Shown: piece after piece, positions 1 through 36,079 of the stretch
How the letters are laid out: each line of letters starts with the position of its first letter
Numbering within the stretch: the stretch's first letter is position 1
From: a virus
Taxonomy: Duplodnaviria > Heunggongvirae > Uroviricota > Caudoviricetes
IMG/VR virus record: IMGVR_UViG_2690316109_000010
Strand: one strand, 5' to 3'
Length of the DNA: 36,079 nt
Made by a program: the position numbers and the translations under genes
Notes under the pieces: model-generated
Told to the model about the DNA's origin: nothing
Database searches by the model: none
Seen by the model: the letters and a program-made list of their open reading frames with translations, nothing else

Positions 1-1637
1 TTCTGCAGACGTTTCTCTGCATTGTCATAGGCTGATTTTACTGCCTTTGGCGTTGCCGCCAGCGTTTCAGACGTGCTGTTGGTCGCGCTGCTTAGCTGGA
101 TTATCCCTTTCTGTGCTGTCGTTGCATCCTGTGCGGTGTATTTCCCGTTAGCCAGGTCATACGCGGCCTTAACGGCTTTTGGCGTTGCCGCCAGTGACTC
201 GGAAGTGCTGTTGGTCGCACTGCTGAGCTGTACTATCCCCTTTTTCGTCGTGCTCGCATCCTCAAGCGCCACGGCGGATGCAATATCCTCTGCCCGTTTT
301 GCCGCTGTCTCAGCGCGCGTTGCCGCGGATTCCGCCGTACTTTTGCTCTGAGCTGCCGCCGTCGCACTGCCAGCTGCCTCTGTCGCCTTCGTGGATGCCG
401 TCGTGGCGCTGCCTTTCGCTGCTGATGCCTGTCTGCTCGCCTCATCTTTTGAAGCAGACGCAGATGATGCCGATGACGCCGCCGAACTGGCGGACGATGC
501 AGCAGCCGTTTTTGAGGATTCTGCACGGGTTTCCGACGCTTTCGCGTTCGTTTCGGATGTCTTCGCTGCGGAAGCTGACCTCGCTGCTGCGCTGGCCTGC
601 TCAGTGGCTTCGCCAGCCTTCGTTGTGGCTGTTGAAGCGGATGATGCGGCGCTTTCTGCCGATTTTCCGGCGGCGGTGGCACTGGCTGAGGCCTGCCCGG
701 CACTTGTTGACGCGGCGCTGGCAGACGACGCAGCCGCTGTTTTTGAGCCTGCCGCAGCTGAGGCACTCTGTCCCGCTGCCGTTTCAGAAGACCTGGCGTT
801 CGTCTCGGACGTTTTGGCCGCCTTCGCAGAATTTGCTGTCGCCGTTGCCGAGGAAGCTGCGCTACTGGCGCTCGAGGATGCGTTCGTTTCTGATGATTTT
901 GCCGCCTCTTTTGAAGCCGCCGCATCCCGGGCTGAGGTGGCAGCTTCTGACGCTTTCGTGGTCGCGGTGGATGCAGAAGTGGCTGCTGATTGTTGTGACG
1001 CTGCAGCATTCGTTTCTGACGTTTTCGCGGCACTGGCACTGGTAGCTGCCGCGCTTTTTGAGGACTCTGCAGCAGCAGCACTTTTCGATGCTTCAGTGGC
1101 CTTTGTTGATGCCGTTCCTGCGCTGGAAGATGCTGACTGAGCCGACGACGCGGCCTGTCCGGCTGACGTGCTGGCTGCGCGTGCTGAGCCTGCAGCATCA
1201 GTCGCACGGGTTGCCGCCTCACTGGCAGATGTGCTGGCATCACTGGCTGACTTCTTTGCGGCTGCCGTGTTCTGTGCCACCACGGACGCGTTACGCGCCA
1301 CCTCTTCCACCATCAGCTCAAAACGGCGCAGTGCCTCCGGACGGGCATCATCCTCCGTCATGGCACCGAGAAAATCATTCAGCGTACCGGGTCGGGAATC
1401 TTCATACACTGTGATGGTCCCGGCATGTGACGGCGGGAATCCTTCCACCAACAGAATAACGCTGTACTGACCGTACTCAACGTCCATACTGTAACGCCCG
1501 GCTTCATCCGGATTTTCTGAGGCCAGCGTGTTCACCACCACCGTGGTACTGTTACGTTTTGCTTTCAGCTGGATTGTGCAGTTCTGTACCGGTTTTCCTG
1601 TGCCGTCTTTCAGTACACCTGAAATCTTTACTGCCAT
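1..1637 (-). CDS. stf: Side tail fiber protein Stf, N-terminal part; gene runs off the left edge of the window
   Basis: Reverse-complement translation from the ATG at 1637 gives MAVKISGVLKDGTGKPVQNCTIQLKAKRNSTTVVVNT..., matching the lambda Stf N-terminus as I recall it, followed by long Ser/Ala/Thr-rich repeats (AAKTSETNA-type). This frame is not in the ORF track because it has no stop inside the window. Confidence 0.8.
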   Translation of the reverse strand, partial: MAVKISGVLKDGTGKPVQNCTIQLKAKRNSTTVVVNTLASENPDEAGRYSMDVEYGQYSVILLVEGFPPSHAGTITVYEDSRPGTLNDFLGAMTEDDARPEALRRFELMVEEVARNASVVAQNTAAAKKSASDASTSASEAATRATDAAGSARAASTSAGQAASSAQSASSSAGTASTKATEASKSAAAAESSKSAAATSASAAKTSETNAAASQQSAATSASTATTKASEAATSARDAAASKEAAKSSETNASSSASSAASSATATANSAKAAKTSETNARSSETAAGQSASAAAGSKTAAASSASAASTSAGQASASATAAGKSAESAASSASTATTKAGEATEQASAAARSASAAKTSETNAKASETRAESSKTAAASSASSAASSASSASASKDEASRQASAAKGSATTASTKATEAAGSATAAAQSKSTAESAATRAETAAKRAEDIASAVALEDASTTKKGIVQLSSATNSTSESLAATPKAVKAAYDLANGKYTAQDATTAQKGIIQLSSATNSTSETLAATPKAVKSAYDNAEKRLQ

Positions 1638-1646
1638 ATTCACCCC

Positions 1647-1675
1647 ACAAAAAAGCCCGCCTGAACCGGCGGGCT
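1647..1675 (-). terminator. Rho-independent terminator downstream of lom
   Basis: Inverted repeat agcccgcc/ggcgggct (1654-1675) with a 6-nt loop; on the minus strand it is followed by a U-tract (plus-strand A run 1647-1653). Confidence 0.6.
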
Positions 1676-1701
1676 GTCATAACACTGTGTTACCTGGCTA
1701 A

Positions 1702-2301
1702 TCAGAATTTATAACCGACACCCACGATGAACCCGTCAGTGCGCCAGTCACCACTGCCGGAGCCTTCATAAGCGACATCAACGGCCACGGATTCGGTCGG
1801 GTTAAACTGCACGCCAGCTCCCCACGCCAGAGACGTGTTGCTGTGGCGACCGTCATCACTTCCGGTCAGCACATCGTGCGTTTTCCCCTTGTTGTCAGTT
1901 ACGCGGATATAATCCCCGGAGAAAGTCGACACACGGCTGTAAGCCATACCCGCCATCGCATACGCGCTGAACCATTCATTCACGCGCACAGACGGCCCCG
2001 CCATCACGCTGAACCAGCGATTACGCACGGAATCCTCATGCCAGCGGGTATCGCTGTAATGCGTTTTTTGCTCATCTTCAGCGTTGGCATAACTGAATGA
2101 CGTAATCAGCCCCAGCGTGTCCGTAAACTCATAACGGTATTTCACGTTAATCCCGTTCAGATTATCGCTGCCGGGAGCGTTCGTACGGGCATGAAGATAC
2201 CCTGCGCTCAGTGTGGCCTGCTGCTCAGACGCCCATGCAGGCGCACCGGATACGGCCAGACAGATGGCTGCGGACAAAATGGCTGCACAAACTTTACGCA
2301 T
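1702..2301 (-). CDS. lom: Lom/Ail/PagC-family outer membrane beta-barrel protein
   Basis: 199 aa with signal peptide MRKVCAAILSAAICLAVSGAPAWA and C-terminus ...DVAYEGSGSGDWRTDGFIVGVGYKF as in lambda Lom; sits between J and stf as in lambda; ATG at 2301 preceded by GAGAGG. Confidence 0.85.
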   Translation of the reverse strand: MRKVCAAILSAAICLAVSGAPAWASEQQATLSAGYLHARTNAPGSDNLNGINVKYRYEFTDTLGLITSFSYANAEDEQKTHYSDTRWHEDSVRNRWFSVMAGPSVRVNEWFSAYAMAGMAYSRVSTFSGDYIRVTDNKGKTHDVLTGSDDGRHSNTSLAWGAGVQFNPTESVAVDVAYEGSGSGDWRTDGFIVGVGYKF

Positions 2302-2325
2302 AATTACCTCTCGCTTTTCTGCAAT

Positions 2326-2349
2326 AAAAAAGGCGCCATTTCTGGCGCC
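2326..2349 (-). terminator. Rho-independent terminator between J and lom
   Basis: Hairpin ggcgcca-tttct-tggcgcc (2332-2349) followed on the minus strand by a U-tract (plus A run 2325-2331). Confidence 0.6.
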
Positions 2350-2368
2350 CGTATATGGGTTATAAAAT

Positions 2369-5300
2369 TCAGCTGATACTGATGCCTGCGGTGGCTTTCT
2401 TCATCACCACAACCAGCAAATCGCTGATACTTGCTGTGGGATACCAGTCATTTACCAGCCATGCTGACACCGAAAACTCCAGCGTCATGTGGCCGTGACC
2501 AGCAGGCATATCAATAACACCACTGTAAATCAGCGTATTATCCAGCGCGGTACGGTTATAAATTTCAGCACCATTTTTCTTCACTATCAGGCGGCATGAG
2601 GAGTAAATATCAGTATGCTCTCTCTCATGTTTAGCACCGCTGAATGCCACCGCCGGAATAACAATCTGCCGGTCAAACGGCTGATCGTCATAAATCCTGA
2701 CGGTAATGGTCCCTGATGGCCACCGCTCCGGTGCCCGGGAGTCCCGCGGGAAAGCCTTACCCACTGTTTTGACAATATCGCCTTCAATCTGGTTGGCTGA
2801 CAGTTTCCCTTTAATCTGACAGTTCTCATTTATCGTAACGTTGTTGAGCGTCCCGGAGTTCGCATTCACACTGCCACTGATATCTGCATTTTTAGCGGTC
2901 AGCTTTCCGTCCGGTGTCAGGGAAAATGCAGGAGGATTACCGCCGCTGGTAATGGTGGGAGCCGTCAGATATTTCAGGAACACTTCATTCATGAATATCT
3001 GATCACCCTGACCAACAAACATCGGTTTTGTGTTGCCATTTGCAGGATTAATCATCGCAATCCTGTCTGCCGCCAGCAGCACCTGACTCTGCATGCCGTC
3101 GGGGGTGTTCTCAATACCGGCACCGATACCCGCGATATAAAGGCGTCCGTCCTGCATCTGCTGCAGCTTCACAGCCCACATGCTGTTCAGATTATTATTT
3201 GTATCAACCTGAACCTTCTGTATCTGCTGGATCGCTGCACTCTGGTCTTCCAGTTTCTTATTGACGGTCTGTGTGATTTCATTGCTGACATCCGTAATGG
3301 ACGTCCTGATTTCAGCCAGGTCAGGCGCAAGCTGACCGTTATCAATCTGCGTCCACAGCTCCTGAGCCAGATGGGTTTTCCCTATCTCGCCTTTGAAAAA
3401 ATCCAGATAGCCGGATGCGTCATCACTCGGCTGACCAACAGCCTCCACGAATGCCGATTTGCCAACGGTGTTCACACTGCGAACGTAAAAATAATAATTA
3501 TGGCCCGGCCTGATATTGATACTGGCGGCTATCCAGTACAGCGCCGTGCCAAGATAGCGTGCTGTGGTTTCAACCTGCCTGATATCCGCAATCCGCTTTT
3601 CCGAGAACCAGAACTCAAACTGTACCGTCGGATCATAAACCGCAAGATGCGGCGTGGCGGTTATCTGAAAATAGCCCGGCGTCAGCTCAATCCGCGACGG
3701 CGCTGCCGGTGCGGCAATCCGGAACGATACCGACGCCGGATCGCCCTGCTGCCCCCACGCATTTACTGCCCGGACTGTCAGCCTGTAGTTCCCCAGAGCC
3801 AGTTGTGTGAAGCGGTAAGTGGTTTCCGTCGTCCGGGCCGTGCTGACCAGCCGCTCACTGCCGTCATCCGCTGCCACGGTCAGGCGAAGCATGAAACTCA
3901 CGCCCTTCACCACCTTCGGCGTGTCCCAGCGGGCCAGTACCTGATACTCCCCGCTGTCTGCGGTGACTTCGGCAGTCAGGTGCTGCACTGCTGGCGGCGT
4001 GACACCATTCACCGTGCCGCTCTGGTCGCCGTCAAAGTGCGCCCCGTTATCCACGATGGCTTCTTTTTCCGGTACATGCTGCACGGCGGTGATGGCATAC
4101 GTGCCGTCGTCGTTCTCACGGATACTCACGCAGCGGAACAGGCGCTGGCGCAGCGTCGGCAGCTTCAGCCCCCATACGCTGTATCCGGCAACGCCGTCAG
4201 GAACACGGCTCACTTTTACCTTCACGCCGTCGGTGACGGACTGGACCTCCACGCTGACCGGATTGCCACTTCCGTCAACCAGGCTTATCAGCGTGGTACC
4301 GGAGGATGGCAGCGTGATTTCACGGTCGAGCGTCAGCGTCCGGGTCTGGCTGTTCACCGCCAGCACGCGCCCGCCGGTGCTGATCCCCGCATAGTCATCA
4401 TCGCAGATTTCAATGACATCGCCCGGCACATGGCGAAGCCCTTCCGCACCCACGCTGAAGTCCACGGTCTGCGTTTCCAGTAGTTCCGTTTTAATCAGCC
4501 ACAGCCCGGCGCGGTGCGCCTGCCCCCGGCTGGTACAGCCAAAGGCATCCATCTTCGTGACGTTACGACCGTAACGGAGAATGGCCTGCGTATCTTCAAC
4601 AAGCTCTGTCGCCGTCTCCCAGCCGTTATCCGGGTCAATCCAGTTCACCTCAACGGCATTATGACGGTCCTTCAGGGCACTGAAGCTGTAGCGGAACGGC
4701 GCGCCATCATCCGGCATCACCACATTACTGCGGTTATAGGTCCACACCTTATCCGACGGTCGGTCCTGCACGAACGTCAGCGTCTGCCCGTTCCATACCG
4801 GCATACAGCGCATCGCCGAGCAGAAATCACTGAGAACATCCCACGCCTTGCGCTGTGTGGTCAGGTAGGCATTACAGGTGATGCGCGGCTCCGTGCCACC
4901 AAAGCCATCCGGCACCGACTGGTCGCAATTCTGGCCGATGACATACAGCGCCCATTTGTCCACATCCGCCGCACCGAGACGCTTCCCCATGCCGTAGCGC
5001 GGATGGGTCAGCATATCCCACAGACACCAGGCCATGTTGTTGCTGTATGCTGGCTTAAACGTTCCGTCCCAGATACCGCTGTATTGCCGCGTCTGCGGGT
5101 TATAGTTCGACGGCACCTGCAGAATGCGCCCGCGAAGATGATAATTACGGCTCACCTGCTGGCTGCCGAACTGTTCCGAGTCCACCTGCACGCCGACCAG
5201 TGCCGTGTTCGGGTAGCACTGTTTCACATCGATGATTTCGGTGTATGACGACCAGAGCGTTTTGTTCTGCAGCTGGTCTGTGGTGCTGTCCGGCGTCATT

Positions 5301-5848
5301 CTGCGCATCCGGATATTAAACGGGCGCGGCGGCAGGTTATCCACCACCACCGAGGCCAGATACTGCGAGGTGGTTTTGCCCTTAATGGTGATGTCTTTTT
5401 CCGTCACCCAGCCACCATTACGCTGTATCTGAACCAGCAGGCGAACTTCCGACGGATTCCGGTCCCCCTTTGAGGTGGTTTCCACCAGTGCCTGCACACC
5501 GAAGGTAAAGCGCAGTCGGTCGATGTTTGCCGACGTGATGGCGCGGGTGATCGGCGTGTCGTATTTCACTTCCGTACCCAACACCGTCTCGGAGCCGGAG
5601 GATTCAAATCCCTCCGGCGGAGTCTGCTCCTGCTCACCAGCCCGGAACACCACCGTGACACCGGCGATGTTGGTATTCCCATCACTGTCCAGCACCGGCG
5701 TACTGTTCAGCAGCACGCTTTTTAATCCATCCATCGGACCTTCAATCGGCCCTTCACTGATGGCATCAATCACACTCAGCAACTGCGTGGACTTCAGGTT
5801 GTCCTTCGCTTCGCGCGGGGTATGCCCCTTACTGCTTCCTTTACCCAT
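2369..5848 (-). CDS. J: Tail tip/host specificity protein J (central tail fiber)
   Basis: 1159 aa; N-terminus [38 protein letters not shown]... and most of the length match lambda J as I recall it; the last ~250 aa diverge. Confidence 0.95.
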
Positions 5849-5908
5849 TCCTCACGCTCCATAAACGACAAAACCGCCCGCAGGCGGTTTCACATAAAAC
5901 ATTTTGCA

Positions 5909-6550
5909 TCAGCGACCAATCACCACAACCTGACCACCATCCCCTTCGTCTGCCGTGCTGATCTCCTGAGAAACCACGCGTGACCCCACGCGCATTTCAC
6001 CGTACAGAACAGGCAGAACATTGCCCTGGGCAACCATGTTATCCAGTGAAGAAAAATAGGTGTTCTGTTTGCCGTTATCCGTTGTCTGTGTGCGGGGGGT
6101 TTTGGGTTTAGGGGCCAGCATCTGTGCAACACCGCCAAGCGTCATACTGGCACCGAGAGAAAACAGCAGATTACTCGCCATAATTCCTACCCCCGGCATC
6201 CATATAGCAACCGCCATAACAGCCGCCCCCAGCACAGCCTGAAACACACCGCCACTTTTGGCTCCCGCCAGACGCGGCACGATATGGATCACAGCACCAT
6301 TTGCCAGCGGTTCATTAAGACGGGCTGATAATTCCGTTTCACCTGTATCACGCCCGGCAATGCGTACCTGATACCAGCCGTCGCTCAGCTTCTGACGAAA
6401 CGCCGGGATCTGCATGGCCAGCGCCCGGATGGCTTCGGCCCCCGTTTTCACACGCAGATCGATGCGGCGGCCAAATCGTTGTAAATCCCCGTAAAGGCAG
6501 ATGCGCGCCATGCCCGGTGACGCCAGAGGGAGTGTGTGCGTCGCTGCCAT
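5909..6550 (-). CDS. I: Tail assembly protein I
   Basis: 213 aa; MAATHTLPLASPGMARICLYGDLQRFGRRIDLRVKTGAEAIRALA... and C-terminus ...GEMRVGSRVVSQEISTADEGDGGQVVVIGR match lambda I. Confidence 0.9.
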   Translation of the reverse strand: MAATHTLPLASPGMARICLYGDLQRFGRRIDLRVKTGAEAIRALAMQIPAFRQKLSDGWYQVRIAGRDTGETELSARLNEPLANGAVIHIVPRLAGAKSGGVFQAVLGAAVMAVAIWMPGVGIMASNLLFSLGASMTLGGVAQMLAPKPKTPRTQTTDNGKQNTYFSSLDNMVAQGNVLPVLYGEMRVGSRVVSQEISTADEGDGGQVVVIGR

Positions 6551-7191
6551 TTGTCGGTATACCTCTCTCGTTTGCTCAGTTGTTCAGGAATATGGTGCAG
6601 CAGCTCGCCGTCACCACAGTAAATGGCGGCATGATTCGGCACCGATGAACCAAAGCAGCACAGCAGCACATCGCCCGGTTGTGCTGATGACAACGGCACC
6701 TGATACAGCCCTGTGGCCTCCAGATTATCCAGATAGAGATTCTGACCGTGACGCCACCAGTCATCCCCGCGATGAAAATCCGGCATCTCAATTCCCGCCA
6801 GATGGTAAGCGTCCCGGAACAGCGTGTAACAGTCCGTCACCCCGTGCTCAAAGCGCCGCCCGGTGAGATGCGGCACACAGCGGAATTTATGAATCGCCCC
6901 CCGGCAGACCAGCCACCACGGCAAATCACTCTGCACCTGCAGCCGCCGGTCGGCCTCACTCAGCCAGGGCAGACCACCGGGGTGGCTGTGGACCAGCGCC
7001 ACAATCTCTCCCTGCATTTCTGCACTCAGCCAGTCCTCCGGCGACATCCGGAAATACTCCTCCGGCTCACCGGATATATTCACGCAGGGAAAATATCTTT
7101 CCCCCTCCGGTGTTCTCACCACGAAGCCGCACGACTCCGCTGGCGCACATCGCCGGGCGTGCGCCAGAATCGCTGATTCTGTCTCTGTCAT
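6448..7191 (-). CDS. K: Tail assembly protein K (NlpC/P60-MPN type)
   Basis: Lambda K-like sequence (ESAILAHARRCAPAESCGFVV..., HSHPGG motif). Start set at the ATG at 7191; the track start at 7200 is a GTG. The 3' end overlaps the start of I by about 100 nt. Confidence 0.85.
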   Translation of the reverse strand: MTETESAILAHARRCAPAESCGFVVRTPEGERYFPCVNISGEPEEYFRMSPEDWLSAEMQGEIVALVHSHPGGLPWLSEADRRLQVQSDLPWWLVCRGAIHKFRCVPHLTGRRFEHGVTDCYTLFRDAYHLAGIEMPDFHRGDDWWRHGQNLYLDNLEATGLYQVPLSSAQPGDVLLCCFGSSVPNHAAIYCGDGELLHHIPEQLSKRERYTDKWQRRTHSLWRHRAWRASAFTGIYNDLAAASICV

Positions 7192-7196
7192 GGGAT

Positions 7197-7895
7197 TCAC
7201 TGCGAAAGTTTGTTAATGGAAAGGAAGCCGCCAAAGTTGCCGACGTTATTGCGAAACTTACAGCCGCTCAGGCATTTGCTGCATTTATCCTTCGTGATAT
7301 CGGACGTCGGCTGATCATATTCATCCGCGACCGCCGGACCGTGATAACCGCACTCATCACCGCGATAGGTCCAGGTGCAGGTGTTGGCCAGCATGATACG
7401 TCCCGGAAAAACGGCACCGTCCGTTTCCGTCGGCGTGGACAGTACAAAAGAGGCACTCACCGCGCTCAGTTCACTGCACTGCTCGATGCGCCAGCGGCTG
7501 ATCACCTCCTGCTCCGGATCGGCGTCACTGTTTCCGTTGACGAAGTTCACCGCATCCAGAAAACGGGCGTAAACCTTACGCCTGACCACCGTTCCGCCGA
7601 CCAGACTCTGCAGGTCTTCCGCCATCCCGGTGACCATGCCGTGCAGGTTAGAGACCGTCAGTGTCGGACGGGCAGCACTGCCCTTACCGTTCAGTTCAAA
7701 TCCCGTCCCCTGAATGGGGTATGCCTGATACTGCCGCCCCTGCCAGGTGACCGGCTCACCTTTTTCGTTCTGCTCATTACAGAAAAAATAACGTTCACCA
7801 CCGACCTCTGTCAGATCGATTTCCCAGAGCACCACCTGGGCTGACTGAGTAAGGCGTGTCGTCTCATGATGTGTTTCCTGTGGAATATCCTGCAT
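7197..7895 (-). CDS. L: Minor tail protein L
   Basis: 232 aa; MQDIPQETHHETTRLTQSAQVVLWEIDLTEVGGERYFFCNEQNEKGEPVTWQGRQYQ... matches lambda L, including the C-terminal Cys cluster. Confidence 0.9.
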   Translation of the reverse strand: MQDIPQETHHETTRLTQSAQVVLWEIDLTEVGGERYFFCNEQNEKGEPVTWQGRQYQAYPIQGTGFELNGKGSAARPTLTVSNLHGMVTGMAEDLQSLVGGTVVRRKVYARFLDAVNFVNGNSDADPEQEVISRWRIEQCSELSAVSASFVLSTPTETDGAVFPGRIMLANTCTWTYRGDECGYHGPAVADEYDQPTSDITKDKCSKCLSGCKFRNNVGNFGGFLSINKLSQ

Positions 7896-7904
7896 CAGGG
7901 CCTC

Positions 7905-8234
7905 CTATGCCACGACCTGTTCAAAATCTGCCGTTATGGTTACCCACAGCGCCCCCACGCTTGCCGACCATTTACGACAAACCACCCTGATCGGCTTCCA
8001 GTCATAAGGTGGCGTCCACTGAAATGCGCGGACGCCACCGTGCCGTTCCAGAAAGGCTTTCAAAGATGGGTGTTCACATTTACGAACACGTATCGTCACG
8101 CTGTAAGTCGACAACTGGTTATTCAGTCCCGCCGCACGACGCTGTTCATAACCATCGCCCAGCTTCACTGTCACCACTTTCGGCTCTGATACCACATTCA
8201 TATCCGGGCGCACTTTCCAGTGAAACGTCTCCAT
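7905..8234 (-). CDS. M: Minor tail protein M
   Basis: 109 aa, lambda M-like (FHWKVRPDMNV...GDGYEQRRAAGLN...WTPPYDW), in the expected position between H and L. Confidence 0.8.
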   Translation of the reverse strand: METFHWKVRPDMNVVSEPKVVTVKLGDGYEQRRAAGLNNQLSTYSVTIRVRKCEHPSLKAFLERHGGVRAFQWTPPYDWKPIRVVCRKWSASVGALWVTITADFEQVVA

Positions 8235-11200
8235 TACCGATATGCTCCACTTAACCGACCACCATCACGGGCCTGCTGTTGCATAAAGTCCGCTGCCGCT
8301 TTTTTCCCAAGGTCATAAACCACCTTCAGGGCAGCCGGACCTATCTGCCCGTTCGTGCCATCGTTATTGATCTCGATGTTGTACTGCGGGGCAAACATCG
8401 CCATACCTGAACCACCAATATCCGCCACAACCCCCAGCTTACCATCAGCACCACGACGCAGTGGCAGAATGGCTTCAGGTCCAGCTTCCCCCATCACACC
8501 CGCGCCTTTTGCAAAAGCAAAAAACGTCGGACGGTTAACCACCGTGCCACTGTAGCGACTCAAATCAGCCGACTGATAAACACCGCCATCAGCATTGGCT
8601 ACAAAATCAAAAGGCAGCGCGGAAGCAATACCTTTTACCGCTTTCATTAAAGCTATCTGAGCCATGATTCTGGACATATCTGACAGCACAGAAGAGGTGA
8701 AGGATTTGAAATTGAGTTTGCCTGTAGTACAGAATGTCGCCAGCCAGTCACTCATGCTACTGAACGCAGACGTGAACAACTGTTCCACTGTCCCGGCTGT
8801 GTTATCCGCTTTCTCAGTGACATTCTGGAGTGCACGCAGGACTCCGTTTTTCCAGTCACCCTGAGCAATTTCAAGCTGTTGCCAATAACGGCGATTCTCA
8901 TTCAGTTGTCGGTTCAGGCTCTCCGTCAGCGCCTGCTCGGCCTTTCTGTAGTCATCCGTGTTATATGTTCCTTTCTGCTCACTATCCCGCCTCAACTGCT
9001 CCAGCTGTTGCTGGTATTTCTGGCGAAGACTCAGTTGTACCTGATATCGCTGCCGCTGCTGATCACCCATACCCACCGTGGCGATATCCAGGTCATGTTG
9101 CTGGCGCTGAGCGCGCTCTTCTTCAGCCAGTTGACTGGTCAGCTGAATTGTTTTTTTCTTCAGATCGTTGAGTGCCGTCTGTTTCTGAAGCTCCTGCTGT
9201 TTTACATCCAGCAGCGTCAGTGCCTGAATCAGTTCATCTTTACGGGCCAGCACACTCTTTTCATCTGCCGTCAGTTTTTTCCCGTCCAGATCGCTGATGC
9301 GCTGCTGCAGAGCCAGAAGCTGTTTATGCGCTTCTGTCATCCTGTCAGTGGCAATGCCTGCTGACTGTCTTGCAGCAGCAATCTGTCCTTCCACCTGTGC
9401 CTGTTGCTGACTGTACTGCAGCAATAACCGGGTGGCCTCATCATTACGGGTTTCGCGTGTTTTTTTCTTACCGGATGCCAGGACTTTCTCGTAACGTTCA
9501 TTTTCACGTTGTATCGCCGCATCCCTGACAGCCTGATCGGCGTACTGCATGGCATTAATACGCGCAATTTCACGCTGATGTCGTGCTGCTTCCGTTTCAT
9601 TCATCCGGTTCAGTGCAGCATTTTCAGCATTACGGCGTTTCTGTTGCTCCTGATAATTCCGCTCTGCCTGCTCTTTTGCATCCTGCAAATCCTTCTGGCG
9701 TTTTTTCTCCTGAAGCTCGTTAAGACGCTGCTGATCGTACTCAACCTGAGAAGATGATGCCGTCCAAGGGAGTCTTTTCGCCCGCGACACTTTCTCCTGT
9801 AAAGCGGAAATCTGTTCATCCAGCGAGTCTTCACGACCAATATTCATGGCCGCATCCCAGAAACGACTCCATAAATCAGACAGATACTTCAGCGTACTGC
9901 CCAGCGCATTGAGGTTATTATCAATATCCGCAGTACGCCGACCGGTTTCCTCTGCCAGTGCAGACATGGCTATCCGTGCCGCATCACTGGACCGCCCCTG
10001 TTCCCCAAGGACGCGTATCTGCTCAAGCTGAGTGGCAGTAAGAAAATGCAGCTCATTGTCCAGAGCCTTCGCGGCATTTACAGGATCATCCTTCAGCCGC
10101 TTAAACTGATTTATGGTATCGCTGACCGACTGGCCAACCGATCGCTCCATCTGTGCGGCAGCTCTCGCCACCATACCGATATCGTTTCCACGAAATGCAC
10201 CACTCCCCACCACCTGAGCCAGCGCACCGGCTGCAGCATGTTGCGTGATACCATTCCCGGAAATAGCACGACTGAGCGTCCACAGCTGCCCGGCAGTGAC
10301 TCCGGCATAATGCCCCGTCAGCGACAGCTGGCGGTTAAATTCTTCCCCCTCCTTCTGACCGTCATACCAGGCTTTACCCAGACCATAGACAGCCGCGGCA
10401 ATACCGCCAATAACCCCGCCAAGCATCATGCCTTTCGGTGACATCAATGTGTCTATCCATCCGGCACGGTTAGCCAGCGTTATTCCGGATCCCCTCAGCG
10501 CACCTAAATTGCCGCGGGCCAGTTCACCTATCAGAACGCCTATCTCCTGACGGGCCGCTGCACTTTTCAGACCCAGCGAATGCGTTGCTTTTCCTGCCTG
10601 CTCCATTTTGCGGATATACACTTCTGCAGCACTGCTTACCCCCAGCTGGGCAGCCTTAGCACGAAGCAACTCAGAAGAAGAAAGATTCTGGCGGGTTGCC
10701 TGCTCTTTAAGCTGACGGATAAACGCCACTTTCTGTCGGGTAGCCTCTTCCTCAGCCTGTGTAAGAACACGGGTTTTCGCCGTAACCTCAGAAATCAGCG
10801 CCAGATAATCCTGCTGACCAATCCCGCCACTGTTTCTGGCCTGTCGGATCTGCTGCTGAATACGCTGTAATTCCTGCAGCCCCGCACTGGCCTGTTTCAC
10901 ACTGTCAATCTGACGATAAAACGCGGCAGCCGCTTTATCCTGAGCCTCCGCCAGAGCCATGGCCTGCGCCTGTTCCTCGCGCATTTTCTGGCTCAGTGCC
11001 TCCATACGCTGGCGGGTTTGCTCCACCTCGCGGGCCATGCGTTCATGAGCCTGTGCGCTCTTCTCCACCGTCTGCGCATGGACGGATGCGGCTGTTGCAG
11101 CCGAAGAAGCCGCCTGCATTGTCTGCCGGGCGGCCTGAGTCTGACGCTCCATAAAACGCTGCATACGGGCAGAAGACCGTTCTGCATCGCTGGCTGCACC

Positions 11201-11290
11201 ATTCAGAAGGTTTTTGATACGGGGAATTTCATTTTTAAACTCTGCCGCATCAATCCCCAAATCAATGACCAGGTTGGCTATCTGGTCCAT
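8234..11290 (-). CDS. H: Tail tape measure protein H
   Basis: About 1018 aa, coiled-coil-rich, with C-terminal ...NNDGTNGQIGPAALKVVYDLGKKAAADF...DGG as in lambda H. Start set at the ATG at 11290 (MDQIANLVIDL...) behind a GGAGGTG Shine-Dalgarno; the track start at 11320 is a TTG. Confidence 0.85.
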   Translation of the reverse strand: MDQIANLVIDLGIDAAEFKNEIPRIKNLLNGAASDAERSSARMQRFMERQTQAARQTMQAASSAATAASVHAQTVEKSAQAHERMAREVEQTRQRMEALSQKMREEQAQAMALAEAQDKAAAAFYRQIDSVKQASAGLQELQRIQQQIRQARNSGGIGQQDYLALISEVTAKTRVLTQAEEEATRQKVAFIRQLKEQATRQNLSSSELLRAKAAQLGVSSAAEVYIRKMEQAGKATHSLGLKSAAARQEIGVLIGELARGNLGALRGSGITLANRAGWIDTLMSPKGMMLGGVIGGIAAAVYGLGKAWYDGQKEGEEFNRQLSLTGHYAGVTAGQLWTLSRAISGNGITQHAAAGALAQVVGSGAFRGNDIGMVARAAAQMERSVGQSVSDTINQFKRLKDDPVNAAKALDNELHFLTATQLEQIRVLGEQGRSSDAARIAMSALAEETGRRTADIDNNLNALGSTLKYLSDLWSRFWDAAMNIGREDSLDEQISALQEKVSRAKRLPWTASSSQVEYDQQRLNELQEKKRQKDLQDAKEQAERNYQEQQKRRNAENAALNRMNETEAARHQREIARINAMQYADQAVRDAAIQRENERYEKVLASGKKKTRETRNDEATRLLLQYSQQQAQVEGQIAAARQSAGIATDRMTEAHKQLLALQQRISDLDGKKLTADEKSVLARKDELIQALTLLDVKQQELQKQTALNDLKKKTIQLTSQLAEEERAQRQQHDLDIATVGMGDQQRQRYQVQLSLRQKYQQQLEQLRRDSEQKGTYNTDDYRKAEQALTESLNRQLNENRRYWQQLEIAQGDWKNGVLRALQNVTEKADNTAGTVEQLFTSAFSSMSDWLATFCTTGKLNFKSFTSSVLSDMSRIMAQIALMKAVKGIASALPFDFVANADGGVYQSADLSRYSGTVVNRPTFFAFAKGAGVMGEAGPEAILPLRRGADGKLGVVADIGGSGMAMFAPQYNIEINNDGTNGQIGPAALKVVYDLGKKAAADFMQQQARDGGRLSGAYR

Positions 11291-11591
11291 AACGCACACC
11301 TCCGGAAATACCTTCCCCAAGATGCATCAGTTCTTCGTCCGTTCGCTCCGGTATCCCGTTCTCTTCCGGTAAAAGGCTGAAATCAGCCACCGCAGCATCA
11401 CTGCTACCGGACACCATTCTCACGATCAATGCCTTCAGCGAGGCAAACTGCGCATCCATCCACACATCACTGAAGCTCTGCATCCGGAAATAATCGCCCC
11501 ATTCACCAAGCTCAGTGGCCGACATTTCCGACAGCATCCGCCGCCAGTCTGCCCGCCGGAACTCCCGGGCAAGCCGCATGACAAACTGCAT
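11262..11591 (-). CDS. T: T segment of the tail assembly chaperone G-T fusion (-1 frame relative to G)
   Basis: 109-aa ORF in the -1 frame overlapping the 3' end of G, in the position of lambda T; the frame stays open upstream into G. Expected to be made only as G-T by programmed frameshift. Confidence 0.6.
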   Translation of the reverse strand: MQFVMRLAREFRRADWRRMLSEMSATELGEWGDYFRMQSFSDVWMDAQFASLKALIVRMVSGSSDAAVADFSLLPEENGIPERTDEELMHLGEGISGGVRYGPDSQPGH

Positions 11592-11599
11592 TTCCCGCG

Positions 11600-11989
11600 T
11601 CAGGACTTTTCCGGCGTCAGCACCTCATGCTCCAAATCCCCGGCATTCTCAATGGCTCCCATACCGCTCAGCGACAGAACCATCTCCGCCCCCGCTCCCA
11701 GGGCATCATACGACCATGTTGTAATAACGGATGCGCAAAGCGTCTCAACATCCTGAGACTGTTCCGCATTCCACAGTGAGCGGGAAACCAGCCAGGCATT
11801 GATATCCATCCCCATCCGCAGAAAAGCAATCTGTCGTTCAGCCTCCGGCAGTTCTCCCTCCCCGGCATCAAACTTTGCCGTTCGCTGCTGAACAAACGCC
11901 AGATATTCAATTCTCTGCAGCCCGGACAGCTCACTGAGCACCACGGACTGCTTTTCATAATTAAACGTGCCCTGTTTCAGAAACATCAT
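11600..11989 (-). CDS. G: Tail assembly chaperone G
   Basis: Lambda G-like (MMFLKQGTFNYEKQSVVLSELSGLQRIEYLAF...). Start at the ATG at 11989 or 11986 after GGTGGAG; the track start at 12028 is a TTG inside the upstream hairpin. Confidence 0.8.
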   Translation of the reverse strand: MMFLKQGTFNYEKQSVVLSELSGLQRIEYLAFVQQRTAKFDAGEGELPEAERQIAFLRMGMDINAWLVSRSLWNAEQSQDVETLCASVITTWSYDALGAGAEMVLSLSGMGAIENAGDLEHEVLTPEKS

Positions 11990-12002
11990 GTTCTCCACCT
12001 GC

Positions 12003-12027
12003 AAAAAAGCCCCGGATAACCGGGGCA
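12003..12027 (-). terminator. Terminator-like hairpin between V and G
   Basis: Inverted repeat gccccgg-ataa-ccggggc with a following U-tract on the minus strand, immediately upstream of the G ribosome-binding site. Confidence 0.45.
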
Positions 12028-12046
12028 AATGATGAGTATCGTCCTG

Positions 12047-12790
12047 TTAACCTGCGGCGCTGACAGCCACCGCAGCCACTGCCACAAAATCGCCGTCAGA
12101 AGTCATGCCCACAATGCTGACACTGCCCTGCTTCACGCCTTTCACCGTGGCCACAAGCCCGTTCAGGGTCACCGTGGCAGTCTGTGGATCTGTCGAATGC
12201 ACACTGATCGCTTTGTCACTGGCTCCGTCAGGTTTTACTGTAAAGGTCAGCGTGGTGGTTGCTCCCACTTTTACACTGGCAGATGCCGGTGCCACCGTCA
12301 GCCCGGTAACGCTCACTGTTTCAGTGCCTTCCTCTGCCAGATACGGACGCCCCACACCGCTGATTTTCACTGTGCGGGTCATCACGTCTTTTGAGGCAAT
12401 GGTTTTACCCAGTGAGCTCAGCCAGCCACGGAAAACATCAACAGTGCCGTTGGGATATTTGATACGAAACGCGCAGACTTCACCGGAGTCGAACAACTGA
12501 ACCAGTTTTTTCTGCCCGCTGTCACCCGGACGCCAGGCCAGCGTCGCCGAAGTATCACCGACGGATTTCTGCCCCTGGGTTGTCGTTTTCCAGTCTGCAT
12601 CTTCATCATCGAGATAAGTGTCATCTTCTGCATCAGCGGTCATTTCGCCAGGTTGCAGATCCTTCACCATCGCAAGACGCAGCCAGTCAGTGTCCGATAA
12701 AGGGTTCGCAAACGCATCGCCCTTGCCGGTGTACATCCAGAACGTCGTTCCCGCACCTTTCGTTTTTGCCAGTGGATTTGGTGTGGTCAT
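12047..12790 (-). CDS. V: Major tail protein V with C-terminal Ig-like domain
   Basis: Lambda V-like (NPLAKTKGAGTTFWMY..., DADWKTTTQGQKSVGDTS...). ATG at 12790 sits 5 nt after GGAGG; the track start at 12796 is a GTG. Confidence 0.9.
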   Translation of the reverse strand: MTTPNPLAKTKGAGTTFWMYTGKGDAFANPLSDTDWLRLAMVKDLQPGEMTADAEDDTYLDDEDADWKTTTQGQKSVGDTSATLAWRPGDSGQKKLVQLFDSGEVCAFRIKYPNGTVDVFRGWLSSLGKTIASKDVMTRTVKISGVGRPYLAEEGTETVSVTGLTVAPASASVKVGATTTLTFTVKPDGASDKAISVHSTDPQTATVTLNGLVATVKGVKQGSVSIVGMTSDGDFVAVAAVAVSAAG

Positions 12791-12801
12791 TGCCACCTCC
12801 T

Positions 12802-13203
12802 TTAATTCGTGTACGTGATCTGGTACGTGATTTCCGCCATCGCCCAGGTGGCCATCTCATTATCACGTTGATAGTTAAAACCGAGAGGGATCAGGGTGTC
12901 GATGAGTCCGGAAAGTGCCGGTATATCATTCAGAGCCGGGAAAATGGTGCTCTCCATCCACATATCCAGCTCTGAATCCGGTGCCTGTGCCCGGATGAAG
13001 ACAGCAATATGCAGAACAGCCTGCCAGTCATCTTCATCCGTCATTTTTCCGGTGTACTGAGCATCACTCAGCCACACCGCCACGGCATGCAGTTCCTGCG
13101 CATCAATAAATGCCGGAAGCCCGTCAAAAAACGTGGCGCTGTCTCCACACTGTTCCCGAAGGCGTGCCAGTACGGCCTGGCGGATTTGTGTATGTCGGTT
13201 CAT
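12802..13203 (-). CDS. U: Tail terminator protein U
   Basis: Lambda U-like (HTQIRQAVLARL...SATFFDGLP...). Start at the ATG at 13203, which overlaps the Z stop as ATGA; an alternative ATG lies at 13215. Confidence 0.8.
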   Translation of the reverse strand: MNRHTQIRQAVLARLREQCGDSATFFDGLPAFIDAQELHAVAVWLSDAQYTGKMTDEDDWQAVLHIAVFIRAQAPDSELDMWMESTIFPALNDIPALSGLIDTLIPLGFNYQRDNEMATWAMAEITYQITYTN

Positions 13204-13778
13204 CGGGTCAGCCATAACCTCAGTTGTTGTTTCAGTGCATACCCCAGCTGTTTCGGCATTTCCGCAGCAATAATGCGGTCGCGGGCATCTTCAAATGCCT
13301 GTGTCAGCGGTCCGGACAGCGGGACTTTCACCACATCAATGGGGTAACGATTTTTGCCATCAATACGCCGCATCACATGCCAGCGACCATTCGCCAGTTG
13401 CTGAATAAACGCATCCCGGAAAAGATATTTACCCACCTTCAGCACACTGCCACGGTACTGCAGTTTTCCACCACGCCGGGCCAGTCTGACCCGGGCTGTC
13501 CCCAGCTTAATAGCGGGCAGATTGCCCCGGTTAACGCGGATCCTGGCCGTCATTTTTCCTGACGGACTGGCTTTAAACACCCGGACACGCTGACGTACCA
13601 GTTTCAGGGGGATCCCTCTCACCTGGTTATCTCCCGCAACGGTATTCCCGGCAACCTGCCGGGTGGCGACCGAGACCGCTTTCTGTGCCACACGATTTAT
13701 CGCCCATGCGCTGGCCTGTGGCACCATACGGGTATCAAGGCTGTTCAGATTACGGATGGCATTCTCAAGCCCCTTCAT
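13200..13778 (-). CDS. Z: Tail completion protein Z-like
   Basis: 192 aa in the lambda Z position, upstream of U and downstream of the head genes. Confidence 0.65.
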   Translation of the reverse strand: MKGLENAIRNLNSLDTRMVPQASAWAINRVAQKAVSVATRQVAGNTVAGDNQVRGIPLKLVRQRVRVFKASPSGKMTARIRVNRGNLPAIKLGTARVRLARRGGKLQYRGSVLKVGKYLFRDAFIQQLANGRWHVMRRIDGKNRYPIDVVKVPLSGPLTQAFEDARDRIIAAEMPKQLGYALKQQLRLWLTR

Positions 13779-13789
13779 CCCACACCTCT

Positions 13790-14065
13790 TTACTCAATAA
13801 AGATCATTGGCTTACCGTTAAAACGTTCATGCCGTGTGACCGTCCATTGTTGTCCGTCATAAACAACGCGATCCCCGCGCCGTGGGCGGTATCCCGAAGA
13901 AAACACCACCAGAGAGACCGCAGGTCCGGACAGAGCATTCAGCTCTGCCAGTGTTTCTCCCGGGATCACAGTCATATCGGCATCATTAATCGAGGCTGTC
14001 TTTCCCATCTTTCTGACCGTGATCGCATCCATACGCGCTGCCAGCCTGGAAAAGGGATCAGACAT
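13790..14065 (-). CDS. Head-tail joining protein (FII-like position)
   Basis: 91 aa with ATG start; assigned by position between the head genes and Z; weak pattern resemblance to gpFII. Confidence 0.45.
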   Translation of the reverse strand: MSDPFSRLAARMDAITVRKMGKTASINDADMTVIPGETLAELNALSGPAVSLVVFSSGYRPRRGDRVVYDGQQWTVTRHERFNGKPMIFIE

Positions 14066-14381
14066 TGAGTTTTACCGGCACTTCTTCTGCACTGGTTCCG
14101 GCATCTGCCCAGACAACCCCGACCAGCGGATCAGAGCCGCTGTTAGTCAGCTGAACTTTTCCGGACTTCAGATAAACCTTCTTACCCGTTTTCATATCAT
14201 CCGTTTTCAGCTTAGGCAGCATAAACACACCTTCGGTCATGCCGTCGCCTGTTTCACCCTGTGGAATATCGGTCAGCGCCACCGCAAAAATATTACCCAC
14301 CTGCACCAGATCTCCGCTGCTGATGGCTGCACTGGCAACAATCGCCACCGTTTTTCCTTCTTCTACAAAATTCTTTGCCAT
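14058..14381 (-). CDS. Putative head decoration or head completion protein
   Basis: About 108 aa from the ATG at 14381 (MAKNFVEEGKTV...) after GGAGACAG; lies immediately downstream of the capsid gene. The track start at 14426 lies inside the upstream terminator hairpin. Confidence 0.45.
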   Translation of the reverse strand: MAKNFVEEGKTVAIVASAAISSGDLVQVGNIFAVALTDIPQGETGDGMTEGVFMLPKLKTDDMKTGKKVYLKSGKVQLTNSGSDPLVGVVWADAGTSAEEVPVKLNV

Positions 14382-14424
14382 AACTGTCTCCGCACAGCCC
14401 CGTTCAGGGGCTGATTTCAGGTAC

Positions 14425-14444
14425 AAAAAAAGCCCTTACGGGCC
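14425..14444 (-). terminator. Terminator-like hairpin downstream of the capsid gene
   Basis: Short gccc-ttac-gggc hairpin followed by seven U on the minus strand (plus A run 14424-14431). Confidence 0.4.
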
Positions 14445-14467
14445 ATCAGAGTTGTTGTCTGCGACGT

Positions 14468-16426
14468 TTACGCCGTACATTTCACCAGACCGCGGTGATC
14501 AACTGGCGCGACACCGGCGTCAATACGCACTTTCGTTGTCACGCCATCCACACTGAAGCCCTCCATCTGATCAATATATGGCGTATCCACACCGTTGAGA
14601 TAAGCCACTTCAATCGTATCGGAGCCTTTTGACGCAGCCAGGTAGAAGGTGGTCTGGCTGTTATCATCAAGACGAGGCTCTGCAATAACGGTCGCAAAAT
14701 CTTTCACCGGGTTAATAATACCGGCGTTAATGTCAGCCCCCTTGACACTTGAGGAGCGAATGACCTGGTTAGCAACAGACTCCATCGCCGTCGGTACCAG
14801 TACGAACGCAGGACGAATATTCAGATGACGCTCCCCCTCTTTCTGAACGCGCATCAACTGGCGGGCTTTATCCAGCGATGCCACGTCCATTGCAGCGCTC
14901 TCCAGTACGTTTGCATGTTTCGCTTTATCGAACAGACTTACATTATCTGTGGAGATTTTCGGGTTAGACGTCAGAATGGCATAAACCAGATCGGCAATAG
15001 TGGATTTCGCCGCACGGCCCAGTTTCATCGGGACATCGGTCAGCATATTCAGATCATCATTGATAATGGCCTGACGGGTGATACTGAACAGCTCGCCATA
15101 GGTCGCCAGTGCAATAGTGGCCTGTTTATCTCCGGTGGTGACGTATTTATATTCCGCCCCTTCACGCACCTGACGCAGAGCACTGAAGCCCCCCATACCC
15201 ACACGATGGGCAATTTTAAAATCAGACAACTGACCTTTCCGCGTCCACTGTTCATAGGTTTCAGGGGCATCTTCCCAGCCCTGCAGAATGGCTTTGTTCG
15301 CAACATCCAGCAGAATATTACCGAAGTCAGACGTACTGTGTGTGAACGCCGCACCGACCATCTGCATCGGGTTATAACTGGAAACCCCAATACCCCGTTC
15401 AGTCAGTGACATACGGGCATATTCACGCAGGGTCATCCCGTTGTAGACATTATCACGTTCGGTTTTTTCAAATCCGGCACGCGCCATCAGCGCCTGGCGG
15501 ATCCCGTCCCCCACAAAATTACCGTTACCGGCATAAATATGAGCCGGGGTATTTTTATTGGATGGCGTGGACTCGCGCCCCATCTCGTTCAACAGCTTTT
15601 CGCGGGCCTGCTCCAGCGAACATTCAGGATCGGCAAGACACTGAGCCTGCAGCGTCTGATAACGCCCGCCAAACATGGCAAACAGATCATTAATACCGTT
15701 TACACGCGCTTTTTGCTCTGCCAGTACCTGCGCACGGATACTGTTTTCATCCACCACGGGTGCTGCTGCCTGCACTGGCGTCCGGGAGGCTGCAGGTTCA
15801 TTATCCTGTACGCGTGGAGCACTGTTGCGTGGCGGAGTAATCATGTTTCGAATGGATTCCGGCATCTTTGTAAATTCCTCTGTACGTTTTGACTGAATAC
15901 ATGCCATTGCCTTAACGGCTGGCGTCACCTGATCAGCAAATCCATGTGCCAGACATTCGGCACCGGACATCCAGGTCTCATCCGCCAGCATGGCAGCAAT
16001 TTCATCGGTGGTTTTCCCGGTTTTCTGTGCATAAGCGGGTAACAGAACCGCCTCAACCTTATCGAGCAGGTCGGCATAGGTGCGCATGTCCTCCGCATCA
16101 CCGCCCGTAAAGCCAAATGGTTTATGAATCATCATGAAGGTGTTTTCCGGCATAATGACCGGGTTTCCCACCATCGCAATGATCGACGCCATTGACGCCG
16201 CCACACCGTCGACATAAACGGTAATGGACGCACCATGTGTTTTCAGCGCATTAAAAATGGCGATGCCTTCAAAGACATCGCCACCCGGTGAATTGATATG
16301 GAGATTAATGTGGGTGATATCGCCCAGTGCATTCAGATCACTGATAAACTGCTTCGCTGTAACACCCCAGAAACCAATCTCGTCATAAATATAAATATCC
16401 GCGTCACTCTGGTGACCAGCCTGCAT
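14468..16426 (-). CDS. Prohead protease (ClpP/S49-like) fused to a major capsid protein domain
   Basis: About 652 aa from the ATG at 16426, just after the portal stop. N-terminal part DADIYIYDEIGFWG...INSPGGDVFEG...MASIIAMVG is ClpP-like; the C-terminal ~300 aa is capsid-like. The track start at 16687 lies inside the portal gene. Confidence 0.7.
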   Translation of the reverse strand: MQAGHQSDADIYIYDEIGFWGVTAKQFISDLNALGDITHINLHINSPGGDVFEGIAIFNALKTHGASITVYVDGVAASMASIIAMVGNPVIMPENTFMMIHKPFGFTGGDAEDMRTYADLLDKVEAVLLPAYAQKTGKTTDEIAAMLADETWMSGAECLAHGFADQVTPAVKAMACIQSKRTEEFTKMPESIRNMITPPRNSAPRVQDNEPAASRTPVQAAAPVVDENSIRAQVLAEQKARVNGINDLFAMFGGRYQTLQAQCLADPECSLEQAREKLLNEMGRESTPSNKNTPAHIYAGNGNFVGDGIRQALMARAGFEKTERDNVYNGMTLREYARMSLTERGIGVSSYNPMQMVGAAFTHSTSDFGNILLDVANKAILQGWEDAPETYEQWTRKGQLSDFKIAHRVGMGGFSALRQVREGAEYKYVTTGDKQATIALATYGELFSITRQAIINDDLNMLTDVPMKLGRAAKSTIADLVYAILTSNPKISTDNVSLFDKAKHANVLESAAMDVASLDKARQLMRVQKEGERHLNIRPAFVLVPTAMESVANQVIRSSSVKGADINAGIINPVKDFATVIAEPRLDDNSQTTFYLAASKGSDTIEVAYLNGVDTPYIDQMEGFSVDGVTTKVRIDAGVAPVDHRGLVKCTA

Positions 16427-16439
16427 CCTGAACCAGGAA

Positions 16440-17948
16440 TTATTCTTCGGACTGGTCGTCGGTGTGCTGCGGCTCCTGTCGTTTCGTTGCGGCACTGCTG
16501 CCTCCTTTATCACTGGCCGGATCGGTATCAAATACCAGATCCAGCTTGCGGTTTTCATCAATTTCGGCCTTGCGCCGACGTTTGACATCATCCGGATTAC
16601 GACCACCTGCACGTACCCAGTCTGATTCTGTCGCTGCTCCACCACGAATCTGAATTTTCCAGGCCTCAGCCTCCTTAACAGGGTCAATCCACGGCATCAC
16701 CGGTCCGGAGTACACCGCGGTATACAGTGAAGAACGGTCAAGATCGCGGGGTAGCCTGATAACACTGGATGCCACAGCCTGTTTCAGCCAGGCACGATAC
16801 ATCGGGCGGGTGACAGCACCAATAAACCAGTCCTGCAGGATCAGGTAGCCATCAGTGGATTCAACCAGCTCCTGACGCTGGGCGCTGTAAGTGCCGTTAT
16901 AGTTGCGCGCTGTACTGGAAAAACTCAGACGACTGCCCGCCGCCACGGCACGCAACTGACCATTACGAAAAGTTTCAAGGTTAGGATTGGGGCGATCCGA
17001 CTTCACCATTCCGATTTCTTCGCCGGGTTTCAGATCGTCGTAAATAATGCCTGGCTGAATGGTAAGCTCGCGTTCCTTATCCTTGCTGCCATTACCATCC
17101 GGTTCATAGCTCTGCCCGTCGCCTTTGCGGATGTACATCCCCAGAGCAGCGGCGATCCTTGCTGCAGTCAGCTCATAATCTTCATAATCTTTCAGGGCAC
17201 TGAGGCGGATCAGCACACCGGACAACAAAGACGTCCCGCGCATCTGGTGCAGACGGCGAACAAATTTAAGATGCAGCATTCGCTCTGCATCCACTTCTTT
17301 GGTTTCCATCTGCCGTCCGGATACGGGACGGCTTTTATACACCAGATATTTTTCGGGACGCCCCCAGTCATCAACAAACACGCCCTGATTCAGCCTGTTG
17401 CTCTCATCACTGGTCATGGGAATAAAGTCTGGCTCGAGCGCCTCCAGCCAGAAATGAACACCGGCAGAAGGCGTCAGGCTGTTTATGCGCCCGGAAACCA
17501 TCTGGGCAAACACCTCACCATCGCGCAGCCAGGTACGCAGCATCAGACGTTCCAGCATCGGACGGGTAAACTGCCCGGTGACTTCCGGGCTGACAGACCA
17601 TTCACTCCATCGGGTGCGAATCTCCGCTGCCAGATCACGGGCAATGGCCCCATTGCGTAATACCGGATGTGGCTCGACAATAATCCCGTTTTTCCCCACC
17701 ACCCGTTCTTCCAGCTTGTCAAATACACCAATAACCAGATCGTGGTTGTTATCAAGGTAACGGGCCTGCTCACGTAACGACACGGCCCCGTACTGGCTTA
17801 GCTGGTCGGCAGTTCGGTTCTCCCGTCGGGCTTTGTGTGTCCGCGTCGTTTTTACGGCTTCATAAGCCTGGATCACCGCACGGGAACGCAGCCTTGCCGC
17901 TTTCCATCCAGGTGAAAAAACGCCAATCACATCATCAAGAATTGCCAT
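16440..17948 (-). CDS. Portal protein
   Basis: About 502 aa from the ATG at 17948 (MAILDDVIGVF...), which overlaps the W stop as TGATG; sits between W and the protease as in lambda. Confidence 0.8.
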   Translation of the reverse strand: MAILDDVIGVFSPGWKAARLRSRAVIQAYEAVKTTRTHKARRENRTADQLSQYGAVSLREQARYLDNNHDLVIGVFDKLEERVVGKNGIIVEPHPVLRNGAIARDLAAEIRTRWSEWSVSPEVTGQFTRPMLERLMLRTWLRDGEVFAQMVSGRINSLTPSAGVHFWLEALEPDFIPMTSDESNRLNQGVFVDDWGRPEKYLVYKSRPVSGRQMETKEVDAERMLHLKFVRRLHQMRGTSLLSGVLIRLSALKDYEDYELTAARIAAALGMYIRKGDGQSYEPDGNGSKDKERELTIQPGIIYDDLKPGEEIGMVKSDRPNPNLETFRNGQLRAVAAGSRLSFSSTARNYNGTYSAQRQELVESTDGYLILQDWFIGAVTRPMYRAWLKQAVASSVIRLPRDLDRSSLYTAVYSGPVMPWIDPVKEAEAWKIQIRGGAATESDWVRAGGRNPDDVKRRRKAEIDENRKLDLVFDTDPASDKGGSSAATKRQEPQHTDDQSEE

Positions 17949-18160
17949 CAGAACCTCGCCAGCCGGTACCCAGGATGCCCCCGTCGTCGTGTAATCAGAG
18001 CCGCAAGGCGGCGCTCCCACTCCTGCCGTCCCTGCCGGATCTCAGATAAGTTTTCCATGGTCATCTGCTGACCATTAAAGGTGACGGATTTTCCGTCCAG
18101 CACCGCCATTTCAGCTTCCATATAACGCTGAATCATGGCTTCGATATCATTCTGGTTCAT
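17948..18160 (-). CDS. W: Head-tail joining protein W-like
   Basis: 70 aa from the ATG at 18160 (MNQNDIEAMIQRYMEAEMAVLDGKSVTFNG...); the ATG overlaps the terminase TGA stop as ATGA and follows GGAGG; pattern is gpW-like. Confidence 0.6.
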   Translation of the reverse strand: MNQNDIEAMIQRYMEAEMAVLDGKSVTFNGQQMTMENLSEIRQGRQEWERRLAALITRRRGHPGYRLARF

Positions 18161-20259
18161 AACCATCCTCCGGAAGTCAGCCAGGGGTTAACATCGTCAG
18201 TTACTGTTTTCTTCCGTTTTTGTTTTTTAACAGGCGTGGATACCGGTTCCGGTGAGGATGACGGTTCGGTACTGTCCTGGACACACTCCAGCCAGGTTTC
18301 CCGGCTCGCCCACTCCGGTGCATCCGGCCAGCGGATCTTTTCGTATCCATGCAGAATGACCAGAGCCTCGGCATACACCATCAGGTCAAAAGCTTCGTTG
18401 GCACCGCGACCCGGCTTACTCCATTTCCCGTCACTGCTCCGCTCTTCATACGTCAGTTCGTCGTAAAACCAGCTCCCCAGCCAGTCAGGGAAATGCACAT
18501 AGCCGGGACCTGGCGAGTCACGCCATAACGCGTTATTCACCCGGTCTTTCAGTGCATCCGTCTGAAGAAGCCAGAGCGGCACATCACCTGCGGCCTGCGC
18601 CCGTCGGCCCGTTCGTCCGGTGTTATCAGGGAATGTACGGGTGATCAGTTTTGCGCGCCGGATGCTGTCGCCCTTAAACAGGTAAATACGTTTACCAAGG
18701 CCATCACGACGGCAACGACGCCAGAATTTATAGGCATTATCAGTGACCCCGTCTTCACCGCCGGAGTCCACCGCCATTGCCATCAGTCGCATTTGTTGAG
18801 AAGGATCGGAGGCCAGCGGCCAGCTTTTATGAAAAACATCCGTCAGCAGGACATCCCAGTCTTCCGGATAGCTGGCCGGATCAATTCGCTGGCTCTCCCC
18901 GTCGCTGTCACCGCGCAATGACTGCGTGATGTTGTAACGATCAATAATCCAGCGTTCGCCACGGCTGCCATAGCCCGTTACCTGAACCACAAAACGGCGA
19001 TGACGTCCCGCCTGCACATCCACTGTCGCCACAAGGAAATTAACGCCATCCGGCACACTGCGGGAAGGAACTGGCTCTGCCCGCTGCTCAAGCAGTTCAC
19101 TTTTTCGTTGCTCCATGCTGGCGCGGGGAAGATAAGGTAATCCCCAGTCGGTATTGATAACCGTCTTGAGTGTTTCTTCACTTCCGGTTGTCTCGTATTC
19201 CTGTTCTGCAGTAAGCAGTTTGTAAACGAGTTGCGAGAGTGTCTGGTAAGCAGCTGCCGGACCCTCCATCCAGAATGACGCAATACGTGAGCGTCGGGGA
19301 TCACCATAACGACTGCCATCCGCATTGATGGATTCACCATCCCGCAACCAGACCCCACGTCCGTTCAGCTCACGTTTTTGTTCAGGCATAATCCGTCCTG
19401 AACAGGAAGGACACTGAATATAAGCCGCCTCACTTGCCAGCACGGGATCGGCAATATCACGGAAACCAGCAACCACATCGCCGCAGGGCTGAAAATACTC
19501 ACCACAGTGTGGACAGGGCCAGTACCAGCGACGGCGATCACCACGGTTATAGAGCGACAGGATCCCCGTGGTTGGTGGAGCCTCATGCGGTGAAGTCCGT
19601 CGCCATTTCACATCCTTCACATCCCTGCCGGGGGAACTCTCCACCAGCGTCATACCGCTGGACATAAATGTGGTGGTACGTTTTGAGGCAAGAGAGAAAG
19701 CATCCCCCTCGCCATCAATATCTTCCGGAAAACGGTCATAATCCGTCAGCGCGACGCATTTATAATCTGATGAGGACATGATATTGACTGACGGCCAGCC
19801 GATTTTCAGGTAGTTACCAGCAAGGAATGTTCTGTCATAAACGTTGTTGTCATTTTTGTTCGGACTCAGGCGACTGACCACTTCCGGGCTAACGCGAAAC
19901 GTTCTGGCGAGTCGTTTTTTGGAGTGTTCGCGGGCTTTTTCCTCCGTCATCTGAATGATCAGCATATCAGCAGGATCGCAAATCACGTTGTAAATCACCC
20001 AGCCGTCAATCAGGCCGATAGTCTTGCCGGTTCGTGCCGGGCCAACAAATATCACTGCGTCGTATTCACGCGAGGCCAGGCAGTTCATCGGCTCAATAAC
20101 ATACGGTGCCACCAGCGGATCCCACGGGACTGAGTTCCCTGCCCCCATGGGCACCCGCATATACTGAGCAACGGCATCAGCAACCCGCATTCGTCTCGGT
20201 GCGCGAAGGATATAACCTGAATCGGTTCGTGCTGCCTTTGCGGTTTCCTGATTCAGCAT
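18157..20259 (-). CDS. A: Terminase large subunit (lambda gpA-like)
   Basis: 700 aa with a P-loop-like GPARTGKT and a CPHCGEYFQPC...CPSCSG zinc-finger-like segment; follows the small subunit with TAATG overlap; strong GGAGGAG Shine-Dalgarno. Confidence 0.9.
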   Translation of the reverse strand: MLNQETAKAARTDSGYILRAPRRMRVADAVAQYMRVPMGAGNSVPWDPLVAPYVIEPMNCLASREYDAVIFVGPARTGKTIGLIDGWVIYNVICDPADMLIIQMTEEKAREHSKKRLARTFRVSPEVVSRLSPNKNDNNVYDRTFLAGNYLKIGWPSVNIMSSSDYKCVALTDYDRFPEDIDGEGDAFSLASKRTTTFMSSGMTLVESSPGRDVKDVKWRRTSPHEAPPTTGILSLYNRGDRRRWYWPCPHCGEYFQPCGDVVAGFRDIADPVLASEAAYIQCPSCSGRIMPEQKRELNGRGVWLRDGESINADGSRYGDPRRSRIASFWMEGPAAAYQTLSQLVYKLLTAEQEYETTGSEETLKTVINTDWGLPYLPRASMEQRKSELLEQRAEPVPSRSVPDGVNFLVATVDVQAGRHRRFVVQVTGYGSRGERWIIDRYNITQSLRGDSDGESQRIDPASYPEDWDVLLTDVFHKSWPLASDPSQQMRLMAMAVDSGGEDGVTDNAYKFWRRCRRDGLGKRIYLFKGDSIRRAKLITRTFPDNTGRTGRRAQAAGDVPLWLLQTDALKDRVNNALWRDSPGPGYVHFPDWLGSWFYDELTYEERSSDGKWSKPGRGANEAFDLMVYAEALVILHGYEKIRWPDAPEWASRETWLECVQDSTEPSSSPEPVSTPVKKQKRKKTVTDDVNPWLTSGGWL

Positions 20260-20753
20260 TACTCCTCCTGCTGTAATTCCTCCTCATCATCCGCACCTGC
20301 TTCAGTCACCCGCAGGGCTATCTGATCGCGCAGATCATCAATAATGGACTGAACACGGCTCACAGCGGCAGGCTGCAGACCGCAGTCACGTTCCAGAATA
20401 TCCGGTAATGTCTCCAGCACCTGCACGACCGCTTTTGCCCAGATGGCAAACTCCCGTCTGACATCACTGGCCGGAATGAGTTGTGCCGTTTCCTGTTCGA
20501 ACTTAAGACGCTCACGTTCAGACTGATACCAGGCTTTGCGCTCATGCGCGTCCATTTCGCCTTCTGCAACCGGCGGTGGCAATGCCAGAAATGCCGACAC
20601 AATATCAACCACCCGATAAAGCTTGAGGTTGCTTTCATGCCCCCCTGCAACGGGTAGATTTTGCAGCCTTGCCGCAGCAGTCTGGCGATGTACACCTGAC
20701 AGTGCCGCCAGTTGACTGATATTCAGCGTCAGATTTTTTAACTCTCGATCCAT
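20259..20753 (-). CDS. nu1: Terminase small subunit (Nu1-like, HTH)
   Basis: 164 aa with N-terminal helix-turn-helix (LTLNISQLAALSGVHRQTAAARL) and acidic C-terminus; about 180 bp downstream of the candidate cosN, as in lambda. Confidence 0.75.
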   Translation of the reverse strand: MDRELKNLTLNISQLAALSGVHRQTAAARLQNLPVAGGHESNLKLYRVVDIVSAFLALPPPVAEGEMDAHERKAWYQSERERLKFEQETAQLIPASDVRREFAIWAKAVVQVLETLPDILERDCGLQPAAVSRVQSIIDDLRDQIALRVTEAGADDEEELQQEE

Positions 20754-20856
20754 ACCCGCTCCAGAATGTTTTAAACATGCATCTCGCGAACAACTTTAGG
20801 CAAACGGTGTTAGTGATGAACAAAAAACAATCAAAATCGACACCATAAAAATAAAA

Positions 20857-20884
20857 CCACTGTAATATCAATCTATTACAGTGG
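20857..20884. repeat. Perfect 11-bp inverted repeat in the candidate cosB region
   Basis: ccactgtaata-tcaatc-tattacagtgg, between the candidate cosN and the Nu1 start. Confidence 0.6.
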
Positions 20885-20914
20885 TGGTGATGACGAATGA
20901 AATTTCAAAAACTA

Positions 20915-20950
20915 GCCTTTTTCCGCGACGCTCCCGCCCCGTGGCAGGCC
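20915..20950 (-). other. cos: Candidate cosN (cohesive end site)
   Basis: The minus strand reads ACGGGGCGGGAGCGTCGCGG, resembling the lambda cos core ACGGGGCGGCGACCTCGCGGG as I recall it; spacing to Nu1 matches lambda. Confidence 0.5.
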
Positions 20951-21110
20951 ACCCCACCGGGAGGACCCGTCAGCCTGACAGCTCTGACGAACGTCTGATA
21001 CAACGCCTTGCATGAATGGCATCGGGATAATCCAGAAAGGCATAGCATCGTGCCCACAAGAATCTGTGTAAGTGTCCTGTTTCTTCCACCCCCGCACAGG
21101 ACTGGCGAGC

Positions 21111-21287
21111 ATGAGGGACAAACCCGCGAACCATAAACGCGGTAAAAACCCGGTGTGCATCGTTTTTGATTATTCCCGCACACTCGCGCAGAAGGAGTTC
21201 CCCGTCGGGCTACGGTCTCTGTTAATACGGGAATACGGCGACGATACAGCGCATGATGTGTCAGGCTTGAATACCTTTATCCGTTAA
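21111..21287 (+). CDS. Hypothetical small protein on the opposite strand, in the bor-equivalent position
   Basis: 58-aa ORF from the ATG at 21111; the only plus-strand ORF in the cos-Rz interval; followed by a plus-strand terminator hairpin. Confidence 0.3.
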   Translation: MRDKPANHKRGKNPVCIVFDYSRTLAQKEFPVGLRSLLIREYGDDTAHDVSGLNTFIR

Positions 21288-21333
21288 AAGGGATATCAGT
21301 TAAGCTATCCCGTGTAGGGTATAAGCCATTATC

Positions 21334-21360
21334 AAAGCCACTCTGTAGGGAGTGGCTTTT
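21334..21360 (+). terminator. Rho-independent terminator for the plus-strand small ORF
   Basis: aaagccactc-tgtaggg-agtggctttt: 10-bp stem followed by TTTT on the plus strand. Confidence 0.5.
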
Positions 21361-21568
21361 GTAATGGCAATAAAAAGCCCCGCGAATGCGAGGCTAAATC
21401 CTGGTATTTGTAATGACTGGCTCTTATCTCAACGCAGCCCCTTACCGCGCGCAAGATGCTCAATATCAAGCATCAGCAATGAGATGTTTAATCTGGATTC
21501 ACTCCAGAAGTGATCACCATCCTGTCTACAGAGTCAGATGTGAAGGATGATGAGTAAAATTATCGCTA

Positions 21569-22036
21569 TCATCGAAGGCATTGCGTCCCGATGTATTCCT
21601 GAAGCGTTCTCAGTGCTGTTTGGTCGCGGATAATTCCGTCCCGGATACCGAGAACGTTTCGTCCAGCAACTGGAGAGAGTTCGACGGTGGCATCATTGCC
21701 CATGCCGGAGGCGCTGGAGGTTTCGGCTGAGGATGGCACAGGGCATTTTCCTTTGACGAGCACCCGACCACCATTATCAAGCTTGCGCCGAAGAGCATCA
21801 TTTTCAGCTTTCGCATCAGCTAACTCCTTCGTGTATTTAGCATCGAGTGCATCAGCAGAACGCTGGCGCTGCTGCATGTCAGTAATGGTGGCGGTCGCCT
21901 GCTTCAGCTCACTGACTTTTTTATCTCGCTGTTCTTTGTAGGCGATGGCGTTATCACGGTAATGATTGACCGCCCACGACAGGCAGACGATGATGCAGAT
22001 AACCAGAGCGGAGATAATCGCGGTTACTCTGCTCAT
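21569..22036 (-). CDS. Rz: Spanin inner-membrane subunit Rz
   Basis: [30 protein letters not shown]... matches lambda Rz; the ATG at 22036 overlaps the R stop as ATGA. Confidence 0.9.
21610..21816 (-). CDS. Rz1: Spanin outer-membrane lipoprotein Rz1, embedded in Rz in another frame
   Basis: 68 aa, [21 protein letters not shown]... with lipobox and a Pro-rich segment (PKPPAPPAW), fully inside Rz in the +1 frame. Confidence 0.8.
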
Positions 22037-22530
22037 TGTTGCCCCCACAAACAGACTTCACGCTCAATCTCACGACGAGTCATCAGGCCTTTCCATTGCT
22101 TACCGCCAGCGTATATCCAGCGACGTAGCTGGTCACATGCGCCTTTGATATCGCCCTGGTTTATTTTGCGAAGAAGCGTCGATGTTCTGAAATTGCCAGC
22201 ACCCACGTTGTAGACGAACGAGTAAAGAGCGCCGCGCGTTGTTTCCGGTATATCGACTTTGATGTACGGGTTAATTTGTCTGGCAACCGTGGCAAGGTCT
22301 TTATTCAGGAGGGCTTTGCATTCTGCTTTGGTATACGTTTTACCGAGCATGATGTCTTTTCCTGTATGCCCGTGACATACAGTCCATACACCAACAATAT
22401 CTTTGTATGGTATGTAGCTGACACCTTCCAGACCATCGTTACCACTTGGGCCAGTGATTAACACTGATGCTATAGCAATTGCTCCTCCACCAATAGCAGC
22501 AGCAACTGCTTTTCGTAATGATGGAGGCAT
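22033..22530 (-). CDS. R: SAR endolysin (phage 21 R-like lysozyme)
   Basis: 165 aa; N-terminal Gly/Ala-rich signal-arrest-release segment [30 protein letters not shown] followed by a lysozyme domain; matches the phage 21 endolysin as I recall it. Confidence 0.9.
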
Positions 22531-22745
22531 TATTCACCTCTCGCAGCCTTGCGCTTATCTTCTTTAATCTTGAAATAAAGGTTTGTCAGGTACGTCAGCA
22601 GGCCAAATACCAGACTACCCAGCACACCTATTGCCGCCCACTGTGAGGGCGTGACTTTATCGAGCAGCTGTAAAAACCAGTAGCCAGCACTGCCTGCGGA
22701 GGTGCCGTAGGCAATGCCTGTTGAAATTTTGTCCATGGATTTCAT
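22530..22745 (-). CDS. S: Pinholin (S21-like) with dual-start motif
   Basis: [31 protein letters not shown]...[14 protein letters not shown] from the ATG at 22745, with a second ATG at 22736 (Met1-Lys-Ser-Met4, the antiholin/holin pair). A further in-frame ATG at 22775 would give 81 aa. Confidence 0.85.
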
Positions 22746-22844
22746 AGCCTCACCTCCGCACGGAACGGATGGCATAGTTATTATGTGTAGGCTTCCAGAT
22801 ACATCAATCAGAGCCTTAATTGATATATATGCTGGAGACGATGC

Positions 22845-22871
22845 AATATAAAAAGCTCGCCGTAGCGAGCT
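22845..22871 (-). terminator. Rho-independent terminator between the lipoprotein cargo genes and S
   Basis: agctcgc-cgta-gcgagct hairpin followed by UUUUUAU on the minus strand. Confidence 0.55.
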
Positions 22872-22996
22872 AATAAAATGTATTTCTCTGATATTATGTT
22901 TATTTGTATTAGCTCAGACTTGACATCACAGGTTTCGTATATAGAACATCATCAAATCTGTCAGTTTGCTATGAATGAGATATAGTAATTGAAGAG

Positions 22997-23392
22997 CTAA
23001 CCTCGCATGTCAAAGCCAGATTTCTGAAAATCTCTGTAGACTTCCGGATTGTTGAAGGCCGGAAATTTGGCTTTATGAGCTGCGGACTTTATCGCTTCGC
23101 AATAGGCTTTATCACCGTTACTGGTAGATATTTTTAACGCCGTGCCATCCTGAGAGAATTCCATATGCAACCTGCATTTTTTCCCTTTCCAGTTATGCGG
23201 CTCATCAAGTTTGGCATTAATTGCAGCTCTGATTCCCCGCGCTTGCGCCCCCCATTCATCCTGATCATCCCAGCGTCCTGAACTGCAACTACCTGTAGCA
23301 GTAGTTTTGTGGCAATCTGAAGGGTGTAAAGGTGTGCATCCCGCAACAAAACCGACCCAAAAAGTCAACATAACGATTTTCTTTAATCCCAC
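22997..23392 (-). CDS. Lipoprotein with TolA domain III-like C-terminus (copy 1)
   Basis: 131 aa from the GTG at 23392 (GAGGAG 6 nt upstream); signal peptide MGLKKIVMLTFWVGFVAGC with lipobox; C-terminus KKCRLHMEFSQDGTALKIS...GDKAYCEAIKSAAHKAKFPAFNNPEVYRDFQKSGFDMRG. Confidence 0.7.
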   Translation of the reverse strand: MGLKKIVMLTFWVGFVAGCTPLHPSDCHKTTATGSCSSGRWDDQDEWGAQARGIRAAINAKLDEPHNWKGKKCRLHMEFSQDGTALKISTSNGDKAYCEAIKSAAHKAKFPAFNNPEVYRDFQKSGFDMRG

Positions 23393-23542
23393 TTCTTGCT
23401 CCTCAATCCATTAAAATCTCAGCAATAGTAGTTGTTACGTCCGCCACTGGCTCAGAGCTGACTATCCGCTAGATTTAGCTCAGTGCCGTAGTTGTGTCAG
23501 AACAAACCTAAGCCGAAACCGTTTATTACAAAACAATAAATA

Positions 23543-23971
23543 TCAGGGTTTAAAATCCAGCACCCCATTTTGAAATACTTTATATACTTCCGGCGAAGGG
23601 GGGGCAGGTATATCAGCATTCTTTATCGCATTCATCGCTTCACGACATAAATCGAGGTCTCCACTTTCTCTTTTAACCTCCAGTAGAAGGCCATTCGGGG
23701 CCATATGCATTCTCAGTGTACACTCTTTTCCTGAATACTTACTCGCATCCCCGAACTGTTTTTCGATGGCGCTCTTGATTTGATGGGCATACAGACGGAT
23801 ATCCTCACTAACATCAGAAGTACGTTCAGATGAACTCACATACTGTGTCTCTATTGCTTTATCGGAGTAATATGATGTACGGTCATGATAATTTGTCGAT
23901 ACAGCATCAGTGCACCCGATAATAATCCCACTAATAATCAACGTAAGAATTGATGCGCTACGAAAACCCAT
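23543..23971 (-). CDS. Lipoprotein with TolA domain III-like C-terminus (copy 2)
   Basis: 142 aa from the ATG at 23971 after GAGGA; signal peptide with lipobox IIGC; C-terminus YAHQIKSAIEKQFGDASKYSGKECTLRMHMAPNGLLLEVKRESGDLDLCREAMNAIKNADIPAPPSPEVYKVFQNGVLDFKP resembles the TolA C-terminal domain as I recall it. Confidence 0.75.
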   Translation of the reverse strand: MGFRSASILTLIISGIIIGCTDAVSTNYHDRTSYYSDKAIETQYVSSSERTSDVSEDIRLYAHQIKSAIEKQFGDASKYSGKECTLRMHMAPNGLLLEVKRESGDLDLCREAMNAIKNADIPAPPSPEVYKVFQNGVLDFKP

Positions 23972-24337
23972 TTTTCCTCACATATGTCATATAGTAAAGG
24001 ATTATATATACCGTTGTTTTGGACGCTCAAACAGCGAATCAGATCAAATAAAACGCACATTTGTTAACATTTACACAAAGTCTGCGTGGGATATTCTGAA
24101 AGAATATCCATAATGTGGAGAGAATCTATTGAAGTGCATGGTGCCGGGGGCCTCCCGGTGAATTCAGTACCAGCACCTGAATCCACGATTATCCCATATA
24201 CCTACTCGCTGATTGCCCCTCCGCACAGGGGGATTCACCATGCCAGTTTCTTTTAACAAACTCCCCGCAAACCAGAGAACAGTCAACCGCCTGAATTGTG
24301 AAGTATTTAAAAATTTCTCCCGCTAACTGATACCCGG

Positions 24338-24341
24338 CTAA
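24338..24341. repeat. IS5 target site duplication CTAA (left)
   Basis: CTAA immediately precedes the left inverted repeat and is repeated at 25538-25541. Confidence 0.85.
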
Positions 24342-25537
<1,196 letters not shown>

Positions 25538-25541
25538 CTAA
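25538..25541. repeat. IS5 target site duplication CTAA (right)
   Basis: CTAA immediately follows the right inverted repeat. Confidence 0.85.
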
Positions 25542-25704
25542 CAGTCTGGCGTTTTCTTTTTCAGCAACGGGAAAGCAACAACTACCACACCCGCCACCAG
25601 CACACCGTCAGCCAGCACTGACATTATCCGGCTGCTGCAATGCCATTCACAAAAACAGTAAGCAATCACTTTTTACCGTAACAGGTGATAATCCAGATAT
25701 GTAT

Positions 25705-26058
25705 CTACCCCAGATGAGTAATCCGAAGTTCATCCATACCACAGGTCCTGGCTATTCTGTTGTACTCCTGAACAAGAGCAAATAATTCTGAATTAGCAAC
25801 CATGAACTCATCGCAAACCCTCTGTATAGCATCACTATTCAGAATAATAACGTCTCTTCCCGAAAGACGATCAGGAGCACAGAACAAAACTGTCAAACGG
25901 CTGAAGGCCTTTGCTCGTGCTGCATTGACTATATCAATACGCTGCCTAAGGATGAAACACCCCGACGCCTCATCAATATTCACTCTACCCACACCATATG
26001 AATGATAAATATTTAATGCTGAAAAAACCATTAGACCGTATAACAAACACTCAATCAA
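25705..26058 (-). CDS. Hypothetical protein in AT-rich cargo region downstream of the tRNAs
   Basis: 117-aa ORF in a locally AT-rich stretch between the tRNA genes and IS5; no family recognised. Confidence 0.35.
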   Translation of the reverse strand: MIECLLYGLMVFSALNIYHSYGVGRVNIDEASGCFILRQRIDIVNAARAKAFSRLTVLFCAPDRLSGRDVIILNSDAIQRVCDEFMVANSELFALVQEYNRIARTCGMDELRITHLG

Positions 26059-26168
26059 TACTTAACAGAACTTTTATTTTTGACAAACATATAATGTTTT
26101 CAACAATATCCTGAGCCAGGTATATTCCAGTATAAGGCTCTGCCGGAAGGAATCTGGAAGAATGAATA

Positions 26169-26245
26169 TGGCGCGCTGTACTGGATTCGAACCAGTGACC
26201 GATTGCTTAGAAGGCAATTGCTCTGTCCGGCTGAGCTAACAACGC
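26169..26245 (-). tRNA. tRNA-Arg (anticodon UCU)
   Basis: The reverse complement folds as a cloverleaf: acceptor GCGTTGT/ACAGCGC, D arm GCTC...GAGC, anticodon stem ATTGC/GCAAT with loop CTTCTAA, T arm ACTGG-TTCGAAT-CCAGT, 3' CCA. Confidence 0.85.
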
Positions 26246-26349
26246 TGAATACCGATAATGGACCGCCATCGGGGACCCGCCCCCCCCCGCACCAACAACC
26301 CTGTTATCGTGTCGTCTGCTCTTCCTGATAAGCTCATGGCGGTTTGTGA

Positions 26350-26425
26350 TGGTGGCCCTTGCTGGATTTGAACCAGCGACCTGGCGATTATGAGTCGCTC
26401 GCTCTCACCACTGAGCTAAAGGACC
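26350..26425 (-). tRNA. tRNA with CAU anticodon (ileX/ileZ-like tRNA-Ile2, or Met)
   Basis: The reverse complement GGTCCTTTAGCTCAGTGGTGAGAGC...CTCATAA...GCTGGTTCAAATCCAGCAAGGGCCACCA folds as a cloverleaf with anticodon loop CTCATAA; closely resembles E. coli ileX as I recall it. Confidence 0.8.
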
Positions 26426-26461
26426 GGGAGCAGAATAATAACGGTCCGTAATTAATTCCGC

Positions 26462-26488
26462 AATAAAAAACCCGCTCGGTGGCGGGTT
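26462..26488 (-). terminator. Candidate late terminator tR' downstream of Q
   Basis: aacccgc-caccga-gcgggtt hairpin on the minus strand followed by UUUUUUAUU. Confidence 0.6.
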
Positions 26489-26535
26489 GTAGAAACTCTT
26501 CTAACGTCAGGTATAAAAAGCCCATCTTTATGACG

Positions 26536-26563
26536 AATTTACCACAGATTCCGGAAAAATCAA
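26536..26563 (-). promoter_or_regulatory. Candidate late promoter pR'
   Basis: Minus-strand TTGATT (-35), 16-nt spacer, TAAATT (-10), immediately after the Q stop and about 60 nt upstream of the terminator. Confidence 0.45.
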
Positions 26564-26568
26564 CCTTG

Positions 26569-27390
26569 TTACCTAGTTACCTTTTTTAACTGCCGCTCAG
26601 CCCATGCTTCTTCAATATCAAACCGGGTCACCAGCGCATCATAGAATTTCTTAACTGTTTTTTCCCATGACGCGCGTGTTATCTGGTTTGTCACCTCGCA
26701 TATAGCATTAAATGCCTCCGTTGATGGTAGTCTTTCATAGCCACGACCACCACAACGCTGGCAGTCTCTGATAACAGGCATACCACGTTTTACCGACTCT
26801 TCACGGTGAATGGCGACACCACGCCCACGGCAATCCTTACAGACGGTGGAAACCTCACCCTTTCCGCCACACTCCGGACAGGCAACTTTTACCACCTCCC
26901 TGACTTTTTTCCATTCTTCCCAGTAAGACGGATACACACCTTTCGTACACTTTGCCCATACCGGCGGCTTACCATCCGGATACTGGACCTTGTTTGTAAA
27001 AACTACGCTTTCAATAAATTTTTCCCCATAGCAACAAGGGCACTGCTTTTTACTCGCTGCGCTGCGGGCATAATCCTCAAAAGCGTACGAAGCCATAATG
27101 CGCATCACTAACGGTTTTATTTCTGCCGGAAGTTTTCTCAACGCCGCCACACGATCGCACCGACTGAGTGCATAATCTGCCAGTAATTCTGTTGCCCGCG
27201 CCCTGTCATTCATACTGATGCCCATTTTCCCCAGGAACGCAGAAAACCCCATCTCAGCCCGATTCTGTGTCATGCCCTGCGCGGCCATCACATCAGTGAT
27301 ACTCAGCGCATCTTTTGACGTTGAGGCCGATGCATCGGTCAGGCAAGGGGATTTTGGGGAGTAGTATTTCGGTAAATCTTCCAGTTTCAT
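26569..27390 (-). CDS. Putative late antiterminator Q (QuuQ-like) with DnaJ-type zinc-finger repeats
   Basis: 273 aa with CPCCYGEK, CPECGGKG, CKDCRGRG and CQRCGGRG (CxxCxGxG) repeats; assigned as Q by position between rusA and pR'/tRNAs/lysis genes. Confidence 0.5.
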   Translation of the reverse strand: MKLEDLPKYYSPKSPCLTDASASTSKDALSITDVMAAQGMTQNRAEMGFSAFLGKMGISMNDRARATELLADYALSRCDRVAALRKLPAEIKPLVMRIMASYAFEDYARSAASKKQCPCCYGEKFIESVVFTNKVQYPDGKPPVWAKCTKGVYPSYWEEWKKVREVVKVACPECGGKGEVSTVCKDCRGRGVAIHREESVKRGMPVIRDCQRCGGRGYERLPSTEAFNAICEVTNQITRASWEKTVKKFYDALVTRFDIEEAWAERQLKKVTR

Positions 27391-27761
27391 TTTTTGACCT
27401 GCTCTTCATGCATTATGGGGTAAATCTTCACCCCCAGACGTCCACCAGATACTGGCTGACCACGAACGATATTGATTTCATCAAACTGCTCATCGTCCAT
27501 TAACACTCCCGCATGCGTCAGCGCATCCAGCGGTGCTTTCAGGATATTGTCCAGGTCGCGACGACGCTTATCCGGTGGCTCTGCAATCACCTTTATCGCC
27601 AGCCTTCCGGACAGGCTTAATTTCAGCCGCTGCTGGCGAACAATAAGCGCCACAGCCCGGCGATAACGCTTTCCCTCCTCCGAGATAAAATATGTGCTGC
27701 CACGGCGTCGCCAGTAAGTGTTCACCGTCGGCGGGTAAGGTAAAACCAAATCTATGAGCAT
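27387..27761 (-). CDS. rusA: Holliday junction resolvase RusA
   Basis: About 124 aa from the ATG at 27761 (MLIDLVLPYPPTVNTYWRRRG...) with a ...RRRDLDN... motif, RusA-like; GAGGTGA Shine-Dalgarno. Confidence 0.8.
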   Translation of the reverse strand: MLIDLVLPYPPTVNTYWRRRGSTYFISEEGKRYRRAVALIVRQQRLKLSLSGRLAIKVIAEPPDKRRRDLDNILKAPLDALTHAGVLMDDEQFDEINIVRGQPVSGGRLGVKIYPIMHEEQVKK

Positions 27762-27773
27762 CACTCACCTCTT

Positions 27774-28823
27774 TTACCCAAACACGCCAGTTGCAAAGGC
27801 GTGATCAAGAAAACGAAAAATTAAATCAACCTGAGAACCATGCTTTTCTTCGAACGCCAGAGGATCCGCATGAAGCTCGTTGTGATGCTCCCGACACAGC
27901 GGTAGCGTGAAAATATCGTGAGATTTTGTCCCCATTCCGCCCTGACCATGACCAATCAGGTGATGGGGATCGTCGGCTGGCTTACCACAACACGCACACG
28001 GCTGTGTCTTCACCCAGCGTGTGTATTTCTCGTTAACCCAGCGGCGACGTTTAGGTCGTTTCATGAAAGATTCCGGAGACTCAGGATCAACGGCAATGCT
28101 GACCACCGTCTTTTCCTGTGGTGGGTTCTGTTGCTGGTGGGCGTGAGGCAGCGGCGCAAGATTTTTTGTGCGCTGTTTCAGTATGCTGGTGGCGGTCTGC
28201 TCTCCCGGTACGATGTCGCTTTCACGGTACATTGAGCGGATTTTTTCCGCACGCAACCCCAGCGAACGACGTAATACCGCTTCCGGTAGCGCGTCCGCCA
28301 CCTGATTGCGGACCGCCCACCAGGATAATTCAGCCAGAGATAATTCACGCTCCTGCGTACCGCTTATTGCGTGACCGATGACGTCAATCATCCATGCTGA
28401 CAGATTTTGATGAGCAAGTTGCTCGAGTGATTCGGATGTCTGGTCACGCAGCTGGTTGTCGCAGTGCCAGCACAACACCATTGCGCCGGTACCATAACGG
28501 TGAATAACGGTTTCGCTGTGATGATAATCGCCGTGTGGCCACTGGCAGGATTTAATATGGCGCAACAGCCAGTCAGACAATGCACCAGCACCACCAGCAG
28601 CACGAATCACCCGTGCGTTACTGAAAAACGGCAGCAATGTTTTGTCTTCCACCAGCGGCTGGCGAACGGCAGGAACGACCCCGGACGGCAGATTACGCAT
28701 GCTTTTCGGTTCCGGCTCCACCAGTACCCGGGTATTGTGGAATACCGGCATGGATTCACGGCCCGGCTTAACGACCACCAGCCCGAGTTCCGGTACCAGA
28801 ACAGGTCGAAGTAATACCCGCAC
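27774..28823 (-). CDS. DUF968-family prophage protein (YdfU-like) with Cys/His-rich C-terminus
   Basis: 349 aa; C-terminal CACCGKPADDPHHLIGHGQGG...CREHHNELH looks like an HNH-type motif; same length and position as Qin YdfU as I recall it. Confidence 0.55.
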   Translation of the reverse strand: MRVLLRPVLVPELGLVVVKPGRESMPVFHNTRVLVEPEPKSMRNLPSGVVPAVRQPLVEDKTLLPFFSNARVIRAAGGAGALSDWLLRHIKSCQWPHGDYHHSETVIHRYGTGAMVLCWHCDNQLRDQTSESLEQLAHQNLSAWMIDVIGHAISGTQERELSLAELSWWAVRNQVADALPEAVLRRSLGLRAEKIRSMYRESDIVPGEQTATSILKQRTKNLAPLPHAHQQQNPPQEKTVVSIAVDPESPESFMKRPKRRRWVNEKYTRWVKTQPCACCGKPADDPHHLIGHGQGGMGTKSHDIFTLPLCREHHNELHADPLAFEEKHGSQVDLIFRFLDHAFATGVFG

Positions 28824-28824
28824 G

Positions 28825-29103
28825 TTACCTCCAGATGCGTTGCTGGAATGTGCGGGACGGACGCGGTGGGCGTTCGGAGTAAGGCAATCTGACTGAGATT
28901 ATCCAGTGACGGTAGTCGAGGCTAAGGGCTTTTTTAACCTCGTATCCGCGCCTGCGGTAACACTGAATGAGCCATTCGGCCTGTTCTTCAGTGCATGGGG
29001 GATGCTGGTACCAGTCTGACTTAAATGCGTGAGAATACCGCTCGTGCGTGTGGGCAAGAACGGTCGAATTATCATGATTGTAATATTTTGCGTTGCGTGC
29101 CAT
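28825..29103 (-). CDS. Hypothetical prophage protein
   Basis: 92-aa ORF tightly packed between the rem-like and DUF968 genes; no family recognised. Confidence 0.35.
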   Translation of the reverse strand: MARNAKYYNHDNSTVLAHTHERYSHAFKSDWYQHPPCTEEQAEWLIQCYRRRGYEVKKALSLDYRHWIISVRLPYSERPPRPSRTFQQRIWR

Positions 29104-29169
29104 CGGTTTTCTCCGGTGGCACGGTGTTACTCAGCGGGAGTTCAGCCCCGCGCAAGATTGTAGATGAGT

Positions 29170-29421
29170 TTATTCTTCTGCAAAAGCTGAAAAGCCTGCT
29201 TTTATTCCAATCTCTTTCAGTGCCTGTAATGAAGTGACAAACTCACCTTCGCGCAAGATAAATCCGTCTGTCACTCGACCATCCACAAAATTAATTAACG
29301 CAGCCCCATTCTTTCGCAAACACATGATGCGGTAATGACTAACAAGATTTCCATTTTCAACGCACACAGCATAGAGGCCATCTTCACAAAAAATTTTACG
29401 CAGTTCTTCGATGTTCATCAT
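29170..29421 (-). CDS. Rem-like small prophage protein
   Basis: 83 aa, MMNIEELRKIFCEDGLYAVCVENGNL...; same length and position (next to hok) as Qin Rem as I recall it. Confidence 0.45.
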   Translation of the reverse strand: MMNIEELRKIFCEDGLYAVCVENGNLVSHYRIMCLRKNGAALINFVDGRVTDGFILREGEFVTSLQALKEIGIKAGFSAFAEE

Positions 29422-29540
29422 CAGAATCCTTCCGGATAATTAGCTCTCCCCTTTAAGGGACCATCCCTCTTATCCCTGCGCGCTACTTAAGTATTTTTGA
29501 TTCTATTCCGGCACCGTCCAGAACTTCAAACGCGTTGAAA

Positions 29541-29569
29541 ATAAAAACAAAAACCCGCCGAAGCGGGTT
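29541..29569 (-). terminator. Terminator / 3' structure of the hok mRNA
   Basis: aacccgc-ttcg-gcgggtt hairpin on the minus strand followed by a U-rich tract. Confidence 0.6.
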
Positions 29570-29636
29570 AAGTGCGGGTGCGTTGAGGATGCTGCCACAT
29601 CAGAGGTGGCGAGGGATTTCTCCCTCGCCGGGTCTC

Positions 29637-29792
29637 TTACTCCTCAGGTTCGTAAGCTGTGAAGACAGCGACCTCCGTCTGGCCGGTTCGGATTCGTACC
29701 TCGCAGAGGTCTTTCCTCGTTACCAGTGCCGTCACTATGACGGTTAAACAGATGACGATCAGGGCGATTAACATCGCCTTTTGCTGCTTCAT
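29637..29792 (-). CDS. hok: Hok-family type I toxin (HokD/RelF-like)
   Basis: 51 aa, MKQQKAMLIALIVICLTVIVTALVTRKDLCEVRIRTGQTEVAVFTAYEPEE, a Hok-family membrane toxin; ATG at 29792 after AGGAG; the frame is open upstream to 29849 (mok-like leader). Confidence 0.85.
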   Translation of the reverse strand: MKQQKAMLIALIVICLTVIVTALVTRKDLCEVRIRTGQTEVAVFTAYEPEE

Positions 29793-30354
29793 AGCCTGCT
29801 TCTCCTTGCCTTTCGGCACGTAAGAGGCTAACCTACATGTGTCTAGCATGAAATTGGCCTCAGGTTAATGTTAAGCGTCTTGCCGGACGCGTAATGTTAA
29901 CTGGGGCTTTTCTCTATCTGCCTTTGGTGTTCATGCCTGAGGCAGATAGCCTCAAGCACCCGCAGCAATTCTACTTAACTCACGTCACCTCGCCAATATA
30001 AAATCAATCAGAAAGGCGATCCGTAAGAACAACAGCAAGGCAATAAATTGCCATTACAGCCGCAATAGCTAGCGCACATTTGAGAACCAGCACGACAACC
30101 TCCTGTATTGGACGTACACCAGTCCTGATGAATATGAGGCTGTCTCGTCAGTGATTCAATACAACTATTGGGTATAGTTTCTCTGATTTTTTCTGTGGAA
30201 ATGGGGCTCAACCACTAGTCACCACCAGCACTTCTTTTAATACGCAAAGTCCGACACAAGCTAACCTTCTAGTCCGCTTTGAGCGAGGAGCGGAAGTTTA
30301 TAGACATTTCTTGCACTGCATTGTCTAATCAATTAGGAGCTGGTAACGTGCCCT

Positions 30355-30381
30355 GAGTAAATAAGCCCGCATATGCGGGCG
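30355..30381 (-). terminator. Terminator-like hairpin downstream of the DUF262 gene
   Basis: Palindrome gcccgcatatgcgggc followed by a U-rich stretch on the minus strand, about 40 nt after the stop. Confidence 0.45.
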
Positions 30382-30420
30382 CTATGTACGCTCTGTTTTA
30401 TATGGTGCAAAGTGCCCCGT

Positions 30421-32214
30421 CTATCTGAAACGCTCAAACAGTGCAACCATTCCTTCAGGAGCGATATCTCTGACCTGGGCTCCTTGCCGCTCAACCCACT
30501 TACCAGCTATATGTGAAGGGGTATCCTGACCTAAAATTTCGAAGACGAAAACCGTCTTATCGAAGTATCGAACGCATTTAAGATGAGTGTTTATGTAGGA
30601 CTTAAGCGGTTCTGAAAGTCCTGAGCGTCCTACCCGATCAGAGATGTCTTGGAACATCTGGTCAAGGTTCTTTCCAGCGTGGTTCGCTTCGTGATCAACA
30701 CCAGTTATATGGAAGCCGTTATAAGATAAAGCCTTGCTTCCGAAAATCTCCTGAACTCTTGTTGCAGTATGCGCATTTTCAGCAACCCCTACAAGAACAT
30801 AGCCCTTGTGTCCTCTGCCGATATTAGCAATAGCAGCGCAGGTCTCCATAATTTTTTCGAAGGAGCGTTCATCAAAGGAAGGTGATGGGTCTAAAGTATA
30901 GAAACCTTGTTTAAAATCGTAGGCCGCCTGCTCAGTTATTGAGTTAGTGAGTAAATTTTGGAGCTTCGTGATCCAATGAACTTTTGCAGGATCTGGATTT
31001 TGATCGTTTTCAAAAAAGCCCTGAATCCAACCAATTATTGAATCGACCATTCTACTCCGGTTGTCAGCCCCCCATCTCCCTCCATCTTGAACCTGAATAT
31101 TCCTACCGCAATCTTTCAGCCGCCCAATGAGGCCCGCACTATCTGAAACCACCATACCCCTTTTAATTATCAGGTCATGCATGGCGAGAAAGACCACCTG
31201 AAAGTAACGGGGGACTGGATTACCACCATTTCCGTTAGGAAAAATCAAACCAGAGAATGTCGTTTGAGCCTGACTAAGAAGTAGGATTATCGCATCATGT
31301 ACTCTTTGATAATCAAGATCGACTAGCTCCCCGGTTCTCTTTTTAATAGCTTGATCAATCGCTTCGAATCTTGCTTTGCTGGCTAAAGCTTCCGGGGATA
31401 TTGCTCCATAGTAGTCATCTAGAAGCTCTGTACGCGAGGCCAGAGGTTTGTCAGAAACCATATAAGCAAGAATGTCCGCCACTATCTCTTCATCCCGGCT
31501 CTGTCTTAACTGCTCCTTCGTCAATATTCCGTTAACAATCCAGAAGACGCTATCGGCACTAATGCCGTAGTCTAAATCCTTGTTCGTGATGCTAATTTTT
31601 TTCATCTCGCTTAAGAGCAAGAGATCCGCGTTAGATGTGTCACCACGAACTCTTGCGGAGATCTTCCGAACACATTCCGCAAACACATTTGTAGCACCTG
31701 CTGCACGCAACTCCTGTCGTGAGAGCTGACGTCCACCTGAGTTAATTCGCCTGAACACTTCCTCAACTGAGTCTCTCTCGGCTGCTTCATAAATTGAAAG
31801 CGGGACAGGATATGATGCTATTGCAAGACACTGGCTTCGATCAAGGAGTGGCATCTTCTGATCAATGACTCCGCGATCTAATAGGTCTTTCGTCGTCGCG
31901 AACGTATTTAAATCAAAGTAGAATCCATTAAATGAAAAATCGTTCGAGATAAAAGACATGATGGCATTCATACGCTGCATCCCATCAATAATCTCGAGAG
32001 TGCCGTCTTTTCTCCCAAGAGGTTCTGCTAACAAAATGATAGGTATCGGGAATCCCTTGATTATCGAGTCAATAAAATTTTGTTTTTCCTCAATAGTCCA
32101 AATCAATTTACGTTGATACTGTCGATTCACAACGTATTTTTTATCCTGATAGTTGATAAACACTCGCTCAACTTGTTCGCCACGAACTATTAGTTCTTGT
32201 TGTAACGTTGCCAT
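30421..32214 (-). CDS. DUF262 (ParB-like nuclease/NTPase domain) protein, putative anti-phage defense or Type IV restriction-like enzyme
   Basis: About 597 aa from the ATG at 32214 (AGGACGG Shine-Dalgarno); N-terminal YVVNRQYQRKLIWTIEEKQNFIDSIIKGFPIPIILLA...IIDGMQRMNAI is the DUF262 signature (DGxQR); C-terminal half unassigned (possible DHEANH His-rich motif). AT-rich gene with its own AT-rich upstream region and terminator. Confidence 0.7.
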   Translation of the reverse strand: MATLQQELIVRGEQVERVFINYQDKKYVVNRQYQRKLIWTIEEKQNFIDSIIKGFPIPIILLAEPLGRKDGTLEIIDGMQRMNAIMSFISNDFSFNGFYFDLNTFATTKDLLDRGVIDQKMPLLDRSQCLAIASYPVPLSIYEAAERDSVEEVFRRINSGGRQLSRQELRAAGATNVFAECVRKISARVRGDTSNADLLLLSEMKKISITNKDLDYGISADSVFWIVNGILTKEQLRQSRDEEIVADILAYMVSDKPLASRTELLDDYYGAISPEALASKARFEAIDQAIKKRTGELVDLDYQRVHDAIILLLSQAQTTFSGLIFPNGNGGNPVPRYFQVVFLAMHDLIIKRGMVVSDSAGLIGRLKDCGRNIQVQDGGRWGADNRSRMVDSIIGWIQGFFENDQNPDPAKVHWITKLQNLLTNSITEQAAYDFKQGFYTLDPSPSFDERSFEKIMETCAAIANIGRGHKGYVLVGVAENAHTATRVQEIFGSKALSYNGFHITGVDHEANHAGKNLDQMFQDISDRVGRSGLSEPLKSYINTHLKCVRYFDKTVFVFEILGQDTPSHIAGKWVERQGAQVRDIAPEGMVALFERFR

Positions 32215-32650
32215 TATGTTGCCGTCCTGAGCCATTTATAGAGATATAACGATTAGGCAAAACCTGCCCTACATCACACGTACGTATCATAATAATTGAA
32301 AAGTCATAAAAATAAATATTCTTCTACAGCATCGCCCGGCATACTTCAAATGCACAAAAATAAAACACTATAAATCAATATCTTATGGAATTATTTTTGT
32401 AAAGGTGAATTGAACTTGTTACTCACTAAATTCTCCTGAATTTATGTTTTTTTTGCTAATGGACAATAATGTTGAACTGTAGATATTTGTTTTAATTGGA
32501 ATTAATTTTCGGAAAATGCTCGTATCTATGACAGCTTTTGGCACAAAGCGGACAACCACGCCAGATCTACCCTGTGCCATGAAAAATGAGAATGTCAATT
32601 CACTCTTGAACTAATGCTTTTTAATCTAGTAACGTCTAAAATACCTAACA

Positions 32651-33052
32651 TTATCCCTGATAAAATGCCAGTATGCGCTGCATAACTTCACTCATCCGGC
32701 ACTCGCGACAGATTATGTTTAGGCGACTGTCGTAGCGACGTATTTCTCCATCAGGTAACGACCAGATAAGGTCCGGATCAACCACAGCTGTTTTCTTCAC
32801 CTTTGCCCTCGAGAGTTTTTTGCGGGCGTTTTGCCAGTCCTTACGCGCCTGTTCAGACGGGAATAACCCGTAGCCGGAGTTGTATACATCGCCACTGGCT
32901 ACCAGCTCTCTGGCAAGAACGCTCATCAGATATCTAGTCGCACCTGTTTTAGCTTCCAGTTGCCGTAACGTCTCACGACCGCTCTGGCGCACGAGTTCCA
33001 CCACCTGCCCTTTAATTTTTTCCCGCTCTTCTTGTGTAAAAACTTTTGCCAC
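32651..33052 (-). CDS. Hypothetical protein downstream of the replication gene
   Basis: 133-aa ORF 40 nt after the replication-protein stop; basic, possibly DNA-binding; no family recognised. Confidence 0.4.
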   Translation of the reverse strand: MAKVFTQEEREKIKGQVVELVRQSGRETLRQLEAKTGATRYLMSVLARELVASGDVYNSGYGLFPSEQARKDWQNARKKLSRAKVKKTAVVDPDLIWSLPDGEIRRYDSRLNIICRECRMSEVMQRILAFYQG

Positions 33053-33092
33053 AAGTCCCCCTTAAAATTACCTCATGACCTGAAATCAAAAC

Positions 33093-34058
33093 TTATCCTC
33101 TGAAACCAGGCGGAATTTCTGTATCCGGTTCAGAAATATGATTAACACAACGCTGTACAGGTGAACGCCCCAGGCGGATGACCAGTTCGTCCCATTTTTC
33201 GCGGAGCTTTGACGGGCTCATGATGTTTTTTACCCAGAATGGATCCCGCTGTACCCGACCAAACATTTCACAAATTTGTCTGTGGCTTCTGCCATCCAGC
33301 ATCCGCATTGTGCGCACATCATTGGCCCAGACAGTCCAGTTAGGCTCTTTTGGTCGCATGATCTCGCCATCATCACTGGCGGCCTGTTCGTAGAGACCCA
33401 CGATCCGCCCCCATATCCACTGCGCACACGCCAGATCCTCCTGGCTACCCCACTGGCGTTTTTTCGCACTAAACACAACTGCGCCAGGGTGCCGGATTAA
33501 AAAATCCTGTTCAGCCGTCTGCGGGTCCGGTTGCGAAGCTTCCGGACGAAAAGTGTTTTTATTCTCTGTAGTAATCTCTGTTGTATTCTCTGTAGGATCA
33601 TCGGGCCATTTTGACCCGATGACATTGGGTCGTTTTGAACCAATGGAGCGTTTCATTTTGACCTCTTCCATCGTGTCATTTTGACCTGATGGAGCGGCGC
33701 ATTTTGAACCGATGGATTCGCTCAATTTGCCATCATCTAAAAGCTCGCTCCCATAGTTAATCGTGTAGAAATTGGTCATATCGCGCTTTGATTTATTGAG
33801 CTTTTCACAACGCAAAAGCCCCAGCGTTTTCAGACTTGCAAACGCGCGCTTTAACGTTGACTCTGACCAGAATGGGAACTGTTCCAGCCATTGTTCCGTT
33901 GTGTTGTAAATCCAGCGAACACCATCACATTCCATGCCGGAATTGGTATCTCTCAACCAGTAATGCAACTGCTGCAACACAATGGCTTCATTTAAGCCAA
34001 TCTTCATCGCAAGCTGTGTGTTTATAACCAGTGGGCGTTCAGCAAAAAGAAGGCTCAT
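33093..34058 (-). CDS. Putative phage replication initiation protein (O-like position)
   Basis: About 320 aa from the ATG at 34058; N-terminal winged-helix-like segment and position between the cro-proximal genes and the nin-like region; the track start at 34112 overlaps the upstream gene. Confidence 0.45.
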   Translation of the reverse strand: MSLLFAERPLVINTQLAMKIGLNEAIVLQQLHYWLRDTNSGMECDGVRWIYNTTEQWLEQFPFWSESTLKRAFASLKTLGLLRCEKLNKSKRDMTNFYTINYGSELLDDGKLSESIGSKCAAPSGQNDTMEEVKMKRSIGSKRPNVIGSKWPDDPTENTTEITTENKNTFRPEASQPDPQTAEQDFLIRHPGAVVFSAKKRQWGSQEDLACAQWIWGRIVGLYEQAASDDGEIMRPKEPNWTVWANDVRTMRMLDGRSHRQICEMFGRVQRDPFWVKNIMSPSKLREKWDELVIRLGRSPVQRCVNHISEPDTEIPPGFRG

Positions 34059-34560
34059 AATTCCATCCAGCTTTTTGTTGGTATTGCTGTCGATACGCAA
34101 GTTTGAAAGCAATTGCTTTTTCTATAAGTTCGTCAGTTTCACGATCCACTACGGCAGGATCAGCAAAAAGCAGTCCGGACTCCACCACATCGCCATATTC
34201 TTTGTTTAACCCGGCGATCATGTACGTGATGCTTTTTCCGTCACTAATTTCACGATACAACCTGAAATCACTAATCCGGATAGCCTCCATAATCGCAGGC
34301 ACTAGCGCCGTGAACTTTTCACGCTTATCCCTGGTGTCGATAGCCTTCCAGCGTTCGAATATCTTCACTCGATTAACACCAAGCGCTCGCTGATCAACCG
34401 CGCCACCTTCATCTGTGACACGCTGAACATCGATGTTCGGGCGCTCTTTCAAAGCCCAGAATGCTTCAGTGATTAATATCGTCGCCTGCTCCTGTGTCAT
34501 TCCTGGTCGACATATCCAGGCATCCAGAGCCTCACGAGCCTGTTCAGGAGTGATTTTCAT
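34039..34560 (-). CDS. Hypothetical cro-proximal protein (YdaT-like position)
   Basis: 173-aa ORF with ATG start at 34560, immediately downstream of the Cro-like gene; identity uncertain. Confidence 0.3.
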   Translation of the reverse strand: MKITPEQAREALDAWICRPGMTQEQATILITEAFWALKERPNIDVQRVTDEGGAVDQRALGVNRVKIFERWKAIDTRDKREKFTALVPAIMEAIRISDFRLYREISDGKSITYMIAGLNKEYGDVVESGLLFADPAVVDRETDELIEKAIAFKLAYRQQYQQKAGWNYEPSFC

Positions 34561-34771
34561 TGTTCAACCGCCCCGCCCGCTTCGTCTTACGATATTCATC
34601 ATAAACTTTGGGATCATACTGAAGCTCCCCGCCAGATGCCTCCTGTAGACGCATCGCGCGACCTTCAGGAACCAGTATCCCCCAAGCAGCAACACTTGCC
34701 AGCCTCACTCCTGCGGCATTGGCAAGCTTTGTTTTGCTGCCAAAAAAAGTAATTGCGTCAACTTTAAGCAT
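34544..34771 (-). CDS. Cro/DicC-like small HTH regulator
   Basis: 75 aa from the ATG at 34771 (MLKVDAITFFGSKTKLANAAGVRLASVAAWG...) after AGAGGGGG; divergent from the repressor. The track start at 34804 would place the operator palindrome inside the coding sequence. Confidence 0.7.
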   Translation of the reverse strand: MLKVDAITFFGSKTKLANAAGVRLASVAAWGILVPEGRAMRLQEASGGELQYDPKVYDEYRKTKRAGRLNNENHS

Positions 34772-34785
34772 CAAAGCCCCCCTCT

Positions 34786-34803
34786 TGTTAGACTTTTCTA
34801 ACA
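34786..34803. promoter_or_regulatory. Palindromic operator 1 (TGTTAGA-N4-TCTAACA)
   Basis: Perfect 7-bp half-sites TGTTAGA and TCTAACA around CTTT, in the divergent intergenic region between the repressor and Cro-like genes. Confidence 0.6.
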
Positions 34804-34852
34804 TTATTGTGCGCGGGATACCTAAGTCAAGAAAAATTAGAATTACCTAACT

Positions 34853-35260
34853 ATGGATACAAGAACCCTGGGCCAGCGAGTTCTGGCGCGACGAAAAGAA
34901 TTACGCTTAACACAACGAGAAGCCGCGCGCCTCGCTGGAGTTGCTCACGTCACAATTTCACAATGGGAAAGAGACGAAACCCAGCCAGTCGGAAAACGAT
35001 TGTTTGCTTTAGCGGATGCTCTGAAGTGCTCACCTACATGGCTAATGTTTGGTGACGAAGACAAGGCACCAGTGCCTGCACAAGAACTTCATGTGGAAAC
35101 AGAGCTAACTCCCAACCACAAAGAATTGATCGAATTATTCGATGCTCTTCCATCTTCCGAGCAGGAAGCCTTGCTGTCTGAAATGCGCGCAAGAGTAGAA
35201 AACTTCAACAAACTCTTCGAAGAAATGCTTAAAGCGCGTAAAAATAAATCAATAAAATAA
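34853..35260 (+). CDS. DicA-like HTH_XRE repressor (immunity repressor)
   Basis: 135 aa; helix-turn-helix LTQREAARLAGVAHVTISQWERDETQP and C-terminus ...MRARVENFNKLFEEMLKARKNKSIK resemble E. coli DicA as I recall it; ATG at 34853. Confidence 0.8.
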   Translation: MDTRTLGQRVLARRKELRLTQREAARLAGVAHVTISQWERDETQPVGKRLFALADALKCSPTWLMFGDEDKAPVPAQELHVETELTPNHKELIELFDALPSSEQEALLSEMRARVENFNKLFEEMLKARKNKSIK

Positions 35261-35296
35261 CATTCTTTTCAAGTGATTAGTTGCGCCCACCCTTTT

Positions 35297-35314
35297 TGTT
35301 AGATCAATCTAACA
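35297..35314. promoter_or_regulatory. Palindromic operator 2 (TGTTAGA-N4-TCTAACA)
   Basis: Same half-sites as operator 1 around TCAA, about 35 bp downstream of the repressor stop; a degenerate third copy (TGTTAGG-TTAT-TCTAAAT) lies at 35333-35349. Confidence 0.55.
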
Positions 35315-35428
35315 AAAAACACTTGCCTCTCATGTTAGGTTATTCTAAATTATTTTCCATCAAGACACCGCACGGTGTTCTCAGCAAACAGTTCCGCTAC
35401 CCCGGCGTTAAGGGGAAATGAGGTCAGC

Positions 35429-35584
35429 ATGGATACTATCGATCTTGGCAACAGCGAATCTCTGGTATGTGGCGTGTTCCCCAACCAGGACGGTACGTTC
35501 ACCGCGATGACGTATACCAAAAGCAAAACGTTTAAAACCGAAAATGGTGCCCGTCGCTGGCTGGAAAGAAACCCAGGTGAGTGA
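35429..35584 (+). CDS. YdfA-like small protein
   Basis: 51 aa from the ATG at 35429 (MDTIDLGNSESLVCGVFPNQDGTFTAMTYTKSKTFKTENGARRWLERNPGE) after GAGG; the track start at 35375 is a GTG. Confidence 0.55.
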   Translation: MDTIDLGNSESLVCGVFPNQDGTFTAMTYTKSKTFKTENGARRWLERNPGE

Positions 35585-35585
35585 T

Positions 35586-35714
35586 ATGGATTTCGACACA
35601 ATCATGGAAAAGGCTTACGAAGAATACTTCGAAGGTCTTGCCGACTGCGAAGAAGCTCTCAGCTTCAACGAATTTAAACAGGCGCTTTCCAGTTCGGCAA
35701 AATCTAACGGCTGA
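35586..35714 (+). CDS. YdfB-like small protein (42 aa)
   Basis: ATG at 35586 gives MDFDTIMEKAYEEYFEGLADCEEALSFNEFKQALSSSAKSNG; below the 60-aa cutoff of the ORF track. Confidence 0.5.
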   Translation: MDFDTIMEKAYEEYFEGLADCEEALSFNEFKQALSSSAKSNG

Positions 35715-35743
35715 TAAGCGAAACAGCACCGCGAGGAATCAGT

Positions 35744-35962
35744 ATGCAGAAACGAGAACCCGTCATCATCGCGCCAGACTATACCGATGATGAACTTTAT
35801 GAGTGGATGCGCCAGAAAATTAATGCAGCGCAGGATTTGAAATGGGCCAATGAAACCAGGGCTAAGCAGGCTGAAAATCTGTCCGCTCTGGAGCAGGATA
35901 TCACCAATCTGGAAAAAGCAGCGGCATTAAGCATTGCCAGAATGATTACATACCCGCGTTAG
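35744..35962 (+). CDS. YdfC-like small protein
   Basis: 72 aa, MQKREPVIIAPDYTDDELYEWMRQKINAAQDLKWANETRAKQAENLSALEQ...; ATG after GAGGAA. Confidence 0.55.
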   Translation: MQKREPVIIAPDYTDDELYEWMRQKINAAQDLKWANETRAKQAENLSALEQDITNLEKAAALSIARMITYPR

Positions 35963-36079
35963 TAGCTAATCAACAAAGCTAAGGTTAGTAATTAAGGAGT
36001 TCTCCACGGGTGAGGTGGAGTGCGTGCGCCGGACACGGGTGAGCATCCGGCACTGACAGTTTACTGAAAGGATATTTCC

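Follow-up and report, generated by a model that had tools for sequence, protein, structure and literature searches.

The analyzed window, i.e. the whole stretch of 36,079 nucleotides of the IMG/VR virus record IMGVR_UViG_2690316109_000010, contains the J gene of a lambdoid E. coli prophage that in all likelihood is a mosaic of at least four pieces, ends in a receptor-binding domain (RBD) of the same allele class as the gpJ variant 1A2 and would direct the phage to OmpC of non-K-12 type. The gene encodes the tail tip attachment or central tail fiber protein (2369..5848, minus strand) and is complete, with 1159 codons followed by a stop codon and no frameshift in the ORF list and translation. 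BLASTP against lambda J (1132 amino acids) returned a single alignment of residues 1-1158 with 964 of 1159 residues identical (83%) and 3% gaps, a collinear full-length match that places the protein among the lambda-type tip attachment proteins. Lambda-type J was defined by the order of six Pfam domains in one polypeptide of about 1130-1160 amino acids, and the window protein has all six in this sequence, each scoring above its curated cut-off (E-values 2e-31 to 1e-42): FNIII-A_GpJ (residues 86-207), Phage-tail_3 (330-498), Ig_J (610-714), Ig_J_second (716-818), Phage_Tail_Tip (872-1000) and Ig_GpJ_C (PF12421, residues 1029-1159, window positions 2372-2764 on the minus strand, E = 5.7e-37).

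The neighborhood likewise identifies the gene as J, as the ORF list exhibits the tail-tip operon order H-M-L-K-I-J-lom-stf entirely on the minus strand. J is preceded by H (tape measure, 8234-11320), M (7905-8234), L (7197-7895), K (6448-7200) and I (5909-6550), while lom (1702..2301), encoding an outer-membrane protein of the Ail/Lom family, is located directly downstream and is followed by the side tail fiber gene stf, of which the window contains only the part from about position 1637 down to position 1, where its edge truncates the gene. E. coli APEC E18005 carries a prophage of 99% identity whose annotation shows H-M-L-K-I-J-lom-stf-tfa, in agreement with the window. Between J and lom, a consensus scan detected a GC-rich hairpin with a T-run behind it (2331..2350, minus strand) that resembles a terminator; phages 434 and 21 have this sequence annotated as a terminator downstream of J, and it is conserved in the DNA alignment. 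The exact J sequence (100% nucleotide identity) is present as an annotated gpJ gene in at least ten complete E. coli genomes. A decayed J gene was ruled out by the intact ORF and the identical copies across many genomes; the gene is an intact tail-tip gene of a lambdoid E. coli prophage.

The original prediction had described the first ~900 residues of J as tracking lambda J and the last ~250 residues (883-1159, window positions 2369-3200) as divergent following a module exchange, and pairwise alignment to lambda J and to J proteins with known receptors, OmpC among them, had been proposed as a check. Comparison in bins of 30 residues bore out the lambda-like portion for residues 1-810 (785/810 identical, 97%), but the resemblance already ended at about residue 811, with only 28 of the 90 alignment columns identical for residues 811-900. 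Another 28 columns of this stretch were gaps, the window protein being longer there. Identity was 38/60 for residues 901-960, 30/30 for residues 961-990, 22/30 for residues 991-1020 and 60/140 for residues 1021-1159. The C-terminal divergence is thus present and the RBD is not conserved with lambda, but J diverges in two separate blocks (residues ~811-955 and ~1006-1159) with a conserved neck (residues ~956-1005) between them, and the region originally assigned contains the RBD together with this neck and half of the first block. At the nucleotide level, codons 1-805 are 95% identical to lambda and each of the two divergent blocks only about 50%, a contrast far beyond chance, and the GC content changes from 0.59 in codons 1-805 to 0.47-0.52 downstream.

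Judged by these identities, J is a mosaic assembled by recombination from at least four pieces (S1-S4), all on the minus strand. S1 (residues 1-805, 3434..5848) is the lambda-like body comprising the hub domains and two Ig/FNIII domains, with 95.2-95.9% nucleotide identity to lambda, 434, phage 21 and PhiR55_1, 76.7% to VT1-Sakai and 71.4% to Stx2a_2409. S2 (residues 806-955, 2984..3433) comprises the alpha-helical shaft together with the upper beta-prism of the central fiber, in an allele of the phage-21 type; domain names follow Ge & Wang 2024 (PMC11101478), who assign lambda residues 841-861 to the alpha-helical shaft. In nucleotide sequence, S2 matches PhiR55_1 at 96.7%, phage 21 at 95.8% and VT1-Sakai at 91.6%, compared to 52% for lambda and 434. 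For the segment comparisons, the J genes of phage 21 and PhiR55_1 were reconstructed from sequence alignments. This second exchanged module had been missed previously. Within S2, a stretch at residues ~837-867 (3248..3340) contains 28 residues that are absent from lambda and 434 J, apparent as gap columns 37-57 and 61-67 in a protein alignment that begins at residue 801, and the same gaps were seen again in columns 168-286 of the DNA alignment. These extra residues account for the length of 1159 compared to 1132 amino acids in lambda and would be expected to lengthen the helical shaft.

S3 (residues 956-1028, 2765..2983) is the conserved neck or lower beta-prism, where alleles recombine. In windows of 40 nucleotides, identity to lambda reached 92-97% at window positions 2951-2872, while phage 21 and PhiR55_1 fell to 70-80% there; by this profile, these positions are a small lambda/A8-like patch within the neck. 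Residues 976-1030 match the A8 gpJ chain in PDB entry 9wca without a single difference, and residues Q1011-I-K1013 as well as I1025 are of the A8/lambda type, not the 1A2/PhiR55_1 type. S4 (residues 1029-1159, 2372..2764) is the C-terminal Ig-like RBD of the 1A2/PhiR55_1/VT1-Sakai allele class. The last 160 residues of J matched A8 gpJ (9wca, E = 2.6e-58, residues 1-160 against 268-428) and lambda gpJ (8xcj, E = 6.8e-36) in phmmer comparisons with PDB sequences, and this homology over the whole domain predicts the Ig-like gpJ RBD fold of these structures.

The segment identities are discordant between phages, which argues for module exchange. The RBD is 95-97% identical in nucleotide sequence to PhiR55_1, VT1-Sakai and Stx2a_2409, while S1 is only 77% identical to VT1-Sakai and 71% to Stx2a_2409. 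Lambda, 434 and phage 21 exhibit the opposite pattern, with bodies 95% identical to S1 and RBDs of only 49-55% nucleotide identity. Finding this RBD on differing bodies and like bodies with other RBDs supports the exchange that had been predicted, although the RBD module comprises about 130-155 residues and not 250. RBDs are known targets of diversifying selection and the allele class contains microdiversity, with 1220 E. coli genome records having their best match at 90-95% nucleotide identity and another 1716 at 95-99%. Ordinary vertical divergence of the C-terminus under such selection, without any module exchange, is nevertheless extremely improbable, since the 40-nucleotide profile is block-wise, with identity to lambda of 95% giving way to about 50% over a span of tens of bases, returning to 92-97% and declining again, and since gradual divergence cannot yield segment identities that are discordant between phages. 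Gradual divergence of J was ruled out on these two grounds. The conserved neck (residues 956-1028) serves as the crossover site between J alleles, and the segment map places natural crossovers in the very neck at which engineers made their graft.

To assign RBDs to the 1A2/PhiR55_1/VT1-Sakai class, which many Stx prophages carry as well, amino acid identity of at least 90% was used, and the RBD of the window J was 99% identical to PhiR55_1, 97% to Stx2a_2409 and 91.3% to 1A2. The latter value (116 of 127 readable codons in a frameshift-tolerant alignment) is a lower bound, as the 1A2 DNA was obtained from noisy machine-read text (Supplement 1 of PMC11338833) in which four codons of the RBD cannot be read and several mismatches, including a stop codon, are clear reading errors; identity is thus known as 91% or more. 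Amino acid identity was 60% to phage 21, 57% to phi330 and A8, 41% to lambda (about 50% at the nucleotide level) and 39% to 434, which places the window J outside the lambda-type LamB-binding class.

In this class, a receptor has been published for the gpJ variant 1A2 only, a chimera in which residues 1-964 of lambda J are joined to the C-terminus of a natural E. coli gpJ (Brödel et al., Nature 2024, PMC11338833). Particles carrying 1A2 reached about 98% delivery into K-12 with OmpC of EDL933 (PMC11338833, Fig. 1b, Extended Data Fig. 8a and text), while almost no delivery was observed into wild-type MG1655 (LamB+, K-12 OmpC; 5% at MOI 50) or into ΔlamB ΔompC carrying K-12 OmpC (2% at MOI 39). 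The receptor of 1A2 is OmpC and not LamB, with the EDL933 protein and most natural variants accepted but not K-12 OmpC, and 1A2 and A8 together cover 21 of 23 natural OmpC variants (PMC11338833). As the RBD of the window J is at least 91% identical to that of 1A2 and 1A2 uses non-K-12 OmpC, OmpC of non-K-12 type is most likely the receptor here as well, in support of the prediction of a receptor different from that of lambda. The class-A PhiR phages have been recorded on E. coli C or ECOR13 and not on K-12, which fits the failure of 1A2 on K-12 OmpC. PhiR55_1 is a plaque-forming phage with a 99% identical RBD, and the allele is thus viable. Our literature search found no published outer-membrane receptor for PhiR55_1, VT1-Sakai or Stx2a_2409, and the SNIPE paper on the PhiR phages (PMC13190303) covers inner-membrane ManYZ dependence only. 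A receptor-prediction preprint from 2026 addresses GpJ of the Drexlerviridae type, not lambdoid RBDs.

Within the gpJ family, the receptor cannot be read off from sequence identity alone. LamB is used by lambda and phage 21, the RBDs of which are only about 40% identical to each other, while 434, A8 and phi330 use OmpC. The A8-type RBD has been solved in complex with OmpC (PDB 9wcb), and phi330, which carries an A8-type RBD, requires OmpC as demonstrated by knockout and complementation. A literature search found no paper describing the A8 gpJ structures (9wca/9wcb). Among the compared natural phages with a known receptor, the closest RBD to that of the window J belongs to phage 21 (60%), a native user of LamB, so that the divergent RBD could still bind LamB as another allele of the phage 21 kind. 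We consider this improbable, given that 1A2, with its closely similar RBD, barely delivers into LamB+ wild-type MG1655 and enters K-12 only if a non-K-12 OmpC is supplied (PMC11338833). Receptor choice in the gpJ family is labile, and a few substitutions could matter; phage 21 gains OmpC by a single mutation.

A handful of RBD residues, as well as the neck, distinguish the window allele from 1A2, and in lambda and phage 21, single substitutions are sufficient to change the receptor or to extend the receptor range. In addition, a side tail fiber gene is located downstream of J, and Stf chimeras were needed for efficient delivery of engineered particles to wild strains (PMC11338833). The RBD could accordingly use another outer-membrane protein, or OmpC together with a second determinant (LPS core or O-antigen via Stf), with OmpC not being the sole determinant. 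There is little probability to this reading, as the 1A2 experiments were isogenic in a K-12 background with only the ompC allele changed (PMC11338833) and the RBD is 97-99% identical to alleles of viable or recently active phages. With OmpC of non-K-12 variants as the preferred receptor, the trimeric RBD would dock its distal loops onto the trimeric porin instead of LamB, and binding would be relayed up the beta-prism and the helical shaft until the tail tip opens for DNA ejection; the transmission of this signal to the tail opening is proposed by analogy with cryo-EM work on lambda.

The window J and 1A2 share the RBD allele class but differ in the segments above it. The shaft (S2) of 1A2 is the short type of lambda, while that of the window J is of the phage-21 type and 28 residues longer, and at positions 1011-1013 of the neck, 1A2 has RVL where the window J has QIK. 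RBD substitutions between the two include I1052V, R1076K, K1090R, D1134N and S1157T, of which I1052V, K1090R and D1134N are likewise present in natural alleles; 1A2 is encoded by a recoded, synthetic gene, which was compared via its noisy machine-read supplement. The combination of a 1A2-class RBD (K1090/D1134/I1052) with an A8/lambda-type neck (QIK at 1011-1013) and a long phage-21-type shaft might constitute a functionally distinct host-range variant, either recognizing a subset of OmpC variants different from that of 1A2 or, via the longer shaft, altering the reach of the tip through O-antigen or capsule or the relay to the tail opening. We regard this as a rather doubtful but conceivable outcome; if true, the window J would be a host-range variant in its own right and not a synonym of 1A2.

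The natural relatives of J match it in different parts. PhiR55_1 (PV340571) J is 95.6% identical in nucleotide sequence over all 3480 nucleotides and differs in the neck by K982R, S993N, Q1011R, I1012V, K1013L and I1025L. The VT1-Sakai prophage (AP000400) and the long-tailed Stx2a phage Stx2a_2409 (LC727856) share the RBD at 95% nucleotide identity; J of the former is frameshifted with a body of only 77% nucleotide identity, while the latter has a body of 71% and a different N-terminus. Lambda gpJ (NC_001416; PDB 8xcj/8xck, LamB complex) belongs to the same family with the same domain order, gene neighborhood and, presumably, RBD fold, but is a LamB binder with a 41% identical RBD and a shaft that is 28 residues shorter and 52% identical in nucleotide sequence. 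Phage 21 J (OL657228) is 95-96% identical in nucleotide sequence over residues 1-955 including the 28 extra residues, whereas its RBD (60% amino acid, 55% nucleotide identity) natively uses LamB, and OmpC and OmpF by mutation. The A8-type RBD (PDB 9wca/9wcb) and phi330 (PV189401) have the OmpC receptor and, in A8, an identical neck (residues 976-1030), but their RBDs are only 57% identical with two indels and, unlike the 1A2 class, accept K-12 OmpC. The J of 434 has a 95% identical body at the nucleotide level, the short lambda-type shaft and a 39% identical RBD with different indels. The lambda h434 hybrid, in which an exchanged J C-terminus makes OmpC the receptor in place of LamB, is the textbook precedent, and retargeting of lambdoid phages from LamB to OmpC by such swaps has been known since these hybrids. 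The RBD allele of the window J has already been exploited as gpJ 1A2 in lambda particles retargeted for base editing in the gut and anti-STEC delivery.

Of 5426 complete E. coli genomes, 3394 contain the window-type RBD, while megablast with the lambda RBD detected a separate set of 98 genomes. The allele is the commonest gpJ tip in sequenced E. coli and already known, and the finding is real but ordinary. For this prophage, the host-range annotation would be "OmpC-type (1A2 class), probably not K-12 OmpC" and not the default LamB. It is the lambda RBD that is the rare allele among E. coli prophages and not the window J that is unusual, with the LamB-binding tip of lambda being the exception among natural E. 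coli prophages. All 98 matches to the lambda RBD were at least 99% identical at the nucleotide level, and the three records listed among these genomes are laboratory strains.

The window encodes an intact tail tip attachment protein (J, or gpJ) in which a lambda-like hub, a long shaft of the phage 21 type, a conserved neck and an Ig-like receptor-binding domain (RBD) of the class of the engineered gpJ chimera 1A2 are combined in a mosaic; this RBD type is abundant among E. coli genomes. The ORF (2369-5848, minus strand) is a single intact frame of 1159 codons, and a Pfam search recovered the complete architecture of lambda J, consisting of FNIII-A_GpJ (aa 86-207), Phage-tail_3 (aa 330-498), Ig_J (aa 610-714), Ig_J_second (aa 716-818), Phage_Tail_Tip (aa 872-1000) and Ig_GpJ_C, the "C-terminal receptor binding domain" (aa 1029-1159). 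The ORF list placed J in the canonical gene order H-M-L-K-I-J-lom-stf, and the window is part of a lambdoid prophage. Positions 1-24341 matched the prophage adjoining ydfJ in the E. coli APEC E18005 chromosome (91% of length covered, 99% identity), and ten or more complete E. coli genomes contained annotated gpJ genes 100% identical to the window J.

BLASTP aligned the window J with lambda J (NC_001416, 1132 aa) in one full-length alignment at 83% identity, which was spread very unevenly along the protein. Identical residues numbered 785/810 in aa 1-810, 28 of 90 columns in aa 811-900 (with 28 gap columns), 38/60 in aa 901-960, 30/30 in aa 961-990, 22/30 in aa 991-1020 and 60/140 in aa 1021-1159. 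The GC content was 0.59 across aa 1-805 and 0.47-0.52 downstream. Thus, the original prediction of a lambda-like body and a divergent C-terminal end held, but its boundary at residue ~900 was misplaced, and the last ~250 aa are not one divergent stretch; two divergent blocks, the first of which (aa 806-955) had been overlooked, flank a lambda-identical neck.

This first block represents a phage-21-type allele (52% nucleotide identity to lambda, 96% to phage 21), and its counterpart in the lambda central fibre is what Ge & Wang 2024 (PMC11101478) term the alpha-helical shaft and upper beta-prism. An insertion of 28 residues at aa ~837-867 (about 3248-3340), which the window J shares with phage 21, PhiR55_1 and VT1-Sakai and which is absent from lambda and 434, would lengthen the shaft.

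Alignment of the window J gene with six others, from lambda, 434, phage 21, PhiR55_1, the VT1-Sakai prophage and long-tailed Stx2a_2409, revealed segment-specific relationships. On the minus strand, nucleotide identities to the window were, in this order, 95.2, 95.4, 95.4, 95.9, 76.7 and 71.4% for the body (aa 1-805, 3434-5848), 52.0, 52.4, 95.8, 96.7, 91.6 and 66.2% for the shaft segment (aa 806-955, 2984-3433), and 52.4, 49.2, 55.0, 97.1, 95.3 and 95.0% for the RBD (aa 1033-1159, 2372-2752). J bodies that are 23-29% apart in DNA therefore bear one common RBD cassette, while bodies 95% identical to that of the window bear RBDs only ~50% identical to its own. Gradual divergence cannot yield such discordance and was ruled out in favor of module exchange within J, as originally proposed. 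A 40-nt sliding identity profile located transitions at about 3430, 2990-2950 and 2830-2750. Within the neck, a patch at 2951-2872 (aa ~966-992) was 92-97% identical to lambda/434, with PhiR55_1, VT1-Sakai and phage 21, the closest relatives elsewhere, at 70-80%, and aa 976-1030 equaled the A8 gpJ chain of PDB 9wca (A8 being a second engineered chimera) in protein sequence. This lambda/A8-like patch suggests an additional small recombination tract and thus a fine-grained J mosaic.

To classify lambdoid J tips, the last 160 aa of the window J were used as tblastn query against 50,697 phage records. Tips at least 89% identical were found in PhiR55_1, 2G7b, VT1-Sakai, PPompW prophages, many Stx2a phages and JLK-2012, followed by Lambda_ev isolates, mEp460_4F5 and BP-4795 (~62-65%), lambda, DE3 and HK629 (45.6%), and mEp460, Ayreon, ev099, cdtI and WGPS6 (43-45%). 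Brödel et al. (Nature 2024, PMC11338833) grafted natural E. coli gpJ C-termini onto lambda gpJ at residue 964 and characterised the chimeras A8 and 1A2, both of which use OmpC instead of LamB. A8 accepted OmpC from both K-12 and EDL933, while 1A2 accepted that of EDL933 as well as numerous natural variants, though not that of K-12; according to the source data, 1A2 delivery was 5% in wild-type MG1655 at MOI 50, 2% in ΔlamB ΔompC carrying K-12 OmpC and ~98% in K-12 carrying EDL933 OmpC (PMC11338833).

The A8 and 1A2 DNA in Supplement 1 of that study was machine-read with letters dropped, and was aligned to the window protein in a frameshift-tolerant manner. 1A2 matched the last 220 aa of the window J at 189/210 readable codons, compared to 72.8%, 56.9% and 60.1% for phage 21, lambda and 434, respectively. 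In the Pfam RBD, 116 of 127 readable codons were identical; the 11 mismatches include several plain reading errors, one of them a stop codon, as well as I1052V, K1090R and D1134N, natural polymorphisms also present in Stx2a_2409. Judged by this near-identity, the window RBD is a member of the 1A2 class, and OmpC of the non-K-12 type would be its most likely receptor, in agreement with the predicted departure from the receptor of lambda. Circumstantial support came from host records, which list E. coli C or ECOR13 for PhiR phages with a window-class tip, while PhiR phages recorded on K-12 bear other tips.

Phage 21, whose tip is 60% identical to that of the window, natively uses LamB and gained OmpC via one mutation (PMC11336670), indicating that receptor choice is labile in the J family and unreadable from moderate identity; the receptor argument consequently rests on 1A2, not on likeness to phage 21 or A8. 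Phage phi330, whose tip is of the A8 type, requires OmpC on K-12 as determined by Keio knockout and complementation (PMC12502783). "A8 gpJ 713" is deposited as PDB 9wca and 9wcb, and the three OmpC-variant chains in 9wcb show that an A8-OmpC complex has been solved. The last 160 aa of the window J matched the A8 chain (E = 2.6e-58) and lambda gpJ in its LamB complex (8xcj, E = 6.8e-36) over the entire domain, leaving the Ig-like fold beyond doubt.

By analogy with the 1A2 experiments, the trimeric RBD would bind trimeric OmpC rather than LamB. If the lambda cryo-EM data apply, its distal loops would enter the extracellular vestibule of the porin, the RBD bases would then splay apart, and the beta-prism followed by the helical shaft would pass the change upward until the tail tip opens.

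Among 5426 complete E. coli genomes, the window-type RBD (query 2369-2760) was present in 3394 with a median of two copies per genome, the phage 21 type in 1176 (coverage at least 80%) and the lambda type in 98 (each at least 99% identity); the three lambda-type records among the matches listed were laboratory strains. "Divergent from lambda" thus holds only in the sense that lambda is the unusual one. There is nothing new in the window J, as exchange of the J tip is classically known from lambda h434 and a 1A2-class tip is already employed in engineered lambda particles.

The J of VT1-Sakai (AP000400, Stx1 prophage, locus 1072-4544) carries the window RBD class and is annotated as two overlapping CDSs truncated by a frameshift, so this copy is probably non-functional. 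In the source data for Extended Data Fig. 2 of PMC11338833, the 1A2/A8 numbers of panel C (OmpC-EDL933) equal those of panel B (OmpC-MG1655), which looks like a spreadsheet copy error; the 1A2 result with EDL933 OmpC was therefore taken from Fig. 1b, Extended Data Fig. 8a and the main text of that study.

Minus-strand terminator-like GC hairpins with T-runs lie between J and lom (2331-2350, matching the terminator annotated 3' of J in phages 434 and 21) and between lom and stf (1654-1675). The side tail fibre gene stf, a second host-range determinant of this prophage, is represented by its N-terminal part (1-~1637, minus strand) because the window start cuts the gene; in the 99%-identical APEC E18005 prophage its product has 1176 aa, with tfaQ next. 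Further minus-strand elements were two prophage-borne tRNA genes, tRNA-Arg (anticodon tct, 26169-26245) and one with anticodon cat (26350-26425; Met according to ARAGORN, Ile in the annotation of related prophages), and, above their Rfam gathering scores, the sRNA STnc100 (24082-24272, 110 bits) and the sok antitoxin RNA (29787-29961, 118.7 bits), the latter fitting a hokD-type hok/sok locus of the kind present in Qin-like prophages.

Follow-up and report, generated by a model that had tools for sequence, protein, structure and literature searches.

The window considered here is a 36,079-nucleotide stretch of DNA from a tailed phage (Caudoviricetes; IMG/VR record IMGVR_UViG_2690316109_000010). 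Where lambda has separate C, Nu3, D and E genes, the initial annotation proposed that a single long open reading frame (ORF) carries an N-terminal ClpP/S49-type protease domain and a C-terminal capsid-like domain. We asked what this ORF encodes, where it starts and whether it is a genuine fusion. In the end, we concluded, with a probability of about 92%, that its product is the precursor of the head shell in a lambdoid Escherichia coli prophage with a head of the mEp460/cdtI/Gifsy-2 type, and that a protease, a linker, a presumed scaffold and a Mu gpT-like capsid domain follow one another in this precursor in that order.

The fusion gene and its family

The minus-strand frame has no stop codon and no frame change from 16696 down to the stop codon that ends the gene, and read from the ATG at 16426 it gives a 652-aa protein. 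The initial annotation's central claim, that one ORF joins a ClpP-like prohead protease to a major capsid domain, is borne out by the HMM domain assignment that it had proposed as a check: Pfam CLP_protease (PF00574) matches the N-terminal part (residues 23-168 of the 652-aa form, E 6.9e-36, 124 bits against a cutoff of 20.2), Phage_capsid_4 (PF25209) matches the C-terminal part (residues 355-649 of the same form, E 2e-54), and the NCBIfam fusion family NF045540 spans both (984.1 bits, cutoff 475, residues 9-651 aligned). The NF045540 model, 652 positions long, was curated for exactly this ClpP-protease plus capsid architecture. PHROG 133 (phrog_133) likewise matches over the full length (E 0), and in E. 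coli IHE3034 the RefSeq pipeline PGAP annotates the same 2028-nt CDS with the product name 'ClpP-like prohead protease/major capsid protein fusion protein'. The gene is an ordinary, already catalogued phage head gene of the Gifsy-2 type. The plus-strand ORFs across the region (194, 117, 105 and 95 aa) gave no Pfam or family match, nor did any family match a minus-strand ORF of 113 aa that lies in a different frame; all were taken as non-coding. The features of the locus are collected in Table 1.

Table 1. Features of the head-gene locus, in window coordinates; residues are numbered on the 675-aa protein
Feature	Position	Strand	Remarks
Lambda-family portal gene	16440-17948	-	1509-nt CDS in RefSeq and Ayreon; final 56 nt shared with the 5' end of the fusion gene
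Shine-Dalgarno sequence AAAGGAGG	16501-16508	-	5 nt upstream of GTG 16495-16493, still within the portal gene near its 3' end
Protease–scaffold–capsid fusion gene	14468-16495	-	675 codons plus TAA stop at 14468-14470; best definition here
ATG, residue 24	16424-16426	-	Probably an internal Met
ClpP-related head maturation protease domain (MEROPS S14 type)	15923-16402	-	Residues ~32-191
Predicted catalytic Ser101	16193-16195	-	Motif GVAASMAS; aligned to GxAASMG, the serine motif of solved ClpP
Predicted catalytic His124	16124-16126	-	Motif MMIHKP; aligns with MIHQP of solved ClpP
Glu173	15977-15979	-	Motif ETW; aligned (1y7o) to the ClpP catalytic Asp position
Met211 (then Pro212)	15863-15865	-	Invariant, just past the protease domain; speculative Nu3-like internal start
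Variable Pro/Ala/Val/Arg-rich linker	15752-15832	-	Residues 222-248; length varies among homologues
Conserved helical central segment	15542-15751	-	Residues 249-318; presumed scaffolding (delta-domain-like) part
Major capsid protein domain	14471-15541	-	Residues ~319-675; Pfam core 14480-15364
Intrinsic-terminator-like hairpin GGCCCGTAAGGGCT plus T7 run	14424-14444	-	24 nt past the stop codon of the fusion gene
Head decoration (cement) protein gene, 107 aa	14058-14381	-	Separate gene; functional counterpart of lambda D
Head-tail protein gene, 91 aa	13790-14065		PF13856

Translation start

The gene had initially been placed at 14468-16426, with an uncertain N-terminus since the frame is open into the portal gene. 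The stop end and the openness of the frame, as far as 16696, are correct; the upper end is probably not, and the uncertainty is largely resolved in favour of the GTG at 16495, from which the protein has 675 aa. We suggest on the strength of comparison with homologues that translation in vivo probably starts at this GTG and not at ATG 16426. The duplex with the anti-Shine-Dalgarno sequence is worth -11.6 kcal/mol before the GTG and only -2.2 kcal/mol before the ATG, and the Shine-Dalgarno motif preceding the GTG is conserved in 1720a-02 and mEp213. In Gifsy-2, Fels-1 and MD8, the position of the ATG is occupied by ATC or ATT (Ile), so these genes must start upstream of it. Immediately upstream of the ATG (16430-16438), the amino acids Ser-Trp-Phe/Tyr are conserved although the portal stop has already been passed, and their codons change synonymously, with both families of serine codon in use (TCC, TCG, AGC and AGT). 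PGAP chooses the GTG, and the large protein clusters of the family in the database are 675 aa long.

A start at the ATG, giving the 652-aa form and no overlap with the portal gene, would have the attraction of a canonical start codon 13 nt past the portal stop; it is the start annotated in Ayreon, mEp460 and PSTCR8lys, and it agrees with the length of the NF045540 model, whose alignment begins at residue 9 of that form. Set against the very weak ribosome-binding site, the isoleucine codons and the protein-level conservation further upstream, we consider this start unlikely. Annotation of the start is inconsistent among records: phage entries give proteins of 652, 659 and 707 aa, there are at least four different start annotations overall, and the comparative evidence presented here favours the portal-overlapping GTG. 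The Lys-Gly-Gly codons of the portal might explain in part why AAAGGAGG is conserved upstream of the GTG.

Protease domain

The N-terminal domain belongs with the ClpP-related head maturation proteases, scoring 214.7 bits against the model of that name, NF045542 (cutoff 120), and solved ClpP chains in the PDB match the family profile with E values down to 3e-22. PDB searches with the whole protein and with the whole-family profile gave ClpP chains only, among the matches listed. Neither of the predicted catalytic residues, Ser101 and His124, varies among 7 divergent and 22 closer homologues. Glu173 is also invariant in the homologue alignments and, judging by its position, is possibly the third member of the catalytic triad. 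The S49 type that the initial annotation had offered beside ClpP has to be given up, as no Peptidase_S49 match was found and TIGR00706, the model for SppA, gives 22.4 bits where 155 are required; the type is S14/ClpP. Lambda gpC shows a remote likeness only (hhalign E 4.8e-4, probability 32%).

We also considered the cellular ATP-dependent ClpP. Its model TIGR00493 gives 59.9 bits against a cutoff of 308.6, and other ClpP models likewise fall far below their cutoffs. Instead of standing alone in a protein of about 200 aa, as cellular ClpP does, the domain sits within a phage structural protein of 675 aa.

Linker, central segment and a putative internal start

AlphaFold2, run on the 675-aa protein with a shallow alignment of 22 sequences (75-99% identity), gave an unusable model (mean pLDDT 35.9), and the ClpP and HK97 folds are therefore supported here by sequence only. 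In this low-confidence model, the linker, which is an indel-rich and unconserved block of the alignment, is disordered, and the sole stretch with pLDDT of 60-85 covers residues 250-305, all of them helical (H250-273, H280-288 and H294-304). We presume, by homology, that this middle part acts as a scaffold. In BLASTP, the central segment gives a marginal hit to the Nu3 region of lambda (E 0.37), and in the MD8 homologue a scaffold has been assigned between the protease and capsid parts (PMC8508860).

An in-frame internal start at Met211 would add a protease-less product, scaffold plus capsid, beside the full-length protein. Such nesting has a precedent in lambda, where C (4418-5737) contains Nu3 (5132-5737). 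The Met211-Pro212 pair adjoins the end of the protease domain and is invariant in the 7 divergent and 22 closer homologues, and in 7/7 of the divergent ones GAGGA or CAGGA stands 10 nt upstream (-6.0 to -8.8 kcal/mol); however, the spacing is long, and a Shine-Dalgarno-like match just as good (reaching -6) stands upstream of about 10% of the codons of the whole gene. In 7/7, codon 203 stays AAA and codon 206 (GAG or CAG) keeps its third base, against a background in which a single codon is kept in only 2.9% of invariant degenerate codons, but the conserved Glu-Glu-Phe and Met-Pro may be mere protein constraints, and a synonymous-site scan puts local synonymous conservation barely above the gene average, a weak signal. 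No experimental hint of a start at Met211 was found. On balance, we regard the second product as improbable, more so than the ATG start. If it were made, the Met211 start would set the ratio of protease to shell, and the number of protease domains packaged per procapsid would be tunable.

Capsid domain

[quoted passage not shown] When this part of the family profile was searched alone, and only then, solved capsid chains emerged from the PDB: 8rkx and 8rkc, described as 'Mu GpT domain-containing protein' (E 1.1e-8), and 9jod, 'Major capsid protein' (E 3.4e-5). Labels in GenBank such as 'protease/scaffold protein', 'head-tail preconnector protease C' and 'Nu3' would suit a protein with protease and scaffold functions only ('C/Nu3') and a capsid protein encoded elsewhere. 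We hold this to be very improbable: the C-terminal 300 aa are what match the capsid families and the solved capsid chains, the space between the fusion ORF and the tail genes holds only the 107-aa decoration and 91-aa head-tail proteins, a survey of ORFs and Pfam matches between the portal and tail genes found no other capsid-protein candidate, and the coat protein gene of Gifsy-2 is reported to be fused. Many GenBank phage records seem to be without a capsid gene because the fusion is mislabelled as 'protease', 'Nu3', 'scaffold protein' or 'terminase'.

Neighbouring genes

The order portal, fusion gene, decoration gene and head-tail gene is the same in Gifsy-2, Fels-1, MD8, mEp213 and PSTCR8lys, and the site homologous to the hairpin that follows the fusion gene is annotated as a terminator in Ayreon and mEp213. 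Lambda D had been counted among the genes replaced by the single ORF; this is incorrect, as the decoration gene stands apart at 14058-14381 and its product matches Phage_cement_2 (PF09956; E 4.3e-21) and phrog_122, 'head decoration' (E 2.8e-47). Its start was taken from the Ayreon and RefSeq CDS.

The suggestion that the head is of a different lineage from the lambda-like tail proves right for the protease, capsid and decoration proteins but not for the terminase and portal, which are distant members of lambda families. Z, U and V of the tail share 51-55% identity with their lambda counterparts. The capsid and decoration proteins gave no BLASTP match to lambda E and D, and hhalign against E gives E 0.25. 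The large terminase has the GpA_ATPase and GpA_nuclease domains of the lambda family, and the portal protein matches Phage_portal_2 (E 8.4e-82) and TIGR01539 portal_lambda (447.7 bits), with 22% identity to lambda gpB (E 4.5e-8); terminase and portal together lie at 22-25% identity to their lambda counterparts.

Programmed read-through from portal to protease was considered in view of portal-plus-fusion proteins of 1135-1159 aa in the databases. The place at which the frame switches differs in each of these, which points to independent indels or errors and not to a programmed frameshift.

Distribution and intactness

The fusion gene is carried by 2017 of 5426 complete E. coli genomes (>=80% of the query covered). 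Sixteen phage records hold the intact fusion ORF at 99% identity, and about 58 further records hold it at 56-78%; a gene ~99% identical is present in the isolated phages mEp460, cdtI, Ayreon, Tritos and PhiR55_1. The hosts of phages with the fusion ORF are Escherichia, Salmonella, Klebsiella, Providencia and Pseudomonas, the most divergent sequences being 56% identical. Although frame-fusing indels do occur nearby, as the 1135-1159-aa proteins show, the chance that a frameshift error or mutation has artificially joined two separate genes is negligible, because the ORF is intact in many phages and uninterrupted in the 2017 E. coli genomes, with no frame break between the domains across the five phage host genera.

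Proposed head assembly

The domain identities, the conserved catalytic residues, the orthology with Gifsy-2, the intact conserved ORF, the separate decoration gene and the comparative evidence bearing on the start codon are established here. How the head may be assembled we suggest from the homology to Gifsy-2 and from what HK97 and lambda do by analogy. On the lambda-family portal, the precursors would assemble together into a procapsid, their protease and scaffold parts directed inwards. The packaged protease domains would then remove the protease, linker and scaffold portion in a predicted autoproteolysis, leaving the C-terminal capsid domain as the mature shell; we infer the cleavage events and their positions from homology. 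Upon DNA packaging the shell would expand, and the decoration protein would cement it. As the architecture already has an NCBIfam model, a PHROG, the Gifsy-2 study and several genome papers, the main value of the present analysis is correct annotation.

Comparison with known systems

In the five isolated phages named above the gene is essentially the same (99% aa identity), with annotated starts that vary by record, and the Stx phages, mEp213 and LLS carry more distant NF045540/PHROG 133 relatives (74-78% aa identity). The fusion protein is 70-72% identical over its full length to those of Gifsy-2 and its paralogue in Fels-1 (70% to Gifsy-2 itself). In both, protease, variable linker, central domain and capsid domain follow in the same order, and the neighbours are the same too, an overlapping lambda-family portal gene upstream and a small decoration gene downstream. 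What sets them apart is no more than ordinary sequence variation: the Gifsy-2 and Fels-1 proteins have longer N-terminal leaders, lack the Met encoded at 16426 and carry small insertions ahead of the capsid domain. The 'tripartite capsid gene' of Gifsy-2 is STM1034.3n.Gifsy2, which is annotated as 'Clp protease involved in capsid processing'; it was reportedly studied experimentally by Effantin et al. in 2010 (Virology 402:355).

Gp5 of the Pseudomonas phage MD8, grouped here with the F10-like phages, has the same three-part layout at 57% identity, but differs in its host, its GC-rich genome and a small insertion in the capsid domain. This homologue has been analysed, with modelling, as a protease, a scaffold and a capsid domain of the HK97 fold that comes closest to gpT of Mu (PMC8508860), and the same fusion architecture has been reported for Paracoccus prophages (PMC6536676).

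Lambda C, Nu3, D and E serve the same function and, like the genes here, are found after a lambda-family portal gene; in both systems the end of the portal gene is overlapped by that of the protease, and the trimeric decoration protein is separate. In lambda, however, protease/scaffold and capsid are separate genes, and the protease is of the S49 and not the S14 type. By analogy, the precursor would resemble HK97 gp4/gp5, where the scaffold is built into the capsid precursor as an N-terminal domain removed by the protease and there is no free scaffolding protein. The HK97 protease is encoded by a separate gene and belongs to the herpesvirus-like S78 family, and the HK97 shell is crosslinked and has no decoration protein. 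The capsid domain itself falls in the wider group of Mu gpT-like proteins, the likeness covering part of the domain; in Mu, gpI/gpZ (protease/scaffold) and gpT (capsid) are the products of separate genes.

The fusion gene and its family

The minus-strand reading frame is open from 16696 to the TAA at 14468-14470, and with ATG 16426 as start it encodes a protein of 652 residues. For this form, Pfam gives CLP_protease at residues 23-168 (E 6.9e-36) and Phage_capsid_4 at residues 355-649 (E 2e-54), with a weaker additional match to Mu-like_gpT. The protein scores 984 bits (curated cutoff 475) against NCBIfam NF045540, 'ClpP-like prohead protease/major capsid protein fusion protein', and 214.7 bits (cutoff 120) against NF045542, 'head maturation protease, ClpP-related'; PHROG 133 matches it end to end. 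The domain content agrees with the initial annotation, which had proposed a single ORF carrying ClpP-like protease and capsid domains. A family search of opposite-strand ORFs across the region matched none. One representative of this curated family has been studied experimentally, and the gene, a textbook member, is already known.

In the 675-residue numbering (from GTG 16495), Ser101 (GVAASMAS) and His124 (MMIHKP) fall on the catalytic Ser and His motifs when aligned to solved ClpP structures, and they are invariant across fusion homologues; Glu173, also invariant, aligns with the catalytic Asp of ClpP. Beyond the protease, a conserved segment ends in the invariant Met211-Pro212. The AlphaFold model has a pLDDT of 60-85 only for residues 250-305, which are all helical. 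The capsid-domain profile matches the solved chains 8rkx and 8rkc ('Mu GpT domain-containing protein', E 1.1e-8) and 9jod ('Major capsid protein', E 3.4e-5).

Features of the head region and of the rest of the prophage (aa, residues in the 675-residue numbering)
Feature	Position	Strand	Remark
DUF1441 protein			small-terminase position; upstream of fusion gene
Large terminase			gpA-type; upstream of fusion gene
Small W-position gene			upstream of fusion gene
Portal			lambda-family; upstream of fusion gene
Fusion gene	14468-16495	-	as best defined
ClpP-related protease	aa ~32-191
Linker	aa 222-248		Pro/Ala-rich, variable length
Conserved segment	aa 249-318
Capsid domain	aa ~319-675
First hairpin	14424-14444	-	GGCCCGTAAGGGCT + T7 run; terminator-like, strong; between fusion stop and decoration gene
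Second hairpin	~14394-14412		CAGCCCCTGAACGGGGCTG; after first hairpin
Decoration protein			separate, 107 aa; downstream; Phage_cement_2, phrog_122
PF13856 head-tail protein	13790-14065	-	91 aa; downstream of decoration gene
Z, U, V, G/T, H, M, L, K, I, J, then Lom			lambda-like; downstream of head-tail gene
G/T-like chaperone pair	11600-12028, 11262-11591 (window 11262-12028)	-
TolA-domain ORFs	22997-23392, 23543-23971	-	E 1.3e-14, 2.4e-23
IS5-type transposase	24410-25390	+	DDE_Tnp_1 + DUF772
GmrSD-domain protein	30421-32235	-	604 aa

Occurrence and conservation

Over the 4.1 kb that hold the portal, fusion and decoration genes, identity to the isolated phages PhiR55_1, phi458, mEp460, Ayreon, Tritos, HannyBb and cdtI is 98-99.5%. 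Among 5426 complete E. coli genomes, 2017 carry the fusion gene with a query coverage of 80% or more, and PGAP uses the fusion-protein name there. Full-length homologues of the protein are encoded by Stx phages and VT1-Sakai (77%), mEp213, mEp043 and LLS (74%), a Klebsiella phage (74%), Fels-1 (72%), Gifsy-2 (70%), a Providencia phage (64%) and some 30 Pseudomonas phages of the F10/MD8 group (56-57%). A seven-way alignment of divergent fusion homologues has no frame break between the domains, and an artefactual frameshift joining two genes is therefore excluded.

GenBank labels the gene inconsistently ('Nu3', 'preconnector protease C', 'protease/scaffold', 'head maturation protease', 'Major Capsid Protein', and even 'terminase protein' in PV340537 and PV340538), and many phage records therefore seem to be without a capsid gene.

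Start of the gene

The N-terminus, which the initial annotation had left uncertain, is indeed placed differently in public records, with annotated lengths of 652 (Ayreon), 659 (1720a-02), 675 (RefSeq) and 707 residues (Tritos). GTG 16495 has AAAGGAGG upstream with a 5-nt spacer (duplex energy -11.6 kcal/mol); ATG 16426 is practically without SD (-2.2). Gifsy-2, Fels-1 and MD8 have an Ile codon (ATC or ATT) where ATG 16426 aligns, and their genes must therefore start further upstream. The three codons immediately 5' of this ATG encode an invariant Ser-Trp-Phe/Tyr, with both Ser codon families seen (TCC, TCG, AGC, AGT); since they lie beyond the portal stop, only translation in the fusion frame accounts for their conservation. 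From these sequence comparisons, we suggest that the gene probably starts at GTG 16495. This start would give a 56-nt overlap with the portal gene; in lambda, the protease gene C overlaps the portal gene B too, by 20 nt.

An additional internal, in-frame start at Met211 would resemble that of the scaffold gene Nu3 inside lambda C. GAGGA or CAGGA lies 10 nt 5' of Met211 in all seven divergent homologues (-6.0 to -8.8 kcal/mol). Roughly 10% of the gene's codons reach an equal upstream score, and synonymous conservation nearby is scarcely over average; the signal is weak, and we regard such a start as unlikely.

Public databases also contain some 15 'portal + protease + capsid' proteins, 1135-1159 residues long, that read through from one gene into the other. 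They can arise only since the fusion frame is open for about 250 nt further upstream, where it overlaps the portal 3' end (16440-16696). The site of the switch from portal to fusion frame differs in each, which marks them as independent 1-nt indels or errors of sequencing; a programmed event is rejected.

Genomic context

A head module of other than lambda lineage beside a lambda-like tail had been proposed, with one ORF in place of C, Nu3, D and E. The comparisons with lambda uphold this mosaic in substance: by BLASTP, Z, U and V are 51-55% identical, no window protein matches E (capsid) or D (decoration), and the match of the fusion protein to C/Nu3 is marginal (E 0.028); hhalign finds a remote protease relationship to C (E 4.8e-4) and leaves a capsid relationship to E unsupported (E 0.25). 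The terminase and portal, however, are distant members of the lambda families (only 25% and 22% identity), and the D equivalent is a separate gene rather than part of the fusion.

For the first hairpin, the homologous sites in Ayreon and mEp213 carry a terminator annotation. Acting together, the two hairpins might dampen transcription of the head-tail and tail genes that follow. The PF13856 ORF is named 'Gifsy-2' in Pfam (described as 'ATP-binding sugar transporter from pro-phage'), 'DNA breaking-rejoining protein' in PGAP and FII-like head-tail joining protein by the Ayreon authors. Its position suggests a head-tail connector, so its database names look wrong. The G/T-like pair of tail assembly chaperone ORFs has the layout expected for the conserved -1 frameshift.

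Elsewhere, an IS element has inserted into the late regulatory region of the prophage: its transposase ORF runs opposite to the phage genes, with the lysis genes on one side and the Q antiterminator on the other. The insertion may render the prophage defective. The two adjacent ORFs with a TolA C-terminal domain are transcriptionally upstream of lysozyme and Rz; such TolA-like morons are an unusual cargo. A stretch of low GC content (0.40-0.45) encodes the protein with the GmrSD N-terminal (DUF262-type) domain, probably an anti-phage defence function that the prophage carries.

Probable head assembly and related systems

The mature shell protein of Gifsy-2 is reportedly the C-terminal part of its precursor, the protease and a central domain of about 200 residues being removed. 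The domain identities and the orthology to Gifsy-2 are established by the comparisons above. Taken with the literature on Gifsy-2, MD8 and Paracoccus, this suggests how the window's gene most likely works, and we infer a scaffold role within the fusion protein. The precursor would assemble on the portal, the internal protease domains would cut off its N-terminal two-fifths, and the shell would expand and then bind the decoration protein. A paper citing Effantin et al. 2010 describes mEp213-type head proteins as similar to those of Gifsy-2. The MD8 homologue has been interpreted as a protease (residues ~15-210) followed by a middle part resembling a scaffold and a capsid domain of HK97 fold, nearest to that of Mu (PMC8508860), and 17 Paracoccus prophages carry the same ClpP-plus-gpT fusion (PMC6536676).

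Follow-up and report, generated by a model that had tools for sequence, protein, structure and literature searches.

A probable lambda-type cos site upstream of a DUF1441-family small terminase gene in a lambdoid prophage, with an inverted repeat over the predicted IHF motif of cosB

The described cos sites closest to the one considered here are those of phage lambda and of phages that share its layout. In lambda, the R3 box of cosB occupies bp 50-65, with contacts at bp 55-63, and in N15 the R3 box occupies bp 48-59/60 (PMC9026076, PMC4669245). The R3-I1-R2-R1 layout of lambda is also that of phi80, 21 and Gifsy-1, according to Murialdo and Feiss (PMC9026076). LLS/mEp213 and Gifsy-2 share with our locus the family of the small terminase (TerS), the register of the subsites and a fused protease-capsid head gene; the TerS of LLS is 58% identical to the one described here. 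The LLS record annotates a 12-nt 5' extended single-strand cohesive site, GGGCGGCGCGCT, which aligns with the nick predicted below, and which the LLS authors inferred from mEp213 and from Feiss's analysis (PMC12315714). The authors of the Ayreon genome announcement did not locate cos, and the phi458 paper gives no end data.

Here we analyse a stretch of 36,079 nt from a Caudoviricetes record (IMGVR_UViG_2690316109_000010), referred to below as the window. The window is a lambdoid prophage, and the minus strand encodes its late genes. We consider it probable that the minus-strand interval 20968-20811 is the lambda-type cos site of this prophage, and that a palindrome within it marks the IHF motif of cosB. 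A lambda-type cos is an ordinary, expected feature of this common E. coli prophage group. For comparison we used 66 loci with TerS relatives of 37-100% identity, from Enterobacterales, Pasteurellaceae, Marinobacter and Psychromonas, and a second set of 80 viral contigs encoding 99-100% identical TerS. The register of the alignment was anchored on the conserved block that follows cosN.

The Q antiterminator gene (27390-26569), the holin gene (22775-22530), the lysozyme gene (22530-22033) and Rz (22048-21569) all lie on the minus strand. The interval between the holin gene and an IS5 element on the plus strand (24410-25390) holds two small ORFs whose products have a TolA C-terminal domain. Beyond Rz, about 800 nt hold no convincing gene, up to the small terminase gene (20259-20753, minus strand, ATG at 20753), which encodes 164 residues of the Pfam family DUF1441 with a predicted N-terminal winged helix-turn-helix. 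The large terminase (TerL) gene (18157-20259, minus strand) encodes 700 residues with gpA ATPase and gpA nuclease domains, and downstream of it come a W-like gene, a portal gene and a fused protease-capsid gene, in that order. Our cos candidate lies between Rz and the terminase genes, and the cos of lambda occupies the equivalent gap. As the IS5 element separates the late operon from the Q gene, the late genes of this particular prophage may be unexpressed.

The initial annotation had proposed a lambda-like cosN about 180 bp upstream of the small terminase gene, with a 12-nt cohesive end, and such a core is indeed present. The minus strand at 20942-20923 reads ACGGGGCGGGAGCGTCGCGG, that is, ACG/GGGCGGGAGCGT/CGCGG, in the wider context GACGGGTCCTCCCGGTGGGGTGGCCTGCCACG/GGGCGGGAGCGT/CGCGGAAAAAGGC, where slashes mark the predicted nicks. 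Alignment with lambda defines a predicted cosN at 20926-20941 (minus strand), comprising the 12-bp cohesive-end sequence GGGCGGGAGCGT (20939-20928) and a CG on each side. The nicks are predicted at 20940/20939 on the minus strand and at 20928/20927 on the plus strand, and the distance from the predicted nick to the small-terminase ATG is 186 nt; positions given below in bp are counted from this nick. The 36-kb window contains a single instance of the cosN-shaped pattern ACGGGGCGGNNNNNTCGCGG, which has no mismatches; the chance expectation is 0.16 even when up to two mismatches are allowed. Eight of the 12 cohesive-end bases match those of lambda, including the first six, and the differences are confined to bp 7, 8, 9 and 11. 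Two-fold symmetry within the central 16 bp of cosN extends to 8 bp, compared to 10 in lambda. Feiss et al. describe the half of the cohesive end that holds these differences as variable in nature, and cosQ and the CG next to the nicks as conserved (PMC4669245). Among 84 related contigs, the exact 12-mer is kept in 66 and the ACG and CGCGG flanks in 79, with CG outside both nicks. A literature search for the 12-mer returned one unrelated paper only.

Further elements of a lambda-type site are found on either side of cosN. A heptamer, GGGTCCT (20962-20968, minus strand), aligns with lambda cosQ; it is present as a single copy in the window, and the predicted top-strand nick follows 29 nt after its start, compared to 30 nt in lambda. 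A cosQ is found at position -28/-29 in 27 related loci, with the allele AGGTACT in 20 others, and homology among related contigs starts just 5' of cosQ. On the opposite side, a proximal block at bp 13-45, CGCGGAAAAAGGCTAGTTTTTGAAATTTCATTC (20895-20927, minus strand), is near-invariant in related contigs. It includes an A/T palindrome, TGAAATTTCA (20907-20898, bp 33-42), and lambda also has an A/T palindrome, GAAAATTTTC, at the same bp 33-42. Aligning the cos regions shows that cosQ, the interval of about 20 nt and the succession ACG/12-mer/CGCGG are common to the window, lambda and the phage cdtI. GGGCGGGAGCGT is supported as the predicted cohesive end by cosQ, by the CG next to each nick, by the left half of the 12-mer, by a TerL of the gpA type, by the lambda-like layout of cosB, and by the points at which the cdtI and Tritos genomes were opened.

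Both openings coincide exactly with the predicted nick: the cdtI record (AB285204) begins at the equivalent of window position 20939, and the Tritos record (OV696610) begins at the equivalent of 20939 and ends at the equivalent of 20940. As we found no verifiable experimental mapping of virion ends for this cos in the literature, the nick positions rest on homology and on the choices of depositors. The cosN core was also found in 119 IMG/VR contigs, where the match is internal in every contig listed and none ends at the nick. Most of these 119 contigs resemble prophage regions cut from genome assemblies. The record of mEp460_4F5 starts 5 nt before the nick and is missing 3 nt at the right nick, which could be an assembly artefact at a physical end.

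The two terminase subunits relate to their lambda counterparts to differing degrees. TerL matches the Pfam families GpA_ATPase and GpA_nuclease (E = 8.6e-72 and 1.1e-85, respectively), and BLASTP aligns it to lambda gpA with 25% identity over 623 residues (E = 5e-19). It is 88% identical to the TerL of cdtI, and the C-terminal halves of these two proteins are essentially identical; the TerS proteins of the window and cdtI are just 42% identical. The small terminase gene had been called Nu1-like, a label that does not hold at the level of protein families, as Pfam gives DUF1441 only (E = 2.7e-41) and not Phage_Nu1. BLASTP detects no similarity between TerS and Nu1, and a profile search of PDB sequences gave nothing significant. 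The likeness that can be found is weak and remote. When a profile of 27 TerS relatives was compared to Nu1 using hhalign, a probability of 41% was obtained (E = 2.7e-4), with the helix-turn-helix LNISQLAALSGVHRQT paired with VNKKQLADIFGASIRT and the wing AGGHESNLKLY with RGGGKGNEVLY. An AlphaFold model of TerS (pLDDT 77) shows an N-terminal strand-helix-helix-wing-helix arrangement followed by long helices. The top Foldseek matches to this model are MerR-type winged helix domains, the phage TerS DNA-binding domain 6hn7_B (probability 0.97, TM 0.57) and the Nu1 domain 1j9i (TM 0.53), all with E > 0.08 and none significant. Remote homology of TerS to Nu1 is plausible, and the position and proposed role of the protein equal those of Nu1.

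Between the predicted cosN and the small terminase gene lies an inverted repeat, which was first noticed as the 11-bp pair ccactgtaata/tattacagtgg. The repeat is perfect and one pair longer than was stated: 12-bp arms, ACCACTGTAATA (20885-20874) and TATTACAGTGGT (20867-20856), flank the 6-nt spacer GATTGA, so that the whole element spans 20856-20885 on the minus strand. The window contains only one other perfect 12-bp inverted repeat with a short spacer. The sequence in the middle of the palindrome, TAATAGATTGATA, is the complement of TATCAATCTATTA, which lies at 20866-20878 on the plus strand (bp 62-74) and is a perfect match to the IHF core consensus WATCAANNNNTTR; the 36-kb window holds two such perfect matches. 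The position of this motif is conserved. In all 41 non-redundant relatives, the best IHF-motif match within bp 55-100 starts at bp 61-64 and has the same orientation, with no mismatch in 13 of the cosBs, one in 18 and two in 10, and matches in the opposite orientation score far worse. Immediately after the repeat, the minus strand carries a T-tract, TTTTATTTTTAT (20845-20856), which on the other strand is an A-tract located 9 nt 5' of the WATCAA core. Because the IHF core is perfect, conserved in position and accompanied by an A-tract, we place the repeat on the equivalent of lambda I1. We also see that, among contigs with 99-100% identical TerS, the stretch TTGATATT, which takes in part of the core together with the flank 3' of it, is near-invariant, and that the IHF consensus has N at both hypervariable columns, 20874 and 20873. 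The cosQ heptamer, the IHF consensus at the centre of the repeat and the T-run that follows it were features absent from the initial annotation.

A similar arrangement is known from the H' site of lambda attP, where the A-tract lies 8 nt 5' of the core. The window shares with H' a perfect WATCAANNNNTTR core and an A-rich tract on the same strand, although H' serves in a recombination context and the site predicted here in a packaging context.

Candidate boxes for TerS are found on both sides of the repeat. The R3-like box, GTCATCACCACCAC (20881-20894, minus strand; bp 46-59), with the core TCATCACCA at bp 48-56, is the putative primary TerS site and corresponds in position to R3 of lambda and of N15. 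Almost every family member (about 45 loci) has a triplet-type box in register at bp 46-60. The R2-like box, ATGGTGTCGA (20837-20846, minus strand; bp 94-103), is weakly similar to the R box in inverted orientation (TCGACACCAT). A motif of the form RTGTCGA near bp 95-103 is near-invariant across the family, and in many loci the best inverted 9-mer match to R3 is found at bp 95-97, so that its position is constant. With mismatches at two of nine positions this match is not significant locus by locus, and we therefore label the box only as R2-like; in Gifsy-2 the inverted R2 copy is exact. The R1-like box, TCATCACTA (20811-20819, minus strand; bp 121-129), is a direct copy of the R3 core with one mismatch in nine (p = 0.025 against shuffles), and a direct R1 copy at bp ~120-124 is significant in 74% of 42 loci. 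Across the family, the box type tracks the predicted recognition helix of TerS, with HRQT accompanied by CAT/CAC repeats, NRNM or GRNT by CAG, and HRDT by GGC. The predicted IHF site lies between the R3-like and R2-like boxes.

This lambda-like layout bears out the earlier placement of the repeat in cosB. The further suggestion, that the repeat could be a recognition element for the small terminase or for IHF, divides into two parts. The IHF part is the one supported, given the centred and conserved core; overlap with the putative TerS box R3 is limited to the outer end of the left arm. We also considered the arms as the true R3 and R2, on the basis of a CACTG motif like that of Gifsy-2. This assignment was rejected because the alignment places R3 at bp 50-56 in either phage and because the arms vary between phages with the same TerS.

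In the common register of the family, cosQ is followed by about 20 nt, ACG/12-mer/CGCGGAAAACGGCTAGTTTT, the triplet-type box at bp 46-60, a variable stretch, the RTGTCGA box, a copy of the first box at bp ~120-125, and the ATG. The window and lambda agree in the order and spacing of the subsites and in having a TerL of the gpA family, and in both a TerS box at about bp 46-60 precedes an IHF-type site, an inverted box (in the window only R2-like) and a direct box. They differ in that the R boxes of the window are of the TCATCACC type and those of lambda of the CGTTTCC type, the two being unrelated in sequence, as well as in TerS itself, where DUF1441 takes the place of Nu1. The IHF core of the window is perfect, whereas the best same-orientation matches in the lambda I1 region have one or two mismatches, and unlike in lambda it sits inside a 12-bp palindrome. 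cdtI and Tritos share with the window the whole sequence from cosQ to bp 33, with the 12-mer GGGCGGGAGCGT, but from bp 34 onwards their cosB is of another type, with CGGCGGCAGCATG as R3 and no 12-bp palindrome; the same IHF core, TAATTTATTGATA, is nevertheless found at bp 64. In LLS/mEp213 and Gifsy-2 the cosB is shorter, with 129 nt from nick to ATG compared to 186 nt in the window, and the IHF core is present without a surrounding palindrome. The R boxes are of the CATCAT type in LLS and of the CACTGAA type in Gifsy-2, and Gifsy-2 further differs in that its IHF-like core is in the opposite orientation and the gap from ACG to CGCGG is 14 nt.

A working scheme can be proposed from what is directly observed, namely the sequence elements, the conservation of their positions and the families of the proteins. 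The gpA-family TerL would nick cosN at positions 12 bp apart, leaving 5' ends of sequence GGGCGGGAGCGT. The R3-like box at bp 46-59 would be recognised by the winged helix-turn-helix of the DUF1441 TerS, which would probably bind the inverted R2-like box and the direct R1-like box as well. We infer from the motif that IHF binds at bp 62-74, likely aided by the flanking A/T tract, and by analogy with lambda the resulting bend would bring R3 and R2 face to face and so anchor TerL over cosN. The same analogy suggests that cosQ, 29 nt upstream, acts in the termination of packaging. The palindrome would then be the local sequence around the IHF site: its left arm would run from R3 into the YAA of the core, its spacer would supply TTGA to that core, and the gap from the IHF core to the A/T tract would be taken up by its right arm.

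The variation of the repeat among close relatives bears on how much weight the palindrome itself should be given. Among 84 contigs encoding 99-100% identical TerS, the 12-bp stem is perfect in 10 and a perfect stem of at most 6 bp is left in 30, and no part of cosB is more polymorphic than the arms. An 8-bp core of the palindrome is retained in most close relatives, but the repeat is absent from the next cosB type (L008-type), where TerS is 86% identical and has the same HRQT helix, and from all more distant types. The perfect 12-bp symmetry is allele-specific and is not a requirement of the site. These data speak against the palindrome being a symmetric operator for a dimer of the TerS helix-turn-helix, in which the arms would be adjacent half-sites replacing the IHF-bent R3 and R2. 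In favour of such an operator, the R3-like box extends with its 3' end into the left arm, the arms CACTGTAA and, in inverse, TTACAGTG resemble the Gifsy-2 R-box core CACTGAA (found there as R3 and an inverted R2), and the DNA-binding domain of lambda Nu1 is a tight dimer (PMC4669245). What the family conserves, however, is the spacer and the inner-arm IHF core and not the arms, and the boxes that track the recognition helix are those at bp 46-59 and at about bp 121, not the right arm. We therefore regard the operator as distinctly unlikely. The left arm and spacer are accounted for by the IHF core and the end of R3; the right arm is neither accounted for by IHF or R-box constraints nor required.

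The repeat and its T-run could also be read as RNA, that is, as an intrinsic terminator or RNA-stabilising hairpin on the late strand at the boundary of lysis and terminase genes, which would stop transcripts not modified by Q and be read through by Q-modified polymerase. Such an element may coexist with cos. It would have a 12-pair stem, a 6-nt loop and the tail TTTATTTTTA, which matches the terminator pattern, and the repeat folds at -22.6 kcal/mol (z = -5.0 against shuffles); several natural variants stay paired through G-U on the minus-strand transcript. A hairpin is also kept in most close relatives, but its stability over the 84 contigs falls from -16.7 kcal/mol for the window allele, which is the best, through a median of -10.6 to just -0.4 kcal/mol, all with 99-100% identical TerS. 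The stem is A+T-rich, with G-C at only four of its 12 pairs. Covariation is barely above the control, with 89.6% of cells paired compared to 88.7% in shuffles, and real two-sided variation is seen at one stem pair only (C-G, T-G, T-A). Relatives such as L008 keep the T-rich tract without the hairpin, which fits the A-tract of an IHF site, and all the more distant cosB families have the IHF core instead of the hairpin. A better, G+C-rich terminator-like site is already present at 21395-21376, downstream of Rz, and an Rfam scan matched no family at the repeat. On balance, a terminator or stabilising hairpin seems unlikely. We give a similarly small chance to the palindrome being a selected structural element, either a hairpin or cruciform that tunes the assembly of IHF and terminase or a Q-readthrough terminator that insulates the head genes in the lysogen, with arms under diversifying selection; if true, that selection would explain why polymorphism is high while the hairpin is usually kept. 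Finally, the likeness to cosN could be fortuitous or a relic, with packaging by another mechanism or a cos that no longer functions. The IS5 element upstream of the late operon is in line with a copy that may be defective in expression. Against this, cosQ, cosN and the proximal block are near-invariant, TerL is a gpA-family enzyme, the architecture stays in register from Enterobacterales to Pasteurellaceae, and the region is carried by plaque-forming phages and by a large share of E. coli genomes (see below). We find a fortuitous or relic cosN very improbable, and retain the reading of the locus as a lambda-type cos with an IHF motif at the centre of the repeat.

The cos segment is widespread. 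The 251-nt segment has matches in 2119 of 5426 complete E. coli genomes (about 39%), covering at least 80% of its length in 1478 of them, and the plaque-forming phages Ayreon, mEp460 and phi458 have the same cos region together with 99-100% identical TerS. In RefSeq, the interval from the lysis genes to the 'DUF1441 family protein' carries no annotation. The present analysis places the likely genome ends and packaging site of a very common E. coli prophage and phage group, that of the mEp460, Ayreon and phi458 types, whose published genomes were opened arbitrarily. It also indicates that phages with a DUF1441 TerS keep the cosQ-cosN-R3-IHF-R2-R1 layout of lambda in strict register, from Enterobacterales to Pasteurellaceae. 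Beyond annotation, the significance of the site is small.

The cos region also appears to be modular. From cosQ up to bp 33 the window does not differ from cdtI, and the two diverge after this point; the 119 IMG/VR viral contigs with identical cosN split into at least four cosB types beyond bp 33. Taken together with the TerL and TerS identities of 88% and 42% between the window and cdtI, this divergence suggests that TerL is inherited together with cosQ, cosN and bp 1-33, and TerS with the remainder. A recombination junction at bp 33/34 between a TerL-linked and a TerS-linked part should help to predict packaging specificity and cross-packaging between phages.

In phages with a DUF1441-type small terminase, two alleles of cosQ were found to occupy one and the same position, with GGGTCCT present at 27 non-redundant loci and AGGTACT at 20. 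This observation covers the related loci L009, L010, L012, L015, L022, L023, L026, L035, L040, L042-L054, L058, L064 and L066-L067, together with Gifsy-2 (L156), where cosQ precedes the predicted nick by 28-31 nt. Feiss et al. 2015 (PMC4669245) described no apparent natural variation in cosQ.

Sequence conservation was also assessed across the rest of cos, using contigs that encode a 99-100% identical small terminase. Among these, cosN and the adjacent bp 13-45, counted from the predicted nick, are nearly invariant, and we see the greatest polymorphism in the stretch around the predicted IHF site (window 20885-20845, compared with L071-L150 of this contig set). A 10-bp A/T palindrome, TGAAATTTCA, is found at 20907-20898 (-), corresponding to bp 33-42 of the predicted genome. 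Phage lambda carries a palindrome, GAAAATTTTC, at exactly the same bp 33-42, between cosN and R3. Not all relatives keep the A/T palindrome.

The record for mEp460_4F5 (LR595868.1) opens 5 nt ahead of the predicted nick, and 3 nt are missing precisely at the right-hand nick (GGGCGGGAGCG-CGG). This probably reflects an artefact of assembly at a physical end. In Gifsy-2 (L156, 300-330), the gap between ACG and CGCGG, the bases that flank the predicted cohesive end, is 14 nt rather than 12, and the IHF-like core faces the opposite way.

Domain matches (DDE_Tnp_1, DUF772) identify an IS5-type transposase gene at 24410-25390 (+), inserted between the Q antiterminator gene at 27390-26569 (-) and the lysis/late operon (holin gene at 22775-22530 (-)). 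As the IS5 element may interrupt late transcription, this copy of the prophage could be defective despite its intact cos and terminase genes.

Besides the inverted repeat in cos, the window holds only one other perfect 12-bp inverted repeat with a short spacer, TTTTTGTTAGAT / ATCTAACAAAAA, at 35293-35318, with 2 nt between its arms. This repeat, a possible operator or terminator, is located close to the early/immunity end of the prophage. A G+C-rich hairpin with a T-run, resembling a terminator, occurs downstream of Rz at 21395-21376 (-), next to a 19-nt inverted repeat (89%) at 21325-21368. An Rfam scan at these two elements gave only sub-threshold matches (STnc560, E = 0.061).

Between IS5 and the holin gene, two small ORFs with a TolA C-terminal domain lie in tandem, encoding 142 aa (23971-23543 (-), E = 2.4e-23) and 131 aa (23392-22997 (-), E = 1.3e-14). 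Both are possible moron genes whose products would imitate domain III of TolA, perhaps with a role in blocking phage or colicin entry. A 604-aa ORF at 32235-30421 (-) matches the GmrSD_N restriction-endonuclease domain and is probably a defence gene carried by the prophage. Finally, the ClpP-type protease and the major capsid protein are encoded by a fused gene of 739 aa at 16687-14468 (-), an arrangement also described in Gifsy-2 and in the mEp213/LLS head module (PMC12315714).

Follow-up and report, generated by a model that had tools for sequence, protein, structure and literature searches.

Two adjacent genes in the Q-to-S region of a lambdoid E. coli prophage, here called P1 and P2, each encode a lipoprotein signal joined to a copy of TolA domain III, and neither product is TolA proper. 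From sequence, structural models and analogy with laboratory constructs it is tentatively proposed that P1 and P2 are un-energised decoys that trap TolA-dependent colicins and filamentous phages, a reading held here as plausible but a little short of probable. The window, that is, the whole stretch of DNA analysed, is 36,079 nucleotides long, and the features that bear on the argument are collected in Table 1.

Table 1. Features in and around the P1/P2 cargo module, in positions of the window
Feature	Position	Strand	Basis or remark
Late antiterminator Q	26569..27390	-	Pfam Antiterm, E = 8e-55; upstream boundary of the Q-to-S region
tR'-like terminator	26488..26469	-	Terminator scan; after Q
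IS5-type insertion	24342..25537	+	4-bp target duplication; transposase DDE_Tnp_1 + DUF772
STnc100-type RNA element	24082..24272	-	Rfam RF02076, 110 bits against gathering cutoff 47, full length
Sigma-70 promoter-like site	24001..24030	-	TTGAGC-18 nt-TATAAT; ends ~30 nt 5' of the P1 start codon
P1	23543..23971	-	142-aa ORF, ATG start; predicted lipoprotein
G7 homopolymer (C7 in the coding strand)	23598..23604	.	Inside P1, PAPPSP codons
P2	22997..23392	-	131-aa ORF, GTG start; predicted lipoprotein
Terminator-like hairpin	22854..22871	-	AGCTCGC-TACG-GCGAGCT + T run; between P2 stop codon and holin; terminator scan
Lysis cassette	21569..22775	-	Directly downstream; Pfam Phage_holin_2_1, Phage_lysozyme, Phage_lysis, Rz1
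P21-type holin	22775..22530	-	Pfam
Lysozyme	22530..22033	-	Pfam
Rz	22048..21569	-	Pfam; Rz1 embedded at 21816..21610

Downstream of Q and the tR'-like terminator lie two tRNA genes, and an IS5 copy, particular to this window when compared with an uninterrupted copy of the locus (L001), separates the tRNA/DUF3927 region from the cargo module. The sequence-only reading had placed P1 and P2 between the tRNAs and the holin gene, and this order is correct, although the IS5 element also occupies that interval. The upstream edge of the module is the STnc100-type element, which is context and separate from the proteins. Its 66-bp core is common to Stx phages and in phage 75/02 is found directly 3' of stx1B; the earlier statement that the genes lie where Stx phages carry stx thus holds for the Q-to-S region as a whole, but by this shared piece they lie downstream of the stx position itself. 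The genes had also been called AT-rich, and their GC content (0.39-0.47) is indeed below that of most flanking intervals (~0.50-0.55), by a modest difference. The promoter-like site matches the consensus at 10/12 positions, scores highest on its strand in the scan, and is to be read strictly as a consensus match; in other prophages the DNA 5' of P1 variants is unrelated, and the site is not conserved there. With the promoter-like and terminator-like marks taken as consensus matches, P1 and P2 are proposed to be accessory "moron" genes of the prophage.

Both reading frames are intact in the ORF list, and strong Shine-Dalgarno sequences can be read from the DNA, GAGGA for P1 and GAGGAG, 6 bases 5' of the GTG, for P2. 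At each N-terminus a basic n-region precedes a hydrophobic h-region, and the lipobox reads IIGC in P1 (Cys20) and VAGC in P2 (Cys19), motifs that had been noted from the sequence alone; the lipobox is kept throughout both families. Under the rule applied ([LVI][ASTVI][GAS]C at ~15-35 residues from the start), the signal peptides MGFRSASILTLIISGIIIGC of P1 and MGLKKIVMLTFWVGFVAGC of P2 are both of the lipoprotein type, and lipidation is predicted for both proteins. In E. coli, the lack of Asp at position +2 leads to outer-membrane sorting; by their Thr at +2, P1 and P2 are probably anchored at the inner face of the outer membrane. In P1 the signal peptide is followed by a disordered linker of ~30 residues and by TolA domain III at residues ~51-142, ending in LDFKP, and in P2 by a linker and a diverged TolA domain III at ~45-131, ending in FDMRG. 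The P2 linker has an additional conserved cysteine pair, C27 and C36, for which a disulfide loop is proposed.

Identification of the C-terminal domains as TolA domain III was obtained by profile, sequence and fold comparison, all of which agree with the earlier suggestion of a TolA-like domain of ~90 aa; the TolA sequence quoted in that suggestion is the one found in the PDB. Pfam TolA_C (PF06519, gathering cutoff 25 bits) is matched by P1 with 82.6 bits (E = 2.4e-23) and by P2 with 54.6 bits (E = 1.3e-14), both significant. P1 matches the sequences of solved E. coli TolAIII chains at E = 5e-28, and over 88 residues it shares 59% identity with E. coli TolA 334-421; P2 is 31% identical to E. 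coli TolAIII. P2 also matches PHROG 5772, a family with no annotation, and TolA_C and PHROG 5772 are the only families matched significantly by the two proteins. AF2 models have a pLDDT of ~90 over the TolAIII domain and below 50 over residues 1-50 of P1 and 1-41 of P2, and they superimpose on the TolAIII structures 2x9a_B (P1; rmsd 0.7 Å, TM 0.96) and 3qdp (P2; rmsd 1.1 Å, TM 0.92). The shared fold is made up of a helix, a three-stranded sheet and further helices. Both disulfide cysteines (equivalents of C363 and C388) are present in P1, in P2 and in every relative examined. The β3 strand of P1, LDFKP, is an exact match to that of E. coli TolA, whereas in P2 both this strand and the ColA box have diverged.

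The remainder of TolA is missing from both proteins. Full-length TolA has ~420 aa, and its long helical domain II spans the periplasm. Transmembrane domain I, through which TolA is coupled to TolQ-TolR, is absent from P1 and P2, and their N-terminus is a cleavable lipoprotein signal; domain II is likewise absent, with the disordered linker of ~25-30 residues in its place. Scores against profile NF007065 (107.8 bits for P1, 53.7 for P2) are under its cutoff of 213, and the matches are restricted to positions 293-386/387 of NF007065 and 265-362/362 of TIGR02794. P1 nevertheless passes TIGR02794 (75.6 against a cutoff of 59.45) through its C-terminal domain alone, which may explain why annotation pipelines name it "tolA". 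Both genes also lie outside a tolQRA-tolB-pal operon, of which a true example, in L024, served for comparison.

RefSeq labels the pair TolA-related, and in the record examined (L001, PGAP annotation) P1 is given as "tolA, incomplete, missing N-terminus, pseudogene". That label, together with database variants of P1 of 157-163 aa in which the frame shifts exactly at the G7 tract and the last helix and β3 strand are lost, would be expected if P1 and P2 were decayed, functionless fragments of tolA. Such decay is scarcely credible and is effectively refuted by the other observations. Each ORF is unbroken and has a strong ribosome-binding site, together with a signal peptide and lipobox of its own, which are foreign to TolA. 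Values of dN/dS are well under 1, being 0.36 for P1 and 0.08-0.17 for P2 when compared with homologues on pO157, in Citrobacter and in Serratia, and both genes are under purifying selection. At least 60 distinct clusters share the architecture of P1 and P2. Finally, P1 is no recent tolA fragment, since its identity to E. coli TolAIII is far from the 92% found between E. coli and Klebsiella TolAIII. The pseudogene label of the record examined hides an intact, conserved gene. P1 and P2 had further been described as paralogous tandem genes. Both are indeed TolAIII lipoproteins, but "paralogous" is too strong: because their mutual identity is only 27%, and because P1-family and P2-family genes are also found apart at separate loci elsewhere, recent tandem duplication was rejected and the two are regarded as distant relatives.

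The pair is present in ~14% of complete E. coli genomes, and overall carriage is quoted as 14-23% of E. coli genomes, P2 belonging to the more widespread family. The genes are also held by the Q-to-S slot of other prophages, a slot of the kind that carries stx and nanS-p. In a phage collection of 50,697 records searched at the DNA and protein levels, only mEp460_ev081 has them, and isolated phages thus offer almost no context. An exhaustive search of representative sequences gave the clusters of lipoprotein-TolAIII proteins mentioned above, defined as groups separate at 50% identity, and 60 lipobox-bearing clusters were compared with 48 full-length TolAs; the β3 motif is conserved equally well or better in the former, with D418 retained in 70% of them against 31% of the TolAs. 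A word-indexed homologue search with alignment had reached close relatives only, and not the true TolAs. TolAIII-like sequence is found in ~1,300 plasmid records, a few of which are real tolA genes in mislabelled chromosomes. Plasmid carriers include pO157, whose p55 protein is of the P2 family (88% identity), IncF plasmids, and 10-kb Klebsiella bacteriocin plasmids of the ColRNAI type. On the latter, the lipoprotein-TolAIII gene overlaps a gene for a secreted TonB C-terminal domain bearing a signal peptide, and the overlapping pair lies near a colicin-like toxin gene, its immunity gene and its lysis gene. Identity to E. coli TolAIII is ~43-48% for the Klebsiella and IncF proteins, whose last residues are LDFRP or LDFRL. 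For some relatives the surroundings are ordinary chromosome, with nothing to indicate a mobile element. Proteins K and L of CloDF13, which occupy the same plasmid slot, were considered as mis-sequenced TolA- and TonB-like genes and rejected as unrelated. Whether each lipoprotein is closest to the TolA of its own host was also asked, and the comparison was uninformative, as E. coli and Klebsiella TolAIII are too similar.

The mechanism proposed for the decoys would be as follows. P1 and P2 would each hold a lipid-tethered, disulfide-bonded copy of TolA domain III beneath the outer membrane on a flexible tether. This copy, lacking the transmembrane anchor and domain II, would have no connection to the TolQR proton motor, and would therefore be a dead end: TolA-dependent colicins, through their translocation domains, and filamentous phages, through g3p-N1, would dock on it by β-strand addition immediately on reaching the periplasm, the docked invaders would never be pulled inward, and a lysogen expressing the genes would be tolerant. 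TolB, g3p-N1 and colicin N do bind the β3 strand of TolAIII by β-strand addition, with hydrogen bonds from the backbone of D418 and K420 required for all three, and the invaders bind TolAIII at ~1 µM, far more tightly than the natural partner TolB at ~40 µM (PMC4339652). Because of this difference in affinity, a modest dose of decoy could suffice to trap invaders while Tol-Pal is left working. P1, having kept the exact TolB/g3p/ColN strand, would be expected to bind these ligands, and P2, in which the strand is changed, would probably have a different ligand range. In E. coli, overproduction of periplasmic TolAIII reportedly led to group A colicin tolerance and leakiness, in work by Levengood-Freyermuth, Click and Webster in the Journal of Bacteriology of 1993. 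In the converse experiment, periplasmic g3p-N1 sequesters TolA and blocks uptake of colicin A and phage (PMC10424213).

The exact LDFKP in P1 and the presence of relatives on bacteriocin and F-type plasmids are consistent with decoy function, although conservation of the strand may mirror fold stability only, since β-strand addition is largely backbone-driven. Counted in favour of decoys are also the carriers themselves (the Q-to-S prophage slot, bacteriocin plasmids, IncF plasmids and pO157), which are elements that would profit from entry immunity; IncF pili draw TolA-dependent filamentous phages. The promoter-like site and terminator-like hairpin, as consensus matches, likewise suggest a separate module. 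Several points weigh against decoys. A TolAIII copy that binds TolB could give the host a tol phenotype, at odds with the frequency of carriage in E. coli. P2, the commoner family, has the diverged β3 strand and ColA box, relatives lie in ordinary chromosomal neighbourhoods, the promoter-like site is unconserved, and a single phage record carries the genes. Neither P1 and P2 nor the Klebsiella plasmid pair is covered by a model in the PADLOC defence library, and a full-text literature search found no study of these genes and no characterised system of the kind. The sequence-only reading had known of no characterised prophage system of this kind, which agrees with the literature, although the homology itself was already recorded in RefSeq.

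The exact TolB-binding strand of P1 could also be read in another way, namely that P1 and P2 bind the N-terminus of host TolB, or alternatively Pal or CpoB, and reduce Tol-Pal activity, loosening the outer membrane so that more vesicles are formed, or lysis and virion release become easier, under Q-driven late read-through. TolA β3 mutants that do not bind TolB have a full tol phenotype (PMC4339652), and the genes are directly 5' of those for holin, endolysin and spanin, on the path of the late transcript from Q/pR'. Modulation of Tol-Pal is nonetheless considered unlikely. Relatives are found on plasmids and at chromosomal sites with no lysis genes nearby, so that an earlier idea of Tol-Pal being perturbed during lysis gained no specific support; moreover, the phage already has an Rz/Rz1 spanin for the outer membrane, the promoter-like site and terminator-like hairpin suggest a unit apart from the lysis genes, the affinity of TolA for TolB is weak (~40 µM), and a tol phenotype expressed constitutively would impose a cost on the host.

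Less likely still is that the TolAIII fold has been reused in an envelope or surface factor of lysogenic conversion (for serum resistance, adhesion or host interaction), or that tailed phages are excluded by some other route. The slot resembles that of the virulence morons stx and nanS-p, with Bor and Lom of phage lambda as models. A gene of the P2 family is on the EHEC virulence plasmid pO157, the partner-binding strand of P2 has diverged and its linker has the extra conserved disulfide loop, and its Serratia homologue neighbours GmrSD-like and HEPN defence genes. There is, however, no positive sign of another ligand, and the family-wide conservation of β3, together with the TonB C-terminal domain gene that accompanies the lipoprotein gene on bacteriocin plasmids, points to the import machinery and away from host interaction.

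If P1 and P2 are decoys, built-in tolerance to TolA-dependent colicins and filamentous phages would be present in roughly 1/6 to 1/4 of sequenced E. coli strains, with relevance to the use of colicins and other bacteriocins as narrow-spectrum antimicrobials, to phage display, to the biology of Ff phages in wild strains and to competition in the gut. A new principle of defence would be involved, in which mobile elements mimic the cell's own import hub, and tethering would place the trap just where invaders come in. The TonB C-terminal domain on the bacteriocin plasmids suggests that the same device may serve for both energy-transduction systems. More broadly, and with greater doubt than attaches to the decoy reading of P1 and P2, mobile elements of Enterobacterales may commonly carry un-energised, periplasm-facing TolA domain III lipoproteins and secreted TonB C-terminal domains as an unrecognised, broad class of entry immunity against Tol- and Ton-dependent bacteriocins and phages, acting by import-hub mimicry and not by receptor masking or toxin neutralisation; such a class could explain part of natural colicin insensitivity. 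Were the proteins instead to damp Tol-Pal, the prophage would carry natural inhibitors of an envelope system targeted for antibiotic sensitisation.

Among the closest known systems is domain III of TolA in Tol-Pal (E. coli TolA ~325-421; 1TOL, 3QDP/3QDR, 2X9A, 1S62), with which P1 and P2 share fold and disulfide, and P1 also the β3 strand. TolA itself, however, is encoded in the tol-pal operon and is linked through domain I and helical domain II to TolQR and the proton motive force, whereas P1 and P2 are prophage genes whose products begin with a lipoprotein signal, followed by a short disordered tether. Laboratory dominant-negatives (periplasmic TolAIII, g3p-N1 and TonB C-terminal fragments) follow the same titration logic as is proposed here, and in the experiments with periplasmic TonB C-terminal fragments an uncoupled copy is said to titrate the import pathway. 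Those constructs are artificial, soluble and overproduced, whereas P1 and P2 occur in nature, evolve under purifying selection, are predicted to have a lipid anchor and are disseminated on prophages and plasmids. Llp and Cor, which plug the outer-membrane receptor FhuA, offer a comparison among phage proteins. In a preprint, Llp of T5 and Cor of phi80, N15 and mEp phages are described as small phage lipoproteins, thought to reside in the inner leaflet of the outer membrane, that block the entry of competitors (bioRxiv 10.64898/2026.03.26.714494). Their action is by receptor masking, whereas mimicry of a periplasmic import hub is proposed for P1 and P2, and no homology is indicated by the significant family matches. 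The Klebsiella ColRNAI plasmid pair, the IncF TolAIII lipoproteins and pO157 p55 have the same lipobox-linker-TolAIII layout as P1 and P2 on other replicons and among other neighbours, and they broaden the phenomenon without explaining its function.

Profile searches and structure prediction agree that P1 and P2, the tandem genes described in the sequence-only reading as lipoproteins with C-termini like domain III of TolA (TolAIII), do have this architecture and homology. Against a Pfam TolA_C cutoff of 25 bits, P1 scores 82.6 bits and P2 54.6 bits; P1 also hits solved TolAIII chains from E. coli with E = 5e-28, and in both proteins the alignment to the NCBIfam TolA models covers only the final 80-100 positions. 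Identity to TolA residues 334-421 is 59% for P1 and 31% for P2. AF2 models, with pLDDT of about 90 across the domain and low confidence over the first 50 (P1) or 41 (P2) residues, superpose on TolAIII crystal structures at 0.7 Å (P1 on 2x9a_B, TM 0.96) and 1.1 Å (P2 on 3qdp, TM 0.92), TonB C-terminal domains being distant structural matches only. P1 and P2 lack both the TolA membrane anchor and the long helical domain II. As read from the sequence, a good Shine-Dalgarno precedes each gene, and each N-terminus has a basic n-region, a hydrophobic core and then a lipobox (IIGC with Cys20 in P1, VAGC with Cys19 in P2), with Thr at the +2 residue. From the profile, sequence and AF2 comparisons, each protein therefore consists of a lipoprotein signal, a flexible tether and TolAIII.

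Features of the prophage and of related loci, with coordinates
Feature	Record	Coordinates	Strand	Remarks
GmrSD_N (DUF262) protein	window	30421-32235	-	early region; 604 aa
sok/hok-type toxin-antitoxin RNA	window	29787-29961	-	Rfam sok, 118.7 bits
RusA	window	27764..27387	-	
Antiterminator Q	window	27390..26569	-	Pfam Antiterm, E = 8e-55
tR'-like terminator	window	26488..26469	-	terminator scan
tRNA, CAT anticodon	window	26425..26350	-	typed Met
tRNA-Arg	window	26245..26169	-	
Small DUF3927 gene	window	25669..25538	-	inferred coordinates
IS5-type insertion	window	about 24342..25537		4-bp target duplication; edges set against uninterrupted locus copy
STnc100 RNA element, full-length	window	24272..24082	-	Rfam RF02076, 110 bits vs gathering score 47
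STnc100 core, 66 bp	window	24135-24200		
P1 + P2 module	window	23971..22997	-	
P1	window	23971..23543	-	142 aa
G7 tract	window	23598-23604	+	in PAPPSP codons of P1
P2	window	23392..22997	-	131 aa, GTG start
Terminator-like hairpin	window	22871..22854	-	terminator scan
P21-type holin, lysozyme, Rz with embedded Rz1	window	22775..21569	-	
Holin and lysozyme	window	22033-22775	-	lysis cassette
P1, RefSeq call	NZ_CP016546.1	12743-13003		
P2, RefSeq call	NZ_CP016546.1	12197-12571		
Module in phage mEp460_ev081	LR597641.1	4359-5333		
TolAIII/TonB-head pair	NZ_CP023944.1	5165-5898	-	K. pneumoniae plasmid
pO157p55	NC_002128.1	5815-6246	+	pO157 Sakai
TolAIII lipoprotein and thioredoxin-fold gene	pEC11-2	5229-6258	+	IncFII plasmid

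This lipoprotein architecture is masked by the RefSeq calls in NZ_CP016546.1, an IS-free copy of the locus, where P1 is flagged "tolA, incomplete, missing N-terminus, pseudogene" and P2 is started 7 codons later, with loss of the basic n-region of its signal peptide. The GTG start of P2 agrees with the ribosome-binding site and with homologues starting MGVKK from ATG. The pseudogene label on P1 is argued to be wrong because of the dN/dS values (0.08-0.17 for P2 at dS 0.5-0.8, against homologues on pO157 and in Citrobacter and Serratia; 0.36 for P1 against a 66%-identical variant) and because TolAIII of E. coli shares 92% identity with that of Klebsiella, but P1 only 59% and P2 31% with either. 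The notion that P1 and P2 are tolA fragments without function is effectively refuted. They are old lineages evolving separately, and share only 27% identity with each other. Several 157-163-aa database variants of P1, mostly from raw-read (Logan) assemblies with at least one in NCBI, change frame exactly at the G7 tract, so that the last helix and the β3 strand are missing; either slipped-strand phase variation or sequencing error could account for them.

Colicin N, g3p-N1 and the N-terminus of TolB all bind TolAIII at its β3 strand (A415-K420) through β-strand addition, and D418P or K420P in TolA abolishes all three bindings with a tol phenotype; colicin A binds the 375-LLDIKP-380 box, and the first TolAIII helix contributes to g3p and ColN specificity (PMC4339652; PMC3365938). 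P1 and P2 differ in how these sites are kept, as compared below. The P2 linker has a second cysteine pair, C27 and C36, conserved in the P2 family.

Partner-binding positions of TolAIII in P1 and P2
Site	E. coli TolA	P1	P2
β3 strand and C-terminus	APLDFKP	GVLDFKP (LDFKP exact)	SGFDMRG
Colicin A box	LLDIKP	LLEVKR	ALKIST
TolA K368 position	K	H	E
TolA K396 position	K	K	H
Disulfide cysteines	present	present	present

Searched exhaustively by profile, a set of 1.84 billion representative proteins yielded 603 matches to the wider family; among the best 150, 96 are of 170 aa or less, and 62 of these 96 have a recognisable lipobox. When 60 short lipobox representatives (selected with filters slightly different from those of the 62-count) were compared with 48 full-length TolAs, L417 was kept in 67% vs 62%, D418 in 70% vs 31% and F419 in 83% vs 100%, so that the short proteins keep the β3 motif no worse than the full-length TolAs. 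Their contexts are mixed, one gene being on a phage-like contig and another among ordinary chromosomal genes. Reuse of the scaffold for some other lysogenic-conversion role, or for tailed-phage exclusion, would apply especially to P2 and is considered improbable.

Of 5,426 complete E. coli genomes, 775 carry the 1.4-kb module with at least 80% coverage, an annotated example being the prophage adjoining ydfJ in NZ_CP016546.1. P1 alone matches 888 E. coli genomes, nearly all chromosomally, and P2 matches 1,269; the prophage form of P2 (99% identity or more) occurs in about 784 genomes and a form 80-90% identical in about 515 records, with 525 of 1,350 P2 matching places on plasmids. Only one of 50,697 phage records, mEp460_ev081, has the module (99.8% identical to the window), and because no other matched, it may have been acquired from a host prophage. 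Further lambdoid prophages have P1 variants of 66% identity without P2, again in the Q-to-S region (antiterminator Q to holin), where the neighbours are an AraC-type regulator, TfpB or a nanS-p esterase. P2-family genes stand alone in the Citrobacter chromosome, with an ars operon and remnants of phage nearby, and in that of Serratia, flanked by nrdDG on one side and by GmrSD-like and HEPN genes on the other. The Serratia homologue directly adjoins the GmrSD_N and HEPN genes, and the window prophage likewise encodes a GmrSD_N protein, likely an anti-phage nuclease.

In the window, a lambdoid prophage of E. coli, the genes lie on the minus strand, and the table lists the late region from RusA to Rz/Rz1 in the order of transcription. 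The IS5-type element directly follows the DUF3927 stop codon, with its transposase on the strand opposite to late transcription, and separates the pR'/tRNA region from the cargo and lysis genes; it is missing from the otherwise 99.6% identical NZ_CP016546.1 locus, and may uncouple the late genes from Q-dependent transcription. The STnc100 element borders the cargo module on its upstream side. Its core is the sole locus segment common to Stx phages, lying directly downstream of stx1B in Shigella phage 75/02, and the element may mark a site of recombination or a conserved boundary in the Q-to-S slot, or be a functional late-region RNA. The lysis cassette is of P21 type: a lysozyme comes after the class II holin (Phage_holin_2_1), and as the N-terminus of this lysozyme resembles a signal-anchor-release segment, the two may form a pinholin/SAR-endolysin pair. 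Modulation of Tol-Pal in the service of vesiculation or lysis would suit the retained TolB-binding strand and a module upstream of the holin; however, many relatives lie outside any lysis context and the prophage already has a spanin, making this explanation rather unlikely.

TolAIII-like sequence was found by protein search in 1,307 of 72,556 plasmid records (including a few mislabelled chromosomes with real tolA, one confirmed), mostly as short stand-alone genes in three groups. The first comprises 10-kb ColRNAI bacteriocin plasmids of Klebsiella, encoding a 123-aa lipoprotein-TolAIII (signal ...LLLTAC, C-terminus FKNAPLDFRP) whose gene shares 4 bp with the beginning of one for a 121-aa TonB C-terminal domain protein (ordinary signal peptide; Pfam TonB_C, E = 9e-11). 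A colicin-like toxin with its immunity and lysis genes lies close by, and the pair, which appears uncharacterised, repeats across many near-identical 10-12-kb Klebsiella plasmids among the matches listed. CloDF13 proteins K and L, in the equivalent slot, proved unrelated to these genes. In the second group, IncF conjugative plasmids, the TolAIII lipoprotein gene of pEC11-2 comes right after one for a thioredoxin-fold (DsbA- or TraF-like) protein, an arrangement that would suit a disulfide-bonded periplasmic domain. The third is pO157 of EHEC, where pO157p55, annotated "hypothetical protein" and located near psiB, psiA and nikB, is a TolAIII lipoprotein of the P2 family that shares 88% identity with P2.

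The best, if tentative, reading is that P1 and P2 are decoys for TolA-dependent colicins and filamentous phages. The sequence-only interpretation is thus borne out in part: architecture and homology are firm, and the decoy function is plausible, the more so given the plasmid relatives. In the laboratory, the dominant-negative action of free TolAIII is an old idea. After processing by SPII and sorting by Lol, the domain would sit at the outer membrane facing the periplasm, held by its short tether outside the peptidoglycan layer, where colicin translocation domains and g3p-N1 would reach the decoy first and dock by β-strand addition; with no TolQR coupling, docked invaders would not be drawn inward. 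Because TolA binds ColN at about 1 µM and TolB at about 40 µM (PMC4339652), a decoy could favour invaders over the housekeeping TolB contact. In the published converse experiment, g3p-N1 in the periplasm ties up TolA and so blocks the uptake of colicin A and of phage (PMC10424213). A decoy makes sense for the ecology of the carriers, with bacteriocin plasmids facing rival bacteriocins, prophages benefiting from lysogen protection, and hosts of F-type plasmids being exposed by these to filamentous phages that depend on TolA. The secreted TonB head beside TolAIII suggests the same tactic against Ton-dependent agents.

The domain homology is already known, in RefSeq names and in PHROG 5772 (listed as unknown function). 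A full-text literature search gave no account of a mobile lipid-anchored TolAIII decoy family, its prevalence or its TonB-head pairing, and what appears new is a natural family of putative lipid-anchored TolAIII decoys on mobile elements, its prevalence, and the TonB head encoded beside it on bacteriocin plasmids. By likeness, and with a putative function, P1 and P2 are grouped with entry-blocking lipoproteins and dominant-negative decoys.

Follow-up and report, generated by a model that had tools for sequence, protein, structure and literature searches.

The window analysed here, that is, the whole 36,079-nucleotide stretch of IMG/VR record IMGVR_UViG_2690316109_000010, covers the right arm together with the late region of a lambdoid E. 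coli prophage, read on the minus strand. Along that strand, the genes come in the order hok/sok, rem, a DUF968 gene, rusA, the antiterminator gene Q, two tRNA genes, an IS5 element, two genes with TolA C-terminal domains, holin, endolysin and Rz, followed by terminase, portal, head and tail genes that reach about position 230 according to Pfam matches and the open reading frame (ORF) map. The closest record is phage mEp460_ev081, which is 98.4% identical over 551 bases comprising the end of Q, the promoter-terminator region and both tRNAs, and many E. coli chromosomes are also among the closest records. A 701-bp stretch spanning this region (Table 1) is present at a coverage of at least 80% in 1243 of 5426 complete E. 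coli genomes, where annotation covers Q and the tRNAs only.

In an Rfam scan of the window, matches that reached the gathering threshold of their family were limited to the tRNAs, sok and STnc100. The sok antisense RNA (29787-29961, minus strand; 118.7 bits) lies in a hokD-type toxin context upstream of rem, comparable to that of the Qin prophage of K-12. The small RNA STnc100 gave a strong match at 24082-24272 on the minus strand (110 bits vs a gathering score of 47), placed within the late transcription unit between IS5 and the first TolA-like gene. The two small cargo genes with TolA C-terminal domains (PF06519; 23543-23971 and 22997-23392, both on the minus strand) stand just upstream of the holin gene, and their products could interfere with Tol-dependent entry of phages or colicins. 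In addition, a complete IS5 occupies 24342-25537 on the plus strand. It is inserted into the late operon after the tRNAs and before the cargo and lysis genes, and it has the opposite orientation. It contains a 326-aa transposase ORF and imperfect terminal inverted repeats (89%; GGAAGGTGCGAACAAG / CTTATTCGCACCTTCC), and the CTAA that flanks it on both sides (24338-24341 and 25538-25541) represents a target duplication suggesting that the insertion is recent.

Table 1. Coordinates of the features in and around the region between Q and the tRNA genes (position 1 is the first letter of the window)
Feature	Position	Strand	Basis
Q antiterminator, 273 aa, lambda Q family	26569..27390	-	Pfam PF03589, 183 bits, E = 8e-55
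Insertion of ~69 aa in Q relative to lambda Q (residues 114-182)	26842-27048	-	alignment; base/start of zinc-ribbon arm
Q stop codon TAA	26571-26569	-	sequence
-35 hexamer TTGATT of candidate late promoter PR'	26558..26563	-	sequence; 5 nt after Q stop
Spacer TTTCCGGAATCTGTGG, 16 nt	26557-26542	-	sequence
Spacer motif TTTCCGGAATCT, candidate Q-binding element (QBE) of this Q subfamily	26546..26557	-	conservation
Extended -10: TG (26544-26543), g, TAAATT (26541-26536)	26536..26544	-	sequence
Pause element AAAGAT (predicted +1 to +6) and discriminator-like triplet GGG (+7 to +9)	26521..26529	-	alignment with lambda
Predicted short leader transcript, about 64-68 nt	26462..26529	-	predicted +1 and terminator position
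tR' intrinsic terminator	26462..26488	-	hairpin 26488-26469, U-tract to about 26462
Candidate tRNA promoter TTGCGG-17-TATTAT	26435..26463	-	overlaps end of tR' U-tract
tRNA(CAT), annotated as tRNA-Ile (ileZ-type) in relatives	26425-26350	-	
tRNA-Arg(TCT)	26245-26169	-	
701-bp stretch: 3' part of Q, PR'-tR' cassette, first tRNA	26300-27000		
Lysis cassette: holin, endolysin, Rz	21569..22775	-	Pfam matches and ORF map

The protein that the first-pass annotation had taken for a putative Q is a genuine member of the lambda Q family. Besides its Pfam match, it aligns over its entire length with the solved structure of lambda Q, PDB 7UBM (E = 1.9e-40), with residues 1-113 corresponding to residues 1-113 of the structure and residues 183-273 to residues 117-207. 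PF03589 is the Q-lambda family of the Ebright laboratory, which is separate from the Q21 and Q82 families (PMC9388147). The insertion between the two aligned parts carries extra CxxC and CxxCxGxG motifs, for which a DnaJ zinc-finger match stayed below threshold (28.8 bits vs 32.7). This long-arm form of Q, of about 270 aa, is common in Enterobacterales.

Directly downstream of Q and pointing toward the late genes lies a candidate sigma-70 promoter with the conserved arrangement TTGATT-16-TGgTAAATT. Recomputed coordinates place the hexamer pair reported in the first-pass annotation, TTGATT-16 nt-TAAATT, right after the Q stop on the minus strand, as described there. The -10 hexamer is identical to that of lambda PR', and relatives show TTGATT, TTTACT, TTGCAA or TTGACT at the -35 position. 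By themselves, the hexamers are not above chance. The pair matches the consensus at 8 of 12 positions, and since the threshold of the promoter scanner is 9/12, no call was made there; sites of equal quality number 121 in the window vs 115.8 +/- 10.9 in shuffles, and 4 vs 8.7 expected when the TG motif is required. The hexamers were thus dropped as evidence, and the case rests on homology.

This homology becomes apparent downstream of the -10 hexamer, where the DNA aligns position for position with the PR' regions of lambda and P22. Anchored on the -10, the window reads TAAATT-CGTCAT-AAAGAT-GGG and lambda reads TAAATT-TGACTC-AACGAT-GGG, so that AAAGAT-GGG, an element absent from the first-pass annotation, stands 6 nt past the hexamer as does AACGAT-GGG in lambda. 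The lambda AACGAT, at +1 to +6, is a -10-like element that is re-bound by sigma-70 and causes the +16 pause, and the GGG at +7 to +9 is a discriminator-like triplet that strengthens this pause (PMC4005639, PMC5001585). A count of the composite TAAATT-N5-7-AANGATGGG gave this cassette as the single match in the window, and 100 shuffles gave none. Alignment with the lambda +1 predicts a start at the A at 26529, which agrees with the start at about 26528 proposed earlier.

The terminator tR' is formed by the hairpin AACCCGC/CACCGA/GCGGGTT, with a stem of 7 bp (five of them G-C; -10.6 kcal/mol), and TTTTATTG following it gives six consecutive T when the last two T of the 3' arm are included. The stem starts 47 nt past the -10 and the U-tract ends about 74 nt past it, so that the earlier description of a 7-bp stem with a U-tract about 60 nt later is a fair one. 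Terminator-like sites number 9 in 3 kb vs 3.3 expected, and tR' is one of the nine. The leader at 26462-26529 has a predicted fold of -17 kcal/mol (z = -1.7) and would be the counterpart of the lambda 6S RNA and of the P22 leader; given the position of the P22 terminator at +31 to +59, a short leader is normal for the Q-lambda family.

In gathering and permissive Rfam scans of the leader, no family reached threshold. A Trp_leader (RF00513) match covered exactly 26462-26568 with 27.1 bits against a gathering score of 41 (E = 7e-4), and an isrK (RF01394) match had 14.7 bits against 50; both identities were rejected as sub-threshold, the two alignments resting on the terminator hairpin. A leader peptide was likewise rejected, the 45-codon ORF at 26525-26388 having no ribosome-binding site and extending across the terminator and into the tRNA, and its ATG at +5 belonging to the GATGGG that is conserved in the pause element.

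By using the Q protein alone as the entry point, 14 phage loci and about 60 species-level enterobacterial loci were reached. Almost all of them share one layout, in which Q is followed by a -35 and a -10 hexamer, 5-7 nt, a pause element of the form AA[CTA][GA][AG]T-GG[GA], and, at about +35 to +70, a hairpin and its U-tract, the terminators differing in sequence. Clear exceptions are Fels-1, mEp013 and two further loci (L167 and L194). In Fels-1 (L013), Q is followed by a promoter-like TTGACT-17-TATGCT with no pause element at the usual spacing, while in mEp013 (L014) further ORFs come directly after the Q homologue without an obvious PR'. A pattern scan of IMG/VR recovered 120 contigs with 80 distinct versions of the window's module, among which the terminator sequence varies and its position and stem are kept. 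A group of loci from the scan of genome contigs (L198-L212) was excluded; in the seven of them that were checked, which come from assemblies labelled Bacillota, Collinsella, Psychrobacter, Pseudomonas, Oceanobacillus, Leeuwenhoekiella and Shewanella, the Q gene is 97-100% identical to that of lambda, which most likely reflects contamination of these assemblies with lambda DNA.

A closer view of constraint is provided by 25 protein-anchored loci whose spacer starts with TTTCC and whose Q proteins are 49-98% identical to the window Q. Here the spacer, TTTCC(C/G)GAA(T/A)CTGTG, is 80-99% conserved per column, on a par with the hexamers and the pause element, whereas conservation falls to 50-70% in the 5-7 nt that separate the -10 from the pause element and to about 45-60% in the leader past +10. 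More distant Q subfamilies have quite different spacers, each conserved internally. Ordinary promoter spacers are under no sequence constraint, whereas a cognate Q-binding site should be kept inside a Q subfamily and change from one subfamily to the next, as this spacer does. With its last TG assigned to the extended -10, the spacer leaves TTTCCGGAATCT as the candidate core and likely Q-binding site of this subfamily. In lambda, the QBE is placed between the -35 and -10 hexamers. The lambda element forms part of the late promoter and is positioned upstream of the polymerase in its paused state (PMC9388147, PMC6606751). The lambda QBE sequence itself is not conserved in the window spacer.

Taken together, these observations indicate that the segment 26563-26462 on the minus strand is very probably the late regulatory cassette of a Qin/mEp460-like lambdoid E. 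coli prophage, homologous to the PR'-qut-tR' region of lambda and P22. The lambda-type Q-switch arrangement proposed in the first-pass annotation is supported by the family of its Q, by the alignment with lambda and P22 and by recurrence in about 60 species. With lambda, the window has in common a Q from one Pfam family that aligns along its whole length, the -10 TAAATT, the pause element AA(N)GAT-GGG at a distance of 6 nt, an intrinsic terminator ahead of the late genes, and lysis and morphogenesis genes downstream. It differs from lambda in the spacer between the hexamers (16 nt, TTTCCGGAATCTGTGG, vs 17 nt, TATTGAATAAAATTGGG), which means that the Q site must differ, as well as in the cysteine-rich arm insertion of ~69 aa in Q, the length of the leader (about 66 nt vs 194 nt), the distance of the promoter from the Q stop (5 nt vs about 40 nt), the -35-like TTGACT by the pause element (TCGTCA in the window), and position +3 of the pause element (A vs C). 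With P22, it shares the element order gene 23/PR'/qut-like site/t late and a short leader (terminator at +31 to +59; OQ031658), and the annotation of the P22 record OQ031658 names PR', the qut-like site, +1 and tR' in that order. The P22 pause element, AACGAT-GG, aligns with that of the window; in contrast, P22 has a Q (gp23) of the short lambda type, with 207 aa, and a promoter spacer resembling that of lambda. Phages 82 and 21 follow the same logic, in that the polymerase makes a sigma-dependent pause close to the promoter, is loaded with Q and reads through a terminator nearby (PMC5001585, PMC9388147), whereas the Q proteins belong to other families (Q82 and Q21; PF06323 and PF06530), and the phage 82 pause element is shifted downstream by 9 bp, the pause occurring at +25 (PMC5001585).

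By analogy with these systems, a mechanism may be proposed. Sigma-70 RNA polymerase would start constitutively at about 26529 from TTGATT-16-TGgTAAATT, after which sigma region 2 would re-bind AAAGAT (+1 to +6), aided by GGG (+7 to +9), and the polymerase would pause within the first ~16-22 nt. Without Q, transcription would stop at the hairpin and U-tract, yielding a leader RNA of about 66 nt. The Q protein of 273 aa, accumulated after induction, would bind the spacer between the hexamers (candidate TTTCCGGAATCT) and load onto the paused polymerase, making it resistant to terminators. The Q-modified polymerase would then pass tR', the tRNA genes, IS5 and the TolA-like cargo and proceed into the lysis and morphogenesis genes. 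The presence of IS5 within the late operon is a point counted against the cassette reading; late transcription would need to read through it.

The best-surviving alternative, which we nevertheless regard as unlikely, is that the ~66-nt leader acts mainly as a trans-acting small RNA in the lysogen, in the manner of StxS, and that the Q switch is secondary or has been lost in a decaying prophage. This view draws on the fact that constitutive PR' transcripts ending at tR' can become Hfq-binding regulators (PMC7547250) and on the end of the leader, a typical hairpin with a U-tract. The region of Stx phages 933W/Sp5, Q - PR' - tR' (StxS) - ileZ/argN/argO - stx2, shows the same order of Q, short terminated leader, tRNA genes, cargo and lysis genes, and its tRNA module with the upstream TTGC(A/G)G-17-TATTAT is homologous to that of the window at about 87%. 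However, homology to StxS was rejected, because the Stx2 phage locus has a different Q, a 144-aa protein without a match of the window Q, and an unrelated leader of 258 nt; a third tRNA gene (argN) is present there, and the window lacks stx genes and has instead the two TolA-C-terminal-domain genes and IS5. The absence of any Rfam family at threshold, the low conservation of the leader past +10 within the subfamily and the apparently uninterrupted ORFs of Q, the lysis genes and the structural genes also speak against this alternative. Moreover, the small-RNA proposal is compatible with a role in antitermination: given that constitutive PR' leaders can acquire small-RNA functions, an StxS-like role is possible besides it.

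Considerably less probable is the proposal that the hexamers arose by chance and the hairpin merely ends the early-right (Q) operon, with no late promoter at this place. The chance-level count of hexamer sites and the silence of the promoter scanner are in line with it, and a terminator after a gene is commonplace; it leaves unexplained a pause element at the exact lambda spacing in a composite unique in the window, the conservation of the -35, spacer, -10 and pause element in the 25 loci (with Q down to 49% identity) while the flanks vary, and a layout that is family-wide and whose elements are named in the homologous P22 annotation. The idea of a tRNA leader or attenuator, or of a trp-type leader peptide unrelated to Q, is scarcely credible: although a Trp_leader match covers the segment, an ORF opens at +5 and the tRNAs follow directly, the match and the ORF fail on the grounds given above, PR'-tR' follows Q without downstream tRNAs in Stx2_EH1910, SfV and P22, and the tRNA module has a candidate promoter of its own.

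Returning to the late regulatory cassette, the window copy deviates from its relatives at several positions. Across relatives, A2 and T6 of the pause element are kept in almost all sequences and position 3 is C, T or A. A2 and T6, both retained in the AAAGAT of the window, are the counterparts of the -11 and -7 bases that flip out in a -10 element. At +3 (26527), the A of the window is found in one of the 120 IMG/VR contigs, with T in seven and C in the rest, and it recurs across species in Enterobacter soli and in a Klebsiella locus. At +18 (26512), the window has A vs G in most relatives (TATG to TATA), by which the T/G step at +17/+18 that resembles the lambda C16/G17 pause site is lost, and pausing or Q loading could consequently be weaker in this allele. 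In addition, a -35-like site just upstream of the pause element takes the repositioned sigma region 4 in lambda (bioRxiv 10.1101/2022.03.25.485794). At this site lambda has TTGACT, close relatives have TTGCCC or TTGTCC (4/6), and the window has TCGTCA, which agrees with TTGACT at 3/6 positions. The poor TCGTCA counts against particulars of the loading model and leaves the classification of the cassette as a whole untouched; likewise, A3, A18 and TCGTCA lower confidence in full-strength function of the window copy and leave the identity of the elements unchanged.

Two readings go beyond the textbook scheme, and we put them forward jointly as tentative and, on balance, doubtful. First, late leaders of the Q-lambda family may carry a conserved stem-loop at the very start of the RNA, formed by the transcribed pause element (+1 to +10) and a stretch at about +18 to +27. 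Such pairing of the first 4-10 nt is possible in many leaders. Among 65 distinct leaders, 44 have a predicted 5'-paired fold, vs 32% of shuffles (mean z -1.2), and native combinations of 5' and 3' halves reach -5.9 kcal/mol vs -3.9 for chimeras whose halves come from different subfamilies. Several variants of the pause element are accompanied by matching partners (for example AATGA/TCATT, AAGG/TCTT, AACAAT/ATTGTT and AACGG/CCGTT). On the other hand, RNAalifold found no consensus pairs in the ungapped +1 to +30 alignment, as the hairpins vary in length, and fixed-register covariation was not significant (51 of 500 shuffles reach the score; 57.8% vs 56.9% of cells paired), while fixed-register pairing beats all slid registers (34-45%). 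In the window leader itself the 5' fold is essentially lost (-0.5 kcal/mol), because A3 and A18 both hit predicted pairs. The searchable literature yielded no description of such a 5'-end leader hairpin, which is no proof of novelty. This evidence is only suggestive and makes the hairpin a lead rather than a finding; if true, the stem-loop could protect the long late mRNA from 5'-end-dependent decay. Second, Q proteins of the long-arm subfamily, about 270 aa in length and equipped with additional zinc motifs, may recognize a Q site of their own that contains the palindrome TTCCGGAA. The QBE of Q21 is a direct repeat bound by two protomers (PMC9388147).

The switch predicted here is the known late switch of the lambda paradigm, found in a diverged Q subfamily, and no concept is changed by it. 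What is gained is a precise annotation, with predicted start site, pause element, candidate Q site and terminator, for a very common E. coli prophage module. In Stx-converting phages, late-promoter strength and Q type influence toxin output. Relatives of the window Q type are present in some of these phages, in which knowledge of the constrained bases could therefore help to read natural variants.

The first-pass annotation had placed the tRNAs, cargo genes and lysis cassette behind this promoter-terminator arrangement. The lysis genes, as well as the structural genes, do lie downstream on the same strand, and the position of the tRNAs also stands; they are probably not strictly dependent on Q. 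The -10 of the candidate tRNA promoter ends 9 nt upstream of tRNA(CAT), the start being predicted at about 26428, and TTGCAG-17-TATTAT upstream of ileZ in Stx2a_WGPS8 is its counterpart. In the Sp5 Stx2 phage, a transcription start has been mapped between tR' and the tRNAs (PMC7547250). With a conserved candidate promoter of its own, the tRNA module is probably transcribed constitutively and independently of Q, at least in part. The window starts to resemble the tRNA modules of phiP27 and Stx2 phages at about 26465, and this mosaic junction just past the terminator indicates that the PR'-tR' unit travels with Q. Two smaller differences were observed within the tRNA module: the third tRNA (argN) that Stx2 phages have between ileZ and argO is missing from the window, and a run of nine G on the minus strand (26280-26288) lies between the two tRNA genes, a tract whose length varies from one near-identical relative to another, with five G in mEp460 and ten in strain CFSAN064035.

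What the first reader, a model, noticed from the sequence alone, without database searches (positions are those of the whole stretch)
29541..29950. Hok-family type I toxin locus inside the prophage early region
A 51-aa Hok/RelF-type membrane toxin ORF with a strong Shine-Dalgarno, an in-frame upstream leader open to 29849 and a downstream GC-rich hairpin-terminator (29552-29569) is present. A 10-bp inverted repeat lies upstream (29914-29949) where a Sok antisense promoter or a fold-back element would be expected. Whether an intact Sok antitoxin RNA exists cannot be decided from sequence alone.
Basis: partly seen in the sequence, partly recalled or inferred. Interest (0 to 1): 0.5.

Follow-up and report, generated by a model that had tools for sequence, protein, structure and literature searches.

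The report
Intact prophage hok/sok toxin-antitoxin locus
This is a complete, ordinary copy of the well-known hok/sok killer-gene module, a small membrane toxin held in check by an antisense RNA, carried by a lambda-like prophage of E. coli; nearly identical copies occur in hundreds of sequenced E. coli genomes.

Summary
On the minus strand there is a 51-aa Hok ORF (29792-29637). It is 100% identical to E. coli K-12 HokD/RelF and matches Pfam HOK_GEF at E=3e-23. It has an AAGGAG Shine-Dalgarno, an in-frame 70-codon mok leader from ATG 29849, and an intrinsic terminator at 29569-29552. The 10-bp inverted repeat (29914-29949) is real. It is not a Sok promoter but the conserved 5' stem-loop of the hok mRNA.

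All regulatory parts of the R1 paradigm are present:
- hok promoter (29996-29968)
- tac/fbi 5'-3' pairing (29961-29950 with 29588-29576)
- ucb, dcb and the metastable hairpin
- a plus-strand Sok gene: TTGCCT-17-TAACCT at 29806-29834, +1 at about 29841, about 77 nt, with a 5' tail, a long hairpin and a U-tract

The Sok -35, spacer and first five -10 bases equal a published probe for hokW-sokW, a proven toxin-antitoxin pair. The Sok hairpin is more stable on the antisense strand in 51 of 52 related loci.

K-12's hokD is a truncated version of this locus. Expression and toxicity in this host remain untested.

Verdict: already known, low interest. Side note: a conserved, rarely annotated 29-aa membrane ORF lies just upstream.

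The parts
29968..29996 (-). hok/mok promoter: TTGGCG, 17-nt spacer, TAGAAT. The 7th base after the -10 is G29961, which is position 1 of the Rfam model.
   Evidence: 9 of 12 consensus matches; the model starts at 29961. The -10 is conserved in related loci.
29545..29961 (-). Full-length hok mRNA, about 417 nt (inferred from promoter and terminator).
   Evidence: MFE -174.4 kcal/mol, z=-7.45. Collinear with an R1-type plasmid hok/sok locus.
29950..29961 (-). tac element (GGGUGCUUGAGG), the 5' end of the mRNA.
   Evidence: It pairs with fbi in the full-length fold. Duplex energy is -21.5 kcal/mol, with compensatory changes in related loci. It pairs with ucb once the 3' end is removed.
29934..29943 (-). 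Partner of tac in the metastable hairpin of the nascent transcript (GCCUCAGGCA pairs with UGCUUGAGGC at 29958-29949).
   Evidence: I3, 10 nt, 90% complementary, 5-nt loop. The role is taken from the R1 description quoted.
29914..29949 (-). 5' stem-loop of the hok mRNA.
   Evidence: Rfam structure. One pair shows AU:20, UA:6, GC:2 across 30 loci.
29903..29909 (-). ucb / anti-SD (AAGCCCC). It pairs around the mok SD in the full-length fold and with tac in the truncated fold.
   Evidence: the tac/ucb pairs are invariant in 30 loci.
29637..29849 (-). mok leader ORF (70 codons). It is in-frame with hok and shares its stop. Its SD, GAGG, is at 29861-29858.
   Evidence: Same arrangement as the annotated K-12 mokC/hokC. 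93% identical to MokW of an Stx2 phage.
29824..29828 (-). dcb (GCCUC). It pairs with the mok SD (GAGGC) in the 3'-truncated fold.
   Evidence: Rfam consensus structure; R1 model as described.
29637..29792 (-). hok toxin ORF (51 aa plus stop). Its SD, AAGGAG, is at 29807-29802.
   Evidence: Pfam HOK_GEF E=3e-23. 100% identical to K-12 HokD. 42% identical to R1 Hok.
29608..29629 (-). 3'-UTR stem-loop (GGCGAGGGA-GAAA-UCCCUCGCC). It probably forms the protective 3' end of the processed mRNA.
   Evidence: I2, 9 bp, 100% complementary. The role is inferred from R1.
29576..29588 (-). fbi element (CCUCAACGCACCC), complementary to tac.
29545..29569 (-). Intrinsic terminator of the hok mRNA (stem 29569-29552, then the U-tract).
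29806..29834 (+). Sok promoter: -35 TTGCCT (29806-29811, overlapping the hok SD on the other strand), 17-nt spacer, -10 TAACCT (29829-29834).
   Evidence: 29804-29833 is identical to oligo YO-597 of the hokW-sokW paper. The alignment with an Stx2 phage shows no difference through the last -10 base and the start site. The authors' promoter-less sokW mutant was made with primers flanking this hexamer. Same architecture as R1-type TTGCGC-17-TATCCT. TTGnnn with a 17/18-nt spacer is present in 53 of 56 distinct loci, and TAnnnT in 44 of those 53.
29841..29917 (+). Predicted Sok antisense RNA, about 77 nt. Its 5' tail is complementary to the mok start region. It has a long hairpin ending in GGGGC, followed by UUUUCUCUAU. 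The ends were placed by homology with the annotated K-12 sokC.
   Evidence: positional homology to sokC. (fold -30.4 kcal/mol, z=-4.9). (hairpin -26.5 kcal/mol on the antisense strand against -16.8 on the sense strand).

Best explanation
The locus is an intact hok/mok/sok type I toxin-antitoxin module of the hokD/hokW lineage. It is carried as cargo in the delayed-early (nin-like) region of a Qin-like lambdoid prophage of E. coli.

Shown by sequence and computation:
- A sigma-70 promoter (29996-29968) would give a roughly 417-nt mRNA starting at G29961.
- In the full-length form, the 5' tac element pairs with the 3' fbi element, and the mok Shine-Dalgarno is base-paired with ucb. This is the closed form.
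- When the last 45 nt or so are removed, the predicted fold switches to tac/ucb plus mok-SD/dcb. This is the conformation that is translatable and binds Sok in plasmid R1.
- hok (51 aa, identical to HokD) lies inside mok.
- On the opposite strand, a promoter (TTGCCT-17-TAACCT) sits between the hok and mok start codons. It would give a roughly 77-nt Sok RNA whose single-stranded 5' tail is complementary to the mok translation-initiation region.

Inferred from the R1 and hokW-sokW paradigms:
- Unstable Sok is made constitutively. It pairs with processed hok mRNA, blocks mok translation and hence the coupled hok translation, and the duplex is cut by RNase III.
- When Sok supply stops, the stable mRNA pool is translated and Hok depolarises the inner membrane. 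Sok supply could stop on loss of the element, on transcription shut-off by an infecting phage, or on prophage induction.
- hok is co-oriented with rightward early transcription. Read-through during induction would therefore collide with, and titrate, the convergent Sok transcript. This would explain the RecA-dependent drop of sokW and rise of HokW reported for Sp5. The most likely role here is the same: helping lysis and release on induction, and/or element addiction. This last step is the weakest.
For: Toxin: Pfam HOK_GEF E=3e-23. The protein is 51/51 identical to K-12 HokD. HokD served as a toxic control in the Hok survey preprint. Mok/Hok is 93% identical to MokW/HokW.

Leader: Rfam RF01794 scores 118.7 bits against a gathering score of 59.

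Promoter and terminator.

tac/fbi: present in the MFE of the full-length RNA. Duplex energy is -21.5 kcal/mol. The partners covary across Escherichia, Photorhabdus, Pantoea and Rosenbergiella loci: GGGUGC/GCACCC against GGGCGC/GCGCCC, GAGGC/CCUC against GAGAC/UCUC, UUAAGG/CCUUAA.

Conformational switch: predicted after 3' truncation (compared). It matches the R1 model quoted. The metastable hairpin is present (I3).

Sok:
- Positional homology with the annotated K-12 sokC.
- The promoter equals the sokW promoter: YO-597 matches 29804-29833 exactly, and the alignment shows no difference through the start site. hokW-sokW was shown to be a TA pair, with the antitoxin effect lost on mutating the sokW promoter.
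- Same -35/17/-10 layout as the R1 type.
- Hexamers are conserved in 53 distinct loci.
- The fold is a 5' tail, a hairpin and a U-tract, z=-4.9.
- The hairpin is more stable on the antisense strand in 51 of 52 loci, with 152 G-U pairs against 10 on the sense strand.

Context: repressor, CII-like, O-like, Ren-like and GmrSD-like genes, then hok, rem, DUF968/HNH, RusA, Q, tRNAs, lysis genes and terminase.

Distribution: 4720 of 5426 complete E. coli genomes have a match, 672 records at 99% identity or more, annotated hokD. 78 phage records also match.
Against: No expression data exist for this locus. The Sok RNA, the 3' processing of hok mRNA and toxicity in this host are all inferred.

The Sok promoter matches only 7 of 12 consensus positions and was not picked up by the generic promoter scan. 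The proven R1 promoter scores the same.

[quoted passage not shown] An intact sequence therefore does not guarantee activity.

The Sok 5' recognition region differs from sokW at about 8 of 32 positions. Properties of sokW cannot be transferred automatically, although sense and antisense change together by construction.

NCBIfam Hok HMMs hit below their curated cut-offs.

Conservation of the promoter hexamers is confounded: the same bases form the hok SD and dcb on the sense strand.

The loci compared are phylogenetically related, so the counts are not independent events.
Confidence: 0.9

Rival explanations
1. The locus is a decayed or silenced hok remnant, like the K-12 hok loci. The toxin ORF is kept, but the module no longer works as a toxin-antitoxin pair. 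Examples would be a dead Sok promoter, an mRNA locked in the closed form, or transcription only as a passenger of the phage early operon.
For: K-12's own hokD, identical from the hok SD onward, has lost the whole leader to relBE. hokC is flanked by IS186. Earlier tests of chromosomal hok/sok loci found no post-segregational killing. The Sok promoter is a weak consensus match (7 of 12) and was missed by the scan.
Against: Every element known from R1 is present and collinear. There is no IS element, frameshift or deletion. The Sok promoter matches that of a functional relative. The locus is kept at 95-100% identity in thousands of genomes and in inducible phages.
Confidence: 0.07
2. The module is functional, but its main role is abortive-infection defence against other phages. 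Host transcription shut-off would deplete Sok and release Hok. It would sit with the neighbouring GmrSD-like gene in a prophage defence islet, rather than aiding lysis or maintenance of its own prophage.
For: The adjacent 604-aa gene has a GmrSD_N/DUF262 domain and matches the PADLOC models NsnA and PD-T4-2_A. [quoted passage not shown]
Against: The Hok survey found no enrichment of hok next to defence systems. The GmrSD-like neighbour is variable cargo: only 16 of 1706 genomes that carry the block upstream of hok also carry it. The one experimental study of a close prophage relative found an induction and release phenotype. The two roles are not mutually exclusive.
Confidence: 0.25
3. The inverted repeat at 29914-29949 is a protein-binding operator or the Sok promoter region.
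For: It is a perfect 10-bp palindrome-like repeat upstream of the ORF.
Against: It lies inside the transcribed leader, 12-47 nt after the predicted start. It is a paired helix in the Rfam model and in all folds. It keeps pairing through compensatory changes. By homology with the annotated sokC, Sok ends here rather than starting here.
Confidence: 0.02

Closest known systems
hokW-sokW of Sakai prophage 5 / Stx2 phages (Takada et al. 2021, PMC8621323)
   Same: Both are prophage-borne. Mok/Hok is 93% identical. The leader is about 94% identical. No differences were seen across the Sok promoter and start site in the comparisons made. Both have the same 18-nt extension of the Sok hairpin. hokW-sokW has been shown experimentally to be a type I TA that depends on RNase III and Hfq and that aids phage release after mitomycin C.
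   Different: About 8 of 32 positions differ in the Sok 5' tail and mok start region, and the sokW probe YO-592 does not match within 3 mismatches. Four residues differ at the C-terminus of Hok. The 3' end beyond fbi and the terminator differ. The flanking genes differ: an EaA-like gene there, against a GmrSD-like gene plus a small-ORF block here.
hokD (relF) of the Qin cryptic prophage, E. coli K-12
   Same: The DNA is nearly identical (two small differences in the 3' UTR) from the hok SD through hok, the 3' UTR, fbi, the terminator and on into rem. The 51-aa protein is identical. The downstream prophage neighbourhood is the same: rem, then ydfU/DUF968.
   Different: In K-12 everything upstream of the hok SD is replaced by relB-relE. 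That means tac, the 5' hairpin, ucb, the Sok gene, the mok start and dcb are all missing. K-12 hokD is therefore a truncated derivative, and the window carries the complete form.
hok/sok (parB) of plasmid R1 and IncF plasmids
   Same: The same parts occur in the same order: promoter, tac, 5' hairpin, ucb, Sok hairpin, mok SD and ATG, dcb with the Sok -10, hok SD with the Sok -35, hok, 3' hairpin, fbi and terminator. The predicted closed and open conformations are the same.
   Different: Hok is only 42% identical. The 5' hairpin is shorter. The Sok hairpin is 18 nt longer, giving a Sok of about 77 nt against 59 nt for the annotated K-12 sokC. The module is on a prophage, not a plasmid.
hokC/mokC/sokC (gef) of E. 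coli K-12
   Same: mok is in-frame and shares its stop with hok. An antisense sokC is annotated at the homologous position, which was used here to place the Sok ends. The Rfam score is equal, 118.3 bits.
   Different: The sokC -10 is CACTCT after a 1-nt deletion. The 3' end is interrupted by IS186. The Sok hairpin is short.

Membership tests
[quoted passage not shown] | A Hok/Gef-family toxin ORF of about 50 aa with an N-terminal transmembrane helix. | tested here: met
   Pfam PF01848 E=3e-23, 81.6 bits against a cut-off of 22. 100% identical to HokD. 42% identical to R1 Hok.
[quoted passage not shown] | A conserved, structured hok mRNA leader (Rfam RF01794). | tested here: met
   118.7 bits against a gathering score of 59, covering the full model 1-157. 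The model matches the sense strand, as it does at K-12 hokC where sokC is annotated on the other strand.
[quoted passage not shown] | A mok reading frame with its own SD that starts upstream of hok and overlaps it. | tested here: met
   70-codon ORF from ATG 29849, with GAGG 8 nt upstream. Same in-frame arrangement as the annotated mokC. Translational coupling itself was not tested.
[quoted passage not shown] | Long-range tac/fbi pairing between the 5' and 3' ends of the full-length mRNA. | tested here: met
   Present in the MFE structure. Duplex energy is -21.5 kcal/mol, and the partners covary in related loci.
[quoted passage not shown] | A switch to tac/ucb and mok-SD/dcb pairing after 3' truncation, plus a metastable 5' hairpin. 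| tested here: met
   Predicted folds, the inverted repeat I3 and invariant tac/ucb pairs in 30 loci all agree with the R1 model. This is a prediction only.
[quoted passage not shown] | An antisense Sok gene with its own promoter between the hok and mok starts, a single-stranded 5' tail and a terminator hairpin. | tested here: met
   TTGCCT-17-TAACCT at 29806-29834 matches the sokW promoter. Fold. Conservation. Strand asymmetry of the hairpin in 51 of 52 loci.
[quoted passage not shown] | Sok RNA is expressed and unstable, hok mRNA is stable and 3'-processed, Hok kills when Sok is absent, and the duplex is cut by RNase III. | not testable with these tools
   This needs northern blots or RNA-seq and genetics. 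It has been shown for the relatives R1 and hokW-sokW. HokD protein toxicity is reported in the preprint.
[quoted passage not shown] | NCBIfam Hok-family HMMs (NF007279 subfamily, NF007290 HokA) at their curated cut-offs. | tested here: not met
   48.5 bits against 73, and 40.2 bits against 89. These models describe other Hok subfamilies. RefSeq nevertheless names the identical protein WP_000813254.1 as HokD. This does not define membership of the family.
relBE-hokD (relBEF) operon arrangement of K-12 Qin | hokD lies directly downstream of relB-relE, without its own leader or Sok. | tested here: not met
   Homology with K-12 stops at the hok SD. The window has the full hok/sok leader in place of relE.

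The most novel reading that the evidence does not exclude
The roughly 300-bp block directly upstream of the hok promoter (about 29997-30296) may be an unrecognised small gene of its own. It would encode a 29-aa single-helix membrane peptide (30093-30004, GTG start, AGGAGG SD) behind a roughly 200-nt leader that is even better conserved than the ORF. This could be a second, undescribed small-toxin or type-I-like module, or a modulator that usually travels with this hok lineage.

It is found in 1706 of 5426 E. coli genomes with no feature annotated in any of the 29 rows shown that cover only this block. It sits at a fixed 211-nt distance from the hok start in 99 viral contigs (109 of 121 within 1 nt). 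It also occurs without hok, and there it keeps the frame through a 3-nt deletion.
Probability: 0.2. Interest if true: 0.4.

Novelty: already known. Interest (0 to 1): 0.1.

Why it matters
It matters little as a discovery. hok/sok is the founding type I toxin-antitoxin system, its prophage relatives (hokD, hokW-sokW) are published, and near-identical DNA occurs in hundreds of E. coli genomes.

The work has three practical uses:
- Annotation. RefSeq records label only the hokD CDS, not mok, Sok or the mRNA elements. The coordinates given here supply them.
- A caution about Rfam. The 'sok' model RF01794 hits the sense leader, so its strand must not be read as the strand of the antitoxin RNA.
- History of K-12 hokD. 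The window shows the complete ancestral form of K-12's truncated hokD.

Tried and rejected
(1) Reading the Rfam 'sok' hit as the antisense RNA. Rejected: the hit is on the hok strand and ends at the hok ATG. At K-12 hokC the same model hits the strand opposite to the annotated sokC.

(2) The inverted repeat as Sok promoter or operator. Rejected.

(3) The generic promoter scan did not report the Sok promoter, which matches 7 of 12 positions. It was located instead by homology with sokC, R1 and sokW.

(4) A K-12-like relBEF arrangement. Not present.

(5) RNAalifold on 30 leaders recovered tac/ucb and the 5' hairpin but not the Sok hairpin, because of an 18-nt indel in the alignment. That hairpin was analysed per sequence instead.

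(6) A sub-threshold Rfam isrK match to the hok 3' UTR at 29548-29628 (25.8 bits against 50). It rests on a generic hairpin plus terminator and was not pursued.

(7) A plus-strand promoter-like site at 29975-30004 that could drive an RNA antisense to the upstream small ORF. Its -10 is not conserved in homologues (TAAAAT becomes TGAAAT, by my reading of the alignment). The idea was left as untested and unlikely.

(9) PADLOC and NCBIfam give no above-threshold family for Hok, Mok or Rem.
Full report
**Observation**

Reading 29300-30200 on the minus strand and listing ORFs confirms a 51-aa ORF at 29792-29637: MKQQKAMLIALIVICLTVIVTALVTRKDLCEVRIRTGQTEVAVFTAYEPEE. AAGGAG lies 9 nt upstream. An in-frame upstream ATG at 29849 gives a 70-aa ORF with its own GAGG. 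A hairpin terminator sits at 29569-29552. The 10-bp inverted repeat lies at 29949-29940 / 29923-29914, inside a longer imperfect repeat.

The ORF matches Pfam HOK_GEF at E=3e-23. It is 51/51 identical to K-12 HokD and 42% identical to plasmid R1-type Hok. Rfam RF01794 ('sok antitoxin, CssrC') matches 29961-29787 on the minus strand with 118.7 bits, against a gathering score of 59.

**What the Rfam hit means**

The model ends at the hok ATG and lies on the hok strand. I ran the same model on K-12 hokC. It hits the hokC strand at 502-654 of locus L002, whereas RefSeq annotates sokC on the opposite strand at 553-611. RF01794 therefore models the sense leader of hok mRNA. It proves a hok-type leader, not a Sok transcript.

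**Anatomy of the hok mRNA**

A promoter TTGGCG-17-TAGAAT (29996-29968) places +1 at G29961, which is position 1 of the Rfam model. The 415-nt RNA from 29961 to 29547 folds at -174.4 kcal/mol, with z=-7.45. In that fold:
- The 5' GGGUGCUUGAGG (tac, 29961-29950) pairs with CCUCAACGCACCC (fbi, 29588-29576).
- The mok SD region is paired with the AAGCCCC box (ucb).

[quoted passage not shown] This is the Rfam consensus structure. It is also the 'closed full-length / open truncated' model described for R1 (PMC9841398).

The metastable hairpin of the nascent RNA, in which tac pairs with the sequence just downstream, is present as well (I3). So is a perfect 9-bp hairpin right after the stop codon (I2).

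I fetched 63 related loci from Escherichia, Shigella, Photorhabdus, Kluyvera, Citrobacter, Pantoea, Erwinia and other genomes, which gave 56 distinct leaders including the window. The tac/fbi partners covary across them:
- GGGUGC/GCACCC against GGGCGC/GCGCCC
- GAGGC/CCUC against GAGAC/UCUC
- UUAAGG/CCUUAA

The tac/ucb pairs are invariant, and the 5' hairpin keeps pairing through AU/UA/GC changes.

**Sok**

Alignment with K-12 hokC/sokC and the sokC annotation place the homologous antisense RNA at plus-strand 29841-29917. Directly upstream on the plus strand are TTGCCT (29806-29811), a 17-nt spacer and TAACCT (29829-29834). The start G follows 6 nt later, as in sokC.

An IncFII R1-type locus has the same layout, TTGCGC-17-TATCCT. 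That also scores 7 of 12 against consensus, which is why the generic scan missed the window's promoter.

The hokW-sokW paper (PMC8621323) showed that hokW-sokW of Sakai prophage 5 is a type I TA pair, and that the antitoxin effect is lost when the sokW promoter is mutated. Its 30-nt oligo YO-597 (CCTTGCCTTTCGGCACGTAAGAGGCTAACC) matches window 29804-29833 exactly. The mutagenic primers YO-421 and YO-422 flank the TAACCT hexamer. The alignment with an Stx2 phage shows no difference through the last -10 base and the start site.

The predicted 77-nt Sok folds into a 5' tail, a long hairpin ending in GGGGC, and UUUUCUCUAU (-30.4 kcal/mol, z=-4.9). It is 18 nt longer than SokC. The extra bases extend the hairpin (GCGUC...GACGC), and this extension shows a compensatory variant (ACGUC...GACGU) in another locus.

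The promoter anchor was found in 53 of the 56 distinct loci. In those 53:
- The -35 is TTGCCT, TTGACC or TTGCTT.
- The spacer is 17 or 18 nt.
- The -10 is TAnnnT in 44.

These bases are also the hok SD and dcb on the other strand, so I looked for a strand-specific signal. The hairpin is more stable on the Sok strand in 51 of 52 loci. The mean is -19.0 against -11.5 kcal/mol, and the window gives -26.5 against -16.8. There are 152 G-U pairs on the antisense strand against 10 on the sense strand. G-U pairs become C-A mismatches on the complement, so this asymmetry argues that the antisense RNA structure itself is under selection. The loci are related, so the counts are not independent, but several different stem sequences show it.

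Conclusion: by every sequence criterion Sok is intact. Only expression is untested.

**Relatives and distribution**

The 501-bp locus matches 4720 of 5426 complete E. coli genomes. Of the matching records, 672 are at 99% identity or more, and the rows shown are annotated hokD only. It also matches 78 phage records, including mEp460_ev081, HannyBb, Tritos, Evi and Stx-converting phages, variously labelled MokW, HokD, gef or host killer.

K-12 Qin hokD is nearly identical from the hok SD through the terminator and into rem, but relBE replaces everything upstream. The window therefore holds the complete form of what K-12 keeps as a stump. From memory, Pedersen and Gerdes (1999) ascribed the inactivation of K-12 hokD to a major rearrangement.

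Against hokW, Mok/Hok is 93% identical. The Sok 5' tail and mok start region differ at about 8 of 32 positions, and the sokW probe does not match. In the 56-locus alignment this is the most variable stretch. That fits a role as the specificity determinant that keeps co-resident hok/sok loci from cross-talking. This last point is inference.

**Context**

PHROG and Pfam hits, together with the annotation of a 99.8%-identical E. coli region, give the following order on the minus strand:
1. Repressor (this gene is on the plus strand) and cro
2. CII-like/YdaT gene
3. O-like replication gene
4. Ren-like/DUF977 gene
5. A 604-aa GmrSD_N/DUF262 protein (PADLOC NsnA-like)
6. hok/sok
7. rem
8. DUF968/HNH gene
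9. RusA
10. Q antiterminator
11. Two tRNAs
12. STnc100
13. Lysis genes
14. Terminase

'Prophage early region' is therefore right. It is the nin-like cargo slot of the rightward delayed-early operon, and hok is co-oriented with it.

**Mechanism and role**

The mechanism is the R1 paradigm, whose parts are all shown above. The steps themselves are inferred:
1. Constitutive, unstable Sok blocks mok translation and hence hok translation.
2. The stable mRNA is slowly 3'-processed into the form that is translatable and binds Sok.
3. Loss of Sok releases Hok, which depolarises the membrane.

For the biological role, the nearest experimental evidence is hokW-sokW. After mitomycin C, sokW falls and HokW rises in a RecA-dependent way, and phage release halves without the locus. 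hok here is transcribed in the same direction as early rightward transcription. I therefore propose that read-through on induction interferes with, and titrates, the convergent Sok transcript. This is inference. Addiction to the element and abortive infection remain possible. Earlier chromosomal loci failed post-segregational killing tests.

**Comparison and novelty**

The locus meets every testable defining feature of the hok/sok family. The only 'not met' item is the curated cut-off of two NCBIfam HMMs built for other Hok subfamilies. It is a known system in a known place. A recent survey reports hok enrichment in prophages. Novelty: already known. Interest: low.

**Noticed in passing**

The 300 bp just upstream of the hok promoter form a conserved block. 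It is present in 1706 E. coli genomes at 82-97% identity for nearly all, and no feature is annotated in any of the 29 listed rows that cover only this block. It contains a 29-aa ORF with an AGGAGG SD and a GTG start (30093-30004): MLVLKCALAIAAVMAIYCLAVVLTDRLSD.
- The frame is open in 120 of 121 sequences examined (the window plus 120 viral contigs). In one contig the stop codon is lost.
- There are 13 conservative peptide variants.
- Variable columns by codon position are 5, 4 and 10.
- The hok start lies 210-212 nt after the ORF end in 109 of the 121.
- In E. coli strain 41 the block occurs without hok and keeps the frame through a 3-nt deletion. It is therefore a separate unit and probably coding.
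- GenBank sporadically calls it 'membrane protein' or 'hypothetical'.
- The function is unknown.

Noticed in passing
window 29997-30296 (-), ORF 30093-30004: A conserved block of about 300 bp lies directly upstream of the hok promoter. It holds a 29-aa single-helix membrane ORF (GTG start, AGGAGG SD) whose stop is 7 nt before the hok -35. The block is in 1706 of 5426 E. coli genomes, with no feature annotated in the 29 listed rows that cover only this block. It is also in 4 phage records. The frame is open in 120 of 121 sequences, with third-position-biased variation, and sits at a fixed distance from hok. It is also found without hok, with an in-frame 3-nt deletion. It is only sporadically named 'membrane protein'. 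The roughly 200 nt upstream of the ORF are at least as conserved as the ORF. It may be an unrecognised small-protein or toxin-like gene.
   Followed up: partly
window 29651-29654 (-), hok codon Tyr47 (TAC 29654-29652): The Tyr47 codon lies in a UACG context (GCUUACGAA). A recent preprint states that hokC, hokD and hokE mRNAs undergo TadA A-to-I editing that recodes this Tyr to Cys, as known for hokB (10.1101/2025.08.07.668861). The motif is intact here and in hokW.
   Followed up: no
window 30421-32235 (-): A 604-aa protein has an N-terminal GmrSD_N/DUF262 domain (Pfam E=2e-22). It matches the PADLOC models NsnA (9e-28) and PD-T4-2_A. The C-terminal 400 aa have no family match. It is a candidate anti-phage nuclease carried as variable cargo next to hok. 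It is split into two CDSs in the closest annotated genome, and few genomes have it (16 of the 1706 that carry the adjacent block).
   Followed up: partly
window 24082-24272 (-): Rfam STnc100 sRNA match: 110 bits against a gathering score of 47, covering the full model. It lies between the tRNA genes and the lysis genes of the prophage.
   Followed up: no
window 26172-26245 and 26353-26425 (-): Two tRNA genes lie just downstream of the Q antiterminator gene. They are annotated tRNA-Ile and tRNA-Arg in a near-identical E. coli prophage. This is the usual lambdoid arrangement.
   Followed up: no
window 29548-29628 (-): The hok 3' UTR (hairpin, fbi, terminator) gives a sub-threshold full-length match to Rfam isrK, the Gifsy-1 prophage sRNA: 25.8 bits against 50, E=5.5e-4 in a 201-nt search. 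This is probably a generic hairpin-plus-terminator resemblance.
   Followed up: partly
window 29842-29857 (both strands); loci L006-L068: The stretch around the mok start codon, which is the Sok 5' recognition tail, is the most variable part of the leader across the 56 distinct loci. The flanks are nearly invariant. Several genomes carry multiple loci with different tails. This is consistent with insulation between co-resident hok/sok pairs.
   Followed up: no

Follow-up and report, generated by a model that had tools for sequence, protein, structure and literature searches.

A DUF262-Schlafen fusion in an exchangeable cassette of a lambdoid prophage, a probable single-protein anti-phage system

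The cassette and its prophage slot

The DNA analyzed (the window, meaning the whole stretch of 36,079 nucleotides) is an E. coli lambdoid prophage resembling Qin and mEp460. None of the complete genomes matches the window throughout, the best one covering 86% of it at 99.3% identity. An IS5 insertion is found elsewhere in the prophage. The gene of interest is located between an early/replication block (Cro/CI, YdaT, an O-like protein, DUF977/lygF) and hok/sok, the position assigned to it by an earlier note made from the sequence. Features of the locus, and the evidence for each, are listed below.

29637-29849, minus strand: hok/mok toxin ORF, downstream flank (Pfam HOK_GEF, E=3e-23)
29787-29961, minus strand: sok antisense RNA locus, downstream flank (Rfam sok, 118.7 bits, E=1.4e-27)
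30295..32533, no strand: exchangeable single-gene cassette, ~2.2 kb (blastn vs. phage mEp460_ev081)
30365..30380, minus strand: hairpin resembling an intrinsic terminator (consensus scan: 6 G-C pairs, 4-nt loop, TTATTTA tail)
30421..32214, minus strand: DUF262-Schlafen CDS, 597 aa plus stop (ORF list, RefSeq, homologue length, translation)
30424..30972, minus strand: predicted Schlafen / AlbA_2 nuclease domain, residues 415-597
30910..30933, minus strand: Schlafen catalytic motif E-x4-(E/D)-x-K, as E428-QAAY-D433-F-K435 (translation EQAAYDFK)
30985..31686, minus strand: mostly helical middle region, residues ~177-410
31699..32148, minus strand: ParB-like DUF262 / GmrSD_N domain, residues 23-172 (Pfam PF03235)
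32215..32650, minus strand: AT-rich intergenic region 5' of the gene, GC 0.32 (composition; 32215 to 32533 lie within the cassette)
32651..33052, minus strand: DUF977 (lygF-like), conserved prophage backbone gene, upstream flank (Pfam PF06163, E=6e-27; RefSeq)

In the ORF listing the long ORF spans 30421..32235 on the minus strand, and encodes 604 aa if read from the upstream ATG. The second ATG (32214), with AGGA 10 nt 5' of it, gives the 597-aa form (30421..32214), and is the start used by RefSeq entry WP_001358564.1 and by essentially all homologues. The size of about 597 aa given by the earlier note is that of the RefSeq form. About 40 nt 3' of the stop codon, the hairpin GCCCGCATATGCGGGC, followed by TTATTTA (30365-30380), fits the terminator which the note had attributed to the gene.

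The GC content of the whole window is 0.517. The gene had been described as sitting in a conspicuously AT-rich block, preceded by an AT-rich region of its own of some 400 bp. The latter is found as described (32236-32650, 415 bp, GC 0.318, lowest 0.1%), and the cassette as a whole is AT-rich as well (30295-32533, GC 0.421, lowest 0.7%); the description holds less well for the gene itself, which at GC 0.44 ranks just in the lowest 7% of same-size windows. No convincing sigma-70 promoter was spotted in the region upstream of the gene, the best sites matching at 8/12 positions. A small ORF in the same region (32419-32598) was discarded as a partner gene, being unannotated in intact loci; the 'hypothetical protein' which two genomes list corresponds to the 3' half of a copy carrying a frameshift.

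The limits of the insert were set by comparison to phage mEp460_ev081. In the two DNAs the flanks share 96-99% identity, homology stopping at 30294 and restarting at 32534 (blastn). Exactly the interval 30295-32533, which contains one ORF only, is replaced, and the single-gene island noted earlier is therefore an exchangeable single-gene cassette. In mEp460_ev081 the slot is occupied by a full-length homologue of PD-T7-1 (PADLOC, E=4e-157), annotated as such in no record; in E. coli 55989 a DUF5677 gene occupies the equivalent slot. Since relatives carry a PD-T7-1 or a DUF5677 gene at the equivalent position, the slot is a hotspot for defence genes and other cargo. A tie between the tRNA genes of the prophage and a tRNase cargo was considered and dropped, as the same tRNAs occur in the prophage of 55989 as well, where the DUF262-Schlafen gene is missing.

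Domain composition of the protein

The N-terminal domain is readily identified. Pfam PF03235 matches residues 23-172 (E=2e-22, 80.7 bits vs. a cut-off of 33.2), and the segments QYQRKLIW, GFPIPIILLA and IIDGMQRMNAI, on which the DUF262 assignment had been based, are all present. The DUF262 motifs are YQRKLIW (residues 33-39), DGMQR (77-81) and FRRINSGGR (154-162). The family profile alignment places the DGxQR motif against that of BrxU, and fold searches with the N-terminal half gave figures of 7.0 for BrxU, 5.1 for SspE and 4.9 for DndI. A ParBDB module follows DUF262 in NsnA, GmrSD, SspE and DndB (PMC12065111). By analogy, the mostly helical region of the window protein (residues ~177-410) is probably a ParBDB DNA-binding module.

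The C-terminal domain escapes standard searches. Pfam, NCBIfam and PDB chains, searched by sequence with the whole protein, returned nothing for the C-terminal half; NCBIfam gave no match for the protein at all, and no PDB chain matched the C-terminal domain when the C-terminus and both family profiles were used as queries. The only match in PHROGs is phrog_26759, a full-length family without known function. The first hint of a Schlafen identity came from a precomputed match to PF04326 (Schlafen AlbA_2) in some homologues. When homologues were scanned singly, PF04326 was detected in 30 out of 38 close ones; in the wider family 61 of 77 representatives match at E<=1e-3 (best 3.3e-11). The C-terminus of the window protein, scanned alone, matches nearly the whole profile at E=2.5e-4, with 22.0 bits vs. 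a gathering score of 25.3; being below the gathering score, the match is unreported in the full-length scan. The database label is 'DUF262' alone because the PF04326 score falls just under threshold. Fold searches with the C-terminal domain point the same way, with figures of 9.9 for 3lmm, 8.5 for SLFN12, 8.0 for SLFN11 and 7.4 for SLFN5.

The segment TEQAAYDFKQG carries the Schlafen ribonuclease motif E-x4-(E/D)-x-K defined in PMC13056530, and an additional acidic residue, E479, is found within GVAE. Profile, fold and motif together identify the C-terminus as a predicted Schlafen/AlbA_2 nuclease domain. The earlier note had left the C-terminal half unassigned; this is how it appears in whole-protein searches, but the domain can be assigned by fold searches and by running Pfam on the isolated domain, and only in this way. 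The absence of a DUF1524 or HNH signature, which the note had remarked upon, is borne out by Pfam scans of the window protein and of the 38 and 77 homologues, and the variant architecture which it had surmised corresponds to a Schlafen/AlbA_2 domain in place of an HNH nuclease.

The search of Pfam and of defence databases suggested at that stage returned, besides PF03235, PADLOC matches to NsnA of Menshen (E=9e-28) and to PD-T4-2_A (E=5.5e-18) as the best ones. Both are confined to the DUF262 region (residues ~21-194). RefSeq, PADLOC 2.0 and NCBIfam pipelines name the gene only 'DUF262'.

Conservation and distribution of the family

When 1.84 billion cluster representatives were searched exhaustively, 267 clusters were retrieved at E<=1e-30; clusters being defined at 50% identity, the size of the family is at least 267 clusters. 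Nearly all are made up by proteins of 580-620 aa (about 590-600), colinear with the query from end to end. The family is old and diverse, and its architecture fixed. Conservation was monitored in 77 representatives, 27-52% identical to the window protein. Residues Y33, Q34, R35, W39, D77, G78, Q80, R81, F154, N158 and G161, which belong to the DUF262 nucleotide-binding site, are invariant in the whole set. At the Schlafen site, E428 and K435 do not vary (77/77); D or E is found at position 433 in 76/77 and at position 509 in 76/77, and an acidic residue at position 479 (GVxD/E) in 75/77. This pattern indicates that both predicted active sites are under strict purifying selection; judging from it, both activities would evidently be required.

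Close homologues are found in alpha-, beta- and gammaproteobacteria at 54-92% identity (Klebsiella 92%, Serratia and Pseudomonas 84%, Paracoccus 78%). Everywhere the base composition of the gene is foreign to its host genome: its GC content is 0.44 within a 0.66-GC Pseudomonas genome, and 0.42 within K. variicola (0.57). Outside E. coli (Pseudomonas, K. variicola), DNA homology ends at the limits of the ORF. In Pseudomonas, Blastochloris, K. variicola and E. coli the gene is solo, flanked by no conserved neighbour. It lies next to guaA and a GGDEF gene in Pseudomonas, next to LysR and smpB genes in K. variicola, and within an integrase/resolvase/Bro-N island in Blastochloris.

The gene is carried by 16 of the 5,426 complete E. 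coli genomes, each time in the prophage slot described above. Three of the 16 copies are broken, by a frameshift in two strains and by an ISVsa5 insertion in one. The DNA of the gene in the window is 100% identical to the copy found in 9 complete genomes. Identical proteins turn up in 2,299 index blocks, are common in draft assemblies, and occur also in Citrobacter koseri and Salmonella. No full-length homologue resides in 50,697 sequenced phage genomes, in which N-terminal DUF262 matches only were detected. A second full-length E. coli subfamily, 38% identical, is carried by IncF plasmids, where it adjoins pemIK. Its motif reads TEQPNYDFKQG, and its PF04326 match passes the gathering score. 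This paralogue is intact in only 105 of the 803 genomes which have it.

These data bear on the possibility that the window prophage carries a decaying or inactive remnant, that is, a defence-like ORF devoid of expression or function. The hypothesis draws on the missing consensus promoter, on the strongly AT-rich upstream region, which could undergo H-NS silencing, and on the IS5 insertion elsewhere in the prophage. Yet the ORF is intact, all catalytic residues are kept, its DNA is identical to that of the 9 complete-genome copies, and the same protein recurs in as many index blocks as reported above, so that a dead copy is very improbable.

Somewhat less improbable, but improbable still, is that the gene is prophage cargo unrelated to defence, for instance a DNA-binding regulator of the ParB type, a factor for stabilisation or addiction, or a toxin which stays latent and mainly benefits the mobile element. 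Partition and regulatory proteins are found among ParB-fold family members, hok/sok adjoins the gene in the prophage as pemIK adjoins the plasmid paralogue, and the frequent disruption of both (3/16 prophage copies; 105/803 genomes with an intact paralogue) fits a costly or dispensable gene. In addition, 30% of prokaryotic Schlafen (pSlfn) genes are located away from known defence genes (PMC13056530). Against such a role, both enzymatic sites are strictly kept across a very diverse family, the lone gene is also found in non-mobile chromosomal settings, validated defence genes reside in the equivalent prophage slot, and neither a partner antitoxin nor centromere-like repeats accompany the gene. 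Moreover, a member of the DUF262-Schlafen class protects directly from phages, as detailed below.

Mode of action and comparison with known systems

Domain composition, intact motifs in both domains, solo organisation, mobility and hotspot location are established directly for the window gene. The product is probably an anti-phage system complete in one protein, of the DUF262-Schlafen class, in which a sensor would activate a Schlafen nuclease, carried as exchangeable cargo in a lambdoid prophage hotspot. The architecture has been described as pSlfn7 by Perez Taboada et al. (Nat Microbiol 2026; preprint July 2025; PMC13056530). DUF262 fusions are 1.8% of the 5,930 prokaryotic Schlafens found in RefSeq complete genomes in that survey, and have the broadest phage range published; their mechanism was not addressed (PMC13056530). 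[quoted passage not shown] The notion that the window gene is a candidate for defence, already put forward in the earlier note, gains support from these data, and broad anti-phage protection is, by analogy, the expected phenotype of the window protein.

The DUF262 domain and the helical module would act as a sensor or switch dependent on nucleotide triphosphates, the sensor probably recognising phage DNA or a nucleic-acid or nucleotide cue associated with replication. Activation would free the C-terminal Schlafen/AlbA_2 nuclease (E428/D433/K435), the two domains being perhaps coupled by a conformational or oligomeric change. As a single-lobe Schlafen may need pairing, dimerisation of DUF262 driven by NTP could, speculatively, provide the coupling. 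The nuclease would most likely cut tRNA or other RNA; translation would be shut down, and the infecting phage would fail to complete its cycle. tRNA is the most likely substrate by extrapolation from RorSlfn5, which has a different architecture, and from human SLFN11 and SAMD9.

Attack on DNA is the main alternative, but an unlikely one. In this scheme the protein would work as a GmrSD/BrxU-like type IV restriction enzyme, the AlbA_2 domain serving in place of DUF1524/HNH to bind or cut DNA, and modified or foreign phage DNA would be degraded, with no RNA cleavage or abortive infection. AlbA_2 domains do bind DNA too. However, none of the 77 family representatives carries DUF1524 or HNH domains, the E-x4-(E/D)-x-K motif kept throughout the family is that of the Schlafen ribonuclease site, and the tested E. 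coli fusion is strongest on T7 and T3, the DNA of which is unmodified. A DNA-directed mode is less likely because of the last two features. Sensing of modified DNA, as in GmrSD and SspE, is disfavoured because EcoSlfn7 strongly restricts T7, an argument which is valid only if EcoSlfn7 behaves like the window protein. The affinity to GmrSD, BrxU and SspE nucleases proposed from the sequence holds for the DUF262 domain; it does not extend to the effector, which is not an HNH enzyme and would most likely be an RNase acting on tRNA rather than a DNase acting on modified DNA.

To our knowledge, ParB/DUF262 nucleotide-triphosphate switches are so far known only in association with DNA nucleases. We tentatively suggest, rating it slightly below an even chance, that the prophage lineage is a sister of EcoSlfn7 and provides the first example of a ParB/DUF262 NTP switch which gates an RNA-cleaving Schlafen, tRNA being destroyed in response to phage DNA free of modifications or to a nucleotide cue linked to replication. 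In sequence comparisons, identity between the lineage and the other E. coli subfamily is no higher than 38%. If the suggestion is correct, the high conservation across proteobacterial classes (54-92%) would mean that the sensor reads a generic feature of infection, and not a fast-evolving phage protein. Bacterial Schlafens link the antiviral tRNA cleavage of humans (SLFN11, SAMD9) to phage defence. The native cassette is compact (2.2 kb), its prophage hotspot is well defined, and its spread in E. coli, Salmonella and Citrobacter is wide, which makes it a convenient model to study sensing by a ParB-type NTPase and RNase switching. Because the Schlafen score is sub-threshold, genes of this type are under-counted in defence inventories and in the prediction of host range for phage therapy.

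Among known systems, RorSlfn5 is the likely model for the effector. RorSlfn5 is a phage-activated tRNase which cuts the anticodon arm (PMC13056530), and, like the window protein, combines a Schlafen nuclease effector and a sensor in one polypeptide. The order is different. The nuclease of RorSlfn5 is N-terminal (E15/D20), and a C-terminal Ig-like sensor binds the tail assembly chaperone of T5; in the window protein the nuclease is C-terminal, and the sensor, having a ParB-type NTPase fold, is expected to read nucleic acids or nucleotides, not a phage protein. The human AlbA_2 anticodon nucleases SLFN11, SLFN12 and SAMD9 share 7-17% sequence identity with the bacterial domain, which is a single lobe, unlike its human counterparts. 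Their sensors (helicase, PDE3A binding, STAND ATPase) are unrelated to DUF262. Cleavage of tRNA upon triggering of a fused sensor has been reported for SLFN11 and SAMD9, as for RorSlfn5 (PMC13056530).

The sensor is best compared to GmrSD, BrxU and SspE, type IV restriction and phosphorothioate-sensing nucleases of DUF262-DUF1524 composition, in which DUF262 is an NTPase which reads DNA and licenses the fused nuclease (PMC12065111). All carry an N-terminal DUF262 with the DGxQR nucleotide-binding motif, and DGMQR (77-81) is invariant in the family of the window protein. The difference resides in the effector, Schlafen/AlbA_2 replacing DUF1524/HNH, and the substrate of the window protein is likely RNA, not modified DNA. 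Menshen (NsnABC) features a homologous DUF262 in NsnA, the proposed DNA sensor, which has a ParBDB domain; the genes for the ABC-ATPase NsnB and the effector NsnC are absent from the window cassette, and in the window protein the effector is fused to the sensor. The match to PD-T4-2_A is at the domain level only (residues 29-190). The name of the model presumably denotes a component of a multi-gene PD-T4-2 system, whereas the cassette carries no partner, so that membership in PD-T4-2 is not supported. Membership in Menshen was ruled out, the cassette having a single ORF and the gene lacking conserved neighbours in four unrelated contexts.

EcoSlfn7 is the closest relative in kind. It shares with the window protein the PF03235 plus PF04326 composition, the E. 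coli host, the single-gene organisation and an intact E-x4-(E/D)-x-K motif. E. coli has, however, two subfamilies, 38% identical, one in prophages and one on IncF plasmids, and EcoSlfn7 may belong to either. UC4224 has a complete genome (assembly GCA_025369975.1), made up by a chromosome of 5,047,333 bp and plasmid pUC4224_1 of 111,840 bp. The strain is missing from the 16 complete RefSeq genomes carrying the window gene, and is missing as well among the 60 listed out of the 107 carriers of the IncF-plasmid paralogue. That the window protein is the tested EcoSlfn7 itself is rather doubtful. With a PF04326 domain of more than 100 aa within a DUF262 polypeptide, and with the catalytic motif, as expected of pSlfn7, it is nevertheless a member of a class already described and validated, and the kind of system is not new. 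The interest lies in the logic of a ParB-type NTPase sensor fused to an RNase, and in a lineage which slips past annotation based on domain thresholds.

Homologues and broken copies of the DUF262-Schlafen gene

Two homologues and their loci:

L003 (locus of Pseudomonas oryzihabitans CP194941.1), 8001-9794, strand not given: DUF262-Schlafen homologue, 84% amino acid identity
L021 (locus of plasmid pEC295cfr, NZ_KY865320.1), 6992-8764, +: plasmid paralogue WP_001262767.1, 590 aa

The P. oryzihabitans homologue is a lone insertion, flanked by guaA on one side and a GGDEF/EAL gene on the other, and has a GC content of 0.44, vs. 0.66 in the surrounding genome region. It is thus a striking orphan in composition, implying that the ORF, and nothing else, was gained horizontally very recently.

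The plasmid paralogue represents a second DUF262-Schlafen subfamily in E. coli; it is 38% identical to the window protein over the full length, adjoins pemIK, and is found on many IncF plasmids. It was matched in 803 of 5,426 genomes, being intact in only 105; the majority of the copies are interrupted around nucleotide 1284, which parts the DUF262 half from the Schlafen half. The resulting pieces are labelled in RefSeq as 'GmrSD restriction endonuclease domain-containing', 'RNA-binding domain-containing' or 'AlbA family DNA-binding'. One plasmid-type copy, with no annotation beneath it, resides in the PLSDB entry NZ_CP141089.1 (L022; E. coli KE47 'plasmid unnamed1'). At 4.94 Mb, this entry is evidently a chromosome wrongly labelled as a plasmid.

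Inactivated copies of the prophage-type gene were found in 3 of the 16 complete gene-bearing genomes (strains 13P477T, locus L019; E371; and 2017.09.02CC, locus L020). In two of these strains a 1-bp frameshift splits the gene into ORFs of 392 and 209 aa, and in one ISVsa5 is inserted near the 5' end. Taken with the truncated plasmid paralogues, the broken prophage copies hint at a fitness cost or at frequent loss.

Other elements of the prophage

Further features were located in the window:

24342-25537: IS5-like insertion in the prophage's late region, ORF on +
24410-25390, +: IS5-like ORF, 326 aa, DDE_Tnp_1 and DUF772
26169-26245 and 26350-26425, -: tRNA-Arg(UCU) and a tRNA with the anticodon CAU, both located downstream of the Q antiterminator
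29548-29628, -: match to the Hfq-binding sRNA isrK
29552-29569: good terminator hairpin

The IS5-like insertion was not found in the related prophages compared. That the window spans a multicopy IS suggests a source assembly of long-read quality. The isrK match is sub-threshold in Rfam (25.8 bits, E=0.012; gathering score, 50 bits), and is closed by the hairpin, just downstream of hok; the stretch may encode a small RNA, or it may be no more than the 3' end of the hok mRNA. The CAU-anticodon tRNA is labelled tRNA-Ile in RefSeq relatives. A tie between the tRNA genes and a tRNase cargo gene was rejected, since the E. coli 55989 prophage has the same tRNAs without the gene; the tRNA genes thus belong to the prophage backbone.

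Occupants of the slot in related prophages

The slot (window 30295-32533) is filled by other genes elsewhere:

L018 (locus of E. coli 55989, NC_011748.1), 19748-20773, -: DUF5677 protein, 341 aa, same slot
L002 (locus of phage mEp460_ev081, LR597641.1), 3334-4683, +: PD-T7-1 homologue, 449 aa, 'hypothetical protein', equivalent slot

The 55989 prophage is otherwise near-identical. Its slot protein matches DUF5677 in Pfam (E=5.8e-34), and no PADLOC match was found for it; DUF5677 is among the domains enriched beside defence-linked serine recombinases (2025 preprint, PMC12632615). No Pfam domain was found in the mEp460_ev081 protein, which in PADLOC matches PD-T7-1 (E=4e-157) and also PD-T7-5 (E=1.5e-40). 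PD-T7-1 is a validated defence gene, to which the mEp460_ev081 protein is homologous along its full length. The junction between DUF977 and hok is thereby marked out as a hotspot for defence genes in Qin/mEp460-like phages.

Follow-up and report, generated by a model that had tools for sequence, protein, structure and literature searches.

The closest described relative of the locus analysed here is the immunity switch of the well-studied Qin prophage of E. coli K-12, the operator layout of which was described in 1986-88 (Bejar et al. 1986/1988, as cited in Yun et al. 2012, PMC3441716, and Ragunathan et al. 2023, PMC10448788) and in which DicA and DicC form a bistable switch (PMC10448788). Three operators, Oc, Om and Oa, occupy the K-12 intergenic region (PMC3441716). 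Oc is the one operator at which binding of DicA in vivo has been shown, and one A-to-C substitution is enough to abolish it (PMC3441716). The start of the dicC promoter was mapped by 5'RACE and its -10 is overlapped by Oc, where DicA represses dicC and stimulates dicA (PMC3441716). Om and Oa were predicted from sequence and showed no DicA binding in vivo when tested alone (PMC3441716), and the dicA promoter of K-12 is unmapped (PMC3441716, PMC7567609). DicA also represses dicBp, the promoter upstream of ydfA (PMC10448788); operators have been predicted there but are unmapped, and Reg-Seq lists no binding location (PMC7567609). K-12 DicA has no cleavage site and is inactivated by the Rem antirepressor (PMC10448788). 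For the mode of DNA recognition the reference is the P22 repressor, the nearest homologue of known structure, which on its 18-bp sites contacts positions 2-7 and 12-17, not 8-11, and prefers A/T-rich centres (PMC4267663).

Comparison with a related genome identifies the window, by which we mean the whole stretch of 36,079 nucleotides analysed here, as a near-complete lambdoid prophage at the Qin site, next to rspB, with tail, head and lysis genes, Q, rem, hokD, a DUF262 gene and a replication-like module. Segment 34500-35500 was found, over at least 80% of the query, in 565 of 5,426 complete E. coli genomes. Its repressor gene (34853-35260, + strand; WP_000381212.1) encodes a 135-residue protein that is 57% identical to K-12 DicA and scores 224.7 bits with the NCBIfam DicA model NF007257, well above its cut-off (101), over 134 of 135 profile positions. 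The Pfam matches of this protein, HTH_3 among them, are to helix-turn-helix families only, and no S24 peptidase domain (LexA-like autocleavage/oligomerisation) was found in it. On the opposite strand, 81 bp away, a dicC-like gene (34544-34771, - strand) encodes a Cro analogue of 75 residues (Pfam P22_Cro, E 5e-12) that passes the NCBIfam DicC model NF007282 (165.8 bits, cut-off 130). This protein is 86% identical to K-12 DicC, and the differences all fall within the first 34 alignment columns, the helix-turn-helix region, where 23 columns match. Downstream of the repressor gene lie the first genes of the operon predicted to be repressed: ydfA (35429-35584, + strand; Pfam DUF1391) and, by RefSeq annotation of an identical segment, ydfB (35586-35714, + strand) and ydfC (35744-35962, + strand). 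RefSeq annotation of the genomes that share this segment places dicB, ydfD, an exonuclease gene, xis and int after ydfABC; the positions of dicF and dicB are beyond the end of the window. The rem gene (29173-29421, - strand) was located by tblastn, with 96% identity to K-12 Rem over all 83 residues.

Several other elements of the prophage were recorded alongside the switch. A protein of 604 residues, encoded at 30421-32235 (- strand) between hokD/sok and the replication-like module, has a GmrSD_N (DUF262) domain and is likely the product of an anti-phage defence gene; prophages with the same immunity region carry other genes at this position, for example a methyltransferase pseudogene in one of them. 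Rfam matches at gathering thresholds, all on the - strand, comprise the sok antitoxin RNA beside hokD (29787-29961), the STnc100 sRNA (24082-24272) and two tRNA genes (26172-26245 and 26353-26425). Both tRNA genes are downstream of the Q antiterminator gene, likewise on the minus strand, and are annotated as Arg and Ile in the related genome.

A search of the window returned two inverted repeats with common half-sites that flank the DicA-like gene, TGTTAGA-CTTT-TCTAACA at 34786-34803 (site 1, or O1) and TGTTAGA-TCAA-TCTAACA at 35297-35314 (site 2), which confirms the coordinates given in a preliminary description of this DNA. That description called them perfect 18-bp palindromes, a term that fits the 7-bp arms, which are exact inverted repeats, and not the 4-bp centres, which lack self-complementarity. 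Judged from sequence, the repeats are very probably operators of a Qin-type (DicA/DicC) prophage immunity switch, and the DicA-like repressor of the prophage is almost certainly the protein that would bind them. Comparative evidence comes from 57 loci encoding DicA relatives, drawn from one genome per species, of which 30 non-redundant loci were analysed and stacked without gaps on the repressor ATG. The layout is fixed across these 30 loci from many genera, and comprises a main palindrome (-67/-68), a middle position (-43), a third site (-18) and an AAGTCAA motif.

Site 1 had been placed in the divergent repressor/Cro region, and the divergent gene is the one that passes the DicC model. O1 starts 67 bp before the dicA ATG, the position of the main palindrome in the stack and the same offset as K-12 Oc, with which it has the core TGTTAG..CTAACA in common (TTGTTAGTCATAACTAACAA in K-12); it is the predicted Oc homologue. 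The dicC-like promoter (34803-34830, - strand) consists of a -35 TTGACT (34830-34825), a 16-nt spacer and a -10 AATAAT (34808-34803). With 10 of 12 positions matched it was the sole sigma-70-like site reported by a scan of 34500-35600, and the AAGTCAA motif at the dicC -35 is kept across alleles. Base 34803 is common to the end of O1 and the -10, and K-12 Oc likewise overlaps the -10 of dicC. Because O1 overlaps the -10 and start of the dicC-like promoter, we propose that its occupancy would turn this promoter off and silence the Cro analogue.

The immunity operator set postulated in the preliminary description is supported by the DicA/DicC gene pair, the Oc position and the covariation described below, but two members predicted here had been missed. 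One is a degenerate remnant at the middle (Om) position, TGCGCGG-GATA-CCTAAGT (34810-34827), spaced 24 bp from O1 and 25 bp from the next site (25 and 25 bp in K-12). The other is a predicted Oa-like operator, AATTAGA-ATTA-CCTAACT (34835-34852), which abuts the dicA ATG and which repeat finding paired, as an 83% inverted repeat, with the third copy of the motif at 35333-35350. Set against the lambda-type tripartite operator, the upstream region has three positions 24-25 bp apart, of which the middle and third match at 7 and 10, respectively, of the 14 arm positions. As isolated Om and Oa fail to bind in K-12, cooperativity may be required at the weaker sites of the window, or DicC may be the protein that uses them. 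A candidate -10 for the dicA-like gene, TAGAAT (34838-34843, + strand), conforms to a TAnnnT pattern at -15 to -10 from the ATG that also occurs in K-12 and in most other stacked alleles, and no Shine-Dalgarno sequence was found before the dicA-like ATG in the stacked loci. This arrangement suggests that TAGAAT could act as the dicA -10, which would leave the mRNA almost without a leader (about 3 nt). A nearly leaderless repressor mRNA is likened to that of lambda cI transcribed from PRM.

Identity to K-12 Qin in 40-bp windows delimits a swapped immunity cassette at about 34680-35360, with values of 88-100% outside this block and 48-85% inside. Inside the diverged block are the codons of the DicC helix-turn-helix, every operator upstream of dicA, dicA itself and the downstream operators as far as the promoter -10. 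Its mosaic junctions are sharp, one falling in dicC after the helix-turn-helix codons and the other at the -10 of the left promoter. Holding both DNA-binding domains and every operator, the block is thus a classical exchangeable lambdoid immunity region.

The N-terminus of the DicA-like protein (residues 1-71) is homologous to the DNA-binding domain of P22 C2 (phmmer E 1.3e-18 for 1ADR and 3.6e-18 for 2R1J). The sites in the window have a 7-4-7 form with A/T-rich centres, and the two perfect sites have identical arms around different centres (CTTT and TCAA). A DicA-like dimer would accordingly be expected to contact the two 7-bp arms, TGTTAG(A), of each 18-bp site and not to read the A/T-rich centre base by base. 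Across loci, recognition-helix variants pair with particular arms: SQW with TTAG/TTAAG, SLW with TTGAG, and FKW with ATAAC/TTAAC. Cro and repressor proteins use common operators in lambdoid switches, and the diverged cassette includes the codons for the DicC helix-turn-helix, which therefore vary together with the sites, observations that would also suit sites recognised mainly or only by the DicC-like protein and not by the DicA-like repressor. DicC moreover affects expression of dicA and dicB in E. coli (PMC10448788). Exclusive use by DicC is nonetheless unlikely, given that binding at the homologous K-12 site depends on DicA (PMC3441716) and that the 7-4-7 geometry fits the P22 C2-type domain carried by DicA; more likely, the operators are used by both DicA and DicC.

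Site 2 is the core (35297-35314) of a predicted distal left-operator site (35293-35318) that repeat finding delineated as a 26-bp perfect palindrome with 12-bp arms and a 2-bp gap. Six genera and alleles show no variation in its GTTAG and CTAAC arm columns. The third copy, TGTTAGG-TTAT-TCTAAAT, described beforehand as degenerate, has mismatches in 3 of 14 arm positions and ends at 35350, not at 35349; it is the predicted proximal left-operator site (35333-35350). Between and within these sites lies a homologue of the K-12 dicB-operon promoter (35323-35351, + strand), with a -35 TTGCCT (35323-35328), a 17-nt spacer and a -10 TAAATT (35346-35351), which aligns with TTGACC-17-TAATCT of K-12. The hexamers are weak, matching at 8 of 12 positions, and fell below the threshold of the promoter scan, which hence did not report them. 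The 26-bp palindrome ends 4 bp, and its 18-bp core 8 bp, before the -35; the two downstream sites bracket this hexamer, and the proximal site fills the spacer and covers the -10. In other loci the proximal position is likewise occupied by an allele-matched site. Placement of the downstream copies to control the ydfABC unit, as proposed earlier, therefore finds support both in their position around the dicBp homologue and in the way such sites track their own upstream half-site across the 30 loci.

Transcription from the left promoter is predicted to start near 35358, where a CATCAA is conserved. For K-12, an RNase III cut has been reported at positions 813/814, with a longer DicF of 190 nt; the passage concerned is silent on the numbering, and if it counts from the 5' end of the transcript, the K-12 start would lie about 5 nt from the one predicted from the -10. 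A weak half-site, GATTAGT, was also seen within 35275-35292, 22 bp upstream of the perfect downstream site, and a left arm of the form GTTA[GT] recurs at this place in other alleles. It may correspond to the third left operator mentioned in the literature.

The 26-bp palindrome lies 33 nt after the stop codon of dicA and would fold as RNA with -9.6 kcal/mol (z -5.7), values that would also fit a hairpin ending or stabilising the dicA transcript. Its stem is A/U-rich, however, and its arms are the same 7-mers as those of the upstream site; the fold of its K-12 counterpart (-4.7 kcal/mol, z -1.4) is no more stable than those of shuffled sequences; and in other alleles the site at this position changes with the repressor allele. 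An intrinsic terminator in particular was rejected, as the element has no G+C-rich stem, is followed by no U-run (the next bases are ACACUUGC) and is absent from the list of the terminator scan. We consider a function as an RNA hairpin, in place of an operator, quite improbable.

The main palindromes of the 30 loci fall into 17 arm classes, among them TGTTAGA, TGTTAGT, CCTTAGG, TATTGAG, TCATAAC, ATTTAGG and ATTAAAG. Each locus tends to repeat its own arms at the other positions. Scored against the Oc arms of the same locus, the two best downstream sites gave a mismatch sum of 193 versus 272 +/- 10 after permutation, the Om position 163 versus 200 +/- 7, and the ATG-proximal Oa position 131 versus 167 +/- 6. 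None of 20,000 permutations reached the observed sum for the downstream, Om or Oa positions, in a test that does not fully remove relatedness among loci but draws on different genera and clearly different arms. The match to own arms also holds with one representative for each of the 17 classes.

At closer range the sites are conserved in E. ruysiae and E. albertii, with a phylogenetic footprint in which arms and promoter hexamers are kept and flanks and site centres vary. Between E. albertii and the window, 24 of 26 bases of the distal site are identical versus 21 of 32 in the preceding flank, and all 19 bases of 35333-35351 are identical versus 8 of the 14 bp before them. In E. albertii the centres differ (TATT and CCAA), and the arms show a single change, in the right half of O1 (CCTAACA). 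A perfect site is present on 120 viral contigs; on 33 of them a DicA homologue adjoins it, and 14 of these 33 repeat the pair at the same distance of 511 bp. Phased looping from one operator set to the other was considered and rejected: the spacing of 511 bp common to this prophage and K-12 becomes 497-518 bp in other alleles and gives no sign that a helical phase is conserved. A separate occurrence of the same half-site was noted in IMGVR_UViG_3300012020_000462, which has, at 2130-2230, three perfect tandem sites (ATGTTAGAGTAGTCTAACAA twice and ATGTTAGAGTAATCTAACAA) and one degenerate copy (TGTTAGACGATACTAACA), on a contig without a DicA homologue; this is probably the array of an unrelated repressor, or an iteron array, that has converged on the same arm.

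Covariation of this kind bears on whether some other factor, such as a host nucleoid protein or a YdaT-like protein, binds the repeats, or whether they are recombination scars at module boundaries. The repeats do lie near both ends of the mosaic block, and gel shifts with the K-12 dicA promoter fragment showed an extra, DicA-independent band (PMC3441716). Yet a half-site that changes together with the repressor allele, over 17 classes, is not what a host factor would show, and the sites lie inside the diverged block and not at its junctions, which makes either version very improbable by comparison with DicA-like operators.

The half-site TGTTAGA occurs four times in the 36 kb on both strands; all four copies are arms of sites 1 and 2, and the frequency as such, close to the 2.7 expected, is no over-representation. 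Perfect 7-N4-7 palindromes number 9, compared with 2.25 +/- 1.5 in 300 dinucleotide shuffles. The other seven are at 2332, 5872, 12009, 22854, 29552, 29610 and 32427; six of these are G+C-rich and resemble terminator stems, and the seven explain the excess of 9 over about 2. Further operator copies were sought throughout the window with up to 3 mismatches, and the sole extra match, at 23122, is within chance expectation. What excludes chance is the arrangement of the sites and not the frequency of the half-site: similarity arising by chance in A/T-rich intergenic DNA, for which only the near-expected half-site count speaks, has a negligible probability, since none of 300 dinucleotide-preserving shuffles contained two palindromes with a common half-site, arms covary with the repressor across loci, the pair recurs 511 bp apart in 14 viral contigs, and the sites are conserved in E. 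ruysiae and E. albertii.

Taken as operators of the DicA/DicC switch, the sites allow a mechanism to be proposed for the rest of the locus. The weaker Oa-like site, lying over the likely dicA -10 and start, would provide autorepression or repression by DicC. On the left side, occupancy of the distal and proximal sites would exclude RNA polymerase and so silence ydfABC-dicF-dicB and later genes. Induction would then proceed by relief through the Rem antirepressor or by the DicA/DicC bistable switch; the DicA-like protein has no autocleavage domain, which points to induction via an antirepressor and not via RecA. Rem is 96% identical to its K-12 counterpart although the repressor is just 57% identical, and identity between the DicA-like protein and K-12 DicA is 67% over residues 91-135 and 53% over residues 1-70. 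Rem may, to judge from these values, act on the more conserved C-terminal third of DicA.

The left operon begins with a leader of roughly 70 nt (35358-35428, + strand) that contains a predicted hairpin (35364-35379), the motif YTCAG, a GTTCCG (35391-35396) and a second predicted hairpin (35400-35415). This layout of two hairpins and two invariant motifs, YTCAG and GTTCYG, is kept in at least 17 loci, including other genera of Enterobacterales, with different first genes downstream, and the stems of the hairpins differ in sequence between loci. RNAalifold on MAFFT-aligned leaders recovered just 4 pairs, owing to register shifts in the alignment, and thus neither confirms nor excludes the hairpins. 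Rfam gave no match to the operators or leader, whether the whole window was searched at gathering thresholds or 35280-35480 at E values up to 10. A comparison with put RNA found no GTTCYG motif downstream of the left promoter in the HK022 immunity region, and no N-like Arg-rich ORFs were found after the leaders. The leader may be a cis-acting RNA for processive antitermination or another regulatory RNA. If so, transcription of the operon would continue past the dicF terminator into dicB, xis and int. The operators themselves are ordinary; it is conceivable, if rather doubtful, that their module holds something undescribed, either in this leader RNA or in the specificity series of its operator classes.

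The switch of a common E. coli prophage allele now has coordinates, a small addition to what was already known. The comparative data are of modest further value: they offer sequence-level support for operators at dicBp, which are listed as unlocated even in K-12, reveal that the weak Om and Oa positions track repressor specificity, despite their failure to bind alone in K-12, and define the exchangeable immunity cassette. Moreover, 17 or more operator classes, combined with small changes in the recognition helix, may constitute a natural specificity series for P22 C2-type domains.

Among known systems, the Gifsy repressors GfoR and GfhR resemble the DicA-like protein in being short, non-cleavable and inactivated by a small antirepressor (cited in PMC10448788). 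The Gifsy antirepressors are LexA-controlled, as cited in the same paper, whereas no LexA box was found near rem here and LexA-box matches across the window are at chance level. Lambda, with cI/Cro, OR1-3 and OL1-3, is similar in having divergent repressor and Cro genes around a three-position operator with 24-25 bp spacing, a second operator set on the leftward early promoter, a bistable switch and, possibly, a near-leaderless repressor mRNA. It differs in that the protein families are unrelated beyond the helix-turn-helix and in that the left operators of the window, which directly flank a small repressor gene, are separated from the right ones by just 0.5 kb. In the window, unlike lambda, the downstream pair of sites has a 36-bp spacing that encloses the -35, and no N gene follows the promoter. 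P22 C2 resembles the DicA-like protein in DNA recognition, with a homologous N-terminal domain and 18-bp rotationally symmetric sites made of arms and four central bases; some alleles of the DicA family even use P22-like arms, for example ATTAAAG..CTTAAAT. The C-terminal half of DicA is, in contrast, short, unrelated and without the S24 autocleavage domain. DicA is thus P22 C2-like at the DNA yet no full-length member of the P22 C2/lambda cI repressors.

The closest match is K-12 Qin itself. The two prophages share gene order, chromosomal site, a 135-residue repressor, promoter layout and a distance of 511 bp between the first and second sites, and from the leader onward the downstream operon is 88-100% identical; rem is 96% identical. 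The immunity allele differs, in the DicA and DicC sequences as given above and in the operators: the innermost arm base is A here and T in K-12, the centres are not the same, a perfect palindrome here stands where K-12 has an imperfect distal downstream site, and Om is more degenerate here. The prophage, moreover, is nearly complete here and a remnant in K-12. With a layout that matches well-studied K-12 Qin in this way, the locus represents a familiar genetic switch in ordinary form and adds one more allele to the long-known DicA/DicC/dicBp system.
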